Positions 1 to 64,000 are shown, counted from the stretch's first letter. The stretch is DNA of 64,000 nt from an uncultured bacterium (GCA_963729625.1 CAVSOU010000010.1:608001-672000); one strand, 5' to 3'. Translations and numbers: made by a program. The notes: a model not told the origin generated them from the letters alone.

Positions 1-2
1 TC

Positions 3-611
3 GTCGCGGATGTCTATGGCGGCGCCGGCATCGAAGTCGAGATCGAGCATGAGGACGTCAGCCCATACGTTGCGCTGCGTGGCTCGTGGGATGCCTATCT
101 GACGGCTCTCAGCAAGAAGGAACGCCATGAGCTGCGGCGTAAGCTGCGCAGGGCCGTCGACGACCAGGGCGCGATTTGGCTGCGAGTGAAGACTGCCGAG
201 GACCTCGAGCGATGCATGGACGCGTTCATCGCGCTTCACCGGATGAGCAGCGCGAACAAGGCGGCCTTCATGACCAGCCAGATGGAGGCGTACTTCCGCG
301 ATCTTTGCGCGATGGCACTCAAGTGCGGAACATTGCGCATGGGCGTGCTATGGGTCGGCAATACTCCGGTATCCGGCGCGCTTGGATTCGCGTACAAGGG
401 CCGACTCTACCTCTACAATTCGGGCTATGACCATGAGTACGCTGCGCACAGCGTGGGGATTGCGGCGGTTGGACTCCTGTTGAAGGAAAGCGCGACCGAA
501 GGACTCGAGGTCTTCGATTTCTTGCAGGGCAACGAGCCGTACAAATACATGTTGGGCGCCAAGGATAGCGTCGTCTACCGGGTGCTGTGTAGCCGTGGCC
601 CGCGGCGGTGA
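3..611 (+). CDS. GNAT-family acetyltransferase (Acetyltransf_6/CelD-BcsL-like), 5'-truncated by window edge
   Basis: Frame is open from position 3. Has WDAYLTALSKKERHELRRKLRR, YNSGYD...SVG and FDFLQGNEPYK, typical of this family. Confidence 0.8.
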   Translation, partial: VADVYGGAGIEVEIEHEDVSPYVALRGSWDAYLTALSKKERHELRRKLRRAVDDQGAIWLRVKTAEDLERCMDAFIALHRMSSANKAAFMTSQMEAYFRDLCAMALKCGTLRMGVLWVGNTPVSGALGFAYKGRLYLYNSGYDHEYAAHSVGIAAVGLLLKESATEGLEVFDFLQGNEPYKYMLGAKDSVVYRVLCSRGPRR

Positions 612-1297
612 ACGATGCCTTCAACGGGCCGGTGCTCGTAGTTGGGGCGCATCCTGATGACCCTGAGTTTGGAGCTGGCGGCACCGTTGCCACTTTCACG
701 AGGAACGGGCAGAGCGTGCATTATGTCGTCTGCACTGACGGCAGTCGCGGGACCAAGGATCGGACGATCGATCCCATCGACCTCGCGCGAACACGCGCAC
801 GCGAGCAGCGCGCCGCAGCCGATGTGCTTGGAGTCGCGAGCGTTTTCTTCTTCAACCAGAATGACGGCAACCTTGCGGTGACCTCGGAGCTGCGACGTGA
901 CATGGCGCGCATTATCCGACAGGTGCGACCGCGCATAGTGATCACCCACGATCCTTGGCGTCTGTACCAGCTTCACCCAGATCATCGGGCCGCGGGGTTC
1001 TTGACGACCGACGCCTTCGTCGCCGCCCGCGACCACCTCTACCACCCTGAGCTGTTCTACGACGAGGCCCTCGAGCCGTTTGACGTGTCTGAGATCTGGT
1101 TCTACGGTCCGGCAGAGACAGACCACTTTGTCGATATATCGCCCACGCTGGAACAGAAGATCGAGGCGATATCGCGTCATGAGAGCCAGCTGCGCGATCC
1201 GGCTGCCACCGCGGAACGCCTGCGTGCTCGCGCCGCCGAAGCTGGGAAACGGCACGGCATTCCTGCCGCCGAAGAGTTCAAGCGGCTTCGCATTTGA
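608..1297 (+). CDS. PIG-L/LmbE-family deacetylase
   Basis: AHPDD metal motif, HPDH motif, C-terminal HESQ; GTGA overlap with upstream gene. Confidence 0.9.
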   Translation: MNDAFNGPVLVVGAHPDDPEFGAGGTVATFTRNGQSVHYVVCTDGSRGTKDRTIDPIDLARTRAREQRAAADVLGVASVFFFNQNDGNLAVTSELRRDMARIIRQVRPRIVITHDPWRLYQLHPDHRAAGFLTTDAFVAARDHLYHPELFYDEALEPFDVSEIWFYGPAETDHFVDISPTLEQKIEAISRHESQLRDPAATAERLRARAAEAGKRHGIPAAEEFKRLRI

Positions 1298-1304
1298 TGG
1301 GCGT

Positions 1305-4300
1305 CTAGCGCGCGAGACGTAGCCAGGCGCGAGCGCCAACCGAACCCAGGACGACGTGCTTGCCGCTCAGAACGAACTCGGCGTTCGTGAAGTATTGCAC
1401 GGTGTAGCCCAGTTTCAGCCGCTCTTCGGTGATTGGCTGCCCCCAGACCGAGGCTCCGCCCGTGGCTTGCCAGAACTGCAGAAACGCTCCCTTCAGGTTG
1501 TGTCCGGTTGTCTTGAAATAGAGGTGCTTCTGCTTCTTTGGTAGCTCAGCCGCCTTCGGATCCGGCTTGCCGCGGAGTTCCGTCAGGCCGAGCGGCAACA
1601 GGGTCACCGTATCTCCATGAGCCTGCATGCCCACCGCGTCATAGTACTGAACATCGCCGCCGGGGTCTGCCGAGGCCTCCGCAATTGGTGCGCCGAGCAC
1701 CTGCACGCCGCCGAGCGCGAGCCACCGGCCCAGAAATGGCGGTGATACGTTGTGACCAGTTTCCAGCAGATACCAGCCGTCCGATCTTGCCGGCGCGGGA
1801 AGGTTCGGAAGGGTCGTCGGCTCGCCACCTGGCTTGAAGAGGAGCGTGTACCAGATGCCGGCCTGCACGTGGATGCGCAGTGTGCCTCCCGTCTGCGCAT
1901 GGCTCTGCGCGGGCGCAAGGAGCGCCGTGCTTGAGATCGCGCCCGTGAGCTTTGGCAGATTCAGGGTGAGGTCGGCCTCATTCGTACTGGTCAGACGAAG
2001 ACGGCCGGGCATCGCCCAATCCATCCAGAGTTGGGCGCTGGCCGGCCTGCTATGCGGAGAGAATGTCAACCGCGCGTCACTGTAGCTGCCGCCACTGACT
2101 CCCAGTGCATCTGGAGCCGAATACAGGTAGCCCAGCCCAGCGACGTTGTCGGGCCACATGCGCACGCCTCCAGGCTGATGTGGGCCATTAAAATACGCCG
2201 ATATCTCGCGATTGATGTAGAAGCCGGCCTTGGGCATGTTTTGAGCGCCGAACAGGCCGAGCCCGTTTTCCACCGCATTGTAGCCGACCGTGTCGTCGTT
2301 CAATTGCCATTTGAAGTCCCCTGCGCCGCCGAGCACCCGCAAATAGAGACTCATTCCCGTCTCCTGAACCGACGCTGTGGCAGCCGATTGGAAGGCCGTG
2401 GAAAACCCGTATTCTTCCAACACCAACGGTGTCTTTGCGCCGGCAACCAGTGCCTCGAACGAACGCAGACTGTTGTGAATGCTGTCGAAGTTTTGCGTCG
2501 CCGGATAGAGGTGCAACGAGCGGAAACTCAGCACCTCGTTCGCGGCCAGTCCAGCCCAGAACAGGCTATTGTAGCCAACAGTCACGAGGTGAGATCTGTC
2601 GACAGACCGAACGGCGTTGAGCTGCATGTAAATGTACATGCTCAGGCTCGAGTTCACGGCTGACATGAGTGGCCACCACCGCCCGCCCGGACCCTGCGCG
2701 GCCTGATTGGGGTTTGCGCTCAAGAAGTCGTCGACAATCGATGCAGCGTTGAGATACTTGTAAACCTGATCGGTGCTCATGTGAGCAAACGGACCGGTGC
2801 GCCACTTGCCGCCTCTGCGATCGGACTGAATGCGTGAAAGCTTGTAGTGCTCGCCATATCGGTCGATCAGTGCCTGCGCCAGCAGAGGCAAGGACATGCC
2901 CGACGGATAGATCGCGCCGGCAATGTCTTGGAATCCCGGCTCGTTCTGCAAGTCGTAACCAAATATGGTCGTATTCCCCGCGTATCGCGCCGCAATTGCC
3001 CTGTCAACCATTGCGACACGTGCCAGTTCGGCATCCCTCGAATCGTTGAAGGTGATCAACAACCGGAGATCGCGCTGCTTCGCAAGAGACACGAGCGTGT
3101 CAAGGTGTCCGAATTGGCCCGCTAGCACTTGGGCGGGGAGAGGATCCTGCACAAAGACTCGCAGAATCCTATAGCCGGCGGCCGCGGCGTCGTCGAGGTC
3201 TTTCGCAACGAGCGTGGCGTCAAACTTGCCGTCTTGCCACATCTGCCACGGACGGTCGCTTGGGCCTTCGTAGTTAATCCCGCTAACATAGGGAACGACC
3301 GTGAGACCAAAGGCGAATCCGGCAGGTCCGATCCTGGCAAGCGGGCCGTTCTGAGGCCATGGGACCCGAAAGATCGGCGGGCTTCCGAGAGGTGCGATGG
3401 CCGCAGGGTAGCCTGCGGCTGGAGCGGACTCAGCGGCTGCCATAAGGCCCGTCGCCGACGAGGCCAGCGCGGCGATAGCGTCGACTTGCGAAGCGACTGG
3501 TCGCCAGGCCTGCACTTCCGAGCCGGGCGTCGCACGCGATGGGACCGACGTCGCAGCAGAAGATTCGGGCAGGCTTAATAGCGCTTCTGGCGCCGCAGAC
3601 GGCAACGTTGATCGTGAGTCCGCTTGCGCAGCCGGCGCGGCCGCGCTGGGCGCAGCCAGCCGAAACGTCAGTCGTGGCGCGCCACGATGGACCATCCAAC
3701 TCGAGCCTATGAGAGGAGCCGCTCGCAACGCGACCGCACGCTCGTACGCGGCCTGCTCAGGAACCGGCGCCCGAGCCGGCAGAGTTGCCGTACCGGTCGA
3801 CGTGGTAGCAAGCCCCGGAGCTAGGCCGGCGCTCTGCGTCGAGCTGGATACTGCCGCGGGTGTGCCGGTCCATGTGAGCGAAGGCGTCACAGTGGCAGTC
3901 ACCGTTGAAACCTCGCCTGGAGTGAGGGTCACGCGTTCGGTGGGGCTGGACGACGGAGGCGTGGTCGCGCTTGCGCTGGGAGACGGCGTCGCGCTCGCGG
4001 TGCTTGTGCCTGTCGCCGTGCGCGTCGATGTCGGAGTGGTTGTGGCCGTCCTGGTACTCGTTGCGGTGCGGGTACTCGTTGCGGTGCGGGTACGCGCCGG
4101 CGTCCGGCTCGCCGTGGCAGTGGCGGTCCAGGTTCTAGTCGGCGTCGCCGTACGCGTGGCACTGACAATCGGCGTCGCGGTCGACGTAGGTGTCCGAGTG
4201 GCAGTCTCATACCTGGCCGTCAGCGATGAAAGGGCCGCGCTGAAGAGTACACCACCTGACGAAGCGCCGAGCACTCCATCGGGTGCGATCGCATACAGGC

Positions 4301-5210
4301 GCGCGTCAATGCCGCCGACGAAAGTGAGGTCATAGGGTACACCATAACCCTGACCAGGCAGGCTTGCAGGAAGCCCTGACGATACATCTTGCCATATGCG
4401 CCCGCCGTCGCGCGAGCGCACCACGTGTCCGCCGTCAAGCGCGGCGAACAACCCACCTGAGCGCCCGTCGACTGCCAGGAGCCGGCCTGCCGCGGCGACT
4501 TCCACGCCAATGCCAGCGTAGGCAGGCAATGCAACCCCTGCGGACCAGCTGTGACCGTGATCGTCGCTCCGCTGGAAACCCCTGGTAAAGGACACCGCGT
4601 AGACGACCGCGCCATTTGCCGGCTCGATGGTAACGGCGCTGACAGGATACGACAACACCTGCTGCCATGACAGGCCTGCGTCGCCGGTGCGATACAGGCC
4701 ACCATTTCGATAGCCGGCGAGATAGGCTGCCTCCGGGTGCCGTGGGTCCAGCGCAAGCACCGAACCGACAGCGCGACCGGGAGCATCGCTGCGAGTGTCC
4801 GATTCTATCCACGTAAGGCCCGCATCGGTGCTGCGGTAGACACCTGTTAGTCCGGCGGCCCATACGATGTCGGGATTTGAAGGAGCTATCTGAAGATCGA
4901 GCAACTGCGCACCGGGCCCACCTGCCACGCCCACGCGCAGGTTACGCCAGGTTCTGCCGCCATCGGCGCTTCGCGCGATCCCGCCATCGCTCAGGCCGGC
5001 GAATAGCACTGTGCCGGTTGGCGATGCTCGAACGAATCGCACGTGTCCAGAGTCGGGTAACCTGGCGGAGTAGCCGACGGTGTGCAAGTCCGGTGGCGTC
5101 TGTCCGCCCGGTGTCTGGATGGCCGATGCCAGGTCGGCCTGCGGCCGGACGCACGTCGCGAAGAGCACGGCGGCGATCAGGGCTGCAAAGAAACCGCGGC
5201 GAAGAGTCAT
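1305..5210 (-). CDS. Large secreted protein: BNR/Asp-box beta-propeller + Thr-rich linker + clan GH-A glycoside hydrolase + C-terminal ETGH-type surface repeats
   Basis: Signal MTLRRGFFAALI. Five SxDxGxTW-like Asp boxes, TATSTR repeats, LQNEP acid/base and LEEYG nucleophile motifs, two (W/L)Y..(E/T)TGH..F...W...GG...G.PI.E repeats. Confidence 0.75.
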   Translation of the reverse strand: MTLRRGFFAALIAAVLFATCVRPQADLASAIQTPGGQTPPDLHTVGYSARLPDSGHVRFVRASPTGTVLFAGLSDGGIARSADGGRTWRNLRVGVAGGPGAQLLDLQIAPSNPDIVWAAGLTGVYRSTDAGLTWIESDTRSDAPGRAVGSVLALDPRHPEAAYLAGYRNGGLYRTGDAGLSWQQVLSYPVSAVTIEPANGAVVYAVSFTRGFQRSDDHGHSWSAGVALPAYAGIGVEVAAAGRLLAVDGRSGGLFAALDGGHVVRSRDGGRIWQDVSSGLPASLPGQGYGVPYDLTFVGGIDARLYAIAPDGVLGASSGGVLFSAALSSLTARYETATRTPTSTATPIVSATRTATPTRTWTATATASRTPARTRTATSTRTATSTRTATTTPTSTRTATGTSTASATPSPSASATTPPSSSPTERVTLTPGEVSTVTATVTPSLTWTGTPAAVSSSTQSAGLAPGLATTSTGTATLPARAPVPEQAAYERAVALRAAPLIGSSWMVHRGAPRLTFRLAAPSAAAPAAQADSRSTLPSAAPEALLSLPESSAATSVPSRATPGSEVQAWRPVASQVDAIAALASSATGLMAAAESAPAAGYPAAIAPLGSPPIFRVPWPQNGPLARIGPAGFAFGLTVVPYVSGINYEGPSDRPWQMWQDGKFDATLVAKDLDDAAAAGYRILRVFVQDPLPAQVLAGQFGHLDTLVSLAKQRDLRLLITFNDSRDAELARVAMVDRAIAARYAGNTTIFGYDLQNEPGFQDIAGAIYPSGMSLPLLAQALIDRYGEHYKLSRIQSDRRGGKWRTGPFAHMSTDQVYKYLNAASIVDDFLSANPNQAAQGPGGRWWPLMSAVNSSLSMYIYMQLNAVRSVDRSHLVTVGYNSLFWAGLAANEVLSFRSLHLYPATQNFDSIHNSLRSFEALVAGAKTPLVLEEYGFSTAFQSAATASVQETGMSLYLRVLGGAGDFKWQLNDDTVGYNAVENGLGLFGAQNMPKAGFYINREISAYFNGPHQPGGVRMWPDNVAGLGYLYSAPDALGVSGGSYSDARLTFSPHSRPASAQLWMDWAMPGRLRLTSTNEADLTLNLPKLTGAISSTALLAPAQSHAQTGGTLRIHVQAGIWYTLLFKPGGEPTTLPNLPAPARSDGWYLLETGHNVSPPFLGRWLALGGVQVLGAPIAEASADPGGDVQYYDAVGMQAHGDTVTLLPLGLTELRGKPDPKAAELPKKQKHLYFKTTGHNLKGAFLQFWQATGGASVWGQPITEERLKLGYTVQYFTNAEFVLSGKHVVLGSVGARAWLRLAR

Positions 5211-5313
5211 GTCAGGTCCAAGTATGCCGGGCCGGCAAATACTCGACAATGGCGGTTTGGCGATAAACTACTAAGCAGCCTGGCGGAAGGTCCCATGGAG
5301 CGAGGAGATCTGG

Positions 5314-6144
5314 ATGGCCGGCATCGCATTTCAGGGCGAGCGGGGAGCGTTCAGCGAGGAGGCGGCGGCACTTCTTTTCCCGGATGGAGTCATGCTTCCT
5401 CAACCAAGCTTTGGCGATTGCTTTGCCGCGGTGCTTGATGGTAGCGCAACCTTTGCCGTCGTCGCGGTCGAGAACACGACCGCGTATTCGGTCAACGAGA
5501 CCTACGAGTTGTTGGTCGAGCACCAGGGCAGCGTCTTTCCGCGCGGAGAGTTCGATCTGCGCGTGCAACACTGCCTGATGGCGCTGCCTGGGCAAAGCCT
5601 TGCCGACATTCACACCGTACAGTCGCATCCGCAGGCGCTCGCTCAATGCCGCCCTTACCTCGAGCAGCTCAGCGTGCAGCGAGTACCGGTGTACGACACC
5701 GCGGGCAGCGCCAAGCTGATTCGCGAGGGGAACCTGGCCGGCGTCGCCGGAATTGCTTCCAAGCGAGCAGCCTCAATCTACGACCTCGACCTGCTTGCGG
5801 AGAACATTCAGACCAACAAGGAGAATTTCACGCGCTTCCTGGTGATCGGCAGTGAGGCTCTTGCACCGCATCCTGGCGGCAAGACCAGCATCATGTTCGT
5901 GCTTCCCGACCGTCCGGGCGCGCTCTTTCGTGCGATGGCTGCTTTCGCCATTCACGAAGTCAATGTGATTCGACTCGAATCACGTCCAATACAAGGTCGG
6001 ACGTGGGAGTACATGTTCCACGCCAACATCGAAGGGCATCAGAGCGAGTCCGACGTGGCCGCTGCCCTTTCCGCGCTGGCCCGCTGCACGCTCACGCTGA
6101 AGATCATCGGCTCCTATCCCCGTCTGACGCCCGCGACAGTGTAG
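5314..6144 (+). CDS. pheA: Prephenate dehydratase
   Basis: AFQGERGAFSE, SHPQALAQC, NFTRF, ACT domain LESRP; SD GAGGAG. Confidence 0.95.
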   Translation: MAGIAFQGERGAFSEEAAALLFPDGVMLPQPSFGDCFAAVLDGSATFAVVAVENTTAYSVNETYELLVEHQGSVFPRGEFDLRVQHCLMALPGQSLADIHTVQSHPQALAQCRPYLEQLSVQRVPVYDTAGSAKLIREGNLAGVAGIASKRAASIYDLDLLAENIQTNKENFTRFLVIGSEALAPHPGGKTSIMFVLPDRPGALFRAMAAFAIHEVNVIRLESRPIQGRTWEYMFHANIEGHQSESDVAAALSALARCTLTLKIIGSYPRLTPATV

Positions 6145-6154
6145 CGAATACATT

Positions 6155-6991
6155 TCAGTCCACGTGAGCTAGCCCGAAATTCGACTCGGCGTGGGCCAAG
6201 CTGTGGCTGGGCACGCCGTGAAGCAGCGAAACCACCGCCGCGAAGCGCCTGGAATCTCCCGTCGTGTACAGCTGGTGGGCTGGATGAGCGTGGTCGCCGA
6301 GCGCTCTCAGGTCGTCCAGCACTGTTCGCACTCTGAGGGCCACCGGCACACCGGAGTCGTACACCTGGATGCTCCCCGAGAGCAGCGATTCGATGCGCGG
6401 GCGCAGGAATGGGTAGTGCGTGCAGCTCAGTCCCAGCACGTCGGCTCCGCCCGCAACGATCGGTTTCAGGCAATCGAGCAGCAGGCCGTCGAGCCGAGGT
6501 CCAGTCAATTCGCCGAGCTCGACCATGTCCGCGAGCCCATCGCATGGCACGTTGATAAGTGTCTTGCCATCGGCGAACCGTTCCACCAGGTCCGCCAGAT
6601 AGGCGCTCTTCGCCGTGTTGGGCGTCGAAAGCAGGCCGATGACGCCTGTTCGGGTCCGTTCGGCAAGGACCTTCACAACCGGCACAACTCCAACAAAGGG
6701 TACGCCGGGAAACGCTGCTCTCAGGTGCGCCAGCGCGTACACGGTGGCGGTGTTGCAAGCCACGACGATGATCTTGGCCTGGTGCTCGAGCAGGAATTCA
6801 GCCCACGAGCAGGCCAGATCCCGAAGATGTGCCGGCTTCAGGGCGCCGTAAGGAAAGTGCGCCGAATCGCCGACGTAGAGAAGACGCTCGCCTGGCAGGA
6901 GCTTGTGGACTTCGGAAAGGATGCTGAGCCCGCCAACACCCGAATCGAAGAAGCCGATTGGCCGATCATCCATTTGAGATGAAGATAGCAT
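6155..6991 (-). CDS. murI: Glutamate racemase
   Basis: FDSGVGGLS, VACNTAT and SCTHYP catalytic Cys motifs. Start may be ATG 6973. Confidence 0.95.
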   Translation of the reverse strand: MLSSSQMDDRPIGFFDSGVGGLSILSEVHKLLPGERLLYVGDSAHFPYGALKPAHLRDLACSWAEFLLEHQAKIIVVACNTATVYALAHLRAAFPGVPFVGVVPVVKVLAERTRTGVIGLLSTPNTAKSAYLADLVERFADGKTLINVPCDGLADMVELGELTGPRLDGLLLDCLKPIVAGGADVLGLSCTHYPFLRPRIESLLSGSIQVYDSGVPVALRVRTVLDDLRALGDHAHPAHQLYTTGDSRRFAAVVSLLHGVPSHSLAHAESNFGLAHVD

Positions 6992-7034
6992 ACCGTCGCG
7001 CCCTGAATCTCCATTGCTGGCACTTCACGCACCC

Positions 7035-7043
7035 TGCTATACT
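7035..7043 (+). promoter_or_regulatory. Putative extended -10 promoter (TGcTATACT) for rpsU
   Basis: TGn-TATACT about 115 nt upstream of the rpsU start. Confidence 0.4.
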
Positions 7044-7158
7044 CAGAGGACGACAGGCCTGCGTGGCGAGGCGTACCCGATGGGCGCGCAGCGAAGTTAG
7101 CGCCGGGGGCGGCGGGCTAGTGGATCGGAAGCCAAGCCAAAGGTGAGCAAATAGCGAG

Positions 7159-7350
7159 ATGGTAGAGACGACATCCGGGGAAAGCTTCGAGCACTTGCTG
7201 CGCCGGTTCAAGAAGGAAGTCGCGCAGGACGGTATTCTTCGCGTGTTCCGAGAGAAGAGCCGTTTCCAGACGAAAAGAATGCGCGAGCAAACAAAGCGGA
7301 AGCGCGCCGCGCGGAAGGCTCAGAAGCGACGCACAGGCGCTCCTCAGTAG
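7159..7350 (+). CDS. rpsU: 30S ribosomal protein S21
   Basis: 63 aa, basic, GESFEHLLRRFKKEV..DGIL pattern. Confidence 0.85.
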   Translation: MVETTSGESFEHLLRRFKKEVAQDGILRVFREKSRFQTKRMREQTKRKRAARKAQKRRTGAPQ

Positions 7351-7578
7351 GAACGGCTGGCGAGATGCACGCGTGGTTCCGCTTGCCGTGACCGTCTGGT
7401 CCGGCAGGCTTGTCGCGTTCGATGGGCCTGAATCTGGACCGCCTGAGTTCCGCGGCCATGTGCCACGCTCAACGCTCTTCGCTTATTCCTGCTCCCTGTC
7501 TCGCACGATTTCGGACCGCCGCTCATGCACCTGCTCGAACGCCGCATATCGTCATGACATACCGCTGACCACCGCCGG

Positions 7579-9282
7579 CTACTGTTGGACGGCGACGACC
7601 GTGCCGATAGTCGCCCACTTGAACAGCCACGCCTGAACGGAGCCCGGAACGTTAACGCACCCGTGTGTGCCGCTATAAACTCCGGGCGGACCGGGCGCAG
7701 TATTTGTTCCAGGGCCATACACGGTGCGCCACGGCGCGTCGTGGATGAAATAGCCTCCGGCGTGGAAGTACAGGGCGTACTGGACCTTGGATGGCGGGTA
7801 GTAATACGGACTGCTCTTCGGCCACGTGCTGATGAACTTGTACGGATGGAATTTCGCTTCGACATGCCAGATGCCTGGTGGCGTCGGGAGCAACGCGTTA
7901 CCGGTCGTTACGAGCGTATGCCTGAGCAACGTGGCGCCATCGTAGACGTCCATGCTCTGCGTTGCCAGGTGCACGATGATGTGGCGATAGTTTACACCGA
8001 GCTCTGAGAAGAATCCATCTCCGACGTTGCCGAAATTGTCGGTCGTCTTCACCAGCATGGTGTACAGCCCTGCCTGGACCATTGCACCGCGGTAATCCCT
8101 GCCGTCCCATACAACGTTGAACCGTTGCCCAGCCTGTGCGGAGCCAAGGTCCAGGATTCTGACCGTTCCGTTCGTCTTCTGGCGGCGAATCTCCACTTGC
8201 ACCGTGACGTCCTTAGTCGGTGTGAAGTGCATCGTCAGCTTGTCATATTGCGGATTGAACTGATAGCGATCGAAGAAGGCGTGCTGAACCTTGGGCGCAG
8301 TGGCGTCGACGTGCACCCCGTAGGTTGCAATCGGTCCCAGATTCCCAGCCCAGTCTTGGGCGCGCACGTGGAAATAGAGCGTTCCATTGGACAGCGGCCC
8401 CAGGTCCGCACTTCGAGCCACGCTCGGTGTCCCTGAGGGCACGCCATCCGGATTGCGATCGATGCTCGACAAATATCCCTGCAGGGCGCCGTTGTCCGTT
8501 GCCGCAGTCCAGCTGAAATGCGCCAGTACGGCGGAGTACGTGCGCGTTTGGTCCGGATAGGTGGTCGAGCTGATCACGACAGTACTGGGCGGCGTGCGGT
8601 CGAGCCTGAAGGCAGGGCCGTCATAGAAGTCGCTCCACGGACCGCGCCACTTGTCGAGTGCTAATCGGGCGCGCCAGTGGTACGCCCCTTCCGGCAGCTG
8701 ACTGACTGAGACGGTGATCGCCGTGGTTTGCCCGGGCAACAGCGGCATTCCCTGGCCGGACGGTAGCCCGTTGTACGGCGAATTCAAAGGCTCGAGCTCG
8801 ACCTGCGGCAGTGCTCCAGCGGTGCCGCCCGCGGGAGCTTCCACAGTAAGCACAACGGCGCTCGCGTTCGTCCAGTAGCGTGGCGCCAGTTTGCCACCTC
8901 CAGCTTCACGTTCGGAAAGGCCTACGGGAGCGAGCAGCATGGGCGTGGGCACCGGCGTGGCGGTGGGGATTCGCGTCGATGTTGGTTTCGTGGTGGCAGT
9001 CGCGCTCGCTCGAGGAGTATCGCTCGGAACTCGACTGGCACCACCACCCGGCGCATGGGTTGCGCCACCACCAACCGTGGACTGTGGAGGCATCGATCCG
9101 GTGGCCGCGGTAGAGCGCGCGGCAAGTGTCGCCGCCACTGCCGCCGCAACCTGCGTGGTCATGGCACTGGACGTCTGGCCGCCGGTGCTGGTGTCCTGCG
9201 ACGATCCCGGCAGCGCCGCGCAACCGGACAGGAGCAGCGGTACAAGGCAGGCGACCACTGTCAGCCACGCTCTGCCCACCAT
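7579..9282 (-). CDS. L,D-transpeptidase (YkuD) lipoprotein with Ig/Fn3-like and FlgD-Ig-like domains
   Basis: SD GGAGG before ATG 9282; lipobox LLSGC; Thr/Pro linker; VVWDGRD (FlgD-Ig-like); C-terminal FIHDAPW...THGCVN. Confidence 0.85.
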   Translation of the reverse strand: MVGRAWLTVVACLVPLLLSGCAALPGSSQDTSTGGQTSSAMTTQVAAAVAATLAARSTAATGSMPPQSTVGGGATHAPGGGASRVPSDTPRASATATTKPTSTRIPTATPVPTPMLLAPVGLSEREAGGGKLAPRYWTNASAVVLTVEAPAGGTAGALPQVELEPLNSPYNGLPSGQGMPLLPGQTTAITVSVSQLPEGAYHWRARLALDKWRGPWSDFYDGPAFRLDRTPPSTVVISSTTYPDQTRTYSAVLAHFSWTAATDNGALQGYLSSIDRNPDGVPSGTPSVARSADLGPLSNGTLYFHVRAQDWAGNLGPIATYGVHVDATAPKVQHAFFDRYQFNPQYDKLTMHFTPTKDVTVQVEIRRQKTNGTVRILDLGSAQAGQRFNVVWDGRDYRGAMVQAGLYTMLVKTTDNFGNVGDGFFSELGVNYRHIIVHLATQSMDVYDGATLLRHTLVTTGNALLPTPPGIWHVEAKFHPYKFISTWPKSSPYYYPPSKVQYALYFHAGGYFIHDAPWRTVYGPGTNTAPGPPGVYSGTHGCVNVPGSVQAWLFKWATIGTVVAVQQ

Positions 9283-9545
9283 ACTCGGCAAACCTCCCGG
9301 CACCAGCGATTGAGACTCGGCCATGCACTCGTAAGGCGGTGCAAATGAGCTCCACGCGGTAGTATGGTGCCGCGGCATCAGCCACCGATCAAGGGTAAAG
9401 CGTGCACAACCGACCGGCAGCACGACTCAGAGCCCTGCGTCCTCACGCGAGTGGCGAAGACGATATAGTCGCCCGCGACGTGGTTGAGGCCTGCTCCGGC
9501 CGACAGGATCCTTACGGAACGGTGACAGTTGGGAGGGCGTGCCGG

Positions 9546-10316
9546 CTAATGCCTGAGGAAGAAGTAGGCTGTCATGGCACAGCCCACCGCGATCACGAAT
9601 CCCCGTACCAAACGCGGGTCGAGCCGCCGCGCGGTCGATGCACCTACGTAACCGCCAATTACGGCGCCTGCAAGCATCAGCACTGCCTGTCGCCACTCGA
9701 CGGCCGACGCCACGATAAATGCGACCACCGCGATGCCGTTGATGCAGCTGGCCAGCAACGTCTTGAGCGCGTTCATCTCGTGGATGTTGTCGAGGCCGAG
9801 CAGACTGAGGGCCGCAAGCATCAGTATGCCAATGCCACCACCAAAGAATCCACCGTACGTGGCGATGCACAGCTGCGTCACGACGAGCGCCACAGGTACA
9901 CGCCCTGTCGCTCCGCCGCCGTGCTTCGTCGACGCAAACACGTTCCCAAGTCCGCGCTTAACCTGAGCATTGAAGGCGAAGAGCAACGTCGCCACAAGCA
10001 GCAGATAGGGGATCAGCGCTGAAAAGGTCGCCGATGGCGTGCGCAAGAGTATCACTGCGCCGAGCAGGCCGCCCACGATGCTTATCGCACTGAGCTCCCT
10101 GACGTGCGGAACAGCGCCAAGCTCGCGTCTATACGCCGCAACACTGGCCAAGGATCCAGGCCACAGAGCCACGGTGCTGGTCGCGTTTGCCTTGATCGGA
10201 CCGACGCCGGAAACCACGAGAGCGGGAAAGGTGAAGAAACTGCCTCCACCGGCAACGGAATTGAGCCCTCCGCCAACCACGGCGGCCGCAAAGAGAGCAA
10301 GGTCCTCAAGAATCAT
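9546..10316 (-). CDS. TauE/SafE (sulfite exporter) family membrane protein
   Basis: NSVAGGGS, ANATST, YGGFFGGGIG motifs; multiple TM helices. Confidence 0.9.
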   Translation of the reverse strand: MILEDLALFAAAVVGGGLNSVAGGGSFFTFPALVVSGVGPIKANATSTVALWPGSLASVAAYRRELGAVPHVRELSAISIVGGLLGAVILLRTPSATFSALIPYLLLVATLLFAFNAQVKRGLGNVFASTKHGGGATGRVPVALVVTQLCIATYGGFFGGGIGILMLAALSLLGLDNIHEMNALKTLLASCINGIAVVAFIVASAVEWRQAVLMLAGAVIGGYVGASTARRLDPRLVRGFVIAVGCAMTAYFFLRH

Positions 10317-10348
10317 GCTCTCTAGAGTACCAGAGAGTTGAAGCCGCT

Positions 10349-10510
10349 TCAGTCCTTCGGCGGCTTGGGATGTGGCCGGCGGCGCCGGCGGCGGCGCTCA
10401 GTCGGGTCCAGGGTTTCCAGCACGGCTACGCACTTCAGCAAGGCGGGGAGCGCATGCCGCTGCACACCCGGAATTGCGCCAATCCGGCGGACTATGGTCA
10501 CGATGTTCAT
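10349..10510 (-). CDS. 53-aa small protein / putative leader peptide with Arg7 and Pro-rich C-terminus
   Basis: Strong SD GGAGGAAGG just before ATG 10510; ends ...ERRRRRRRPHPKPPKD. Confidence 0.5.
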   Translation of the reverse strand: MNIVTIVRRIGAIPGVQRHALPALLKCVAVLETLDPTERRRRRRRPHPKPPKD

Positions 10511-10669
10511 TGCCTTCCTCCACGGGGTCGAACTAGCCCCTGTACCCAGCGTAGACCGCGCACGTGACAATACGATGACACAGCAATCTCATCCATGGCC
10601 CCTCACAATGGCACTTTGCCTGCTCGAGCCCGCTACTCGGTCGGTTGTCACGCTCATCGCCGTCCAGAT

Positions 10670-10762
10670 GCGGCCTGAAGGCCGCGGCTGGGCGGCCGGG
10701 TGAGCACGCGACCCGCTGCGGCAGGTGCCCCGAGCGGGCACCCGGGCCTGAAGGCCGGAGTC
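10670..10762. repeat. Two REP/IS605-end-like palindromes with TGAA loops
   Basis: GCGGCC-TGAA-GGCCGC at 10670 and GGCC-TGAA-GGCCGGAGT at ~10745; related copies at 16488-16690. Confidence 0.6.
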
Positions 10763-10827
10763 TCACACGAAGCGGCAATGGCCATGAGCAACGCACTTGA
10801 CCCGCGAGTCGCTGATGGCGAGATCCT

Positions 10828-12396
10828 TCAGCCTCGAGCGCGGGTGATGGCGTACTCCAGGCTGTCGCTCAAAGCGATCCAGCTCGCCTCGATGATGTTC
10901 TGCGAACTGCCCACTGTGCTCCAGGTATCCTGTTCGTCGCCCGTTTCGATGAGCACACGGACAACCGCGGCGGTACCGTCGTGGCCGTCCAGCACGCGTA
11001 CCTTGTAATCCAGGAGCCGGGTCTCCTCGAGATGCGGGTAATGAACCCGCAGCGCCTTGCGCGCGGCCAGGTCCAGCGCGTTCACCGGACCGTTTCCGTC
11101 GGCCGCGGTATGCTCGATTGTGCCGCCGACGTCGAGCTTGAGCATTGCCTGCGCCACCATCTCATGCGTCGGCAGGCGTTGGATTACAGTGGTGAAATCG
11201 ACCAGGCGAAACGGCGCTTCATAGTCGGGCTCAGTGCGTTGCACGAGCAAATGTACTGAGGCCTCGGCGCTCTCGAAGGCAAACCCTTCGTTCTCCAGTG
11301 CCTTGACCTGCTCGACCACTGCACTGAGGCGCAGTCCATCCAGCGTGGCGCTTCCCACACGCTCGACAAGCTCCAGCACGTTGCCTCGCCCGGAAAGCTC
11401 CGAGATAAGCGTTCGCTGCGTGTTGCCGACTCGTTCTGGCTCTATGTGCTGATACGCAATGGGAGAACGCCGCATGGCGCTGACATGCACTCCACCCTTG
11501 TGCGCGAACGCACTGTGCCCGACATATGGCTGCCCCGTCTCCAATGCCTTATTGGCGACCTCGCCGACATACCGGGCCGCTTCTGTAAGGTGCTTGAGAT
11601 TGCCGTCCGGTAGGCACCGAATGCCGTATTTGAGCTCAAGATTTGGGATGATCGAACAGAGATTTGCATTTCCGCAGCGCTCGCCATACCCGTTGAAAGT
11701 GCCCTGCACGTGCGAGGCGCCCTCGTGAACGGCCACGAGCGTATTAGCGACCGCGAGCTCGCTGTCGTTGTGCGTGTGAATGCCGATCCGCGCTTCGGGG
11801 AACGCTTCGCGAACGGTACGCACAACTGCGCCAAGCAGTTCGGGCAGCGAGCCTCCGTTTGTGTCGCACAGTACCAGCGATGCCGCGCCGGCGCCCGCTG
11901 CTGCTCTCAGCGTCGCCAGCGCGTACGCCGGATCGGCCCTGTATCCATCGAAGAAGTGCTCGGCGTCGTAGATCACGCGCAGACCCTGTGCGCGCAGAAA
12001 ACCGACCGAATCCGCGACCATCTCGAGGTTCTCCTCGAGCGTGGTCTGCAATACCTCCGTGACGTGGTGCGTCCAGGTCTTACCGAAGATCGTGACGCCC
12101 GACGTGCCGCATGCGACAAGCGCCCGCAAGTTGGCGTCGGTCTCCGCCGAGACGTTCGGTCTGCGCGTACTGCCAAACGCGTAGATCCGCGCGTGCTTCC
12201 ACGTCCGTGACGCAGCGGCCTCGAAGAACGCCACGTCCTTTGGATTTGACCCGGGCCAGCCACCTTCGATATAGTCCACGCCGAGCAGGTCGAGCCGCTC
12301 GGCTATGTGCATCTTGTCGCCGAGGCTGAGGCTTATACCCTCCCCCTGGCTGCCATCGCGTAGTGTCGTGTCGTAAACTTCCAGTAGCTCGCTCAT
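10828..12396 (-). CDS. cimA: Citramalate synthase
   Basis: YDTTLRDGSQGEG, EGGWPGSNPKD, YDAEHFFDGY, AFAHKGGVH, typical of bacterial CimA. Confidence 0.9.
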   Translation of the reverse strand: MSELLEVYDTTLRDGSQGEGISLSLGDKMHIAERLDLLGVDYIEGGWPGSNPKDVAFFEAAASRTWKHARIYAFGSTRRPNVSAETDANLRALVACGTSGVTIFGKTWTHHVTEVLQTTLEENLEMVADSVGFLRAQGLRVIYDAEHFFDGYRADPAYALATLRAAAGAGAASLVLCDTNGGSLPELLGAVVRTVREAFPEARIGIHTHNDSELAVANTLVAVHEGASHVQGTFNGYGERCGNANLCSIIPNLELKYGIRCLPDGNLKHLTEAARYVGEVANKALETGQPYVGHSAFAHKGGVHVSAMRRSPIAYQHIEPERVGNTQRTLISELSGRGNVLELVERVGSATLDGLRLSAVVEQVKALENEGFAFESAEASVHLLVQRTEPDYEAPFRLVDFTTVIQRLPTHEMVAQAMLKLDVGGTIEHTAADGNGPVNALDLAARKALRVHYPHLEETRLLDYKVRVLDGHDGTAAVVRVLIETGDEQDTWSTVGSSQNIIEASWIALSDSLEYAITRARG

Positions 12397-13517
12397 ATTG
12401 CCAATCGCCTTACTACTTCATCGCCCATCTCACCGGTGTGCAGAAACGGTGCCCCGGGCGCGGCGATATCGCGCGTGCGGTGGCCGGCGTCGAGCGTGAG
12501 CTCGACCGCCCGTTCAACCGCACGCGCAGGCTCCTCGAGTCCGAATGAATAGCGAAGCATCATGGCCACAGACAGAATGGTGCCAAGCGGATTGGCAATG
12601 GAGTGACCGGCGATGTCAGGTGCCGAGCCGTGAATCGGCTCATAGAGCCCGCGAGTCCCCTCGCCGAGGCTTGCGGAGGGCAACATACCCAGCGAACCGG
12701 CTAGCACGCTGGCTTCATCGCTCAAGATGTCGCCGAACATGTTCTCCATCACCAAAACGTCGAAGCGACCAGGATCCCGTACGATCTGCATGGCAGTGGA
12801 ATCGACAAGCGCGTGTTCGAGCTTGACATCCGGGTAGTCGCGGCCGACGGCGTTGGCCAGCTCGCGCCAGAGCCCCGAGCTGGCCAGGACGTTGGCCTTG
12901 TCAACTGACGTAACAAGCTTGCGTCTGCCGCGCGCAAGCTTGAACGCCACGTGCAAGATACGCAGTATTTCCGGGCTGGTATAGACGAGGCTGTCGATCA
13001 CACGTGTATGGCGCGTGCCAATCTTGCGGCCGCGCGGCTTGCCGAAATACAGGCCACCTGTGAGCTCGCGGACCACCAGCATGTCCGTGCCTTCGACAAC
13101 CTCGCGTTTTACCGGAGACACATCGAGAAGGGCCGGCCAGGCTCGAACGGGCCGCAAGTTGGCGAAGACGCCAAGGTGCTTGCGCAGGCCAAGCAACCCT
13201 TGTTCCGGCCGCACAATGGCTCGCGGGTCGTCCCATTTCGGCCCGCCCACGGCGCCGAGTAACACCGCATCCCCCGTGAGAGCCAGCCTCAAGGTCTCTT
13301 CTGGAAGCGGCGTGCCCATCTCGTCGATAGCGCAGCCTCCGAAGAGCGCTTGCCGTGCCTCGAAGGCGATAACCCCGCTGCCTTGTAGCGCCTGCAGCAC
13401 CTTGAGGGCCTCGGCGACAACTTCCGGCCCAACCCCGTCTCCGGGGAGCACCGTGATCGTAACGTGCGTCTTAGCGGTGTGTTGCGACTTCGTATCAGTG
13501 CCTATCTCGACCGTCAC
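12393..13517 (-). CDS. leuB: 3-isopropylmalate dehydrogenase
   Basis: LPGDGVGPE, RELTGGLYFG, NMFGDILSDEA, YEPIHGSAPDIAG. Confidence 0.97.
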   Translation of the reverse strand: MTVEIGTDTKSQHTAKTHVTITVLPGDGVGPEVVAEALKVLQALQGSGVIAFEARQALFGGCAIDEMGTPLPEETLRLALTGDAVLLGAVGGPKWDDPRAIVRPEQGLLGLRKHLGVFANLRPVRAWPALLDVSPVKREVVEGTDMLVVRELTGGLYFGKPRGRKIGTRHTRVIDSLVYTSPEILRILHVAFKLARGRRKLVTSVDKANVLASSGLWRELANAVGRDYPDVKLEHALVDSTAMQIVRDPGRFDVLVMENMFGDILSDEASVLAGSLGMLPSASLGEGTRGLYEPIHGSAPDIAGHSIANPLGTILSVAMMLRYSFGLEEPARAVERAVELTLDAGHRTRDIAAPGAPFLHTGEMGDEVVRRLAI

Positions 13518-13536
13518 ATCAACTCCTCACGTACCA

Positions 13537-15117
13537 TTACCGCTGGAACAGAGGAGTGCGCCAGTCATCCTCCACGGCACCTTGTCCTTCGGGCGTCTGC
13601 GTCAGCTTGTTCAGGGCGTTCACGTAGGCCTTGGCAGCCGCGACGATGATGTCCAGATTAACCCCGTGGCCGCTGAACACGCGCCGCGGCGAGTCCGCAC
13701 CGGCACCGTCCCTCGTCACCCGAACGCTGACTTCACCGACTGCGTCGATGCCCTCGGTGATTGCTTGCACCACAAACTCCTGCAGGGTGTGGCCGTTGCC
13801 GACAATCTGATCGATTGCCTTATACACGGCGTCGACAGGTCCGGTACCGATCGCCGATGCCTCATGCAGCTCGCCGTCCGCGCTCTCGATGCGCACTGCT
13901 GCTGTCGGAATGCCGGGCTCGCCGCAGACAACCTGGATGGACTTCAGTCGATATTTCTCTCCGGCCGGCTCGACCATGTCTATGACCAGTGCCTCCAGGT
14001 CCGCGTCGCCGATATGCTTCTTCTTGTCTGCCAGGTCCTTGAATCGGAGAAACACGCGGCCCACGTCCTCCGCCGACAAATCGTATCCGAGAGCGGCAAG
14101 CCTGGCCTTCAGGGCATGGCGACCGGAGTGCTTGCCAAGCACCAGGCTGCTCTCCAGCAGTCCGATGGACGTTGCGTCCATGATCTCATACGTGCGGCGC
14201 TCCTTAAGTATGCCATCCTGGTGTATGCCGGACTCGTGGGCGAAGGCGTTGGAGCCGACAATTGCCTTGTTCGCCTGCACCACCATGCCGGTTCGGGCAC
14301 TGACGAGGCGGCTCGTCTTGTGCAACTGAGTCGTGTCGATGTTCGTGTCCAGCCCATAGCTATCCTTGCGGGTGCGAAGAGCCATGACGATTTCTTCCAG
14401 CGCCGCGTTGCCCGCGCGTTCGCCGATACCGTTGACCGTGCATTCGACTTGGCGCGCTCCGTGGACGACGCCTGCAAGCGAGTTAGCCACCGCGACGCCG
14501 AGATCGTCGTGGCAGTGCGTGCTGATGATGCACTTCTCGACGCCAGGAACGTTCTGGACGATGTCGCGAATCATGGCGCCGTATTCGTCGGGAGTTGAGT
14601 AGCCGACCGTATCAGGGATATTCAGCGTGGTGGCGCCGGCCTCAATGGCCGCCTGCAGGACCTCGCGGAGATAGGCGGGCTCCGTACGAGTAGCATCCAT
14701 GGGGGAAAACTCAATGTCGTCGGTGTAGCCCTTCGCGCGCGCCACCATGTCACGCGTGATCGCGAGCGCGTCGGCGCGGGTCTTCTTGTATTGATGCTGA
14801 AGATGCACGTCGGACGTGGACATGAAAACGTGGATGCGAGGATGCCGGGCGCCCTTGATCGCATTCCACGCGGCATCGACATCCTCCGGCTTCGCGCGTG
14901 CCAGGGCACAGATGATCGGCTCCCTCACCTGCTCGGCAATTGCCTTCACCGCGTCCGACTCATCGGGAGAGCTTATCGGAAACCCTGCCTCGATGATGTC
15001 CACGCCCAGGCGCGCGAGCTGGCGGGCAATCTCAAGCTTCTGCGCGGCATTGAGCGTAGCTCCCGGCGCCTGCTCGCCGTCGCGCAAGGTTGTGTCGAAG
15101 ATCACTACTCGATTCAT
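13537..15117 (-). CDS. leuA: 2-isopropylmalate synthase
   Basis: FDTTLRDGEQAPG, HCHDDLG, GERAGN, AHESGIHQDG, C-terminal regulatory domain. Confidence 0.97.
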   Translation of the reverse strand: MNRVVIFDTTLRDGEQAPGATLNAAQKLEIARQLARLGVDIIEAGFPISSPDESDAVKAIAEQVREPIICALARAKPEDVDAAWNAIKGARHPRIHVFMSTSDVHLQHQYKKTRADALAITRDMVARAKGYTDDIEFSPMDATRTEPAYLREVLQAAIEAGATTLNIPDTVGYSTPDEYGAMIRDIVQNVPGVEKCIISTHCHDDLGVAVANSLAGVVHGARQVECTVNGIGERAGNAALEEIVMALRTRKDSYGLDTNIDTTQLHKTSRLVSARTGMVVQANKAIVGSNAFAHESGIHQDGILKERRTYEIMDATSIGLLESSLVLGKHSGRHALKARLAALGYDLSAEDVGRVFLRFKDLADKKKHIGDADLEALVIDMVEPAGEKYRLKSIQVVCGEPGIPTAAVRIESADGELHEASAIGTGPVDAVYKAIDQIVGNGHTLQEFVVQAITEGIDAVGEVSVRVTRDGAGADSPRRVFSGHGVNLDIIVAAAKAYVNALNKLTQTPEGQGAVEDDWRTPLFQR

Positions 15118-15154
15118 GGTTTCCTCCCTCGGAAAGGGCCTTACTCGACGTATC

Positions 15155-16150
<996 letters not shown>

Positions 16151-16220
16151 TCATCCCCTCCGCATGTATTAATGGACTCACGACATGTGGCCGGACCCTC
16201 GTTCCTGTCACCTGTCATCT

Positions 16221-16461
16221 GACCGAAGACCGCGGCGCCCGACCGGAGACCCTGGCCCCCGACCCGAGACCCGGCGCCCGACCGGAGACCCTGGCCCCCG
16301 ACCCGAGACCCCGGCGCCCGACCTGAGGCCCTGGCCCGCGACCCGAGACCCCGGCGCCCGACCCGAGACCCCGGTCGCTTGACCCGGGACCGCGGCGCCC
16401 GACCTGAGACCCCGGTCGCTTGACCCGGGACCGCGGCGCCCGACCCGAGACCCTGGCGTTT
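16221..16461. repeat. Minisatellite: 12 tandem copies of a ~20-bp unit (consensus GACCCGAGACCCYGGCGCCC)
   Basis: Units start at 16221, 16241, 16261, 16280, 16300, 16320, 16340, 16360, 16381, 16401, 16422, 16442; no unique spacers. Confidence 0.9.
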
Positions 16462-16487
16462 ACGCCGGGGAGCCTCACCCGATCTGC

Positions 16488-16690
16488 TAGCGGTGGCCTT
16501 CAGGCCGCCTTCGATTTCCCCCTGCCCTCCCTGACCGCGGCGCGCGCCGCGGCAGCGCTACCCCGCCACGTAACCCGACAACGTATGCCATCGACACATC
16601 ACGCTACCGGCTGCCACTGGGCTCGAAATGCGGTCTGAAGACCGCGGCTAGGCGATTTGTGAGGCTCTCCGGGCTGAAGCCCGGAGTTTC
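16488..16690. repeat. Inverted REP-like pair (16488-16508 and 16630-16650) plus CTCCGGGC-TGAA-GCCCGGAG palindrome
   Basis: TGAA-loop hairpins matching the 10670 and 10745 copies, with a compensatory C-G/T-A change. Confidence 0.6.
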
Positions 16691-16747
16691 CAAGCGGACT
16701 GCCGAGTTTCTGTAGAACGCTCTACACGACGATGTCATCACACCGCC

Positions 16748-17257
16748 TCAATTCGGCGTGCCGCGCACCATGGCGATGATGCCCGAGCGCACGGTCTCCT
16801 TGATGCCAAACGAACGCATGACAGCGATCATCGAGTCAATCTTGTCACGCGTGCTCGTGAGCTCCGCCGTGACCGAGTCGACGGCGATGTCTACCACGTT
16901 GGCGCCATACACCTCAAAGAGCTGCAACACCTCGTGACGCTTGTTCCCGGACGTGGAGACCTTCACGAGAGCGAGCTCGCGAGACACGTGCGGTTCGTGC
17001 GTCACCTCGGTCACCTTGGTCACTTCGATAAGCTTGTAGAGCTGCTTGCTCACCTGCTCGACATTCGTGGTGCTGGCATCGACTACCAGCGTCATGCGCG
17101 AAATGCCTGGCGTCTCGGTATGAGAGACAGTGAGGCTCTCGATATTGAATCCCCGTTGTCGAAGCAAGCTGGACACGCGGTTGAGCACGCCTGGGTGGTC
17201 CTGCATGAGGACCACCAGCGTGTGAGCGGTGACTGGCCGCGACGAATATTCAATCAT
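16748..17257 (-). CDS. ilvN: Acetolactate synthase small subunit
   Basis: HPGVLNRVSSLLRQRGFNIESL ACT domain, SRELALVKV. Confidence 0.95.
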   Translation of the reverse strand: MIEYSSRPVTAHTLVVLMQDHPGVLNRVSSLLRQRGFNIESLTVSHTETPGISRMTLVVDASTTNVEQVSKQLYKLIEVTKVTEVTHEPHVSRELALVKVSTSGNKRHEVLQLFEVYGANVVDIAVDSVTAELTSTRDKIDSMIAVMRSFGIKETVRSGIIAMVRGTPN

Positions 17258-18954
17258 GTCAGTTGCAATGTCCTCGGCTGGCTGCCTTCGACCATGTCGC
17301 TCAGGCCCAGGCCGGGCGGAATCATGGGGAAGACATTCTCTTCTGGCGCTACCCGGAAATCGATGAGCACCGGACCCGACATGGCGAGCGCCCAGTCCAC
17401 CGCGGATCCTACATCACGGGGATGCTCGACCTGTCGAGCCGGAATGCCATACCCCTCACAGATCTTGACGAAATCCGGCTGGTACATCTTCACGGCGACG
17501 TAATTCTTGTCGTAGAACAGGTCCTGCCATTGCCGCACCATGCCCAAGAAGCCGTTGTTAATGATCGCGATCTTGATCGCGATAGTGTTTTCGGCGATCG
17601 TTGCCAGCTCCTGAATCGTCATCTGAAAGCCGCCGTCGCCCACGATTGCCCATACGGACGCCTCGGGCCTGCCCGACTTGGCGCCCATAGCAGCAGGCAA
17701 GCAGAAGCCCATCGTGCCCAGGCCGCCCGAGCTGATGAACGCCGCTGCCTCGTCATACGCATATTCCTGCGCCGCCCACATCTGATGCTGACCGACGTCG
17801 GCCACAATGACCACTGGCTCTCGCGTGCGCCTGTATATCTCACGAATGGGCATGGTAGATGGAATCGGCAGAGAATCATCGACAGGCGTATGCGGCTCGC
17901 GGCGCTCGGCGCGCCAGCCCTCGATCTGGTCGAGCCAGTCACGATGATCCATCGCCGGCAGTTCCGAATTAAAGGTCCCGAGCACGGACTTGATGTCGCC
18001 CACGATTGGCACCGTGCACTTGACGTTCTTCGAAATCTCCGCCGGGTCGATGTCGATGTGCACGATCTTTGCGTGCGGTGCGAACGTAGACAGCTTACCG
18101 GTCACGCGGTCATCAAATCGCATTCCGACTCCGATAAGGAGGTCAGCCTCCTGAATGGCGAGGTTGGTGTGCGCGTGCCCGTGCATCCCGACCATACCGA
18201 AATACAGCGGATCGGAGCAGGGGTAGCCGCCGAGACCGTGGAGGGTGACCATCACCGGGATTTGTGCTTGCCGTGCAAACTGCTTCAGCTCCTCGGAAGC
18301 CCGCGATACCACCACACCATGCCCGGCCAGGATCAGCGGACGCTTGGCATCCTTGATTACCCCAATCGCCTGGCGCACCTGGCGGACATTGCCGCCCATT
18401 GTCGGTTTGTAGCCAGGCAGATCGATCGTCTCCGGATACCTGAACATCGTCTCCGAAACAAGCACGTCCTTGGGAATATCGATCAGCACTGGTCCAGGTC
18501 GGCCGGTCGACGCGATATGGAACGCCTCCTTGATCACCCGGGCCAGATCTGCCACGTCCCATACCAGGTAGTTGTGCTTCGTGATCGGCAGGGTAATTCC
18601 CGTAGCGTCTATTTCCTGAAAGAAATCTCGGCCTATCCCACTTGTAGGCACCTGACCCGTGATCGCCACGATTGGCACGGAGTCCATGTGTGCATCCGCA
18701 ATTGCCGTAACCAGATTCGTTGCTCCCGGGCCAGAGGTTGCCAAGCACACCCCGACCTTGCCGGTTGCTCGCGCATACCCTTCCGCCGCGTGTCCAGCAG
18801 CCTGCTCGTGACGAACAAGGATGTGCCGGAGATCGGGGTATTCGGGAAAAACGTCATACAGGGGAATGAGCACGCCGCCCGGATAGCCGAAAATGGTGTC
18901 CACTCCCTCACGCATCAGGCTTTCGCACAGTATGCGCGCACCGCTCAGCTTCAT
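17254..18954 (-). CDS. ilvB: Acetolactate synthase large subunit
   Basis: FGYPGG, RHEQ, TSGPGATN, RFDDRVTG, GDGGFQM...NN ThDP motif. Confidence 0.97.
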   Translation of the reverse strand: MKLSGARILCESLMREGVDTIFGYPGGVLIPLYDVFPEYPDLRHILVRHEQAAGHAAEGYARATGKVGVCLATSGPGATNLVTAIADAHMDSVPIVAITGQVPTSGIGRDFFQEIDATGITLPITKHNYLVWDVADLARVIKEAFHIASTGRPGPVLIDIPKDVLVSETMFRYPETIDLPGYKPTMGGNVRQVRQAIGVIKDAKRPLILAGHGVVVSRASEELKQFARQAQIPVMVTLHGLGGYPCSDPLYFGMVGMHGHAHTNLAIQEADLLIGVGMRFDDRVTGKLSTFAPHAKIVHIDIDPAEISKNVKCTVPIVGDIKSVLGTFNSELPAMDHRDWLDQIEGWRAERREPHTPVDDSLPIPSTMPIREIYRRTREPVVIVADVGQHQMWAAQEYAYDEAAAFISSGGLGTMGFCLPAAMGAKSGRPEASVWAIVGDGGFQMTIQELATIAENTIAIKIAIINNGFLGMVRQWQDLFYDKNYVAVKMYQPDFVKICEGYGIPARQVEHPRDVGSAVDWALAMSGPVLIDFRVAPEENVFPMIPPGLGLSDMVEGSQPRTLQLT

Positions 18955-18996
18955 CGCGCCTCCTCGGCCTTGTTGCAGTCTTTCATCCCAATGGGT

Positions 18997-19031
18997 AAAA
19001 AAAAGCCCCTTGTCCTCGACTGGACAAGGGG
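18997..19031 (-). terminator. Intrinsic terminator of the T-box leader
   Basis: CCCCUUGUCC/GGACAAGGGG 10-bp stem followed by U8 on the minus strand. Confidence 0.9.
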
Positions 19032-19275
19032 GACGAAATCACCTGCCGTACAGGCGCCCGCGGTACCACCCCACGTTGACCGAGCCCTCTTCGAGGAGGA
19101 ATCGGTCCACTCTACACGATATCGGCGTGCCACCGGCAACCGGCATCCAGCGCTCCGCCGGCTAGCAACGGCGGGACCAGAACGCGAAGCGAGTTCGGAT
19201 CGGAATGTCGCCGGCTTACAGCGCCGCCGGCTCTCTGAAGACCGTTCCGGAGTCCTACTACTCTTCGCTGCCACG
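18997..19275 (-). ncRNA. T-box riboswitch, leucine specifier (CUC)
   Basis: Stem I with AGUAG, CAGAGAG and GCUG loop; GAA-CUC specifier at 19196-19191; GGUGGUACCGCG at 19070-19059; UCGUCCC antiterminator arm overlapping the terminator. Confidence 0.92.
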
Positions 19276-19331
19276 AAGCAAAATCCCAGGTACACGATAG
19301 CACTCGTGCACCACGCACCTGATTGCTGCTT

Positions 19332-19361
19332 AGCGTACCATTCACAACTAAGGACGGTCAA
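19332..19361 (-). promoter_or_regulatory. Putative sigma70-type promoter of the ilv-leu leader
   Basis: TTGACC-N18-TACGCT with extended TG, upstream of T-box stem I. Confidence 0.55.
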
Positions 19362-19675
19362 CCCCTGCGCAGGTCGAATCTCAGGGCCTGCACGTAGTTG
19401 TGTGCCGCATCACCCGCTGCGGCGGGTACCCGGGCGGCGATGCTGCCGCGACCCTCACAGCCCACCTTCGGCCAGGCAACATAGAGTCGGGCTCGGCATT
19501 CGGGGCAGCTCCCTGGGTTGCCTCGCTCAGATTGCAGAGCTCAGTTACCCGCGCAGAATGCATCCGGTTTGCAGCGTCGCGCGTAGGGGTAGGTAGAGGT
19601 ACACAGCAACGTTCGAGCTGGTTGCCGCGCACGTGCGGCTCAAACGTCCCCTGTATCAGCGGAGGAGCCAGGCAA

Positions 19676-20356
19676 ATGGATAACAGACCACTACCGAAGC
19701 CGAGACCGATGCACATCGGCCGGAACGTGTTCCTTGCCGCGCTCGGCGCCGGCGTCGTCGGATTGGCTGTCGGGGGAAAGCGCTTGCCAGGCTTCAATCT
19801 GATCGCGTCCGCGTTCTCCGTGAACGGCTTTCAGATCTACACGACCAGCGGCATTCCGCAATTGACCGCCAAGAACTACAGCCTCAAGGTCGACGGCCTG
19901 GTCGGAAACCCGTCCACCTACACGCTCGCAGACCTCCTGGCGATGCCGAGCACGAAGATCGTCAAGGATTACCATTGCGTTACGGGGTGGGTCGTCCCCC
20001 AGTGTCGCTGGGAAGGGATCAAGCTCAGCGACTTCCTGGCCGCGCTTCAACCTACGTCGCAAGCGAAATACGTGTTGCTATCATCTGCCGACGGCAGCTA
20101 CACGGAAAGCCTCAGCCTCGATCAGGCCCACCTGCCCGACGTGCTTCTCGGCTACAAGTTGAATGACGCGCCGCTCTCGGCGGAGCAGGGATACCCGCTC
20201 CGTTTGGTGATACCCGACATGTACGGTTTCAAGTACATCAAGTGGGTGAACCGGATCACCCTTAGCAAGGAGCTTCAAACCGGCTATTGGGAGCAGCGCG
20301 GCTACGCTACCGATGCGTGGCTCGGGCCACGCAGTAATTACGGCTATGCAACATAG
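19676..20356 (+). CDS. Molybdopterin-dependent oxidoreductase (sulfite oxidase/MsrP-YedY-like catalytic domain)
   Basis: SD GGAGGAG; DYHCVTGW, WEGI, GYPLRLVIP..YGFKYIKW, GYWEQRGY. Confidence 0.88.
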   Translation: MDNRPLPKPRPMHIGRNVFLAALGAGVVGLAVGGKRLPGFNLIASAFSVNGFQIYTTSGIPQLTAKNYSLKVDGLVGNPSTYTLADLLAMPSTKIVKDYHCVTGWVVPQCRWEGIKLSDFLAALQPTSQAKYVLLSSADGSYTESLSLDQAHLPDVLLGYKLNDAPLSAEQGYPLRLVIPDMYGFKYIKWVNRITLSKELQTGYWEQRGYATDAWLGPRSNYGYAT

Positions 20357-20433
20357 GTCGTCGTCGAGAGGGGAATCGCGGGTGCACTATCGCTCGATAA
20401 GCATCCGCGTTCGACCGCGGACCGGCACGCCGG

Positions 20434-21240
20434 TTACCGGCTATGAACCTCGGCGCCCGTGATCAGGCGCACGACCTGTTCCATGCTGGTCTCAGCCGTG
20501 CGTACCGTGCCGGCGTGAGCGCCGTGCCGCAGGACGTAGATGCGGTCGGTTACCTCGAATACGTGCGGCATGTTGTGGCTGATCAGAATCACTGCCACGC
20601 CCTGTGCGCGCACGCGCTTGATCAAGTCGAGCACGCTGCGCGCCTCTTTCACACCAAGGGCGGCAGTCGGCTCGTCCAGGATCACGATCTTGCGGCTCCA
20701 CGCCACCGCGCGCGCCACAGCTACCCCTTGGCGCTGGCCGCCGGAGAGCGTGCCTACCGACTGTCGAACCGACGTGATTCCGATACGCAGGACCGAGATG
20801 CTCTCCATGGCATGCCTGCGCATCGACCGCTTGTTGAGGATATGCAGGAACGAAAAGGGGCCGGTTACTATCTCCTCGCGCCCGAGAAACAGATTGGCTC
20901 CGATATCCAGCAGAGGCACCACGGCAAGATCCTGGTAGACGGTCTCGATGCCGGCGCGGCGCGCATCGAGCGGATTATGAAATGTCACGCTCCGACCATC
21001 AATGGCGATCCGTCCGGCATCGGGGCTCAAGGCGCCGGCGAGAATCTTGATAAATGTAGACTTGCCGGCGCCGTTATCGCCGACAATGCCCACCACCTCG
21101 GCCGGATACAGCGCGAAGTCGACACCGCGGAGCGCATGAACGGGACCAAATGCCTTGCTCACGCCATGAGCCTCCAGCACTGGCGCAGCGGACCCTGCGG
21201 CGGTCACCCCACGACTCGGCACGTCCTGCATTTGCTGCAT
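20434..21240 (-). CDS. Sugar ABC transporter ATP-binding protein (single NBD)
   Basis: GDNGAGKST, LSGGQRQ, ILDEPTAALG, SHN. Confidence 0.93.
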   Translation of the reverse strand: MQQMQDVPSRGVTAAGSAAPVLEAHGVSKAFGPVHALRGVDFALYPAEVVGIVGDNGAGKSTFIKILAGALSPDAGRIAIDGRSVTFHNPLDARRAGIETVYQDLAVVPLLDIGANLFLGREEIVTGPFSFLHILNKRSMRRHAMESISVLRIGITSVRQSVGTLSGGQRQGVAVARAVAWSRKIVILDEPTAALGVKEARSVLDLIKRVRAQGVAVILISHNMPHVFEVTDRIYVLRHGAHAGTVRTAETSMEQVVRLITGAEVHSR

Positions 21241-21368
21241 CGTATTGGTCCTCTGCTGGTCAGTTTGAGTGCGGCATGCACCGGCCTGGTGCTGGTCCCT
21301 CGACGGCTCTCGGGACCAGCACCAATCGCCGCGTGTCCCGCGGACACGTGGCCTACACTACGACCGTA

Positions 21369-22463
21369 TTACTTGCCCATCAGCGGTTTGTCGTGGAGGA
21401 GCGCGCCAAAGGCCGCGGCGGCGCTTGCAGGGTCCTTGGCCACTTGCCAAAGATGCACGTACGGGCCAATGTTGGCCTTCGTCACCACCGGGCTGGCCTG
21501 CGGGACGAAGGATGGGAACTTCTTTCCTTTCAGCAACTCGTGGATGATCTGGACCGACTCGTAACCCCAGCCCCAATAGTCCTGCCCGACCAGCGCCGCG
21601 ATCTGGCCCCTTTGCACCCAGGGAAGCTCCGGCGCCAGGTAGTCGAAGGAAACGACCTTGAGGCCGGCCTTGGTGGCTTTGGTCAAGTTAGGCAACGTGG
21701 CATTGGTGAACAGCGCCCAACCACCGACCCAAATCATGGCGGTAAGGTCGGGGTACTTGGTGACGGCGAGCTCGATGTCCTGGATACAGATTTGCGCGGA
21801 GTCATTGGCAGCGTATGCGGTCTCCACGATTGTGAGGTTCTTCGCCAGCGCATTCTTGACGCCCGCGACGCGCTTGTTAAGGTTGTCCGCTCCCGGATCG
21901 CCGCTCAGCACCCACACTTTGCCCGGCTTGCCGGCAGCCCACCCGTTGACGAGCTTGGATTCAAGCTGGCCGCACGCGTAGCCATCCACGCCGTAGAAAA
22001 CCGGACGCTTGCTATCGGGGGAGTCGGAGTCCCAGGTCATCACCGTGATGCCCTTGCTGATGGCATAATCGATCGGCTGCTTCAACGGCCCAGGCGCATT
22101 GCAGCTGATCCCGATCCCGTCGTAACCGGCGGCGATCAGGCCATCGACCACCGTCACCTGTGGTGCAGCATCGGACACCGCGGATCCGGTATACGTGAAG
22201 TCGACGTCTCCCAGCTCCTTCGCGCGCCAGGCGCCGCCCCAGTTGGCGGTGTTAAATACCGGGTTGTCCAGCCCCTTCGGGATAATGGCGATGCGATACT
22301 TCTTGCTGATAGTGGCCGGGGCGGCCATCGTGCCGCGCGGCCAAGCGGCGGTGACCGCCAGCCCGGCGGCTGCCACGGCGCCGGCCTTGAGCATGCCGGC
22401 ACGGCTGACCTTAGCGCCCAAAGGGCTTACAACTGCCTCGTCACGAGTCAAATCATCGGCCAT
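21369..22463 (-). CDS. Sugar ABC transporter substrate-binding protein (RbsB-like)
   Basis: Tat-like leader; KGLDNPVF, MTWDSDSP, VGQDYWGWGY. Confidence 0.9.
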   Translation of the reverse strand: MADDLTRDEAVVSPLGAKVSRAGMLKAGAVAAAGLAVTAAWPRGTMAAPATISKKYRIAIIPKGLDNPVFNTANWGGAWRAKELGDVDFTYTGSAVSDAAPQVTVVDGLIAAGYDGIGISCNAPGPLKQPIDYAISKGITVMTWDSDSPDSKRPVFYGVDGYACGQLESKLVNGWAAGKPGKVWVLSGDPGADNLNKRVAGVKNALAKNLTIVETAYAANDSAQICIQDIELAVTKYPDLTAMIWVGGWALFTNATLPNLTKATKAGLKVVSFDYLAPELPWVQRGQIAALVGQDYWGWGYESVQIIHELLKGKKFPSFVPQASPVVTKANIGPYVHLWQVAKDPASAAAAFGALLHDKPLMGK

Positions 22464-22719
22464 GATAACGTCTCCTCCATAGTCCTGTTCAACGAGCGTA
22501 CTCCACCGCGATCCGCGGCGTGAGCTTCCGTCACAGCGCCAGGTGTATGCCCTGCCGCTGCAACCGGGGTGGACTGCCTGAGCCCTACGTGTGCCGCGCC
22601 TCCTTCCTCACTTCACGCTCGCCTCCCGCTTCAACCGCGGCAGGCCGGCGACGTTCCGCTCCAGGCATCGCAGGGGCCGCGCCGAATTCCCCCGCGGCCA
22701 GATTACCAAGAAGCCAAAG

Positions 22720-23781
22720 TCAGACGCGACGCAGGCGGCGGCGCACCTGGTCCACCGTGACGGCAAGCAGGATCACGGCGCCGATCACCAGATCCTGCCA
22801 GTAGTTACCCCAGCCCAGTATCTCGAGCCCGTTCTGAATCAGCGCCAGCAACGCGGCACCGATCACCACGCCGAAGATGCTCCCCTCTCCGCCGGTCAGG
22901 CTCGCACCGCCGATGACCGCGGAGGCGATGCAGATCAGCTCGTCTCCCTGGCCGTTGTTGGGCAGCGCCGATCCTAACCGCGCCGTCAGCACCATACCGC
23001 CAATTGCCGAGAGCAATCCGGCCAGGATGTACATCATGAATTTGACGCGGTTGACTTTGATACCCAGGAGCCGCGCCGCGCTCTCATTGCCGCCCACGGC
23101 GAGGATGTGACGTCCCCATGTCGTATTGTTCAGGAAGAAGTGGCACAACACCGCCAGCGCCAACAGCAAGAAAACCGAGATAGGGATCGGCCCCCACGAA
23201 TTCTGACCAATGGCGTTGAACGTGGTGGCGCTGACGTTGGTCGGGGAGACAATCTGACCGCTGGGGATCCCAGTCGCGAGGCCGCGCAATGCGCTCAGCA
23301 TACCCAGGGTTACGATGAACGGCAGGAGCCGGACGAACGTGATCATGAAGGCGTTGACCATGCCAATCAGCGCGCCGGCACCAAGGCCGACGAGGATACA
23401 CAGACCAAGCGGCCAGCCGTTAGCGAGCGCCTCCGCGGTAACCAAGCCGACCAAGCCCATCGTCGAGCCCAACGAGAGGTCGATGCCGCCTCCGCAGAGC
23501 ACGATTGTCGATCCGAGCGCGGCGATGGCGATGTAGGAGAAGTCAATGCCGACCAAGGAGAGATTGTTCTGGGTAGGAAAGATAGTCGGGTATTCGATGG
23601 TGAGGTAGGCGCACAGGGCAATAATGAAGACCAGCACGCCAATCCACGGTATCATCAGCAGTCGCTGCGGTAGCGACAGGGTAGGCGCTAGCGCTGCTTC
23701 GATGTCGCCGTCACCGCCGAGAGGTAGATCTGCCCCCGGAATGGCACTGCCCTCAGTCACTGTCGAGCCTGGCCGAGCCAT
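22720..23781 (-). CDS. Sugar ABC transporter permease (RbsC-like)
   Basis: GGIDLSLGS, PFIVTLG, AVGGNESAARLLGI, AVIGGASLTGGEG. Confidence 0.93.
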   Translation of the reverse strand: MARPGSTVTEGSAIPGADLPLGGDGDIEAALAPTLSLPQRLLMIPWIGVLVFIIALCAYLTIEYPTIFPTQNNLSLVGIDFSYIAIAALGSTIVLCGGGIDLSLGSTMGLVGLVTAEALANGWPLGLCILVGLGAGALIGMVNAFMITFVRLLPFIVTLGMLSALRGLATGIPSGQIVSPTNVSATTFNAIGQNSWGPIPISVFLLLALAVLCHFFLNNTTWGRHILAVGGNESAARLLGIKVNRVKFMMYILAGLLSAIGGMVLTARLGSALPNNGQGDELICIASAVIGGASLTGGEGSIFGVVIGAALLALIQNGLEILGWGNYWQDLVIGAVILLAVTVDQVRRRLRRV

Positions 23782-24036
23782 CCTCCCGCCCCTCCCGTAT
23801 TCGGTAGGTATCCCCAGCAGCAGAAAACATCACACCCTGGCGTTATGCATCCAGAGTGCAATGGGGTTGGATCCGAATCCTGAAAGTCACCAGAAACCAC
23901 AAAGGCCGGATGAGACAGCTGAGTTGATACAACACGCTACACGATAAATGCAGCACAGAATCTACTGATGGGGATTAGATTATTCACTGTACTTACAAAT
24001 TTAGCGCTCCTGTTGGACCTAGCTTATACTACGCCG

Positions 24037-24226
24037 CCGCGGAGTGTCAACCAGGATGGGAAAGCCGTCCCAGACCCTTACCAACGTCAAGGAATCTCCG
24101 CTTGAAAGCGGGTGGCAGGGTTCTCGCCGGATAAAAACTGGCGAGGGCGGCAACCGCCACAGCCGGATTCATCCGGCCCATCGTTGCTTCCCGACCCTCC
24201 GGCTGGTACCCCGTTGAGCCGGAGGA
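24037..24226 (+). ncRNA. Putative structured non-coding RNA (family not recognised)
   Basis: TATACT -10 at 24025-30, long-range closing stem, four internal helices and a 3' hairpin; no credible ORF. Confidence 0.5.
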
Positions 24227-24231
24227 CGCAA

Positions 24232-25905
24232 TCAATGCGCGCGCCCGGCCCGGTACATGGAAACCAATATCCAGAGCCCGAGGACGAGGGCGCCCACCAG
24301 CCCGGCCGCGAACAGAAAGAGCAGAAACAGCGACCCGTGGGATGTCTCCACCACCTGGAGCAGCAGCGCCAGCCCCACGATGAACGCGGCCGCCAGGATG
24401 GTTACTGACAGCCTGTTCACCATGTGGTTGAGGTCGCGCATCAACGCCTCCATGCCTTCCGGCCGGACCGCCACGCCGATATCGCCACGCTCGACTCGAG
24501 CCAGCAGGCGCTGCGCGCGCTGAGGAAACGTGGTAGCCAGATCGAGCATGGCGCCAAGACTGAGCACCGCTGCCTGACCGTCGAGCTTGGGAAAGTACAG
24601 CCTCCGCATGGCGTTCTCGATGTAGGGCCGCGCCTCCTCTACCAGATGAAACTGCGGATCTAGCCGAGACCCAAGACCTTCGTGCATTGCGAGCGTCTTG
24701 GCCATCAGCGCGAGATCACCGCGCAACACGAGGCGGTGCCGGCGAGCAAGGCGGAACAGGTCCGCGAGCACCTTGCCCAGAGCAATGTCTTGCAGGCGAG
24801 CATCGTGATAGCGCCCCAGCACGCGCCGCATGTCCGCGCGCAACTCCTGGCTCCTGGTCCCTGTACGGGCCACGCCGAGGGCCATCAGGCCTTCAGCTAA
24901 CCCGTCCGCATCCTCACGTACCCAGGATGCCAGTAGCAGCAGCAGCTCGCGCCGCGTAGCGTCGTCCAGCACGCCCATGAGGCCAAAATCGACAATGCCA
25001 ATAGCACCGTCCCCGCGAATCAGGTAGTTGCCAGGATGTGGATCCGCGTGGAAATAGCCGTGATCGAATATCTGCTGGAGCACCGAGCCCGACAGCGCAC
25101 GCGCGATCCGGCACCGATCGACGCCAAGACGTACAAGCCCGGCAAGGTCACTGATCTTGATGCCGTCGATTCGTCCGAGCGTGAGGACGCGAGATGTCGT
25201 GAAGTCCCAGTGAACCGCGGGGACCACGAGGTTCGCGTCCTCGGATGCAAGGCGCGCGAATCGCTCGGCATTGCGAGCCTCATGCAGGTAGTCGACCTCC
25301 TCCCGCAAACCATCGGAGAACTGATCGACGGTTTCCTCGAGATTCCAGATGAGGGGCAGGTCGATTCGGGTCGCGGCGATACGCGAAAGGTTGTGGATGA
25401 TCTGGAGATCGAGCTCGATATCGGCGACAATGCCGGGCTTCTGCACTTTCACTGCCACACTCGTGCCATCGGCCAGTGTGGCGGCGTGAACCTGGCCAAT
25501 CGAAGCCGTGGCAAGGGGGACCGGGTCGAAGTAGGCGAACAGCTTGTCCGGTGGAGCGCCCAACTCCCGCTCGATCACTCCACAGACGGAGTCGAAGCCC
25601 ACGGGCGCGAGCGCATCCTGCAACGTGCTCAGCGCGGCGATGTATTCCTCCGGCAGCAGATCCGGACGTGTGCTCAATATCTGGCCGAGCTTGATAAAGG
25701 TGGTGCCAAGCTCTTCGAGCGCGTTGCGCAGTGACTGCGGCCGACCAAGGAGCCCAGCACGTCGCACGATGGGCAGCCGGCTATGCTGTACGAGCAGTCC
25801 GAAACCGTGGCGGGTCAGGACAGCAACGACATGCCGTTCGCGGCCCAGTCGGCTCCGCCGAGGCCCGGGACTCACGGTTGGAAGCGGCGGCTGAACCTGC
25901 TGCAT
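24232..25905 (-). CDS. ABC1/UbiB (AarF) family kinase
   Basis: FIKLGQILSTRPDLLP, ASIGQVH, VAVKVQ, FHADPHPGN, DFG; two C-terminal TM helices. Confidence 0.92.
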   Translation of the reverse strand: MQQVQPPLPTVSPGPRRSRLGRERHVVAVLTRHGFGLLVQHSRLPIVRRAGLLGRPQSLRNALEELGTTFIKLGQILSTRPDLLPEEYIAALSTLQDALAPVGFDSVCGVIERELGAPPDKLFAYFDPVPLATASIGQVHAATLADGTSVAVKVQKPGIVADIELDLQIIHNLSRIAATRIDLPLIWNLEETVDQFSDGLREEVDYLHEARNAERFARLASEDANLVVPAVHWDFTTSRVLTLGRIDGIKISDLAGLVRLGVDRCRIARALSGSVLQQIFDHGYFHADPHPGNYLIRGDGAIGIVDFGLMGVLDDATRRELLLLLASWVREDADGLAEGLMALGVARTGTRSQELRADMRRVLGRYHDARLQDIALGKVLADLFRLARRHRLVLRGDLALMAKTLAMHEGLGSRLDPQFHLVEEARPYIENAMRRLYFPKLDGQAAVLSLGAMLDLATTFPQRAQRLLARVERGDIGVAVRPEGMEALMRDLNHMVNRLSVTILAAAFIVGLALLLQVVETSHGSLFLLFLFAAGLVGALVLGLWILVSMYRAGRAH

Positions 25906-26093
25906 TGGCCTCGACTCCCATTGGCATTGTACTAGGGCTCACACAATTGACCAATCGTCACGACGCGTCGCGGGGCCCGAATGGGCACATGTCACGCGCG
26001 AACCGTCGATCACTGCCAAAGCACGTGCGCGATTTCCTTGCCGGCGGTACAACGTATAGCGGTGTCGGAACGTCTAGTCGAAAGGATGGCCAC

Positions 26094-26885
26094 GTGACCT
26101 CGGCGTGTATCTTGACAATAGACGTCGGGAACACCAACTCGGTCTTTGCCATCTTCGAAGGTGAAGAGCTGGTGGGAAGTTGGCGCTTGGCAACCGCAAC
26201 CGACCGAACGGCCGATGAGTACGCGGCCATGTTGATGCCGCTGCTGGCGAATGCGGGCCTGGACCACGAGGCGGTGACCGGCGCGGTCATCGCGAGTGTC
26301 GTGCCGCCCCTGACTGCCGTTATGGCCGAGCTTGTCGTCCGCTATTGGTCGGTTAGGCCTCTACTGGTAAGCCACGAGCTCCGCACCGGCTTCTCAATCA
26401 AGTACGACCGACCACGGGAAGTCGGCGCCGACCGCATCTGCGATGCGGTTGCCACGCGCATCCTCTACGGCACGCCGGCAATTATCATCGACTTTGGCAC
26501 GGCCACGACGTTCAACGCGATGGACGCAGCAGGTGACTATCTGGGCGGCGCCATTGCCCCCGGCATCAACATCTCGATGGAGGCTCTGGCTCGCTACGCC
26601 GCGCAACTCCAGCGCATCGAGCTGGCAGCCCCTCCGTCCGCGATTGGACGCAACACCGTGCACGCGATGCAGTCCGGCGTCTTTCTGGGCTACATAGGAC
26701 TTGTCGAGTCGATGACCAGACGATTCCAGGAGGAGCTGGGCGGCAGCGCGCGAGTTATTGCTACCGGCGGACGCTCGACTCTTCTTGGGCCTGCGATCCC
26801 GTGCATCGAAGTGATCGATCCGCTTCTCACCGTCAAAGGTCTACGATACATCTGGGATCTGAACCAGCCCGTACCGGAGCTCTAG
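26094..26885 (+). CDS. coaX: Type III pantothenate kinase
   Basis: IDVGNTN, VGADR, DFGTATT, GGAIAPG; GTG start after AAAGGA. Confidence 0.95.
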   Translation: MTSACILTIDVGNTNSVFAIFEGEELVGSWRLATATDRTADEYAAMLMPLLANAGLDHEAVTGAVIASVVPPLTAVMAELVVRYWSVRPLLVSHELRTGFSIKYDRPREVGADRICDAVATRILYGTPAIIIDFGTATTFNAMDAAGDYLGGAIAPGINISMEALARYAAQLQRIELAAPPSAIGRNTVHAMQSGVFLGYIGLVESMTRRFQEELGGSARVIATGGRSTLLGPAIPCIEVIDPLLTVKGLRYIWDLNQPVPEL

Positions 26886-26887
26886 CC

Positions 26888-27718
26888 GTGATTGTCGAAG
26901 CACATGCCAAGCTCAACCTGACGCTCGAAGTGCTGGGGAAGCGTTCCGATGGTTACCACGAGATTCGCTCCGTGATGCGTTCCCTGGCGTTGCACGACCT
27001 CATCGAGATCGATCTGGCGCCGGAAATCGACGTCGCGTGTGACGTCGAAGGGCTCAGCGGGGCAGACAACCTGGCATTTCATGCTGCCGAGCTGCTTCGT
27101 GACGCGACCGGCACGTCGCTCGGTGCGCGTATAGCCATCCGCAAGCTGATACCGGTGGCGGCCGGTCTCGGCGGCGGGAGCAGTGATGCCGCTGCCACGC
27201 TGAGAGCGCTGAACAGACTGTGGCAGACCCACGTCAGCGCTGACGAGCTCGCCGCGCTCGCGGCTGAACTCGGAACGGACGTGCCGTACTTTCTTATGGG
27301 CGGGACCGCACTCGCCAGGGGCCGCGGAGACGAGGTCTCACGGCTCCCAGACCAGAGCGACTGCCAGGTGGTGCTGGTCAACCCGGGATTCGGCGTTTCA
27401 ACCGCTGAGGTCTATGAGGGCGTAACGTCGGCAATGTATACGTCCGGTGAGGCGAGCTCGCGATTCGCCGAGCTGCCGGCCAACTCCCCGGTGGCGCTTT
27501 GGCCCCTGGTCAACGCGCTTCATGCGGTGACAATCGCCATACGACCCGAAGTTGCCGAGATCCTGGAGTACATGCAGTCCTGGGGCGCGATCCAGACCCA
27601 GATGTGCGGGAGCGGACCGACCTGTTTCGGGCTGTTCGTCGAGCCTGCGCGCGCGACCGCGGCGGTGCACGCGGCGGAAACCCACCACTGGAAGGCGTGG
27701 CACACCCACTTCATCTAA
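26888..27718 (+). CDS. ispE: 4-diphosphocytidyl-2-C-methyl-D-erythritol kinase
   Basis: AKLNLTLEV, DGYHEI, PVAAGLGGGSSDAA, MCGSGPT. Confidence 0.95.
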   Translation: MIVEAHAKLNLTLEVLGKRSDGYHEIRSVMRSLALHDLIEIDLAPEIDVACDVEGLSGADNLAFHAAELLRDATGTSLGARIAIRKLIPVAAGLGGGSSDAAATLRALNRLWQTHVSADELAALAAELGTDVPYFLMGGTALARGRGDEVSRLPDQSDCQVVLVNPGFGVSTAEVYEGVTSAMYTSGEASSRFAELPANSPVALWPLVNALHAVTIAIRPEVAEILEYMQSWGAIQTQMCGSGPTCFGLFVEPARATAAVHAAETHHWKAWHTHFI

Positions 27719-27765
27719 TGCGCCGCATCTGTGACCAACAGCCCCCGACAGAACGCTCCGGCCGC

Positions 27766-29556
27766 TCAAGAGCGATCCGGAATGACGGTTCTCACCCACA
27801 GCTCGTCGAGCTGTTCCTGCGGCACCAGCGACGGCGCGCCGGCCATCATGTCCTGAGCACTCTGGTTTTTCGGGAAGGCAATGACGTCACGAATGTTTGT
27901 CGTGTCCCGAAGCAAGCCCACAAGGCGATCCACGCCGCCGGCGATCCCGCCGTGGGGTGGGGTTCCATACTCAAACGCCTCAAGCATGAATCCGAACCGA
28001 TCCTGAACCTCCGCCGCGCTCATGCCAAGCAGCTTGAACACGCGCTCCTGCACTTCCCGGCGATGAATCCTGATGCTGCCTCCGGCGACTTCGAAACCAT
28101 TACAAACCAAGTCGTACTGCTTCGCCCGCACGCTCAAGGGGTCCGACTCCAACAGTGCAACGTCCTCGTCATTGGGGCTGGTGAACTGATGGTGCTTGGC
28201 GGCAACAGTACCATCTTCGAGCGCTTCGAACGCGGGCATATCCAGTACCCAGGCAAGAGCCAGCACGTTTGGATCGGGCAGGTTGAGCTTGCGGCCGACG
28301 TCGAGCCTGAGATGGCCAAGCGCCTCCAGTGCCTTGTCCGCTACGTCCGCGACGATCAGCAGCAGATCGCCCGCGGTGGCCTGCATCCGCTCGCATGTCA
28401 GGCGTGACCGGGACGCGTCGATGAACTTTGCCGCCGCGCCCTTGAGACTTCCATCGTCCTGGATGGCAAGAGTTACCAGCCCGCGCGCGCCATGAGTGCG
28501 GGCCAGTGTCGTCAGCCCGTCGAGATCTTTTCGCGAGCTCGAGCCCAGGCCGGGCGCCCGCAAGCCCTTGATTGCTCCTCCGGAGGCCAATGCCCCGGCA
28601 AATACGCTGAACTCGCTCGCGGAAAAGATGTCCGAGAGGTCCTGCAACTCCAGGCCGAAGCGCAGGTCAGGCTTGTCCGACCCATACCGGTCCATTGCCT
28701 GGCGAAACGTCAGGCGCGGCAACGGTTCGGAGAGCAACCGCTTGGTGGACAGCTGTTTTGCGATCGCCGTGTAGAGACCCTCGAAGAGCTGGAGAATGTC
28801 CTCCTGCTCGACGAAGCTCATCTCGACGTCCAGTTGCGTGAACTCCGGCTGCCTGTCGGCGCGCTGATCCTCGTCGCGGAAACAACGCGCGATCTGGAAA
28901 TAGCGTTCGAATCCGGCCACCATCAGCATCTGCTTGAGCTGCTGAGGGGACTGGGGAAGCGCATAGAACTCGCCGGGATGTACGCGGCTGGGAACCAGGA
29001 AATCGCGCGCGCCACCGGGGGAGCTCTTGAACAGGATCGGCGTCTCGATTTCCACGAATCCGCGGGCGTCAAGGTAGTCGCGCATGAATTTCACGACCCT
29101 GTGCCGCGTTATAAGGTTCTCGCGCATGGTCTCGCGACGCAGGTCGAGGTACCGGTACCGCAGCCTCAGGGGTTCTTCTACAGGGACATCCTCGTTAATG
29201 TAAAACGGTGGCGTCTTCGATGGATTCAAGATCTCGACGTGCAGGGCGTGCAGCTCGATCTCTCCGGTCGCAAGCTTGGTATTCTCAGTGCCTTCGGGGC
29301 GGGCGGCGACCGTGCCGGTTACTGCGAGCACGAACTCGCTGCGCACACTCTCCGCGACGGTATGAGCCGCGGGAGACATCTGCTGATCGACTACCACTTG
29401 GGTAATGCCCCAGCGGTCCCGAACGTCGAGAAAGATGAGATGCCCCTGGTCGCGGCGGCGATTGAGCCACCCTTGCACCGTGGCCACGTGGCCAACATCT
29501 GCCTTTCGGAGTTCTCCACACGTTACAGTCTTATGTGCAGCCACTTTGGTGCGCAT
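27766..29556 (-). CDS. aspS: Aspartate--tRNA ligase
   Basis: RYRYLDLRR, GARDFLVPSR, ARCFRDED.RADRQPEFTQ, PPHGGIA.G.DR. Start ATG 29556 or GTG 29544. Confidence 0.97.
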   Translation of the reverse strand: MRTKVAAHKTVTCGELRKADVGHVATVQGWLNRRRDQGHLIFLDVRDRWGITQVVVDQQMSPAAHTVAESVRSEFVLAVTGTVAARPEGTENTKLATGEIELHALHVEILNPSKTPPFYINEDVPVEEPLRLRYRYLDLRRETMRENLITRHRVVKFMRDYLDARGFVEIETPILFKSSPGGARDFLVPSRVHPGEFYALPQSPQQLKQMLMVAGFERYFQIARCFRDEDQRADRQPEFTQLDVEMSFVEQEDILQLFEGLYTAIAKQLSTKRLLSEPLPRLTFRQAMDRYGSDKPDLRFGLELQDLSDIFSASEFSVFAGALASGGAIKGLRAPGLGSSSRKDLDGLTTLARTHGARGLVTLAIQDDGSLKGAAAKFIDASRSRLTCERMQATAGDLLLIVADVADKALEALGHLRLDVGRKLNLPDPNVLALAWVLDMPAFEALEDGTVAAKHHQFTSPNDEDVALLESDPLSVRAKQYDLVCNGFEVAGGSIRIHRREVQERVFKLLGMSAAEVQDRFGFMLEAFEYGTPPHGGIAGGVDRLVGLLRDTTNIRDVIAFPKNQSAQDMMAGAPSLVPQEQLDELWVRTVIPDRS

Positions 29557-29808
29557 CTCCTTGCTAGCCCTGCGCGAGGCCGGGCGATTCTCAATCACGT
29601 CACTACCGGCACACCGGCGACCTACCGGGACCACTGCGCCGGTACCGCCTTATTACAGTTGTGATAGCATCCGCGCAGCCCGCTCACGTCTGGATTCCTG
29701 AGCCAGCTTTCGCCACGATGCGGACGGCACATCAGGCCAAGCCTGTGCGCTCGTTTGGGCGTTGCCTTAAGCCTACCGCAGCGACATGCCGGAGGGAAAA
29801 CCCGGCTA

Positions 29809-30174
29809 TCAGGCGGCTCGCGCTGAGCGACCCGCTGACTCAGGCGCAGGCGCGACGGATTCGGCCACCCTCGGGGCTTGCGCAGCATGGGGCCAGTGCG
29901 TCGCCCGATGAAGCGCCGCCTTAAAGCCGCGCCAGAAACTTGTAGTGCGGATAACTGGCGACGCTGCGACGTTCAGGCCCTTGTCGAGCACACCCTCGTA
30001 TTTGCGCGTGGCCCACACGATCTTCTCGTGCACTGCCTTCATATGCTTCAGGACCCACCACAGGCCAAAGGCAATGCCTAGATTAATCGCCACGACCAAA
30101 ATCAGCACGACGATAAGCTCGATGCAAACGATGGTCCCGCCTACGACACCGACAAAGTCATTGATGGTGCCCAT
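29809..30174 (-). CDS. Hypothetical membrane protein
   Basis: Long N-terminal hydrophobic segment; 1-bp gap to the upstream gene. Confidence 0.6.
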   Translation of the reverse strand: MGTINDFVGVVGGTIVCIELIVVLILVVAINLGIAFGLWWVLKHMKAVHEKIVWATRKYEGVLDKGLNVAASPVIRTTSFWRGFKAALHRATHWPHAAQAPRVAESVAPAPESAGRSARAA

Positions 30175-30175
30175 G

Positions 30176-30502
30176 CTACGGCTCTCCCGCCGTCTCGCCT
30201 GGTTTGCGCGTGCGCTTCAGGCTGCGAGTGACACTCCCGGTCAACACTTGCACGGTCTTGGCCACGCCTGCCGTCACGCTGACGCTGGTAATCAGTGGTT
30301 TTACGAGGCCGCTGCTAACGAATTCGCTTGTCCCCTGCACGGTCTTCACAGTCTGCTGGGCCGAGCCGATTAGCGGCATGATCTCTTCCTTGATCTGCTT
30401 CACCAGATCGCGAATCTCCAGGGCTACCATCACCAGTAAGCCAAACGCGACGAGAGACAGGATCGCTGCAATGACGAGAAGCCAGCTGACAATGCCCGGC
30501 AT
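30176..30502 (-). CDS. DUF948/YoxC-like single-pass membrane protein
   Basis: SD AGGAG; TM helix followed by an amphipathic helical segment. Confidence 0.6.
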   Translation of the reverse strand: MPGIVSWLLVIAAILSLVAFGLLVMVALEIRDLVKQIKEEIMPLIGSAQQTVKTVQGTSEFVSSGLVKPLITSVSVTAGVAKTVQVLTGSVTRSLKRTRKPGETAGEP

Positions 30503-30802
30503 CTAGTGCTCTCCTCCTGACGCGGTGTCGAGTACAAGCCAAATCCTGTTCTTGGATTCTAGCACAGCCACGCCATTCACGTCGTGCCTTCAGGACATAC
30601 GTGATGGTGTGCCGGCAGTTGCCGGAAAACTGCCACAACTGCTACATTCACAACGCGCGTTCAGCGGCTGGGCGCGGCTTTTGGTGCTGGCTTGCGATGC
30701 GCGGCCAGGAGTTCTTCTCGCTTCGCTTGCCTCGATCAGGCGGACACCGGCCAGGTCGATTGAAGAGGCAGTCGGGGCTTGCCCAGGGGAAGGAGTGGTG
30801 TA

Positions 30803-31243
30803 TTGTTACGCGACTACGAGGTCACCTTCATAGTCAACACGGCGCTCGACGAAGAAGCAATTGCTGCGGTCGTGGAGCGAGTGAACCATCTGATCGGAAC
30901 CGGTGGAGGCAGCGTCACCGAGGTCCATGCGTGGGGCCGGAGACGTCTCGCGTATCCGATCGCGCACAATCGCGATGGCTTCTACGTTACGACCCGCTTC
31001 GCCATGCCGACAGAGGCCATGAGTGCGTTTGAAAACGATCTCAGGCTGAACGAGAACATTCTGCGACATGGAGCGTTCCGGCAGGACGAGGTGCCGATCA
31101 AGCCGGTACTGCCATTGTCTCCTGCCGCCGGCCCGGCAGCCGAATTCCGGCAGCCCGAGCTCGAAGCAGAGGATGTCGACGACATTTCCATGCTTCACGA
31201 CGAAAGCATCGATCCCGATCTTGTCCCTGCCGCCGAGGACTAG
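30803..31243 (+). CDS. rpsF: 30S ribosomal protein S6 with acidic C-terminal extension
   Basis: TTG start 7 nt after AAGGAG; RDYEVTFI, WGRRRLAYPI, ILRH. Confidence 0.95.
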   Translation: MLRDYEVTFIVNTALDEEAIAAVVERVNHLIGTGGGSVTEVHAWGRRRLAYPIAHNRDGFYVTTRFAMPTEAMSAFENDLRLNENILRHGAFRQDEVPIKPVLPLSPAAGPAAEFRQPELEAEDVDDISMLHDESIDPDLVPAAED

Positions 31244-31280
31244 CTCGCGCGGACCTAAGCTCTAATGGGGAGACGTGGCG

Positions 31281-31790
31281 ATGGCTGGAAACCTTAAGAA
31301 AGTGTTCATCATCGGGAACCTTGGTAGCGACCCGGTCATGCGATATACAACCGATGGCACGGCAGTTGCGTCATTCAACGTGGCAGTTAACGAGCGCGCT
31401 CGCCGCGCCGCGGCCTCCGAAGGCGGACAGGGCGCGCAACAGGAAGAATCGACGACATGGTTCCGCGTCAGCGCTTGGCGAAGACAAGCTGAGATTTCCA
31501 ATGACCTTCTCAAGAAGGGCATGTCCGTGTTCGTCTCCGGTGACCTGCGGACGAGGGAATTCGTCGGCAACGACGGACAGAAACGATTCTCGCTCGACGT
31601 AACCATGGATGATATGCAAATCTTGACGCCGAAGGGCGTGGCTGAGGGCGGCTCGTCGTTTGATGAAGCCCCTGCTTTCGGCGGATCCGGTCCTAGCAGG
31701 GCGCCCACACCATTCGTGGGCCGCTCATCTGCGAGCCGCACACCCGCACCCGACCTCGACGATCAGGATGATTCAGACATTCCCTTCTGA
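31281..31790 (+). CDS. ssb: Single-stranded DNA-binding protein
   Basis: VFIIGNLGSDP, OB fold, C-terminal DDSDIPF. Confidence 0.97.
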   Translation: MAGNLKKVFIIGNLGSDPVMRYTTDGTAVASFNVAVNERARRAAASEGGQGAQQEESTTWFRVSAWRRQAEISNDLLKKGMSVFVSGDLRTREFVGNDGQKRFSLDVTMDDMQILTPKGVAEGGSSFDEAPAFGGSGPSRAPTPFVGRSSASRTPAPDLDDQDDSDIPF

Positions 31791-31843
31791 ACCTGTACTT
31801 TGTGAGCGTTTCGCTCTAGCCAACTCGGGAGTACCAGTAACTC

Positions 31844-32206
31844 ATGAGCAGCCCAGCATATACCTCAGGATCCGACGCGGGCGGACGAGCCGACGGAATG
31901 CGCGGCGGAGATCGCGCGGATCGCGGCGAGCGCGGGGGACGCGGTCCGCGCCGCGAAGGTTCACGCGGGGACCGCTTCTCGCGGCGCCGCGTCTGCAATT
32001 TCTGTGTCGACAAGATGGACCTTGTAGACTATAAAGACGTTGGCCGTCTGCGCAAATATCTCAGCGAGCGTGGCAAGATCGAGCCACGTCGCAAGACAGG
32101 TACGTGCGCGAAGCATCAGAGGGTGCTGACGACGGCGTTGAAGCGCGCGCGCCAGCTCGCCTTGCTACCGTATACCGCCGAACACCAGCGCTTTACGCAG
32201 AGATGA
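31844..32206 (+). CDS. rpsR: 30S ribosomal protein S18 (zinc-binding form) with Arg/Gly-rich N-terminal extension
   Basis: [36 protein letters not shown]. Confidence 0.97.
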
Positions 32207-33315
32207 GCGCGCCAGTGGAGCCCCAACAGGGGCAGACAAACCCAGCAAACAAACCGCCTGCGCACCGCCATCGACGTCAACCACACGAACGGTATCGGCG
32301 TTCGAGCGCGGTCATCGATGATCGCCCTGACGGTACGCCTATCATCTTCGGGTACGGTCGACACATGACGAAACGCGAGAAGGATCGCGCTCGCCGATTG
32401 ATCGCCTATTGCGTACTTGAAGCTGTGGTGGCAACCTGTCTGTCTATTCTCATCGTGTCGCTCGTCTACCTTAACTTCATCTACCCGAGCAATACGGTTG
32501 CCACGGTCTATAGCAACGGCGTCACTGGCAGGATCAGCCGGCACGACGCCGACGCCATGACCAGCTACTTTACCTACGTGCAACAGCAACAATCCCAGAA
32601 TGGCCAATCGGCGCTTTCAGCGCAGGACCCGCATGCGCAGGCCATTCAGCAACTGCAGCAATGGAGACTCAGCTCGGTCGAGGCCAAACGGCAGTTTGGC
32701 ATAACCCCATCGGACGCAGAGGTCAATGCCGAGTATTCGAAGGAAATTAGCGGTGCAGGCGCGCAGGCGAACCTCGAAGGCTCGCTCAAGGCGGCCGGAC
32801 TCAGTGTTGGCGACTACAAGCGCTTCTTCGTAACGGCGAATCTTGTCGAGACCAAACTGGGTCTCGCGCTCACAAAGAATGACCCGGCGACCGCAGAGCA
32901 GTGGCACTATGCCCGCATTGAGGTTACTTCGAAGATCACCGCCACTGCAATTCTCGCTCAGATCGGTCGAAACAAGAACCCGGCAGCTGAGTTCAAGACG
33001 CTGGCAAAGACCAAGTCGGCGGACACGCAGACGTCGTCACAAGGCGGAGACGTGGGGTGGGAGCGCGCTACCGACTCGTCGTCGGATCCAATCATGAGTG
33101 CGTCACTCGTGCAGGCTCTCACGAGTATGCAGAAGAACCACACCGTGTTTAAGCTGTACAACACAGGATCGAGCTGGTATGTGCTGGAGTTTCTCGGGCA
33201 CGATTTAAAGCACAAGCTCAGCTCCGCCCAGGTACAGTCGGATCGAACGGCTGCCGTGAACAGCTGGGGCAGCCCGCTCGTCGATAAGGCACTGTTCAAC
33301 CCTCCACTACCGTAG
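32203..33315 (+). CDS. Membrane-anchored SurA/PrsA/PpiD-like foldase
   Basis: ATGA overlap with rpsR; TM helix; SurA_N-like GITPSDAEV; parvulin-like [20 protein letters not shown]. Confidence 0.65.
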
Positions 33316-33472
33316 AGTTCGTCAGGCCCGTCGACACTAACGTGGCGAGTCGGCGGGCTTGGCGGGAATCGTGCTCAGATTGCGGCCGGCCACGTGCACG
33401 GCTCGAGCAGTTAGGGAACCAGCTTCGTGATCCTTTATCAATCGCGTGAGCCGTTATCGGCGGAAGCGGCGC

Positions 33473-34573
33473 GTGACAACTGAGTCAGCTAAACGAATCC
33501 GCCTTGCCCTCCTGCTGGGTGGCCGCTCACCCGAACACGATGTGTCGCTGTCTTCCGCGCGCTCAGTCTTCAGGGCTCTTGACCCAGCACGCTTTGACGT
33601 CGTGCCCATGGCGATCGACCAGGATGGTCGCTGGCTGCCGATCGGGACCTCACAAGCTCTCCTCACAACCGGCCTGCCGGACGATGCTGGGGACGTGGTC
33701 CAGCCCACCGCCCTCGTTCCGGATCCGTCAATCGGCTCAGTGGTCGACGTTGTCTTTCCTCTGCTTCACGGTCCCTATGGCGAGGACGGCACCGTCCAAG
33801 GCCTGTTGGAGCTGCTTGACGTCCCGTACGTGGGCGCCGGCGTCGCCGCGTCGGCCGTCGGCATGGACAAGGCACTGATGAAGAGTCTGTTCGCTCAGGC
33901 AGGCCTGCCGGTGCTCGAGCATGCGGTCGTACGACTGGCACAGTGGGCGCGAGATCGGACCGGGATCTCGCAACGTCTCAGCACTGTTCCGGGGTTTCCG
34001 TGCTTCGTCAAGCCGGCCAATATGGGCTCCAGCGTTGGGGTGATTCGATGCGATCAACCTGGGGACCTCCCCCCTGCCCTGGATAGTGCATTTGTGTATG
34101 ACCTGAAGGTACTTGTGGAGAAGGGTGTGCCAGGCTACCGCGAAATCGAGTGCGGCGTGCTCGGCAACGAGGAGCCACGCGTGTCTGTCCCGGGCGAAAT
34201 CACAGTCTCAGGCAAGTTCTACGATTATCACGCCAAGTACACCGATGGCGCGGCGCGCCTGCAAGTTCCGGCTGAAGTGCGTCCCGAGACATCACGCGCA
34301 CTCCAGTCCATCTCTCTGCAGGCGTTTTCCGCGATTGACTGCGCCGGCATGGCTCGAGTTGACTTCCTCGTCTCGCCCGACGAATCAGAGATCTGGCTCA
34401 GCGAGATCAACACGATTCCCGGTTTCACGCCTCTGAGCATGTATCCTTTACTCTGGCAGGCCTCACGTGTCTCATATGCAGACCTCATCAACCAGCTTGT
34501 CCAGCTTGCGTTCGAGCGCTTCGCGGCGAAGGCGCGCCTTAGACGCAACCGTGCCCCCGAGGGGGATGCCTGA
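33473..34573 (+). CDS. ddl: D-alanine--D-alanine ligase
   Basis: GGRSPEHDVS, LHGPYGEDG, KPANMGSSVG, FYDYHAKY omega loop, EINTIPG. Confidence 0.96.
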   Translation: MTTESAKRIRLALLLGGRSPEHDVSLSSARSVFRALDPARFDVVPMAIDQDGRWLPIGTSQALLTTGLPDDAGDVVQPTALVPDPSIGSVVDVVFPLLHGPYGEDGTVQGLLELLDVPYVGAGVAASAVGMDKALMKSLFAQAGLPVLEHAVVRLAQWARDRTGISQRLSTVPGFPCFVKPANMGSSVGVIRCDQPGDLPPALDSAFVYDLKVLVEKGVPGYREIECGVLGNEEPRVSVPGEITVSGKFYDYHAKYTDGAARLQVPAEVRPETSRALQSISLQAFSAIDCAGMARVDFLVSPDESEIWLSEINTIPGFTPLSMYPLLWQASRVSYADLINQLVQLAFERFAAKARLRRNRAPEGDA

Positions 34574-34597
34574 AGGGCTGCACCAGTGCCTCGCGCC

Positions 34598-35290
34598 TCA
34601 GTCTCGCACGCGAGCTATCGACAGCCCATCTAGAGCGTACGAGCCACTCTGAGTCAGAAGGATCGTGCCGTCCAGGCGAGCATCTTGGGCCACCCGGTCG
34701 TTGTAGTCCTGGACGGCCTTGATCACATTGTCACGTAACGGTTGCTCCAGCACCGCGCCATCGCGCAGCACATTGTCCGCTACGATGAGACCGCCGCGCC
34801 GCGTGAGCCGCAGCGCGTGATCGAGGTACGCCGGGTAACTGCCCTTGTCGGCGTCGATGAACACCATGTCGAATGGTGAATCGTCGGGCAGCCTTGCCAG
34901 TGTGCCGAGCGCCGGGCCTACCAGCACTTCGATGCGGGCCGCCAGGCCGGCCTTGGCGATGCTGCGTCGCGCCACGCCAGCGTGGGGCTCCGAGACTTCG
35001 AGCGTGATCAGTCTTCCGTTTTCCGGAAGCGCTCTGCCCATCCAGATCGCGCTGTAGCCCGCGAGCGTGCCAATTTCCAGTACCCGCGTCGCGCCTGAGA
35101 TACGCACGAGCAAGGCCAGCAGCTTCCCGGTGGAAGGTCTGACCTGGATTGCCGGCATTCCCGCCAGGCGCGCCTCTGTCAACAGCTCCCGCAGCACAGT
35201 GTCCTCGGGAGCGTAGAGCGAATCAATGTACTGATTCAATCGCGCGAGCATCTCTCCCACCACCGCCACATCTCTTTCCGGCACCGTCAT
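34598..35290 (-). CDS. O-methyltransferase (Methyltransf_3/CCoAOMT-like)
   Basis: LEIGTLAGYS, FDMVFIDADK, IVADNV. Confidence 0.92.
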   Translation of the reverse strand: MTVPERDVAVVGEMLARLNQYIDSLYAPEDTVLRELLTEARLAGMPAIQVRPSTGKLLALLVRISGATRVLEIGTLAGYSAIWMGRALPENGRLITLEVSEPHAGVARRSIAKAGLAARIEVLVGPALGTLARLPDDSPFDMVFIDADKGSYPAYLDHALRLTRRGGLIVADNVLRDGAVLEQPLRDNVIKAVQDYNDRVAQDARLDGTILLTQSGSYALDGLSIARVRD

Positions 35291-35646
35291 TACCCCTGGT
35301 GCTAACCGCCGCGCGGCTCCTCGCGAACGCGCGCGGGACGGCTTCCTCCGGTCCCGCGCGTGTTCCTTACTCTCCGGTCGTCACACCATACCGCGAACAA
35401 CCGTTACTACCAGAGTAGAGCAGATCGGAACTTCGCGCGACACGACGGGAACCAATAGCCGCCGGCGCTGCCGCGCGACCGGCAGCGCCGGGCCACTGGC
35501 AGCGCCGGGCCACTGGCAGCGCCGGTACCAAGCGAACATGGTGTGGCTATCCCGCAATGCCGGAGATCACGGATCGAGGGCGTGCTCCCGCCAAGGGACA
35601 TGGCGGGTCGCTCGACATCTCATGCCAAAGCACATAAACTGATTCC

Positions 35647-35931
35647 ATGGCCACCGAGACCAGTACTCAGCAGCATCAAGAGGTCAAACGCCAGATCCTT
35701 CCCCCGTGGCGAGTGCTCTTGCACAACGACGACGTGAATGACATGCTGCATGTCGTGAAGGCCTTGCTCAAGAGCGTGCCGTCGATGTCGGTAAAACGCG
35801 CGAAAGACGTCATGCTCGAGGCGCATATTCATGGTGTTGCGCAGGTCATTATTTGCCCACTCGAACACGCGGAGATGTATCGCGAGCGCTTGGAGCAGCA
35901 CGGCCTCACCAGTACCATCGAGGCTGTATGA
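35647..35931 (+). CDS. clpS: ATP-dependent Clp protease adaptor ClpS
   Basis: WRVLLHNDDVN, MLEAH..G.A.V, EHAEMY. Confidence 0.9.
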   Translation: MATETSTQQHQEVKRQILPPWRVLLHNDDVNDMLHVVKALLKSVPSMSVKRAKDVMLEAHIHGVAQVIICPLEHAEMYRERLEQHGLTSTIEAV

Positions 35932-37040
35932 CGGCCGACATCCGGCTTGGGATGATTGGATGCGGCCAAGTCTCCGAACGGTTCTTCGAGTGGGCTCGTG
36001 TGCTGCGGGGCGTGAAGTTTGTGGCAACGTGCGCCGCGCACCGTGCCAGCGCCGAATACGCCGCCCGAAGGTACGGGTGCCCAAGGTGGTATGACGACTA
36101 TCGCGCCCTCCTCGACGATCGGGATGTCGATGGTGTCGTCATCACAACTCCGCATGCGCTCCATGCCCGACATGCGCTGGATGCTGTCTCCGCCGGGAAG
36201 CATGTGTTGCTTGAAAAGCCGATGGCTACGCATTGGGAAGACGCAACTCGCTTGGTAGCTGCCGCAGCGCGGGCGGGCGTGACGTTCTTTCCGCTGCCCT
36301 TTCTGGCGTACCCCGAGCACCTTCTTGCGCAACGTTTTCTCCATGAGAGCATCATCGGCAAGGTCGTGGCCGCTGAAGCCCACATGAGCTTACCCGGGCC
36401 GCCACGTTCGAATTGGTATTACCGGAAAGAGGCGGAAGGCGGTGCGATGCTGGATACCATGGTCTATGCGCTGAGCGACCTTGCCTGCGTGCTCGGCCCG
36501 GCAAGCGTCATCACCGGCCTCGTCAACACGTTGGTGCCCCGCCGCAGGACCGGTGACGGGGGGAGGGTCCGCACTGAAGTTGACGACAATGTGAGCCTCT
36601 TGCTCGCGTACGCGACCGGTCAACACGCCACCGTTCGCTCGTGCTGGGCCCCGGCGAACTTCAGACGGGCCACTATCTTCTACGGTCGTCACGGAACGAT
36701 CTACCTTCGTGAAGGCGGCAAGCGCATCGTCGTACAGAGCGGGCGGGGACCGGTGCCTGGGGGGCATCGCGTCGAGTTCATGGGCCTCGACGACTGCTAC
36801 GAGATCGTGCCACGACCAATTGAGCCCGAGGAGGACATCCTGGGACATTTCCTCGACTCCGTGCGTACCGGCAAGCCCGCCGTATCGAACGGCGCCTTGG
36901 CGCTGCACGTGACGGAGCAGATGATGAAGGGGTATGAATCATCCGCCTCGCGCCGGACCATCGAGCTCGAGACGGACTTCAGCCTCGCGTGGGATCGCGA
37001 GCCCGGAATCATGGACCTTTCCGGACCGGGCTATCTGTAG
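35928..37040 (+). CDS. Gfo/Idh/MocA-family oxidoreductase
   Basis: IGCG, TPHALH, GKHVLLEKPMA, GGAMLD...Y; ATGA overlap with clpS. Confidence 0.92.
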   Translation: MTADIRLGMIGCGQVSERFFEWARVLRGVKFVATCAAHRASAEYAARRYGCPRWYDDYRALLDDRDVDGVVITTPHALHARHALDAVSAGKHVLLEKPMATHWEDATRLVAAAARAGVTFFPLPFLAYPEHLLAQRFLHESIIGKVVAAEAHMSLPGPPRSNWYYRKEAEGGAMLDTMVYALSDLACVLGPASVITGLVNTLVPRRRTGDGGRVRTEVDDNVSLLLAYATGQHATVRSCWAPANFRRATIFYGRHGTIYLREGGKRIVVQSGRGPVPGGHRVEFMGLDDCYEIVPRPIEPEEDILGHFLDSVRTGKPAVSNGALALHVTEQMMKGYESSASRRTIELETDFSLAWDREPGIMDLSGPGYL

Positions 37041-37046
37041 CGCGGT

Positions 37047-38321
37047 CTACGTATCGCGCACGATCAACGCTTCTCGCGCCTGGCCAATGCCGATGTAGCG
37101 TACAGGCACCCCGACGAGCTCTTCGATGCGCAGAATGTACCGCTGCGCGGCGGCAGGAAGATCCGCGAAGCGACGTGCGCCTGTCGTCGGCACTTGCCAC
37201 CCAGCCATCGTCTCGTAGACAGGTTCGACGCGGCCGAGTTTGCGGGTGGTCGGCATGCCGCTCACTGTCCTGCCATCCAGCCTGTAGCCGGTGCAGATCG
37301 AGACGAGCGGGAAGCCGTCGAGCGGATCTAGTTTGGAAACCGCGAGCGACGTGCAACCGCCTACCTCCGCACCGAACCGCGCGGCGACTGCATCGAACCA
37401 CCCGCAGCGCCGCGGGCGGCCCGTGGATGCGCCAAACTCTTGTCCGATTGTCCTCAGCATGTCGCCGACAGCATCCTTGAGCTCAGTGGGGAAAGGTCCT
37501 TCGCCAACGGCGGTCGTGTACGACTTGACGACACCGATGACCTCCGTAATAGCGTTAGGCGGGATGCCGGCCCCTGCTGCTGCGCCTCCCGGGAGCGTGG
37601 TCGACGACGTGACAAATGGGTAGATGCCCCAATCGAGATCGCGCAGCGTGCCCAGTTGGCCCTCGAGAATAATCGACTTCTCGGCATTCAGCGCGCTTCG
37701 CACCAACGGGAACGTGTCGACGATCTTATCTCGAAGGGCCGCGGCCCAGGCGCGGCACGTCTCCTTCAGCGCGGACAGCGCCAGCGGCTCGTGATCGTAG
37801 ATCTGCACTAACAGGCGATTCTTCTGTTCTACAACAAAGGCAAGGTCCGCTGCCAGGTAGTCTTCGTCGAGCAAGTCGCCCATGCGGACGCCGGCGCGCG
37901 CAACCTTGTCGGTATAGCATGGGCCGATTCCGCGTCTCGTTGTGCCCTGCGCACGCGCTCCACGTGCACCCTCTTCCAGACTATCGAGCAGGCGGTGGTA
38001 AGGCATGACCACGTGGGCGCGATCGGAGATGCGCAAGCCAGCCGTATTTACCCCGCGGCGCTCGAGCTCAGATAGCTCTACAAGCAGAGCATCCGGATCC
38101 ACGACGGTGCCAGGGCCAACTATGCACGTCGCGCGAGGATAGAAGATTCCCGACGGCACCAGGTGGAGCGCAAAACTCCCCAGGTCGTTGTGAATGCTGT
38201 GACCGGCATTCGCGCCACCATTATAGCGAATGACCATGTCGGCATGCCCGGCAAGGTGGTCGATAAGTTTGCCTTTGCCTTCGTCGCCCCAATGGCAGCC
38301 AACAACAGCTGTGACGCCCAG
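37047..38321 (-). CDS. purA: Adenylosuccinate synthetase (likely CTG start at 38321; ORF track start 38366)
   Basis: WGDEGKGK, GGANAGH, GTTRRGIGP, YPFVTSS, GRPRRCGW. Confidence 0.96.
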   Translation of the reverse strand: MGVTAVVGCHWGDEGKGKLIDHLAGHADMVIRYNGGANAGHSIHNDLGSFALHLVPSGIFYPRATCIVGPGTVVDPDALLVELSELERRGVNTAGLRISDRAHVVMPYHRLLDSLEEGARGARAQGTTRRGIGPCYTDKVARAGVRMGDLLDEDYLAADLAFVVEQKNRLLVQIYDHEPLALSALKETCRAWAAALRDKIVDTFPLVRSALNAEKSIILEGQLGTLRDLDWGIYPFVTSSTTLPGGAAAGAGIPPNAITEVIGVVKSYTTAVGEGPFPTELKDAVGDMLRTIGQEFGASTGRPRRCGWFDAVAARFGAEVGGCTSLAVSKLDPLDGFPLVSICTGYRLDGRTVSGMPTTRKLGRVEPVYETMAGWQVPTTGARRFADLPAAAQRYILRIEELVGVPVRYIGIGQAREALIVRDT

Positions 38322-38609
38322 TCTCTTGCTCCCTTCAATACGCTGTATCACTGTACATGCTTTCACGGCCCGGACTCAAGGATCGCGTCTTGTTCTTGAC
38401 GTGGCTGGCCAATGTGCCGCGCTGCAGGCAACGTCTAGCCCGAATGTCTCGGCGTCACGTGAAAACAGGAATCTCAAGGTCTGCGGTTCTTTTCTTTCCG
38501 ATATCTGAAGCACGCGTGCCGGATTCGCGCCAGTTGTCGATAAAGCTGCCACAGCGTGCGATAAAGCGTTCTGAACGGCGTTGGCTTGCAGTTTGGTTTG
38601 CCAAAGGTA

Positions 38610-38638
38610 TTGCGGTTCCATGACGAATCATGTATACT
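38610..38638 (+). promoter_or_regulatory. Putative sigma70-type promoter for the zinc-ribbon protein gene
   Basis: TTGCGG-N17-TATACT. Confidence 0.5.
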
Positions 38639-38813
38639 ACGGCCCGGTTAGAGGCAACATCCCTGTGATGCACTCGGTCCGCCTTGTTCTTTCGTCGAGT
38701 CTCGCGCGCCTCGATGGATTTCGCGATCCGCGGTCTAAGGCTCTCCGGGCGGCTTGCTCGCTATGCATGCCTTACCGCTGGTTTCTCAAAGTTCAAGGGA
38801 TTCAGAGACATCC

Positions 38814-39125
38814 ATGTACCAGGACAAAACCCTCGTCTGTCGTGACTGCGGTAGTGAGTTCATTTTTAGCGCGGGGGAACAGGAGTTCTTCGCGTCGAAG
38901 GGCCTCCAGAACGAGCCAGGGCGCTGCTCGAATTGCCGGTCCGCGCGTCGCGCCTCTGGGTCGATGGGTGGTGGTCGCTCCGGTGGCGTGCGCGAGCTGA
39001 CGACCGTTACGTGTTCTTCTTGTGGCCAGCCGGCGCAAGTGCCGTTTGTTCCGCGGAACGACAAGCCGGTGTATTGCAGCGACTGCTTCTCGAAGCAGCG
39101 CAGTTATAGCGGCAGCCTTCGCTAA
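38814..39125 (+). CDS. Zinc-ribbon protein (zf-trcl + CxxC-x17-CxxC domain)
   Basis: MYQDKTLVCRDCG.EF.FSAGEQEFF..KG..NEP.RC..CR and CSSCG....VPF.P...KPVYCSDCF. Confidence 0.92.
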   Translation: MYQDKTLVCRDCGSEFIFSAGEQEFFASKGLQNEPGRCSNCRSARRASGSMGGGRSGGVRELTTVTCSSCGQPAQVPFVPRNDKPVYCSDCFSKQRSYSGSLR

Positions 39126-39300
39126 CGCAACGTTTGCGCGCGACAAACGCGGTAGCGCCGTCTTGAGCGTAAGGCGGCAGGCAGAAGACTACTGGCACAC
39201 CTCCCTGACTGCACCTGAACGTGTTCGGGCAATTGTCAAGCAGCCGGGGAGGTGTGCTGTTTGCGGTGATCGGTTTGCAGACCACCGCGCGTGCCGGGCT

Positions 39301-40983
39301 TTACACTTCGGTGATCAACGGGAGCACCATCGGCCGCAGCCCGATCTGTTGGTGCACGTAAGTGCCGATACTCTCTCTGATCATATCCCCGAGAAGCCGG
39401 TATTCGACTTCATTGCGACGCAGACGCTGCAGCACGCGCATCACGCGCTCTTGCGCGCCCACCAGAAGATCCTCCGTCTCAGACGGCAGCCCGCGCGCGA
39501 TGATCTCCGGCGTGGAGATCGGGCGGCCGGTTGTGCGGTCAACCACGACCGATGCGATCAGGATTCCTTCCGTAGCAAGCGCCCGACGGTCGCGAAGGAC
39601 CACGCTGTTCACCTGGCCCACGGTCAGGCCGTCGACGATCACCGATCCATGAGGCACGGATCCGTGAATACGTGTGCGCTGAATGCCAATGTCAATAACG
39701 TCGCCAAGGCTGGGCATGAGCACGTTCTCTTCTGCCATCCCGCACTCCATGGCCAGACGCTTGTAGTGCACCATCATCCTGTATTCGCCGTGAAATGGGG
39801 CCACATAGCGCGGGCGAAGGATTTGCAGTAGCTCGCGATGCTCCTCATGTGCCGCATGGCCGGAGACATGAATGTTCGGCGTCACGCTGGGATAGAGCAC
39901 ATTGGCGCCCAACCGGAACAGATTGTCTATTGTGCGAGAAACTGAGGATTCGTTCCCTGGTACCGGCGTGGCAGCCATCACGACTGTGTCCGCCGGCATG
40001 ATCTTAATCTGGCGATGCTCGCCCGCGGCAATGCGCGAAAGGGCGGCCGCAGGCTCACCCTGGCTGCCTGTCGTGATCAGCACGAGCTGTTCGGGGCGCC
40101 AATTGCGCATTTCATCCGTGCGGATGACGCTGCCCGACGGGATATCGATGTAGCCAAGTTCGTCGGCCACGCCGAGGTTGCGCTCCATCGAACGCCCGAC
40201 AAGGACTGCGGCCCGTCCCAGCCGGTGTGCCGATACGATGACGTTCGCAACGCGGTCCACGTTCGAGGCAAAGGTTGTCACGATCACTCGCCCAGGCGCC
40301 GTCCGCAGGATCTCGGCGATGGCCTCAGTTACGACGGTTTCCGGGCCCGTTCGCCCCGGCGATTCAATCCGCACGCAATCGGCGAGGAGGGCTGTTACCC
40401 CGCCGTCGCCAAGCTCGCGCAGTCGTGCCACGCTTGCTTCCGGCATCCCGGCGAACTTCCAGTCGCCCGTGTACACGACGGGTCCCACGGGCGAATGAAC
40501 GACCACGCAGTACGCGTCCGGAATGCTGTGGCCGACCGAAATGAATTCGAGCTGCAAGCCTCCCAAACGCAGCCACCGTCTCGGATCGACTGCACGCATC
40601 TCTACCAAATGACGCGCGTTTCGCTCGACCAGCCGGGCTTCGGCCAGGCCGAGAGCCAGTGGCGATCCGAAGACAGGTATCGGCGTCTTGCGATTCAGTG
40701 ATGTGACGACGTGAGCGAGAGCGCCGATGTGGTCCTCATGGCCATGTGTCACTACAATGCCCTGCAGCTGGTCGAGGTGCTCAAGAATGAAACGTGTATC
40801 GGGAATGATCAGATCGATCCCCAGCATCTCGCTCTCAGGGAACTTGACGCCCGCATCGATCAGCACCAGCTCACGTCCATACTGCAGGAGCGTGCAGTTC
40901 TTGCCGACCTCACCGACTCCGCCAAGTGGAATGACGCGGAGTGACGTGTTCGGAGGGGTGGCACTCATTTTGCTACCGTTCAT
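39301..40983 (-). CDS. rnj: Ribonuclease J
   Basis: PLGGVGEVGKN, THGHEDHIG, HSIPD, TGSQGEP, HVSGH, HGE. Confidence 0.95.
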   Translation of the reverse strand: MNGSKMSATPPNTSLRVIPLGGVGEVGKNCTLLQYGRELVLIDAGVKFPESEMLGIDLIIPDTRFILEHLDQLQGIVVTHGHEDHIGALAHVVTSLNRKTPIPVFGSPLALGLAEARLVERNARHLVEMRAVDPRRWLRLGGLQLEFISVGHSIPDAYCVVVHSPVGPVVYTGDWKFAGMPEASVARLRELGDGGVTALLADCVRIESPGRTGPETVVTEAIAEILRTAPGRVIVTTFASNVDRVANVIVSAHRLGRAAVLVGRSMERNLGVADELGYIDIPSGSVIRTDEMRNWRPEQLVLITTGSQGEPAAALSRIAAGEHRQIKIMPADTVVMAATPVPGNESSVSRTIDNLFRLGANVLYPSVTPNIHVSGHAAHEEHRELLQILRPRYVAPFHGEYRMMVHYKRLAMECGMAEENVLMPSLGDVIDIGIQRTRIHGSVPHGSVIVDGLTVGQVNSVVLRDRRALATEGILIASVVVDRTTGRPISTPEIIARGLPSETEDLLVGAQERVMRVLQRLRRNEVEYRLLGDMIRESIGTYVHQQIGLRPMVLPLITEV

Positions 40984-41447
40984 GGTCGGGCGCTTAATCT
41001 CCTTCTCGCCTGTAGGCCACTCCCAGCATGGTTACGCGTGCAAGGCGACCGCACGCATACACAAGCGTTGCTCCAGCTGTCAGAACGCCTGACTCGGCAT
41101 CGTCGTGACCAGGCCGCGCCGACACCGTTTGGCACGCGCGCGCTGGACCGCGGCTCGAAGCTTACCTTACCGGAGTGTACAACAAGAAAGGCTTGGCGAG
41201 ACCCGCGAATCAACCAGGACACAGATCGCTGCGTCGGGCAGGGGAGCTGTGCGCTGTACGAGGTATGATATGATGCCGAATGCGGTGACGGCAGGCTGTA
41301 CGCACGAGCACCCGAAGTAATCATCATTTCATCACGCTGCTGCAGTGCAGGCATCGCCACGCGATCTGGCTGTTGCCGGCTGGGAAAGTCGGCGAGACAG
41401 TCGCGTGGGATCACAGAGCTCGCCGCGAATATCCATGCGAAAGGAAT

Positions 41448-43382
41448 ATGTCACACGTGGGCAAGAAGAGCCGATCCAGGAAAGCAGTCGAGTCAGTCGA
41501 ACGCCGTCCAGGCGACAACAGCGGTCTTGCCGGAATCATCGGCGAGCTGATTTCCAATCAGCAGTACGAAGAGGCGTATCGAGCCGCGGCGGTACTGGTC
41601 GAGCAGGATCCGCTAAACCCCGATGCGCACGCAGTGATGGGCCTGCTATTGTCTCGGACCGACCGCATCCTGGACGCACTGCGCCATTACGAGCTGGCAA
41701 TACGTCTCGGCAGAGCGACTGACCCCACGCTCTATGTGGGTGTTGCCACCAGCGCCGTGACCGCGCAGCTGATGTTCCACGCCGTGACAGCCGCGCGTCA
41801 GGGCACCCTTTTCGGAACAACGCAGCAGCATCAGGTCCTGTTTAAAGCGATCATCGACGCCGGGCAGCAGCAGTTGAGACAGTTGATCGGCACCCACGAC
41901 GTGCCGGAGCCTGTCGCGGAACAAGCCATGCTGCTTATCGAGCGCTCGGCGCGCGCCCGGCAGGAGAGCGATTTCGGGCCTGCGCAAGAGCGCGCAGTCG
42001 AGGCGACGCAGCTCGCGCCCCAGCTGCCCGTTACCTGGTATAACCTGGCGCTCGTGCACTGGACCCTTGAAGAAGTGCCCGCCGCGATCGCCGCGTGCGA
42101 AATGGGCTTGAAGACTCTGCACGACGAGAACACCGAGCTTCTTGCCGCTATCGTTCGGCTGCAGGCGTTTTCAGGGCAGGAAGAGGCCGCGCAGGCAACG
42201 CTCCAGCGTCTTGCTGCCACACCGGTGGCGGATACAGCGGGAAGGACCGACATCGCAAAGGGTTATGCCGCGCTTGACGACGACCAACGAGTCTACGACC
42301 TTCTTTCCGGCACTCCGAGCGACGAGGAGCTACCGCTGCAACTCTTCGTTCTTGGCGTGGCCGCGGCGAATCTCGGCAAGCGGGAAGAGGCGCGGTCGGC
42401 CTGGCGCAGCCTCGTTCGCGACAAACACCCGTACGCGAGAGCGTTCAGCGAGATCATGGCTCGAAACGAAAAGCCGCCGACGCCGGGCGCCCGCTTTTCC
42501 TATTTCGTGTCTACCGACCTCATGCCTGGAGTCGCACTGGACAATCTTGTTGACGCGGCACGGAGACAGGCAAATCCTGCCGGTGTAGCCGAGGTCGCCG
42601 CGCGGTACCCCAAGGTCGTGGCCGCCCTGTGTGAGGCGTTCATCATGCGGATTGTGGATCCGCGGATTGTAGTGCAGATACTGCTGCAAGTCCCGGACGC
42701 GGCTACCGTCGACGCAATACGCGGTTACGCGGGAGGCCGTCTTCCAACTGATTATGATCGTCTTTTCGCTCACATTGCTTTGCGAGGCGCCGGGCTTATC
42801 GATGCCTCGGAGCCGGCGTCTGTCTGGTTAGGTGGCAGGCGGCAGCATCTGCACGTACCTGCATTGGCCCTCGGTGCGCCGCCCGCTCGAGCGTATTCGA
42901 GCGAGGTAGGCGCGATGCTGCGCGAGGCGGGAGTGGCGCAGCACGAGAACAACTTGATCAAGGCAATTGAGCTCTATCGCCGCGTTCTGGAGGTCGACCC
43001 TGCGAACGCGGAGGCCGAGCACAACCTCGGTACAGCTTTCATGTTGTCCGGGAGGATCGACGAGGGCGAGGCCCACCTCAAACGGTCGTTGGACAACGAT
43101 GGCAATTACGCTATGGCGCGCTGCAATCTCGCGACGCTCGAGCTGAGTCGCGAGCGGGTCGCTGAGGCCAATAGCTACATGCAGCCGCTCGACGAGCGAA
43201 CACAGATGTCGCTCGAGGAGATTGTCGCCTATCTAAGAACAAAGTCTGACATCGCCCGCGCGGCGGGAGACGCTCCGCGGTCCGAGGAGTTGCTGCACTG
43301 CTTGCTCACCTTCGATCGCGACAACGCCGTTGCCCTCGGGCGACTCGGACAACGCAGCGCGGCGCCGGTTTCAAGCAAGTAG
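41448..43382 (+). CDS. Tetratricopeptide-repeat protein
   Basis: TPR-like helical repeats (DPLNPDAHAVMG, WYNLA, DPANAEAEHNLG, YAMARCNLA); SD AAGGA. Confidence 0.8.
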   Translation: MSHVGKKSRSRKAVESVERRPGDNSGLAGIIGELISNQQYEEAYRAAAVLVEQDPLNPDAHAVMGLLLSRTDRILDALRHYELAIRLGRATDPTLYVGVATSAVTAQLMFHAVTAARQGTLFGTTQQHQVLFKAIIDAGQQQLRQLIGTHDVPEPVAEQAMLLIERSARARQESDFGPAQERAVEATQLAPQLPVTWYNLALVHWTLEEVPAAIAACEMGLKTLHDENTELLAAIVRLQAFSGQEEAAQATLQRLAATPVADTAGRTDIAKGYAALDDDQRVYDLLSGTPSDEELPLQLFVLGVAAANLGKREEARSAWRSLVRDKHPYARAFSEIMARNEKPPTPGARFSYFVSTDLMPGVALDNLVDAARRQANPAGVAEVAARYPKVVAALCEAFIMRIVDPRIVVQILLQVPDAATVDAIRGYAGGRLPTDYDRLFAHIALRGAGLIDASEPASVWLGGRRQHLHVPALALGAPPARAYSSEVGAMLREAGVAQHENNLIKAIELYRRVLEVDPANAEAEHNLGTAFMLSGRIDEGEAHLKRSLDNDGNYAMARCNLATLELSRERVAEANSYMQPLDERTQMSLEEIVAYLRTKSDIARAAGDAPRSEELLHCLLTFDRDNAVALGRLGQRSAAPVSSK

Positions 43383-43656
43383 TCTCGCTCGCCGCCATTG
43401 GCAAAGCGCGCGCCCGATTTCCGGCGTCACGGGCTACTATATCGATTCAGGCACACTGCGCAGCGTTATCAAAGGATTGTACGACGACCGGCCCATTGTT
43501 GTATGCTCAAGCCTGTTCGGACGCTCATCTTGCCCTTGTACGGCTATCCTTCGTAGTGCTACGCTGCCGTGGTCGGGCAAGCTACGTGGCGCAACTCGTA
43601 TCGGCGGCGTTGAGTCGCTTTTGGGCACATCCAGCGCGGTTGAAGGAGGTCGGATC

Positions 43657-44622
43657 GTGCAACAACCGGACCACCAGGGGAGGCGCGATTCCGCGGTTGT
43701 CAACCCTGTGGTTTCTGGGCAGCATGCTCGGACCTGGACAGAAGTGCTCGCGGGTGCGCGCCGTTACATGTTGCTTCGCCCGGTGCTTTTCAGCACGCTC
43801 TTCGCCCTGCTTGTACTACACTGGGTAGCTCCTTCCGCTTTCGATCTTGGAACGCTCATTCTTCTTCTCGGCATCTATCTCGTCGCCGTGGGGTCGGGTG
43901 GCCTCGAGGCTGCCAGACTGTCGGGAAGCGGTGGCGACCGACGCCGACAGGAGCGACTGGCCGAGGACGCGTTGCGCCGCGCGGGCCGCTTGCAGAGTCA
44001 TCTCGACCCGTGTTCGGCTACGGACGACGTGATAAACCGGCTTCTTGCCTCCACAACCGACCCGCGTCGCCTTGTGATCCTGGCCGCGGATGACGTTGAA
44101 GACGCGCTTCGCGCGGTTTACAAGCACTATACGGAAGCCGAGCGGATGGCTGGGACGTCGAACGGCGTGGATCTTCCCATGATCTTCCAGGTTCAGGAGC
44201 TCATATATCGCGGACTGTTGCCGCCGGACGTCTATGAGACGGCTGAGCCGATACTTGCCTTGCGCGAAATAGCTCAGGGCCCGAGAAGTCAGATCACGCA
44301 GCAGGTCGCTCGCGACGTTGCTCGCGTCACGCAGGCGATTATCCTGAGAATTCAATCGATGGGTATCAGAATCCAGCCCGCGCGCGCGCAGCTCATGTGG
44401 CTTCGCCACGACGTCGATGAGGCCGACGACGATCCCATGCGTGACAGCCAACGTGAGCAGGAGTTGCGGGGCGCTGATATGGCCCCGCCGGATGATGCGA
44501 ATCCCGCTAACCCAGCCTACCTGGCAGCGTCCGTAGCGAAAGATAGGACGGGCCAGGACGCGGCGTGGCGCGATCCGCGATCGCGACTGGGTGCGCAGCC
44601 CACGTCGGATTCGCTGCCCTGA
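43657..44622 (+). CDS. Hypothetical protein: 2 TM helices + helical domain with degenerate HEPN-like pattern
   Basis: Strong SD AAGGAGG before GTG 43657; two hydrophobic helices; VEDALR...GLLP...LALREIAQG. Confidence 0.6.
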   Translation: MQQPDHQGRRDSAVVNPVVSGQHARTWTEVLAGARRYMLLRPVLFSTLFALLVLHWVAPSAFDLGTLILLLGIYLVAVGSGGLEAARLSGSGGDRRRQERLAEDALRRAGRLQSHLDPCSATDDVINRLLASTTDPRRLVILAADDVEDALRAVYKHYTEAERMAGTSNGVDLPMIFQVQELIYRGLLPPDVYETAEPILALREIAQGPRSQITQQVARDVARVTQAIILRIQSMGIRIQPARAQLMWLRHDVDEADDDPMRDSQREQELRGADMAPPDDANPANPAYLAASVAKDRTGQDAAWRDPRSRLGAQPTSDSLP

Positions 44623-44903
44623 TACGGTCCAGCGTGGTGAATGGCGAACCGGAACCGCGTGCGCGGAAGGGCGCTGAGGCGATCAGCTCGGCATTGCCAG
44701 CCAGGAAAGCGCGTGCCGGCTTCAGCCCGATACCAACAAGGCAGCCTGGAGCTTGCCGTATCCGATCACGTCGAGTCACTGTCTCTTGCTCGGACCACCG
44801 CCCCGGGATCGTGTGAATACGCGCCGGACAGCCACTACATACGACCAGATTGTCCGAACCATACAATAATGCTGCACGCTGCAACACGCCGATGGAGGGG
44901 AGC

Positions 44904-47552
44904 ATGACCGTGACCGCGCCAGAGATGGCCAAGCAGTACGACTTTTCCGAAGTCGAGCCGCGCCAGTACGCATTCTGGGAGCGTGGTGGATACTTCAAGC
45001 CGCGCGAAGCCTCCGGCCAGGAGCCCTTTGTGATCAGCATCCCTCCCCCGAATGTAACGGGCGAGTTGCACTTGGGTCACGCGCTCTTTGTCACGATTGA
45101 AGACATCATGATCCGTTATCACCGGATGCGCGGGGATCCAACGCTCTGGGTACCCGGTACCGACCACGCAGGCATCGCCACTCAAAAGGTGGTCGAAGAC
45201 CTGCTAGCTCGGGAGGGAACGAGCAGACACGAGCTCGGGCGCGAGGCGTTTATCGCGCGGGTCTGGCAGTGGAAGGAACAGTACGGAAGCACGATCGTAC
45301 GCCAGTTGCGCATGCTCGGTGCCTCCTGCGACTGGGATCGCGAACGCTTCACACTCGACGCCGGTCTATCGCGCGCGGTGCGCGAAGTGTTCGTTCGTTT
45401 GTGGGACGAGGAGTTGCTCTATCGCGCGGCCCGTATGATCAACTGGTGTCCGCGCTGTGCCAGCGCCGTCTCGGACCTTGAAGTTGAGCACGAGGAGCGA
45501 CCTGGCAAGCTGTACTATATCCGCTATCCGCTTGCCGATGCCGACGGAGGGTCGAGCGCGGATGGCACGATTACGGTCGCGACTACTCGCCCCGAGACGA
45601 TTCTTGGCGATACTGCCGTCGCCGTCCACCCCGACGACAAACGCTATGCACACCTCGTTGGCCGCCATCTTCTCGTGCCGGTGCTGGGTAGAGTGATCCC
45701 GCTCATAACCGACCGCGTAGTTGAGCCAGAGTTCGGCACGGGGGCTGTCAAAGTCACCCCTGCCCACGATCCGACCGACTTCGCTATCGGGCAGCGACAT
45801 AGTCTGCCGCAGATCCAGGTGATCGGGTTTGATGCGAAGATGACCACGGAGGCTGGGCCATACGCAGGACTCGATCGCTTTGCCGCGCGCGAAGCATTGC
45901 TCGCCGACCTTGAGCGGATGGGCCTTGTGGATCACGTCGAAGACCACGCGATCAATCTTGGTCTGTGCCAGAGATGCGATACGGCGATCGAGCCCCTGGT
46001 GAGCACGCAATGGTTCGTGCGCATGAAGCCGCTTGCCGGACCTGCCGCTGCCGCCGTGCGCCTTGGTCAGCTCGCCATAGTTCCTGAACGATTTGCGAAG
46101 GTATATCTGCACTGGATGGACAACATTCAAGACTGGTGCATTTCGCGACAGCTCTGGTGGGGCCATCGCATCCCTGCCTGGTACTGCGCAAGGTGCAGCG
46201 AGATTACGGTGGCGCGCGAGGATCCTAGCGTGTGCGCTCACTGTGGCTCGGCCGACATTGAGCGCGATCCCGACGTGCTGGACACGTGGTTCAGTTCATG
46301 GCTGTGGCCGTTCAGCACCCTGGGCTGGCCGGACGACACCGAGGACCTTCGCGCGTATTACGCGACGAGCGTGCTTGAAACAGGCTATGACATCCTGTTC
46401 TTCTGGGTTGCGCGCATGGTCTTTGCCGGTCAGCATTTCACCGGGGTGCTGCCATTCCATACGGTGTTTCTGCACGGTCTCGTCCGCGACAAACAGGGCC
46501 GCAAGATGAGCAAATCACTTGGCAATGTCATAGATCCGCGCGAGCTCATGGCCCAATACGGTACTGATGCGCTTCGCTTCTCCATTGCCACAGGTGGTAC
46601 ACCGGGTAACGATATCAAACTCGACCCTCAGCGCGTCGAGGACGGTCGAAACTTCGTCACGAAGGTCTGGAACGCCGCGCGTTTCGCCCTCTCCCATGAG
46701 CTCAGCCAGGCGCGTGGCGTGCAGGCGAAGCCCGCTACGCTGGCCGACCGCTGGCTGATCTCGCGCGCGAGTCGGGCAATTGAGGACGTGACACGGCTCA
46801 TCGACACGTACCAGTTCGGCGAAGCTGGGCGCCAGGCCCATGACTTCTTCCGCGGCGAATTCTGTGACTGGTATCTCGAGATCGCCAAGATCCAGTTTCT
46901 CGGAGACGAGCGAGCGAAGCAGGCGACTCGCACGATGCTCCTGGTCGGGCTGGACACAAGCTTGCGGCTTCTCCATCCATATATCCCGTTTGTCACGGAA
47001 GAAATCTGGCGGCAGATGCCCCACGAGGGCCAAGCCCTGATCGTAGCCCAGTGGCCGCGAGCGGGCGTGAGGGATGAGGAGGCTGAGCGGCTGATGGAGA
47101 CGGTCTTCGCTACCGTACACTTCGTCCGCAACGCCCGGGCGCAGCTCGGTCTTGACCCTGCCAGGCGACTGACGCTGGTAGCGGTGTCAGCGAGCCTGGC
47201 GCAGCTATTGCGGGAGCAGGAGCCGATAATTGCATCCCTGGCTCGCGTGGACCTTTCCGTGCATGATTCGGCCACCGAGATCCCCAGCCAGGCGCTGCAT
47301 CTCGCGCTCCCCGGCGCCGACCTGTACCTGCCACTCGAAGGTGTCGTCGACATCGAAGCAGAACTGAGAAAACTCATCGGGGAGATCACGCGCCTTGAGG
47401 ACGCCTGCGCCAGCCTGAGGAAGCGCCTGGCCAGCCCGCAATTCGTCGAACGCGCCCCCTCACAGGTCGTGCAAAAAGAGCGCGACCGCTTGGTGGAAAA
47501 TGAAGCATTGCTCGCCTCGCTGGTTGAGCGGCGGCACGTACTTGGTGGATAA
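44904..47552 (+). CDS. valS: Valine--tRNA ligase
   Basis: PPPNVTGELHLGH, DHAGIATQ, DWCISRQLWWGH, KMSKS, C-terminal coiled coil. Confidence 0.98.
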   Translation: MTVTAPEMAKQYDFSEVEPRQYAFWERGGYFKPREASGQEPFVISIPPPNVTGELHLGHALFVTIEDIMIRYHRMRGDPTLWVPGTDHAGIATQKVVEDLLAREGTSRHELGREAFIARVWQWKEQYGSTIVRQLRMLGASCDWDRERFTLDAGLSRAVREVFVRLWDEELLYRAARMINWCPRCASAVSDLEVEHEERPGKLYYIRYPLADADGGSSADGTITVATTRPETILGDTAVAVHPDDKRYAHLVGRHLLVPVLGRVIPLITDRVVEPEFGTGAVKVTPAHDPTDFAIGQRHSLPQIQVIGFDAKMTTEAGPYAGLDRFAAREALLADLERMGLVDHVEDHAINLGLCQRCDTAIEPLVSTQWFVRMKPLAGPAAAAVRLGQLAIVPERFAKVYLHWMDNIQDWCISRQLWWGHRIPAWYCARCSEITVAREDPSVCAHCGSADIERDPDVLDTWFSSWLWPFSTLGWPDDTEDLRAYYATSVLETGYDILFFWVARMVFAGQHFTGVLPFHTVFLHGLVRDKQGRKMSKSLGNVIDPRELMAQYGTDALRFSIATGGTPGNDIKLDPQRVEDGRNFVTKVWNAARFALSHELSQARGVQAKPATLADRWLISRASRAIEDVTRLIDTYQFGEAGRQAHDFFRGEFCDWYLEIAKIQFLGDERAKQATRTMLLVGLDTSLRLLHPYIPFVTEEIWRQMPHEGQALIVAQWPRAGVRDEEAERLMETVFATVHFVRNARAQLGLDPARRLTLVAVSASLAQLLREQEPIIASLARVDLSVHDSATEIPSQALHLALPGADLYLPLEGVVDIEAELRKLIGEITRLEDACASLRKRLASPQFVERAPSQVVQKERDRLVENEALLASLVERRHVLGG

Positions 47553-47700
47553 TGGGGGTGGGTTCTCCACGGAGAACATTGACCCGCGCATTTTCGTACC
47601 GTACGCTCAGCAATGTGCAGATCACGACTAGCCGAGTGAACGCCGACCTGCCTTGGCTTGATGATCCTCAATTGTCCCTACAGGCCGGGACTTGAGCCAG

Positions 47701-49128
47701 ATGAGACGTGAAACGATGAAAGTGAGCCGGCTTCAGCAAAATGCCGCGACGCCACAGCGTTCAAGTCGGACGCTGGCGGTTGCTCCGTTTGAGGGATTCG
47801 ATCGCTCAAACTGTTTGGCCGTCCAGCAGGAGATTATCGATGATCAGCTCGCGGGCTTCACGGAGGGCGAGCTGAAGGTCATGCTCATGGTCACAAGGGC
47901 AACGAACGGCGGCCAGCGCGAGGCAGTGCCGCTCAGCGTACGCGTCCTCTGTGAGGGGGGCGCTCCGGATTCGCTACCCGCGCGCGGCTCCGGACTCTCG
48001 CCACGCACGGTCCAGGCGGCGTGCTCGGCGCTGGAGGCGGCCGGCTTCCTGCGGGTCACTCGAAGGATTGCGCCGGACGGAAGCGGGCTTCCCTCACTCT
48101 TTACGTTGCCTCTCATTGTTCCGGGCATGCGCGACCCAAACGAACCTGCGTCGCCGAAGTTCCCCGGTTACGCTGCTGGGCGACGGGTCCGACTTCCAAT
48201 GCTTCTATTCGACCGCCTGCTGGCGGAGCTGTCCGGCGCCGAGCTCAAGGTCTTGCTCTACGTACTTCGACACACGTTTTGTGTGGGCGCGGCAGATGAA
48301 GTAATGCCGATGGCACGCCTGGTCGAAAACACTGGTCTCAGCCTGCGCCACACGCGGCTCGCGGTGTCTGCACTGACTACGCGCGGCGCGATTATGGTGC
48401 AACATCGCCAGGATCCAGACCACGGCAAGCTGGCCTCGCGCTTCGGCGTTAAGGTCATTGGCGAAGCCGCACCGTTCACCAGCGTGCCCTCTCCGGTGGC
48501 CGCCGCTCGCAGCGCGCGCGCGGACGAGCCAACTGCCGAGCAGACCCGCCCAGTCTGGCTTGTGCCCTCGATCGAGCCCCAGCCGGCTCGCCCGCCGGCG
48601 CTTGAGCCAGACTGTCCCGCGCCGGCCAAACCGGCAGCGCAAATCGTCGAGCCCGTGCCGCCGTTACAAGTCCTCGCAGCCGCGGCGGCACCACTGGATA
48701 AGCCTGTGCAAACGGAGCGCCCGACCCCCGTCGCAGCTGCGCGTTCGACAATGCCTCCAGGTTCTCCGACACCCATATTGGTCGCGGGCCAGTCTCCGAG
48801 AAGCAGTGTTCCGCCGGCTGTCCGCTCGGTTCCCGCGGCAATGACTCGTGACAACAGCCCCGTCTGGGCTGCCGTCAAACAGCTGCTGGCCGAACGGCTG
48901 CCCTACCCCGTGTTCGTCGAGCGAATCGCGCCAACTGCGAGCGTGGGCGACCAGGGACCGGAACTGCTTGTCGCCGTTCAGAATGAGCACCATCGCTGGT
49001 GGCTCGAATCCAAGCTCGGGATGCATATTCACCAGGCGATGGTCGACACGGGGCACGGAGACGTGAGCCTGCGCTACCTTAACTTCGTCGGGTCGTCCCC
49101 GAGCGAGACCACAGAGGGCCGGCACTAG
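47701..49128 (+). CDS. Replication-initiator-like protein: two Rep-O-like winged-helix repeats + Pro/Ala linker + DnaA_N-like C-terminal domain
   Basis: Duplicated F.G....D..LA....ELKV.L.V.R.T....GLS.R....A...L...G motif; C-terminal WAAVKQLLAERL...F...IAP...LLVAVQNEHHRWWLESKL. Confidence 0.6.
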   Translation: MRRETMKVSRLQQNAATPQRSSRTLAVAPFEGFDRSNCLAVQQEIIDDQLAGFTEGELKVMLMVTRATNGGQREAVPLSVRVLCEGGAPDSLPARGSGLSPRTVQAACSALEAAGFLRVTRRIAPDGSGLPSLFTLPLIVPGMRDPNEPASPKFPGYAAGRRVRLPMLLFDRLLAELSGAELKVLLYVLRHTFCVGAADEVMPMARLVENTGLSLRHTRLAVSALTTRGAIMVQHRQDPDHGKLASRFGVKVIGEAAPFTSVPSPVAAARSARADEPTAEQTRPVWLVPSIEPQPARPPALEPDCPAPAKPAAQIVEPVPPLQVLAAAAAPLDKPVQTERPTPVAAARSTMPPGSPTPILVAGQSPRSSVPPAVRSVPAAMTRDNSPVWAAVKQLLAERLPYPVFVERIAPTASVGDQGPELLVAVQNEHHRWWLESKLGMHIHQAMVDTGHGDVSLRYLNFVGSSPSETTEGRH

Positions 49129-49191
49129 CGGGAAGACTCGGCCTTACTTCTGGACATCTGTCGGAGCAGAGCAGGACCGTTTGCCGCAGCC

Positions 49192-49319
49192 ACGTAGGGC
49201 TACCTTGCGGTAGCCCTTGCCGAGCGGGGGGCAGACAAGACCCCGGAAGAACGGACCGCGTTGGAGGATGGGGGTGCGGCCCGCTCTTCCTGAGGTCATC
49301 CGTGGGGGGATGCCTACGC
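49192..49319 (-). ncRNA. Putative C-rich-loop small RNA (~128 nt)
   Basis: Three hairpins with C-rich loops plus a GCAA-tetraloop hairpin; G.U wobbles favour the minus strand; TACAGT -10 just upstream. Confidence 0.6.
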
Positions 49320-49350
49320 TCCTACTGTACTGCTGTGCGAGCCCCATATG

Positions 49351-49378
49351 GTTAAGCCGTCGTTAAGCGTTCGTTAAG
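49351..49378. promoter_or_regulatory. Three GTTAAG direct repeats at 11-bp period (OmpR/PhoB-type box)
   Basis: GTTAAG at 49351, 49362 and 49373. Confidence 0.6.
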
Positions 49379-49449
49379 ATGCTGCTACACAGGCGTCCTT
49401 GGTTCCCAAGTGCGTGTGCTCGGGGCTCGGTGCCGGGCTCTGCCGAGTC

Positions 49450-49478
49450 TTGGGAGTAGCCCATCGAGCCGGTACAAT
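49450..49478 (+). promoter_or_regulatory. Putative murJ promoter
   Basis: TTGGGA-N17-TACAAT. Confidence 0.4.
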
Positions 49479-49629
49479 ACAGGACGCGACACGGCCGCGG
49501 CGCGCTGCATGACGAACACTGGGCACAGACGTGTTGTGACCCTGGTGAAAACCTCTATCGCGAAGTTGCGGCCGACGGTCGGATTTCCGCACTGGCGTCC
49601 CAGTGTGCACGCAAGCTTGACGGAGGCGA

Positions 49630-63934: not shown

Positions 63935-64000
63935 GCAGCCCGCTGCCCTTGCCTCGATTCATCGCACAGGTCCAGAGGCATCTCACACCGCCATAACGCT

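What the first reader, a model, noticed from the sequence alone, without database searches (positions are those of the whole stretch)
49192..49329. Candidate novel sRNA with three C-rich anti-Shine-Dalgarno loops
Seen (minus strand, 5' to 3'): GCGUAGG, CAUCC[CCCCAC]GGAUG, a 21-bp stem with loop [ACCCCCAUCCUCCAAC], UGCC[CCCCGCUC]GGCA, AGGGCUACC[GCAA]GGUAGCCCU, with 3' CCUACGU able to pair with the 5' end. Three G.U wobbles favour this strand, and TACAGT (-10) sits just upstream. Known: exposed C-rich loops are the seed elements of actinobacterial 6C RNA, alphaproteobacterial cuckoo RNAs, staphylococcal RsaE/RNAIII and streptococcal csRNAs. Several RBSs in this window are G-run type (GGAGGGG, GGGGAG, GGGGGAUG). 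I know of no such family described in Chloroflexota. Inference: a trans-acting multi-target translational repressor.
Basis: partly seen in the sequence, partly recalled or inferred. Interest (0 to 1): 0.8.

Follow-up and report, generated by a model that had tools for sequence, protein, structure and literature searches.

The report
Phosphate-box-driven small RNA in Chloroflexota
This is very probably a real, roughly 120-base non-coding RNA gene of a few uncultured Chloroflexota, and its promoter looks like the one that switches on phosphate-uptake genes, so it is a candidate phosphate-starvation regulator whose expression and targets are still untested.

Summary
It is single-copy and non-coding. 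It lies between a DnaA_N/HTH-like ORF and murJ, not directly between valS and murJ.

Homologs occur at the same locus in 2 of 4 other species of the genus and on one metagenome contig. Two further species have only about 150 bp there and no element. Conserved parts are the 19-bp hairpin, its loop CCCCAUCCU(C/A)CA, a C-rich 5' hairpin, a C-rich linker and a 3' hairpin.

New here: the promoter is three CTTAAC repeats at 11-bp period, a 21-nt spacer and TACAGT, invariant in 4 of 4 homologs. The same layout precedes pstSCAB-phoU in three congeners and matches the published cyanobacterial Pho box (CTTAACCT x3). I infer induction under phosphate limitation.

The anti-Shine-Dalgarno repressor idea stays plausible but unproven: target complementarity was at chance level and no RNA data exist. 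It fits no Rfam family (ar14 13.9 bits, BjrC174 20.5 bits, both below their cut-offs). Verdict: a new lineage-specific sRNA of a known kind. Interest 0.5.

The parts
49351..49378 (-). Three tandem CTTAAC repeats at 11-bp period (49378-49373, 49367-49362, 49356-49351). Proposed Pho boxes, meaning binding sites for an OmpR/PhoB-family activator.
   Evidence: Invariant in 4 of 4 homologs while the spacer varies. TTAAC-N6-TTAAC occurs 8 times in the genome against about 0.1 expected. The same layout lies upstream of pstSCAB-phoU in G001, G003 and G004. It matches the published SphR Pho box, CTTAACCT x3 with 3-bp linkers (PMC1906773, passages read).
49330..49350 (-). 21-nt non-conserved spacer between the third repeat and the -10 hexamer. 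There is no -35 hexamer.
   Evidence: The length is identical (21 nt) in 4 of 4 sRNA promoters and 3 of 3 pstS promoters, while the sequence is not conserved.
49324..49329 (-). -10 hexamer TACAGT.
   Evidence: TACAGT in three homologs and TATAGT in the fourth.
49196..49317 (-). Predicted sRNA, about 122 nt. The start is inferred at about 7 nt after the -10 (49317 +/- 2) and the end at the foot of the last hairpin. Neither end has been mapped.
   Evidence: Fold z -5.98 on this strand against -0.95 on the other. Single copy in the genome. No conserved reading frame.
49297..49312 (-). 5' hairpin CAUCC[CCCCAC]GGAUG, presenting C-rich motif 1.
   Evidence: Kept in G001. Kept with a shorter stem and a CUCCCC loop in G002. 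A 3-bp GAC/GUC stem with a UCCCC loop is predicted in L053.
49241..49295 (-). Long hairpin of 19 pairs plus one bulge, including 3 G.U pairs.
   Evidence: 98.6% of cells are paired across 4 sequences. 3 pairs changed on both sides and 4 on one side. The G.U pairs would be A.C mismatches on the plus strand.
49260..49275 (-). 16-nt apical loop ACCCCCAUCCUCCAAC, containing the anti-SD-like CCUCC. Proposed seed.
   Evidence: CCCCAUCCU and CA are invariant in 4 of 4 homologs. Unpaired probability is about 1.0 in 4 of 4. The 16S 3' end reads GGAUCACCUCCUUUCU.
49218..49240 (-). C-rich linker, CUGCCCCCCGCUCGG in this genome.
   Evidence: All 4 homologs have a C/U-rich stretch here (CCCCUCCCCC, CUUUCUCC, CCCUCCACUCCC). 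The 4-bp hairpin is not conserved: 62% paired.
49196..49217 (-). 3' hairpin AGGGCUACC[GCAA]GGUAGCCCU with no U tract. Presumed terminator or 3'-end protecting stem.
   Evidence: Identical stem-loop in G001. Replaced by different stable hairpins in G002 and L053. The consensus terminator scan did not call it.
49450..49478 (+). Divergent sigma-70-like promoter TTGGGA-17-TACAAT, presumably for murJ. It is a neighbour, not part of the sRNA.
   Evidence: Conserved between G000 and G001.

Best explanation
An independently transcribed small non-coding RNA of about 120 nt on the minus strand.

Transcription: it starts from an activator-dependent promoter with no -35 box. Three CTTAAC repeats at 11-bp period sit 21 nt upstream of TACAGT. 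This is the same promoter design that precedes the pstSCAB-phoU phosphate-uptake operon in related species, and it resembles the cyanobacterial SphR/PhoB Pho box. The RNA is therefore predicted to be made when phosphate is scarce, through an OmpR/PhoB-family regulator.

Structure: a small 5' hairpin, a long 19-bp hairpin, a single-stranded linker and a 3' hairpin. Each of the first three displays an unpaired C-rich stretch. The invariant stretch is the apical loop CCCCAUCCU(C/A)CA.

Most likely mechanism (inferred, not shown): these C-rich stretches pair in trans with G-rich Shine-Dalgarno regions of mRNAs, block 30S binding, and so lower translation of a set of genes during phosphate limitation.

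My odds:
- real transcribed ncRNA gene: about 0.8
- Pho-type control: about 0.65
- trans-acting anti-SD repression: about 0.45
For: Structure and strand:
- z -5.98, -6.97, -6.23 and -4.75 on the sRNA strand in 4 of 4 homologs, against -0.95, -2.14, -1.87 and -1.65 on the other strand.

Conservation and synteny:
- Found in G001 (E 1.5e-28) and G002 (E 4.5e-13) of 4 congeners.
- Found on metagenome locus L053 (39 bits, E about 1e-6) out of the 4 of 6 murJ loci scanned.
- Always just downstream of, and convergent with, the ORF478 homolog.
- Long helix 98.6% paired, with 3 double-sided and 4 one-sided changes.
- Loop invariant and fully unpaired.
- Indels of 1 nt and no shared frame, so not coding.
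- Single copy.

Promoter:
- Repeats and -10 are invariant while the 21-nt spacer is free to vary.
- TTAAC-N6-TTAAC occurs 8 times against about 0.1 expected.
- 5 of 7 triple-repeat sites in G001 and G002 have a TAnnnT hexamer exactly 21 nt downstream.

Pho link:
- In G001 such a promoter precedes PstS, PstC, PstA, PstB and PhoU, all above NCBIfam cut-offs. A TTAAC pair precedes a divergent OmpR/PhoB-family regulator.
- The pstS orthologs of G003 and G004 have TTAAC-TTAAC-TTAAT + 21 nt + TACCGT.
- Other downstream genes are a metallophosphoesterase and PhnS-like or other solute-binding proteins.
- Published Pho box: CTTAACCT, at least three tandem 8-bp repeats with a 3-bp linker (PMC1906773).

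Anti-SD:
- The 16S tail carries CCUCC, and GGAG/GAGG peak 8-11 nt before starts.
Against: - No expression data of any kind.
- The 3' hairpin has no U tract, and the consensus terminator scan does not call it.
- With 4 sequences the covariation is not statistically significant on its own: 54 of 500 shuffles reach the covariation score and 10 of 500 reach the percentage paired.
- Target search is uninformative. For loop 2 the duplex energies with initiation regions have a median of -10.1 kcal/mol and a best-1% value of -20.0. Internal gene windows give -9.1 and -19.2.
- 12-nt complements occur 5 times, against about 4.5 expected by my estimate.
- The excess of 10-mers in initiation regions (11 of 88, against 1 of 33 for the reversed word) is expected for any word containing GGAGG.
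- One candidate site is kept in G001 and one is not.
- In G000 itself the only PstS-like gene has no TTAAC repeats. The pstCAB-phoU region and the regulator are not in this 87%-complete assembly. The Pho link therefore rests on congeners.
- The regulator scores below the PhoB cut-off (114 bits against 296) and its receiver domain looks atypical.
Confidence: 0.5

Rival explanations
1. The Pho-type promoter drives a cis-antisense transcript. The structured RNA is only the 5' part of a longer RNA that reads into the convergent ORF478 (a DnaA_N/HTH-like protein) and lowers its expression by antisense pairing or transcriptional interference.
For: The element is convergent with, and 55-340 nt from, the ORF478 homolog in 4 of 4 genomes, whereas the other flank varies between murJ, a lepB-like gene and a GAF-domain ORF. 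The 3' hairpin has no U tract. The next called minus-strand gene is about 8.4 kb away, so the RNA is not a 5' leader.
Against: Selection acts on the hairpins and the loop rather than on overlap with ORF478. A stable 3' hairpin is kept at the same place in all four homologs even though its sequence is replaced in two. Shared position is also explained by simple vertical inheritance of one insertion.
Confidence: 0.13
2. A protein-binding or sponge RNA. The C-rich loops are recognised by an RNA-binding protein, or they titrate a G-rich RNA, rather than pairing with many mRNAs.
For: Three C-rich unpaired modules are kept in all four homologs while their exact sequence drifts. No mRNA target stands out above chance.
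Against: The central loop is conserved at the sequence level, 11-12 invariant bases including CCUCC, which fits base pairing. No candidate partner protein is linked to the locus.
Confidence: 0.1
3. Not an RNA gene. The TTAAC repeats regulate the divergent murJ side, and the hairpins are a bidirectional terminator or structural DNA left by an insertion.
For: The repeats lie about 75-100 bp upstream of the murJ promoter in G000 and G001. G003 and G004 lack the whole segment. No transcript has been observed.
Against: Repeat orientation, the 21-nt spacing and the -10 hexamer point into the element, exactly as at pstS. In G002 and L053 other genes separate the element from murJ. The strand-specific fold and G.U pairs, and the invariant loop, are not expected of a terminator.
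Confidence: 0.1
4. A small protein gene: the 67-aa ORF at 49144-49347 on the minus strand.
For: An ATG-started 67-codon frame exists in G000.
Against: The frame is broken by 1-nt indels. The peptides diverge after the loop in G002 and L053, and no start codon is shared. No Pfam match.
Confidence: 0.01

Closest known systems
Cuckoo RNAs / alpha-r14 family of Alphaproteobacteria (Rfam ar14, RF02344; e.g. NfeR1)
   Same: Size of about 120-150 nt. Adjacent hairpins display C/U-rich anti-Shine-Dalgarno-like motifs in unpaired regions. Own stress-controlled promoter. ar14 was one of only three sub-threshold Rfam alignments, and it was on the correct strand.
   Different: The family is defined by 2-4 hairpins that each carry CCUCCUCCC (PMC4615179, abstract and passages). 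Here no loop has that motif and only one has CCUCC. The score is 13.9 bits against a gathering score of 58.8. The phylum is different.
BjrC174 sRNA of Bradyrhizobiaceae (RF02355)
   Same: Best sub-threshold Rfam alignment (20.5 bits, E 0.2). It has a long hairpin with a C-rich loop followed by a GCAA-capped terminal hairpin.
   Different: The score is below the gathering score of 45. Several stems do not align. The resemblance is in architecture only.
6C RNA of Actinobacteria, and RsaE/RoxS of Firmicutes (C-rich-loop sRNAs; properties recalled, not read here)
   Same: Unpaired C-rich loops are used, as far as I recall, as seeds against G-rich ribosome-binding sites.
   Different: No Rfam match to either family, even at E <= 10, over 49050-49700. 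Unrelated sequence and phylum.
Pho-regulon sRNAs: PhoS of Bacillus (PMC11522486) and EsrL of E. coli (seen only in that paper's reference list)
   Same: An sRNA whose promoter carries Pho boxes and which is induced by phosphate scarcity through the Pho response regulator (PMC11522486, abstract and passages).
   Different: PhoS is 66 nt and comes from the 3' UTR of phoR. Here the gene stands alone, far from any pho gene, is about 120 nt, and is unrelated in sequence. Induction is only predicted here.
Cyanobacterial SphR (PhoB) Pho box
   Same: At least three tandem 8-bp direct repeats, consensus CTTAACCT, separated by 3 bp, upstream of pst genes (PMC1906773, passages). Here the repeats read CTTAACGA, CTTAACGA, CTTAACCA at the same 11-bp period.
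   Different: Different phylum. Binding by a regulator is not shown. The candidate regulator in G001 scores below the PhoB and RpaB model cut-offs.

Membership tests
Cuckoo RNA / ar14 (RF02344) | 2-4 adjacent hairpins, each loop carrying CCUCCUCCC (PMC4615179) | tested here: not met
   The loops read CCCCAC, ACCCCCAUCCUCCAAC and CCCCGCUC. CCUCCUCCC occurs nowhere in the element (definition read).
Cuckoo RNA / ar14 (RF02344) | Covariance-model score at or above the gathering score (58.8 bits) | tested here: not met
   13.9 bits, E 4. No gathering-level match in the window or in three homolog loci.
BjrC174 (RF02355) | Covariance-model score at or above the gathering score (45 bits) | tested here: not met
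   20.5 bits, E 0.2.
6C RNA (Rfam) | Any covariance-model match | tested here: not met
   Not among the matches with E <= 10 over 49050-49700 on either strand.
Pho-box (PhoB/SphR-type) promoter | Three or more tandem direct repeats at 11-bp period resembling CTTAACCT, upstream of a -10 hexamer, with no -35 hexamer | tested here: met
   CTTAACGA-acg-CTTAACGA-cgg-CTTAACCA, then 21 nt after the third CTTAAC hexamer, then TACAGT. Invariant in 4 of 4 homologs. Published definition read.
Pho-box (PhoB/SphR-type) promoter | The same motif in front of hallmark Pho genes of the same lineage | tested here: met
   Upstream of pstSCAB-phoU in G001 and of the pstS orthologs in G003 and G004. That is 3 of the 3 congeners in which the ortholog was found; none was found in G002 or G000.
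Pho-box (PhoB/SphR-type) promoter | Binding by, and phosphate-dependent activation through, the response regulator | not testable with these tools
   Needs EMSA or footprinting, and reporter or RNA data.
Trans-acting base-pairing sRNA | A discrete transcript with its own start and end | not testable with these tools
   No RNA run holds the locus. The DNA contigs laid on it add nothing.
Trans-acting base-pairing sRNA | A conserved, accessible seed | tested here: met
   Loop CCCCAUCCU(C/A)CA is invariant and has unpaired probability about 1.0 in 4 of 4 homologs.
Trans-acting base-pairing sRNA | Complementarity to mRNA initiation regions above chance, conserved in relatives | tested here: inconclusive
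   Energy distributions nearly equal those of the controls. Long complementary words occur at the chance number. Of the two candidates compared with G001, one was kept and one was not.

The most novel reading that the evidence does not exclude
This is the first riboregulator described for Chloroflexota: a phosphate-starvation-induced mimic of the 16S anti-Shine-Dalgarno tail. It was recruited recently, within one genus, into an older Pho regulon. By occupying G-rich ribosome-binding sites with three C-rich modules it throttles translation of a gene set, or of translation broadly, when phosphate runs out.
Probability: 0.3. Interest if true: 0.65.

Novelty: new member of a known kind. Interest (0 to 1): 0.5.

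Why it matters
Regulatory RNAs of Chloroflexota are essentially uncharted. My one full-text search on this gave 4 papers, none describing such an RNA. Very few sRNAs are known to belong to a phosphate regulon. The 2024 PhoS paper states that almost all known regulators of bacterial phosphorus metabolism are proteins (PMC11522486, abstract).

If the prediction holds, this locus gives three things:
- a defined Pho-box consensus for an uncultured soil and sediment lineage;
- a case of a young sRNA captured by an old regulon, since the pst promoters of species without the sRNA already carry the boxes;
- another independent origin of the C-rich-loop, anti-SD design.

Its reach is narrow: three species and one metagenome contig. 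Everything beyond the sequence comparison still needs RNA data.

Tried and rejected
- **Rfam.** Gathering-level scan of the whole window and of four loci: only rRNA and tRNA matched. A permissive scan of 49050-49700 gave only sub-threshold BjrC174, S10 leader and ar14.
- **Dispersed repeat.** Rejected. There is one copy in the 5.4-Mb genome; the other matches are 15-27 nt with E >= 0.076.
- **Wider homologs.**
  - BLAST over 41 relatives: only G001 and G002 are significant. The other 21 genomes with 'matches' have short hits at E >= 0.0128.
  - Model R1 over the 21 genomes of the class: 3 of 21, counting G000.
  - Model R2 over 151 genomes of the phylum: G000 and G002, plus two weak hits (32 and 27 bits). 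Neither has TTAAC repeats in the upstream sequence shown. G138 also lacks the conserved loop, while G106 only partly resembles it. I judged both to be chance.
  - The unpublished genome G018 is among those counted as having no match.
- **Collection scans.** The exact-pattern scan of genome contigs found only G002's own record and a chance hit in a Rhizobacter contig. The pattern scan of metagenome contigs found 0. The murJ-guided metagenome scan gave 6 loci. I scanned 4; the other 2 hold no upstream DNA. One of the 4 (L053) carries the element.
- **Expression.** No RNA holder is listed. Laying the 4 DNA runs gave only identical low-depth contigs and no variants.
- **Target prediction.** Duplex scan of 27,509 candidate initiation windows, k-mer complement counts, an ortholog check of two candidates, and a check of ten Pho-regulon initiation regions. 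One value at the 1% level among ten is not significant. Gene calls came from my own rough codon-usage caller (3,976 genes, 79% coding), so start sites are approximate.
- **Identity of the repeat-binding regulator.** The GlnR-like and Bacillus PhoP-like (TT[ATC]ACA) comparisons were from memory only, and the paper I wanted was not held. The link to phosphate looked refuted when the single PstS-like gene of G000 showed no repeats. It was then recovered from G001, G003 and G004.
- **Co-occurrence of exact triple repeats with the sRNA.** G001 has 5, G002 has 2, G003 and G004 have 0. I dropped this as an argument because G003 and G004 carry the boxes with one mismatch at pstS.
- **Small-protein reading.** Rejected.
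- **Earlier notes of this scan.** Nothing found.

Full report
**1. What is there**

On the minus strand, after a TACAGT hexamer (49329-49324), the sequence holds the following:
- hairpin CAUCC[CCCCAC]GGAUG at 49312-49297;
- a long hairpin at 49295-49241, with 19 pairs, one bulged A, three G.U pairs and the 16-nt loop ACCCCCAUCCUCCAAC;
- a small hairpin UGCC[CCCCGCUC]GGCA at 49233-49218;
- AGGGCUACC[GCAA]GGUAGCCCU at 49217-49196.

Otherwise the description is accurate.

The minus strand folds with z -5.98 (0 of 200 shuffles as stable). The plus strand gives z -0.95 (37 of 200) (two searches gave -5.68 and -1.12 on a slightly longer stretch).

Clusters of three C>=5 runs within 100 nt occur 11 times in the genome. 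Eight fall inside called genes on one strand or the other, two are antisense to 23S rRNA, and this is the only other one.

The element lies in a 500-bp gap between a 478-aa ORF and murJ, both on the plus strand. valS is one gene further upstream, and an rRNA operon follows downstream. The ORF has only a weak Phage_rep_O match. The protein-atlas look-up suggests DnaA_N plus HTH, which is a lead only.

**2. Not a repeat, not a known family, not coding**

- It is single-copy in the 5.4-Mb assembly.
- Rfam gives nothing at gathering level. The only permissive matches on the element are BjrC174 (20.5 bits, gathering score 45) and ar14 (13.9 bits, gathering score 58.8). Both are on the minus strand, and both are sRNAs with C-rich loops.
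- The 67-codon ORF in G000 is not shared. One-base indels shift the frame in the homologs.

**3. Homologs**

- BLAST over 41 related genomes found the element in two of the four other species of the genus: G001 (77% identity) and G002 (75%).
- Both sit at the same place, just downstream of and convergent with the ORF478 homolog.
- In G003 and G004, ORF478 and murJ are only about 150 bp apart and the element is missing.
- A covariance model (R1) found nothing else in the 21 genomes of the class.
- A pattern scan of metagenome contigs found nothing.
- A murJ-guided scan gave 6 loci. I scanned 4; the other 2 hold no upstream DNA. One of the 4, L053 (murJ 68% identical), carries a diverged copy (39 bits, E about 1e-6) in the same orientation next to the ORF478 homolog.
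- A second model (R2) over 151 genomes of the phylum gave only G000 and G002 plus two weak hits that I judged to be chance.
- The element is therefore confined, in what was searched, to part of one genus. The record title of G002's contig calls it a Chloroflexota MAG.

**4. What is conserved**

- Across the four copies the long helix is 98.6% paired. Three pairs changed on both sides and four on one side.
- With four sequences this is not statistically decisive: 54 of 500 shuffles reach the covariation score.
- The apical loop keeps CCCCAUCCU and CA in all four and is predicted unpaired with probability about 1.0.
- Each copy also has a C-rich 5' hairpin loop (CCCCCC or CUCCCC), a C/U-rich stretch between the long hairpin and the last hairpin, and a stable 3' hairpin. 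The 3' hairpin's sequence is replaced in G002 and L053.
- Strand asymmetry of the fold holds in 4 of 4 copies.
A closing stem in another register can form in G001, so that point stays open.

**5. The promoter, and what it says**

Upstream of TACAGT there is no -35 hexamer. Instead there are three CTTAAC repeats at an exact 11-bp period (49378-49351), followed by a 21-nt spacer.

In the four copies the repeats and the -10 hexamer are invariant, while the spacer keeps its length but not its sequence.

TTAAC is rare in this genome: 1,006 occurrences on both strands. TTAAC-N6-TTAAC occurs 8 times where about 0.1 is expected.

In G001 and G002 there are 7 exact triple repeats and none of the reversed control pattern. 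Five of the 7 have a TAnnnT hexamer exactly 21 nt after the third repeat.

What follows them is informative:
- In G001 one such promoter precedes pstS-pstC-pstA-pstB-phoU, all five above the NCBIfam cut-offs. A TTAAC pair faces a divergent OmpR/PhoB-family regulator.
- The pstS orthologs of G003 and G004 carry TTAAC, TTAAC, TTAAT, 21 nt and TACCGT.
- Other downstream genes are a calcineurin-like phosphoesterase and several solute-binding proteins. One has its best, weak, matches to 2-aminoethylphosphonate binders.
[quoted passage not shown] This is the same design as here.

I therefore read the repeats as Pho boxes and the RNA as a member of the phosphate-starvation regulon.

Caveats:
- In G000 itself the only PstS-like gene (41% identical to G001's) has no repeats.
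- pstC, pstA, phoU, the regulator and the neighbouring rpiA and deoC are not found in this 87%-complete assembly. This looks like an assembly gap.
- The regulator scores below the PhoB model cut-off, and its receiver domain looks atypical by eye.
- Because G003 and G004 have the boxes at pstS but no sRNA, the regulon is older than the sRNA.

**6. Mechanism**

The 16S rRNA ends in GGAUCACCUCCUUUCU. GGAG and GAGG peak 8-11 nt before the starts I called. An exposed CCUCC-containing loop and further C runs can therefore pair with ribosome-binding sites, as in other C-rich-loop sRNAs.

I could not show more than that:
- Loop-to-initiation-region duplex energies are almost the same as for windows inside genes.
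- 12-nt complements occur 5 times, against about 4.5 expected by my estimate.
- The enrichment of 10-mers near starts follows from the GGAGG they contain.
- Of two candidates with 11-nt matches, one (an oxidoreductase-like gene) keeps 9 nt in G001 and the other (a GH25-like gene, named by eye) does not.
- Among ten Pho-regulon initiation regions one reaches the 1% level, which is not significant.

Expression could not be tested. No RNA run holds the locus, and the DNA contigs add nothing.

**7. Comparison with what is known**

- It works like cuckoo/alpha-r14, 6C or RsaE-type sRNAs but is not a member of any. The cuckoo definition is CCUCCUCCC in every loop (PMC4615179), and that is not met. 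No covariance model reaches its threshold.
- As a Pho-box-driven sRNA its functional neighbours are PhoS of Bacillus (PMC11522486, abstract and passages) and EsrL of E. coli, which I saw only in that paper's reference list. Both are unrelated in sequence and genomic setting.
- My literature searches found no report of an sRNA of this kind in Chloroflexi/Chloroflexota. Papers outside the held library, and supplements, were not seen.

**8. Verdict**

It is a real, lineage-restricted sRNA gene with high probability (about 0.8). It is probably under Pho-type control (about 0.65). Its anti-SD trans-repressor function is plausible but unproven (about 0.45).

Noticed in passing
G000 C4:6220, C7:185393, C7:270215, C7:271868, C11:110382 (outside the window); G001 loci L076, L078, L079, L080; G002 L077: A small regulon marked by TTAAC direct repeats at 11-bp period, often followed by a 21-nt spacer and a TAnnnT hexamer. 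It lies upstream of pstSCAB-phoU, a metallophosphoesterase, PhnS-like and other ABC binding proteins, a saccharopine-dehydrogenase-like gene, a GH26/LTD protein and a DUF4032 protein. It looks like the Pho regulon of this genus.
   Followed up: partly
L082:7881-8702 (G001): An OmpR/PhoB-family regulator is encoded divergently from pstS and is itself preceded by a TTAAC pair. It scores below the PhoB and RpaB model cut-offs. By eye its receiver domain seems to lack the usual acidic pocket, so it may be an atypical, phosphorylation-independent regulator.
   Followed up: partly
G000 whole assembly: No pstC, pstA, phoU, rpiA or deoC homolog was found at E <= 1e-20 with the G001 proteins. The block that holds them in G001 is probably missing from this 87%-complete assembly.
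   Followed up: partly
G000 C4:6220-6736 (locus L049:1521-2037): One repeat-type promoter lies about 490 nt upstream of its solute-binding-protein gene. That leaves room for a long leader or another small RNA. No Rfam family matches it.
   Followed up: partly
window 47692-49128 (+): The 478-aa ORF convergent with the sRNA is conserved in all five species. It has only a weak Phage_rep_O match. The protein atlas places it with DnaA_N plus HTH hypothetical proteins of Chloroflexota.
   Followed up: partly
L010 about 1700-2560 (G002); L053:1378-2391: The sRNA-to-murJ interval is variable. G002 has an extra gene there that resembles signal peptidase I by eye. L053 has a GAF-domain ORF.
   Followed up: partly
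window 49450-49478 (+): A sigma-70-like promoter, TTGGGA-17-TACAAT, lies about 150 nt upstream of murJ and is conserved in G001.
   Followed up: no
G001 L082 7343-7600, L084, L085: The pstS genes of G001, G003 and G004 have long (about 230 nt) predicted 5' leaders between the Pho-type promoter and the start codon.
   Followed up: no
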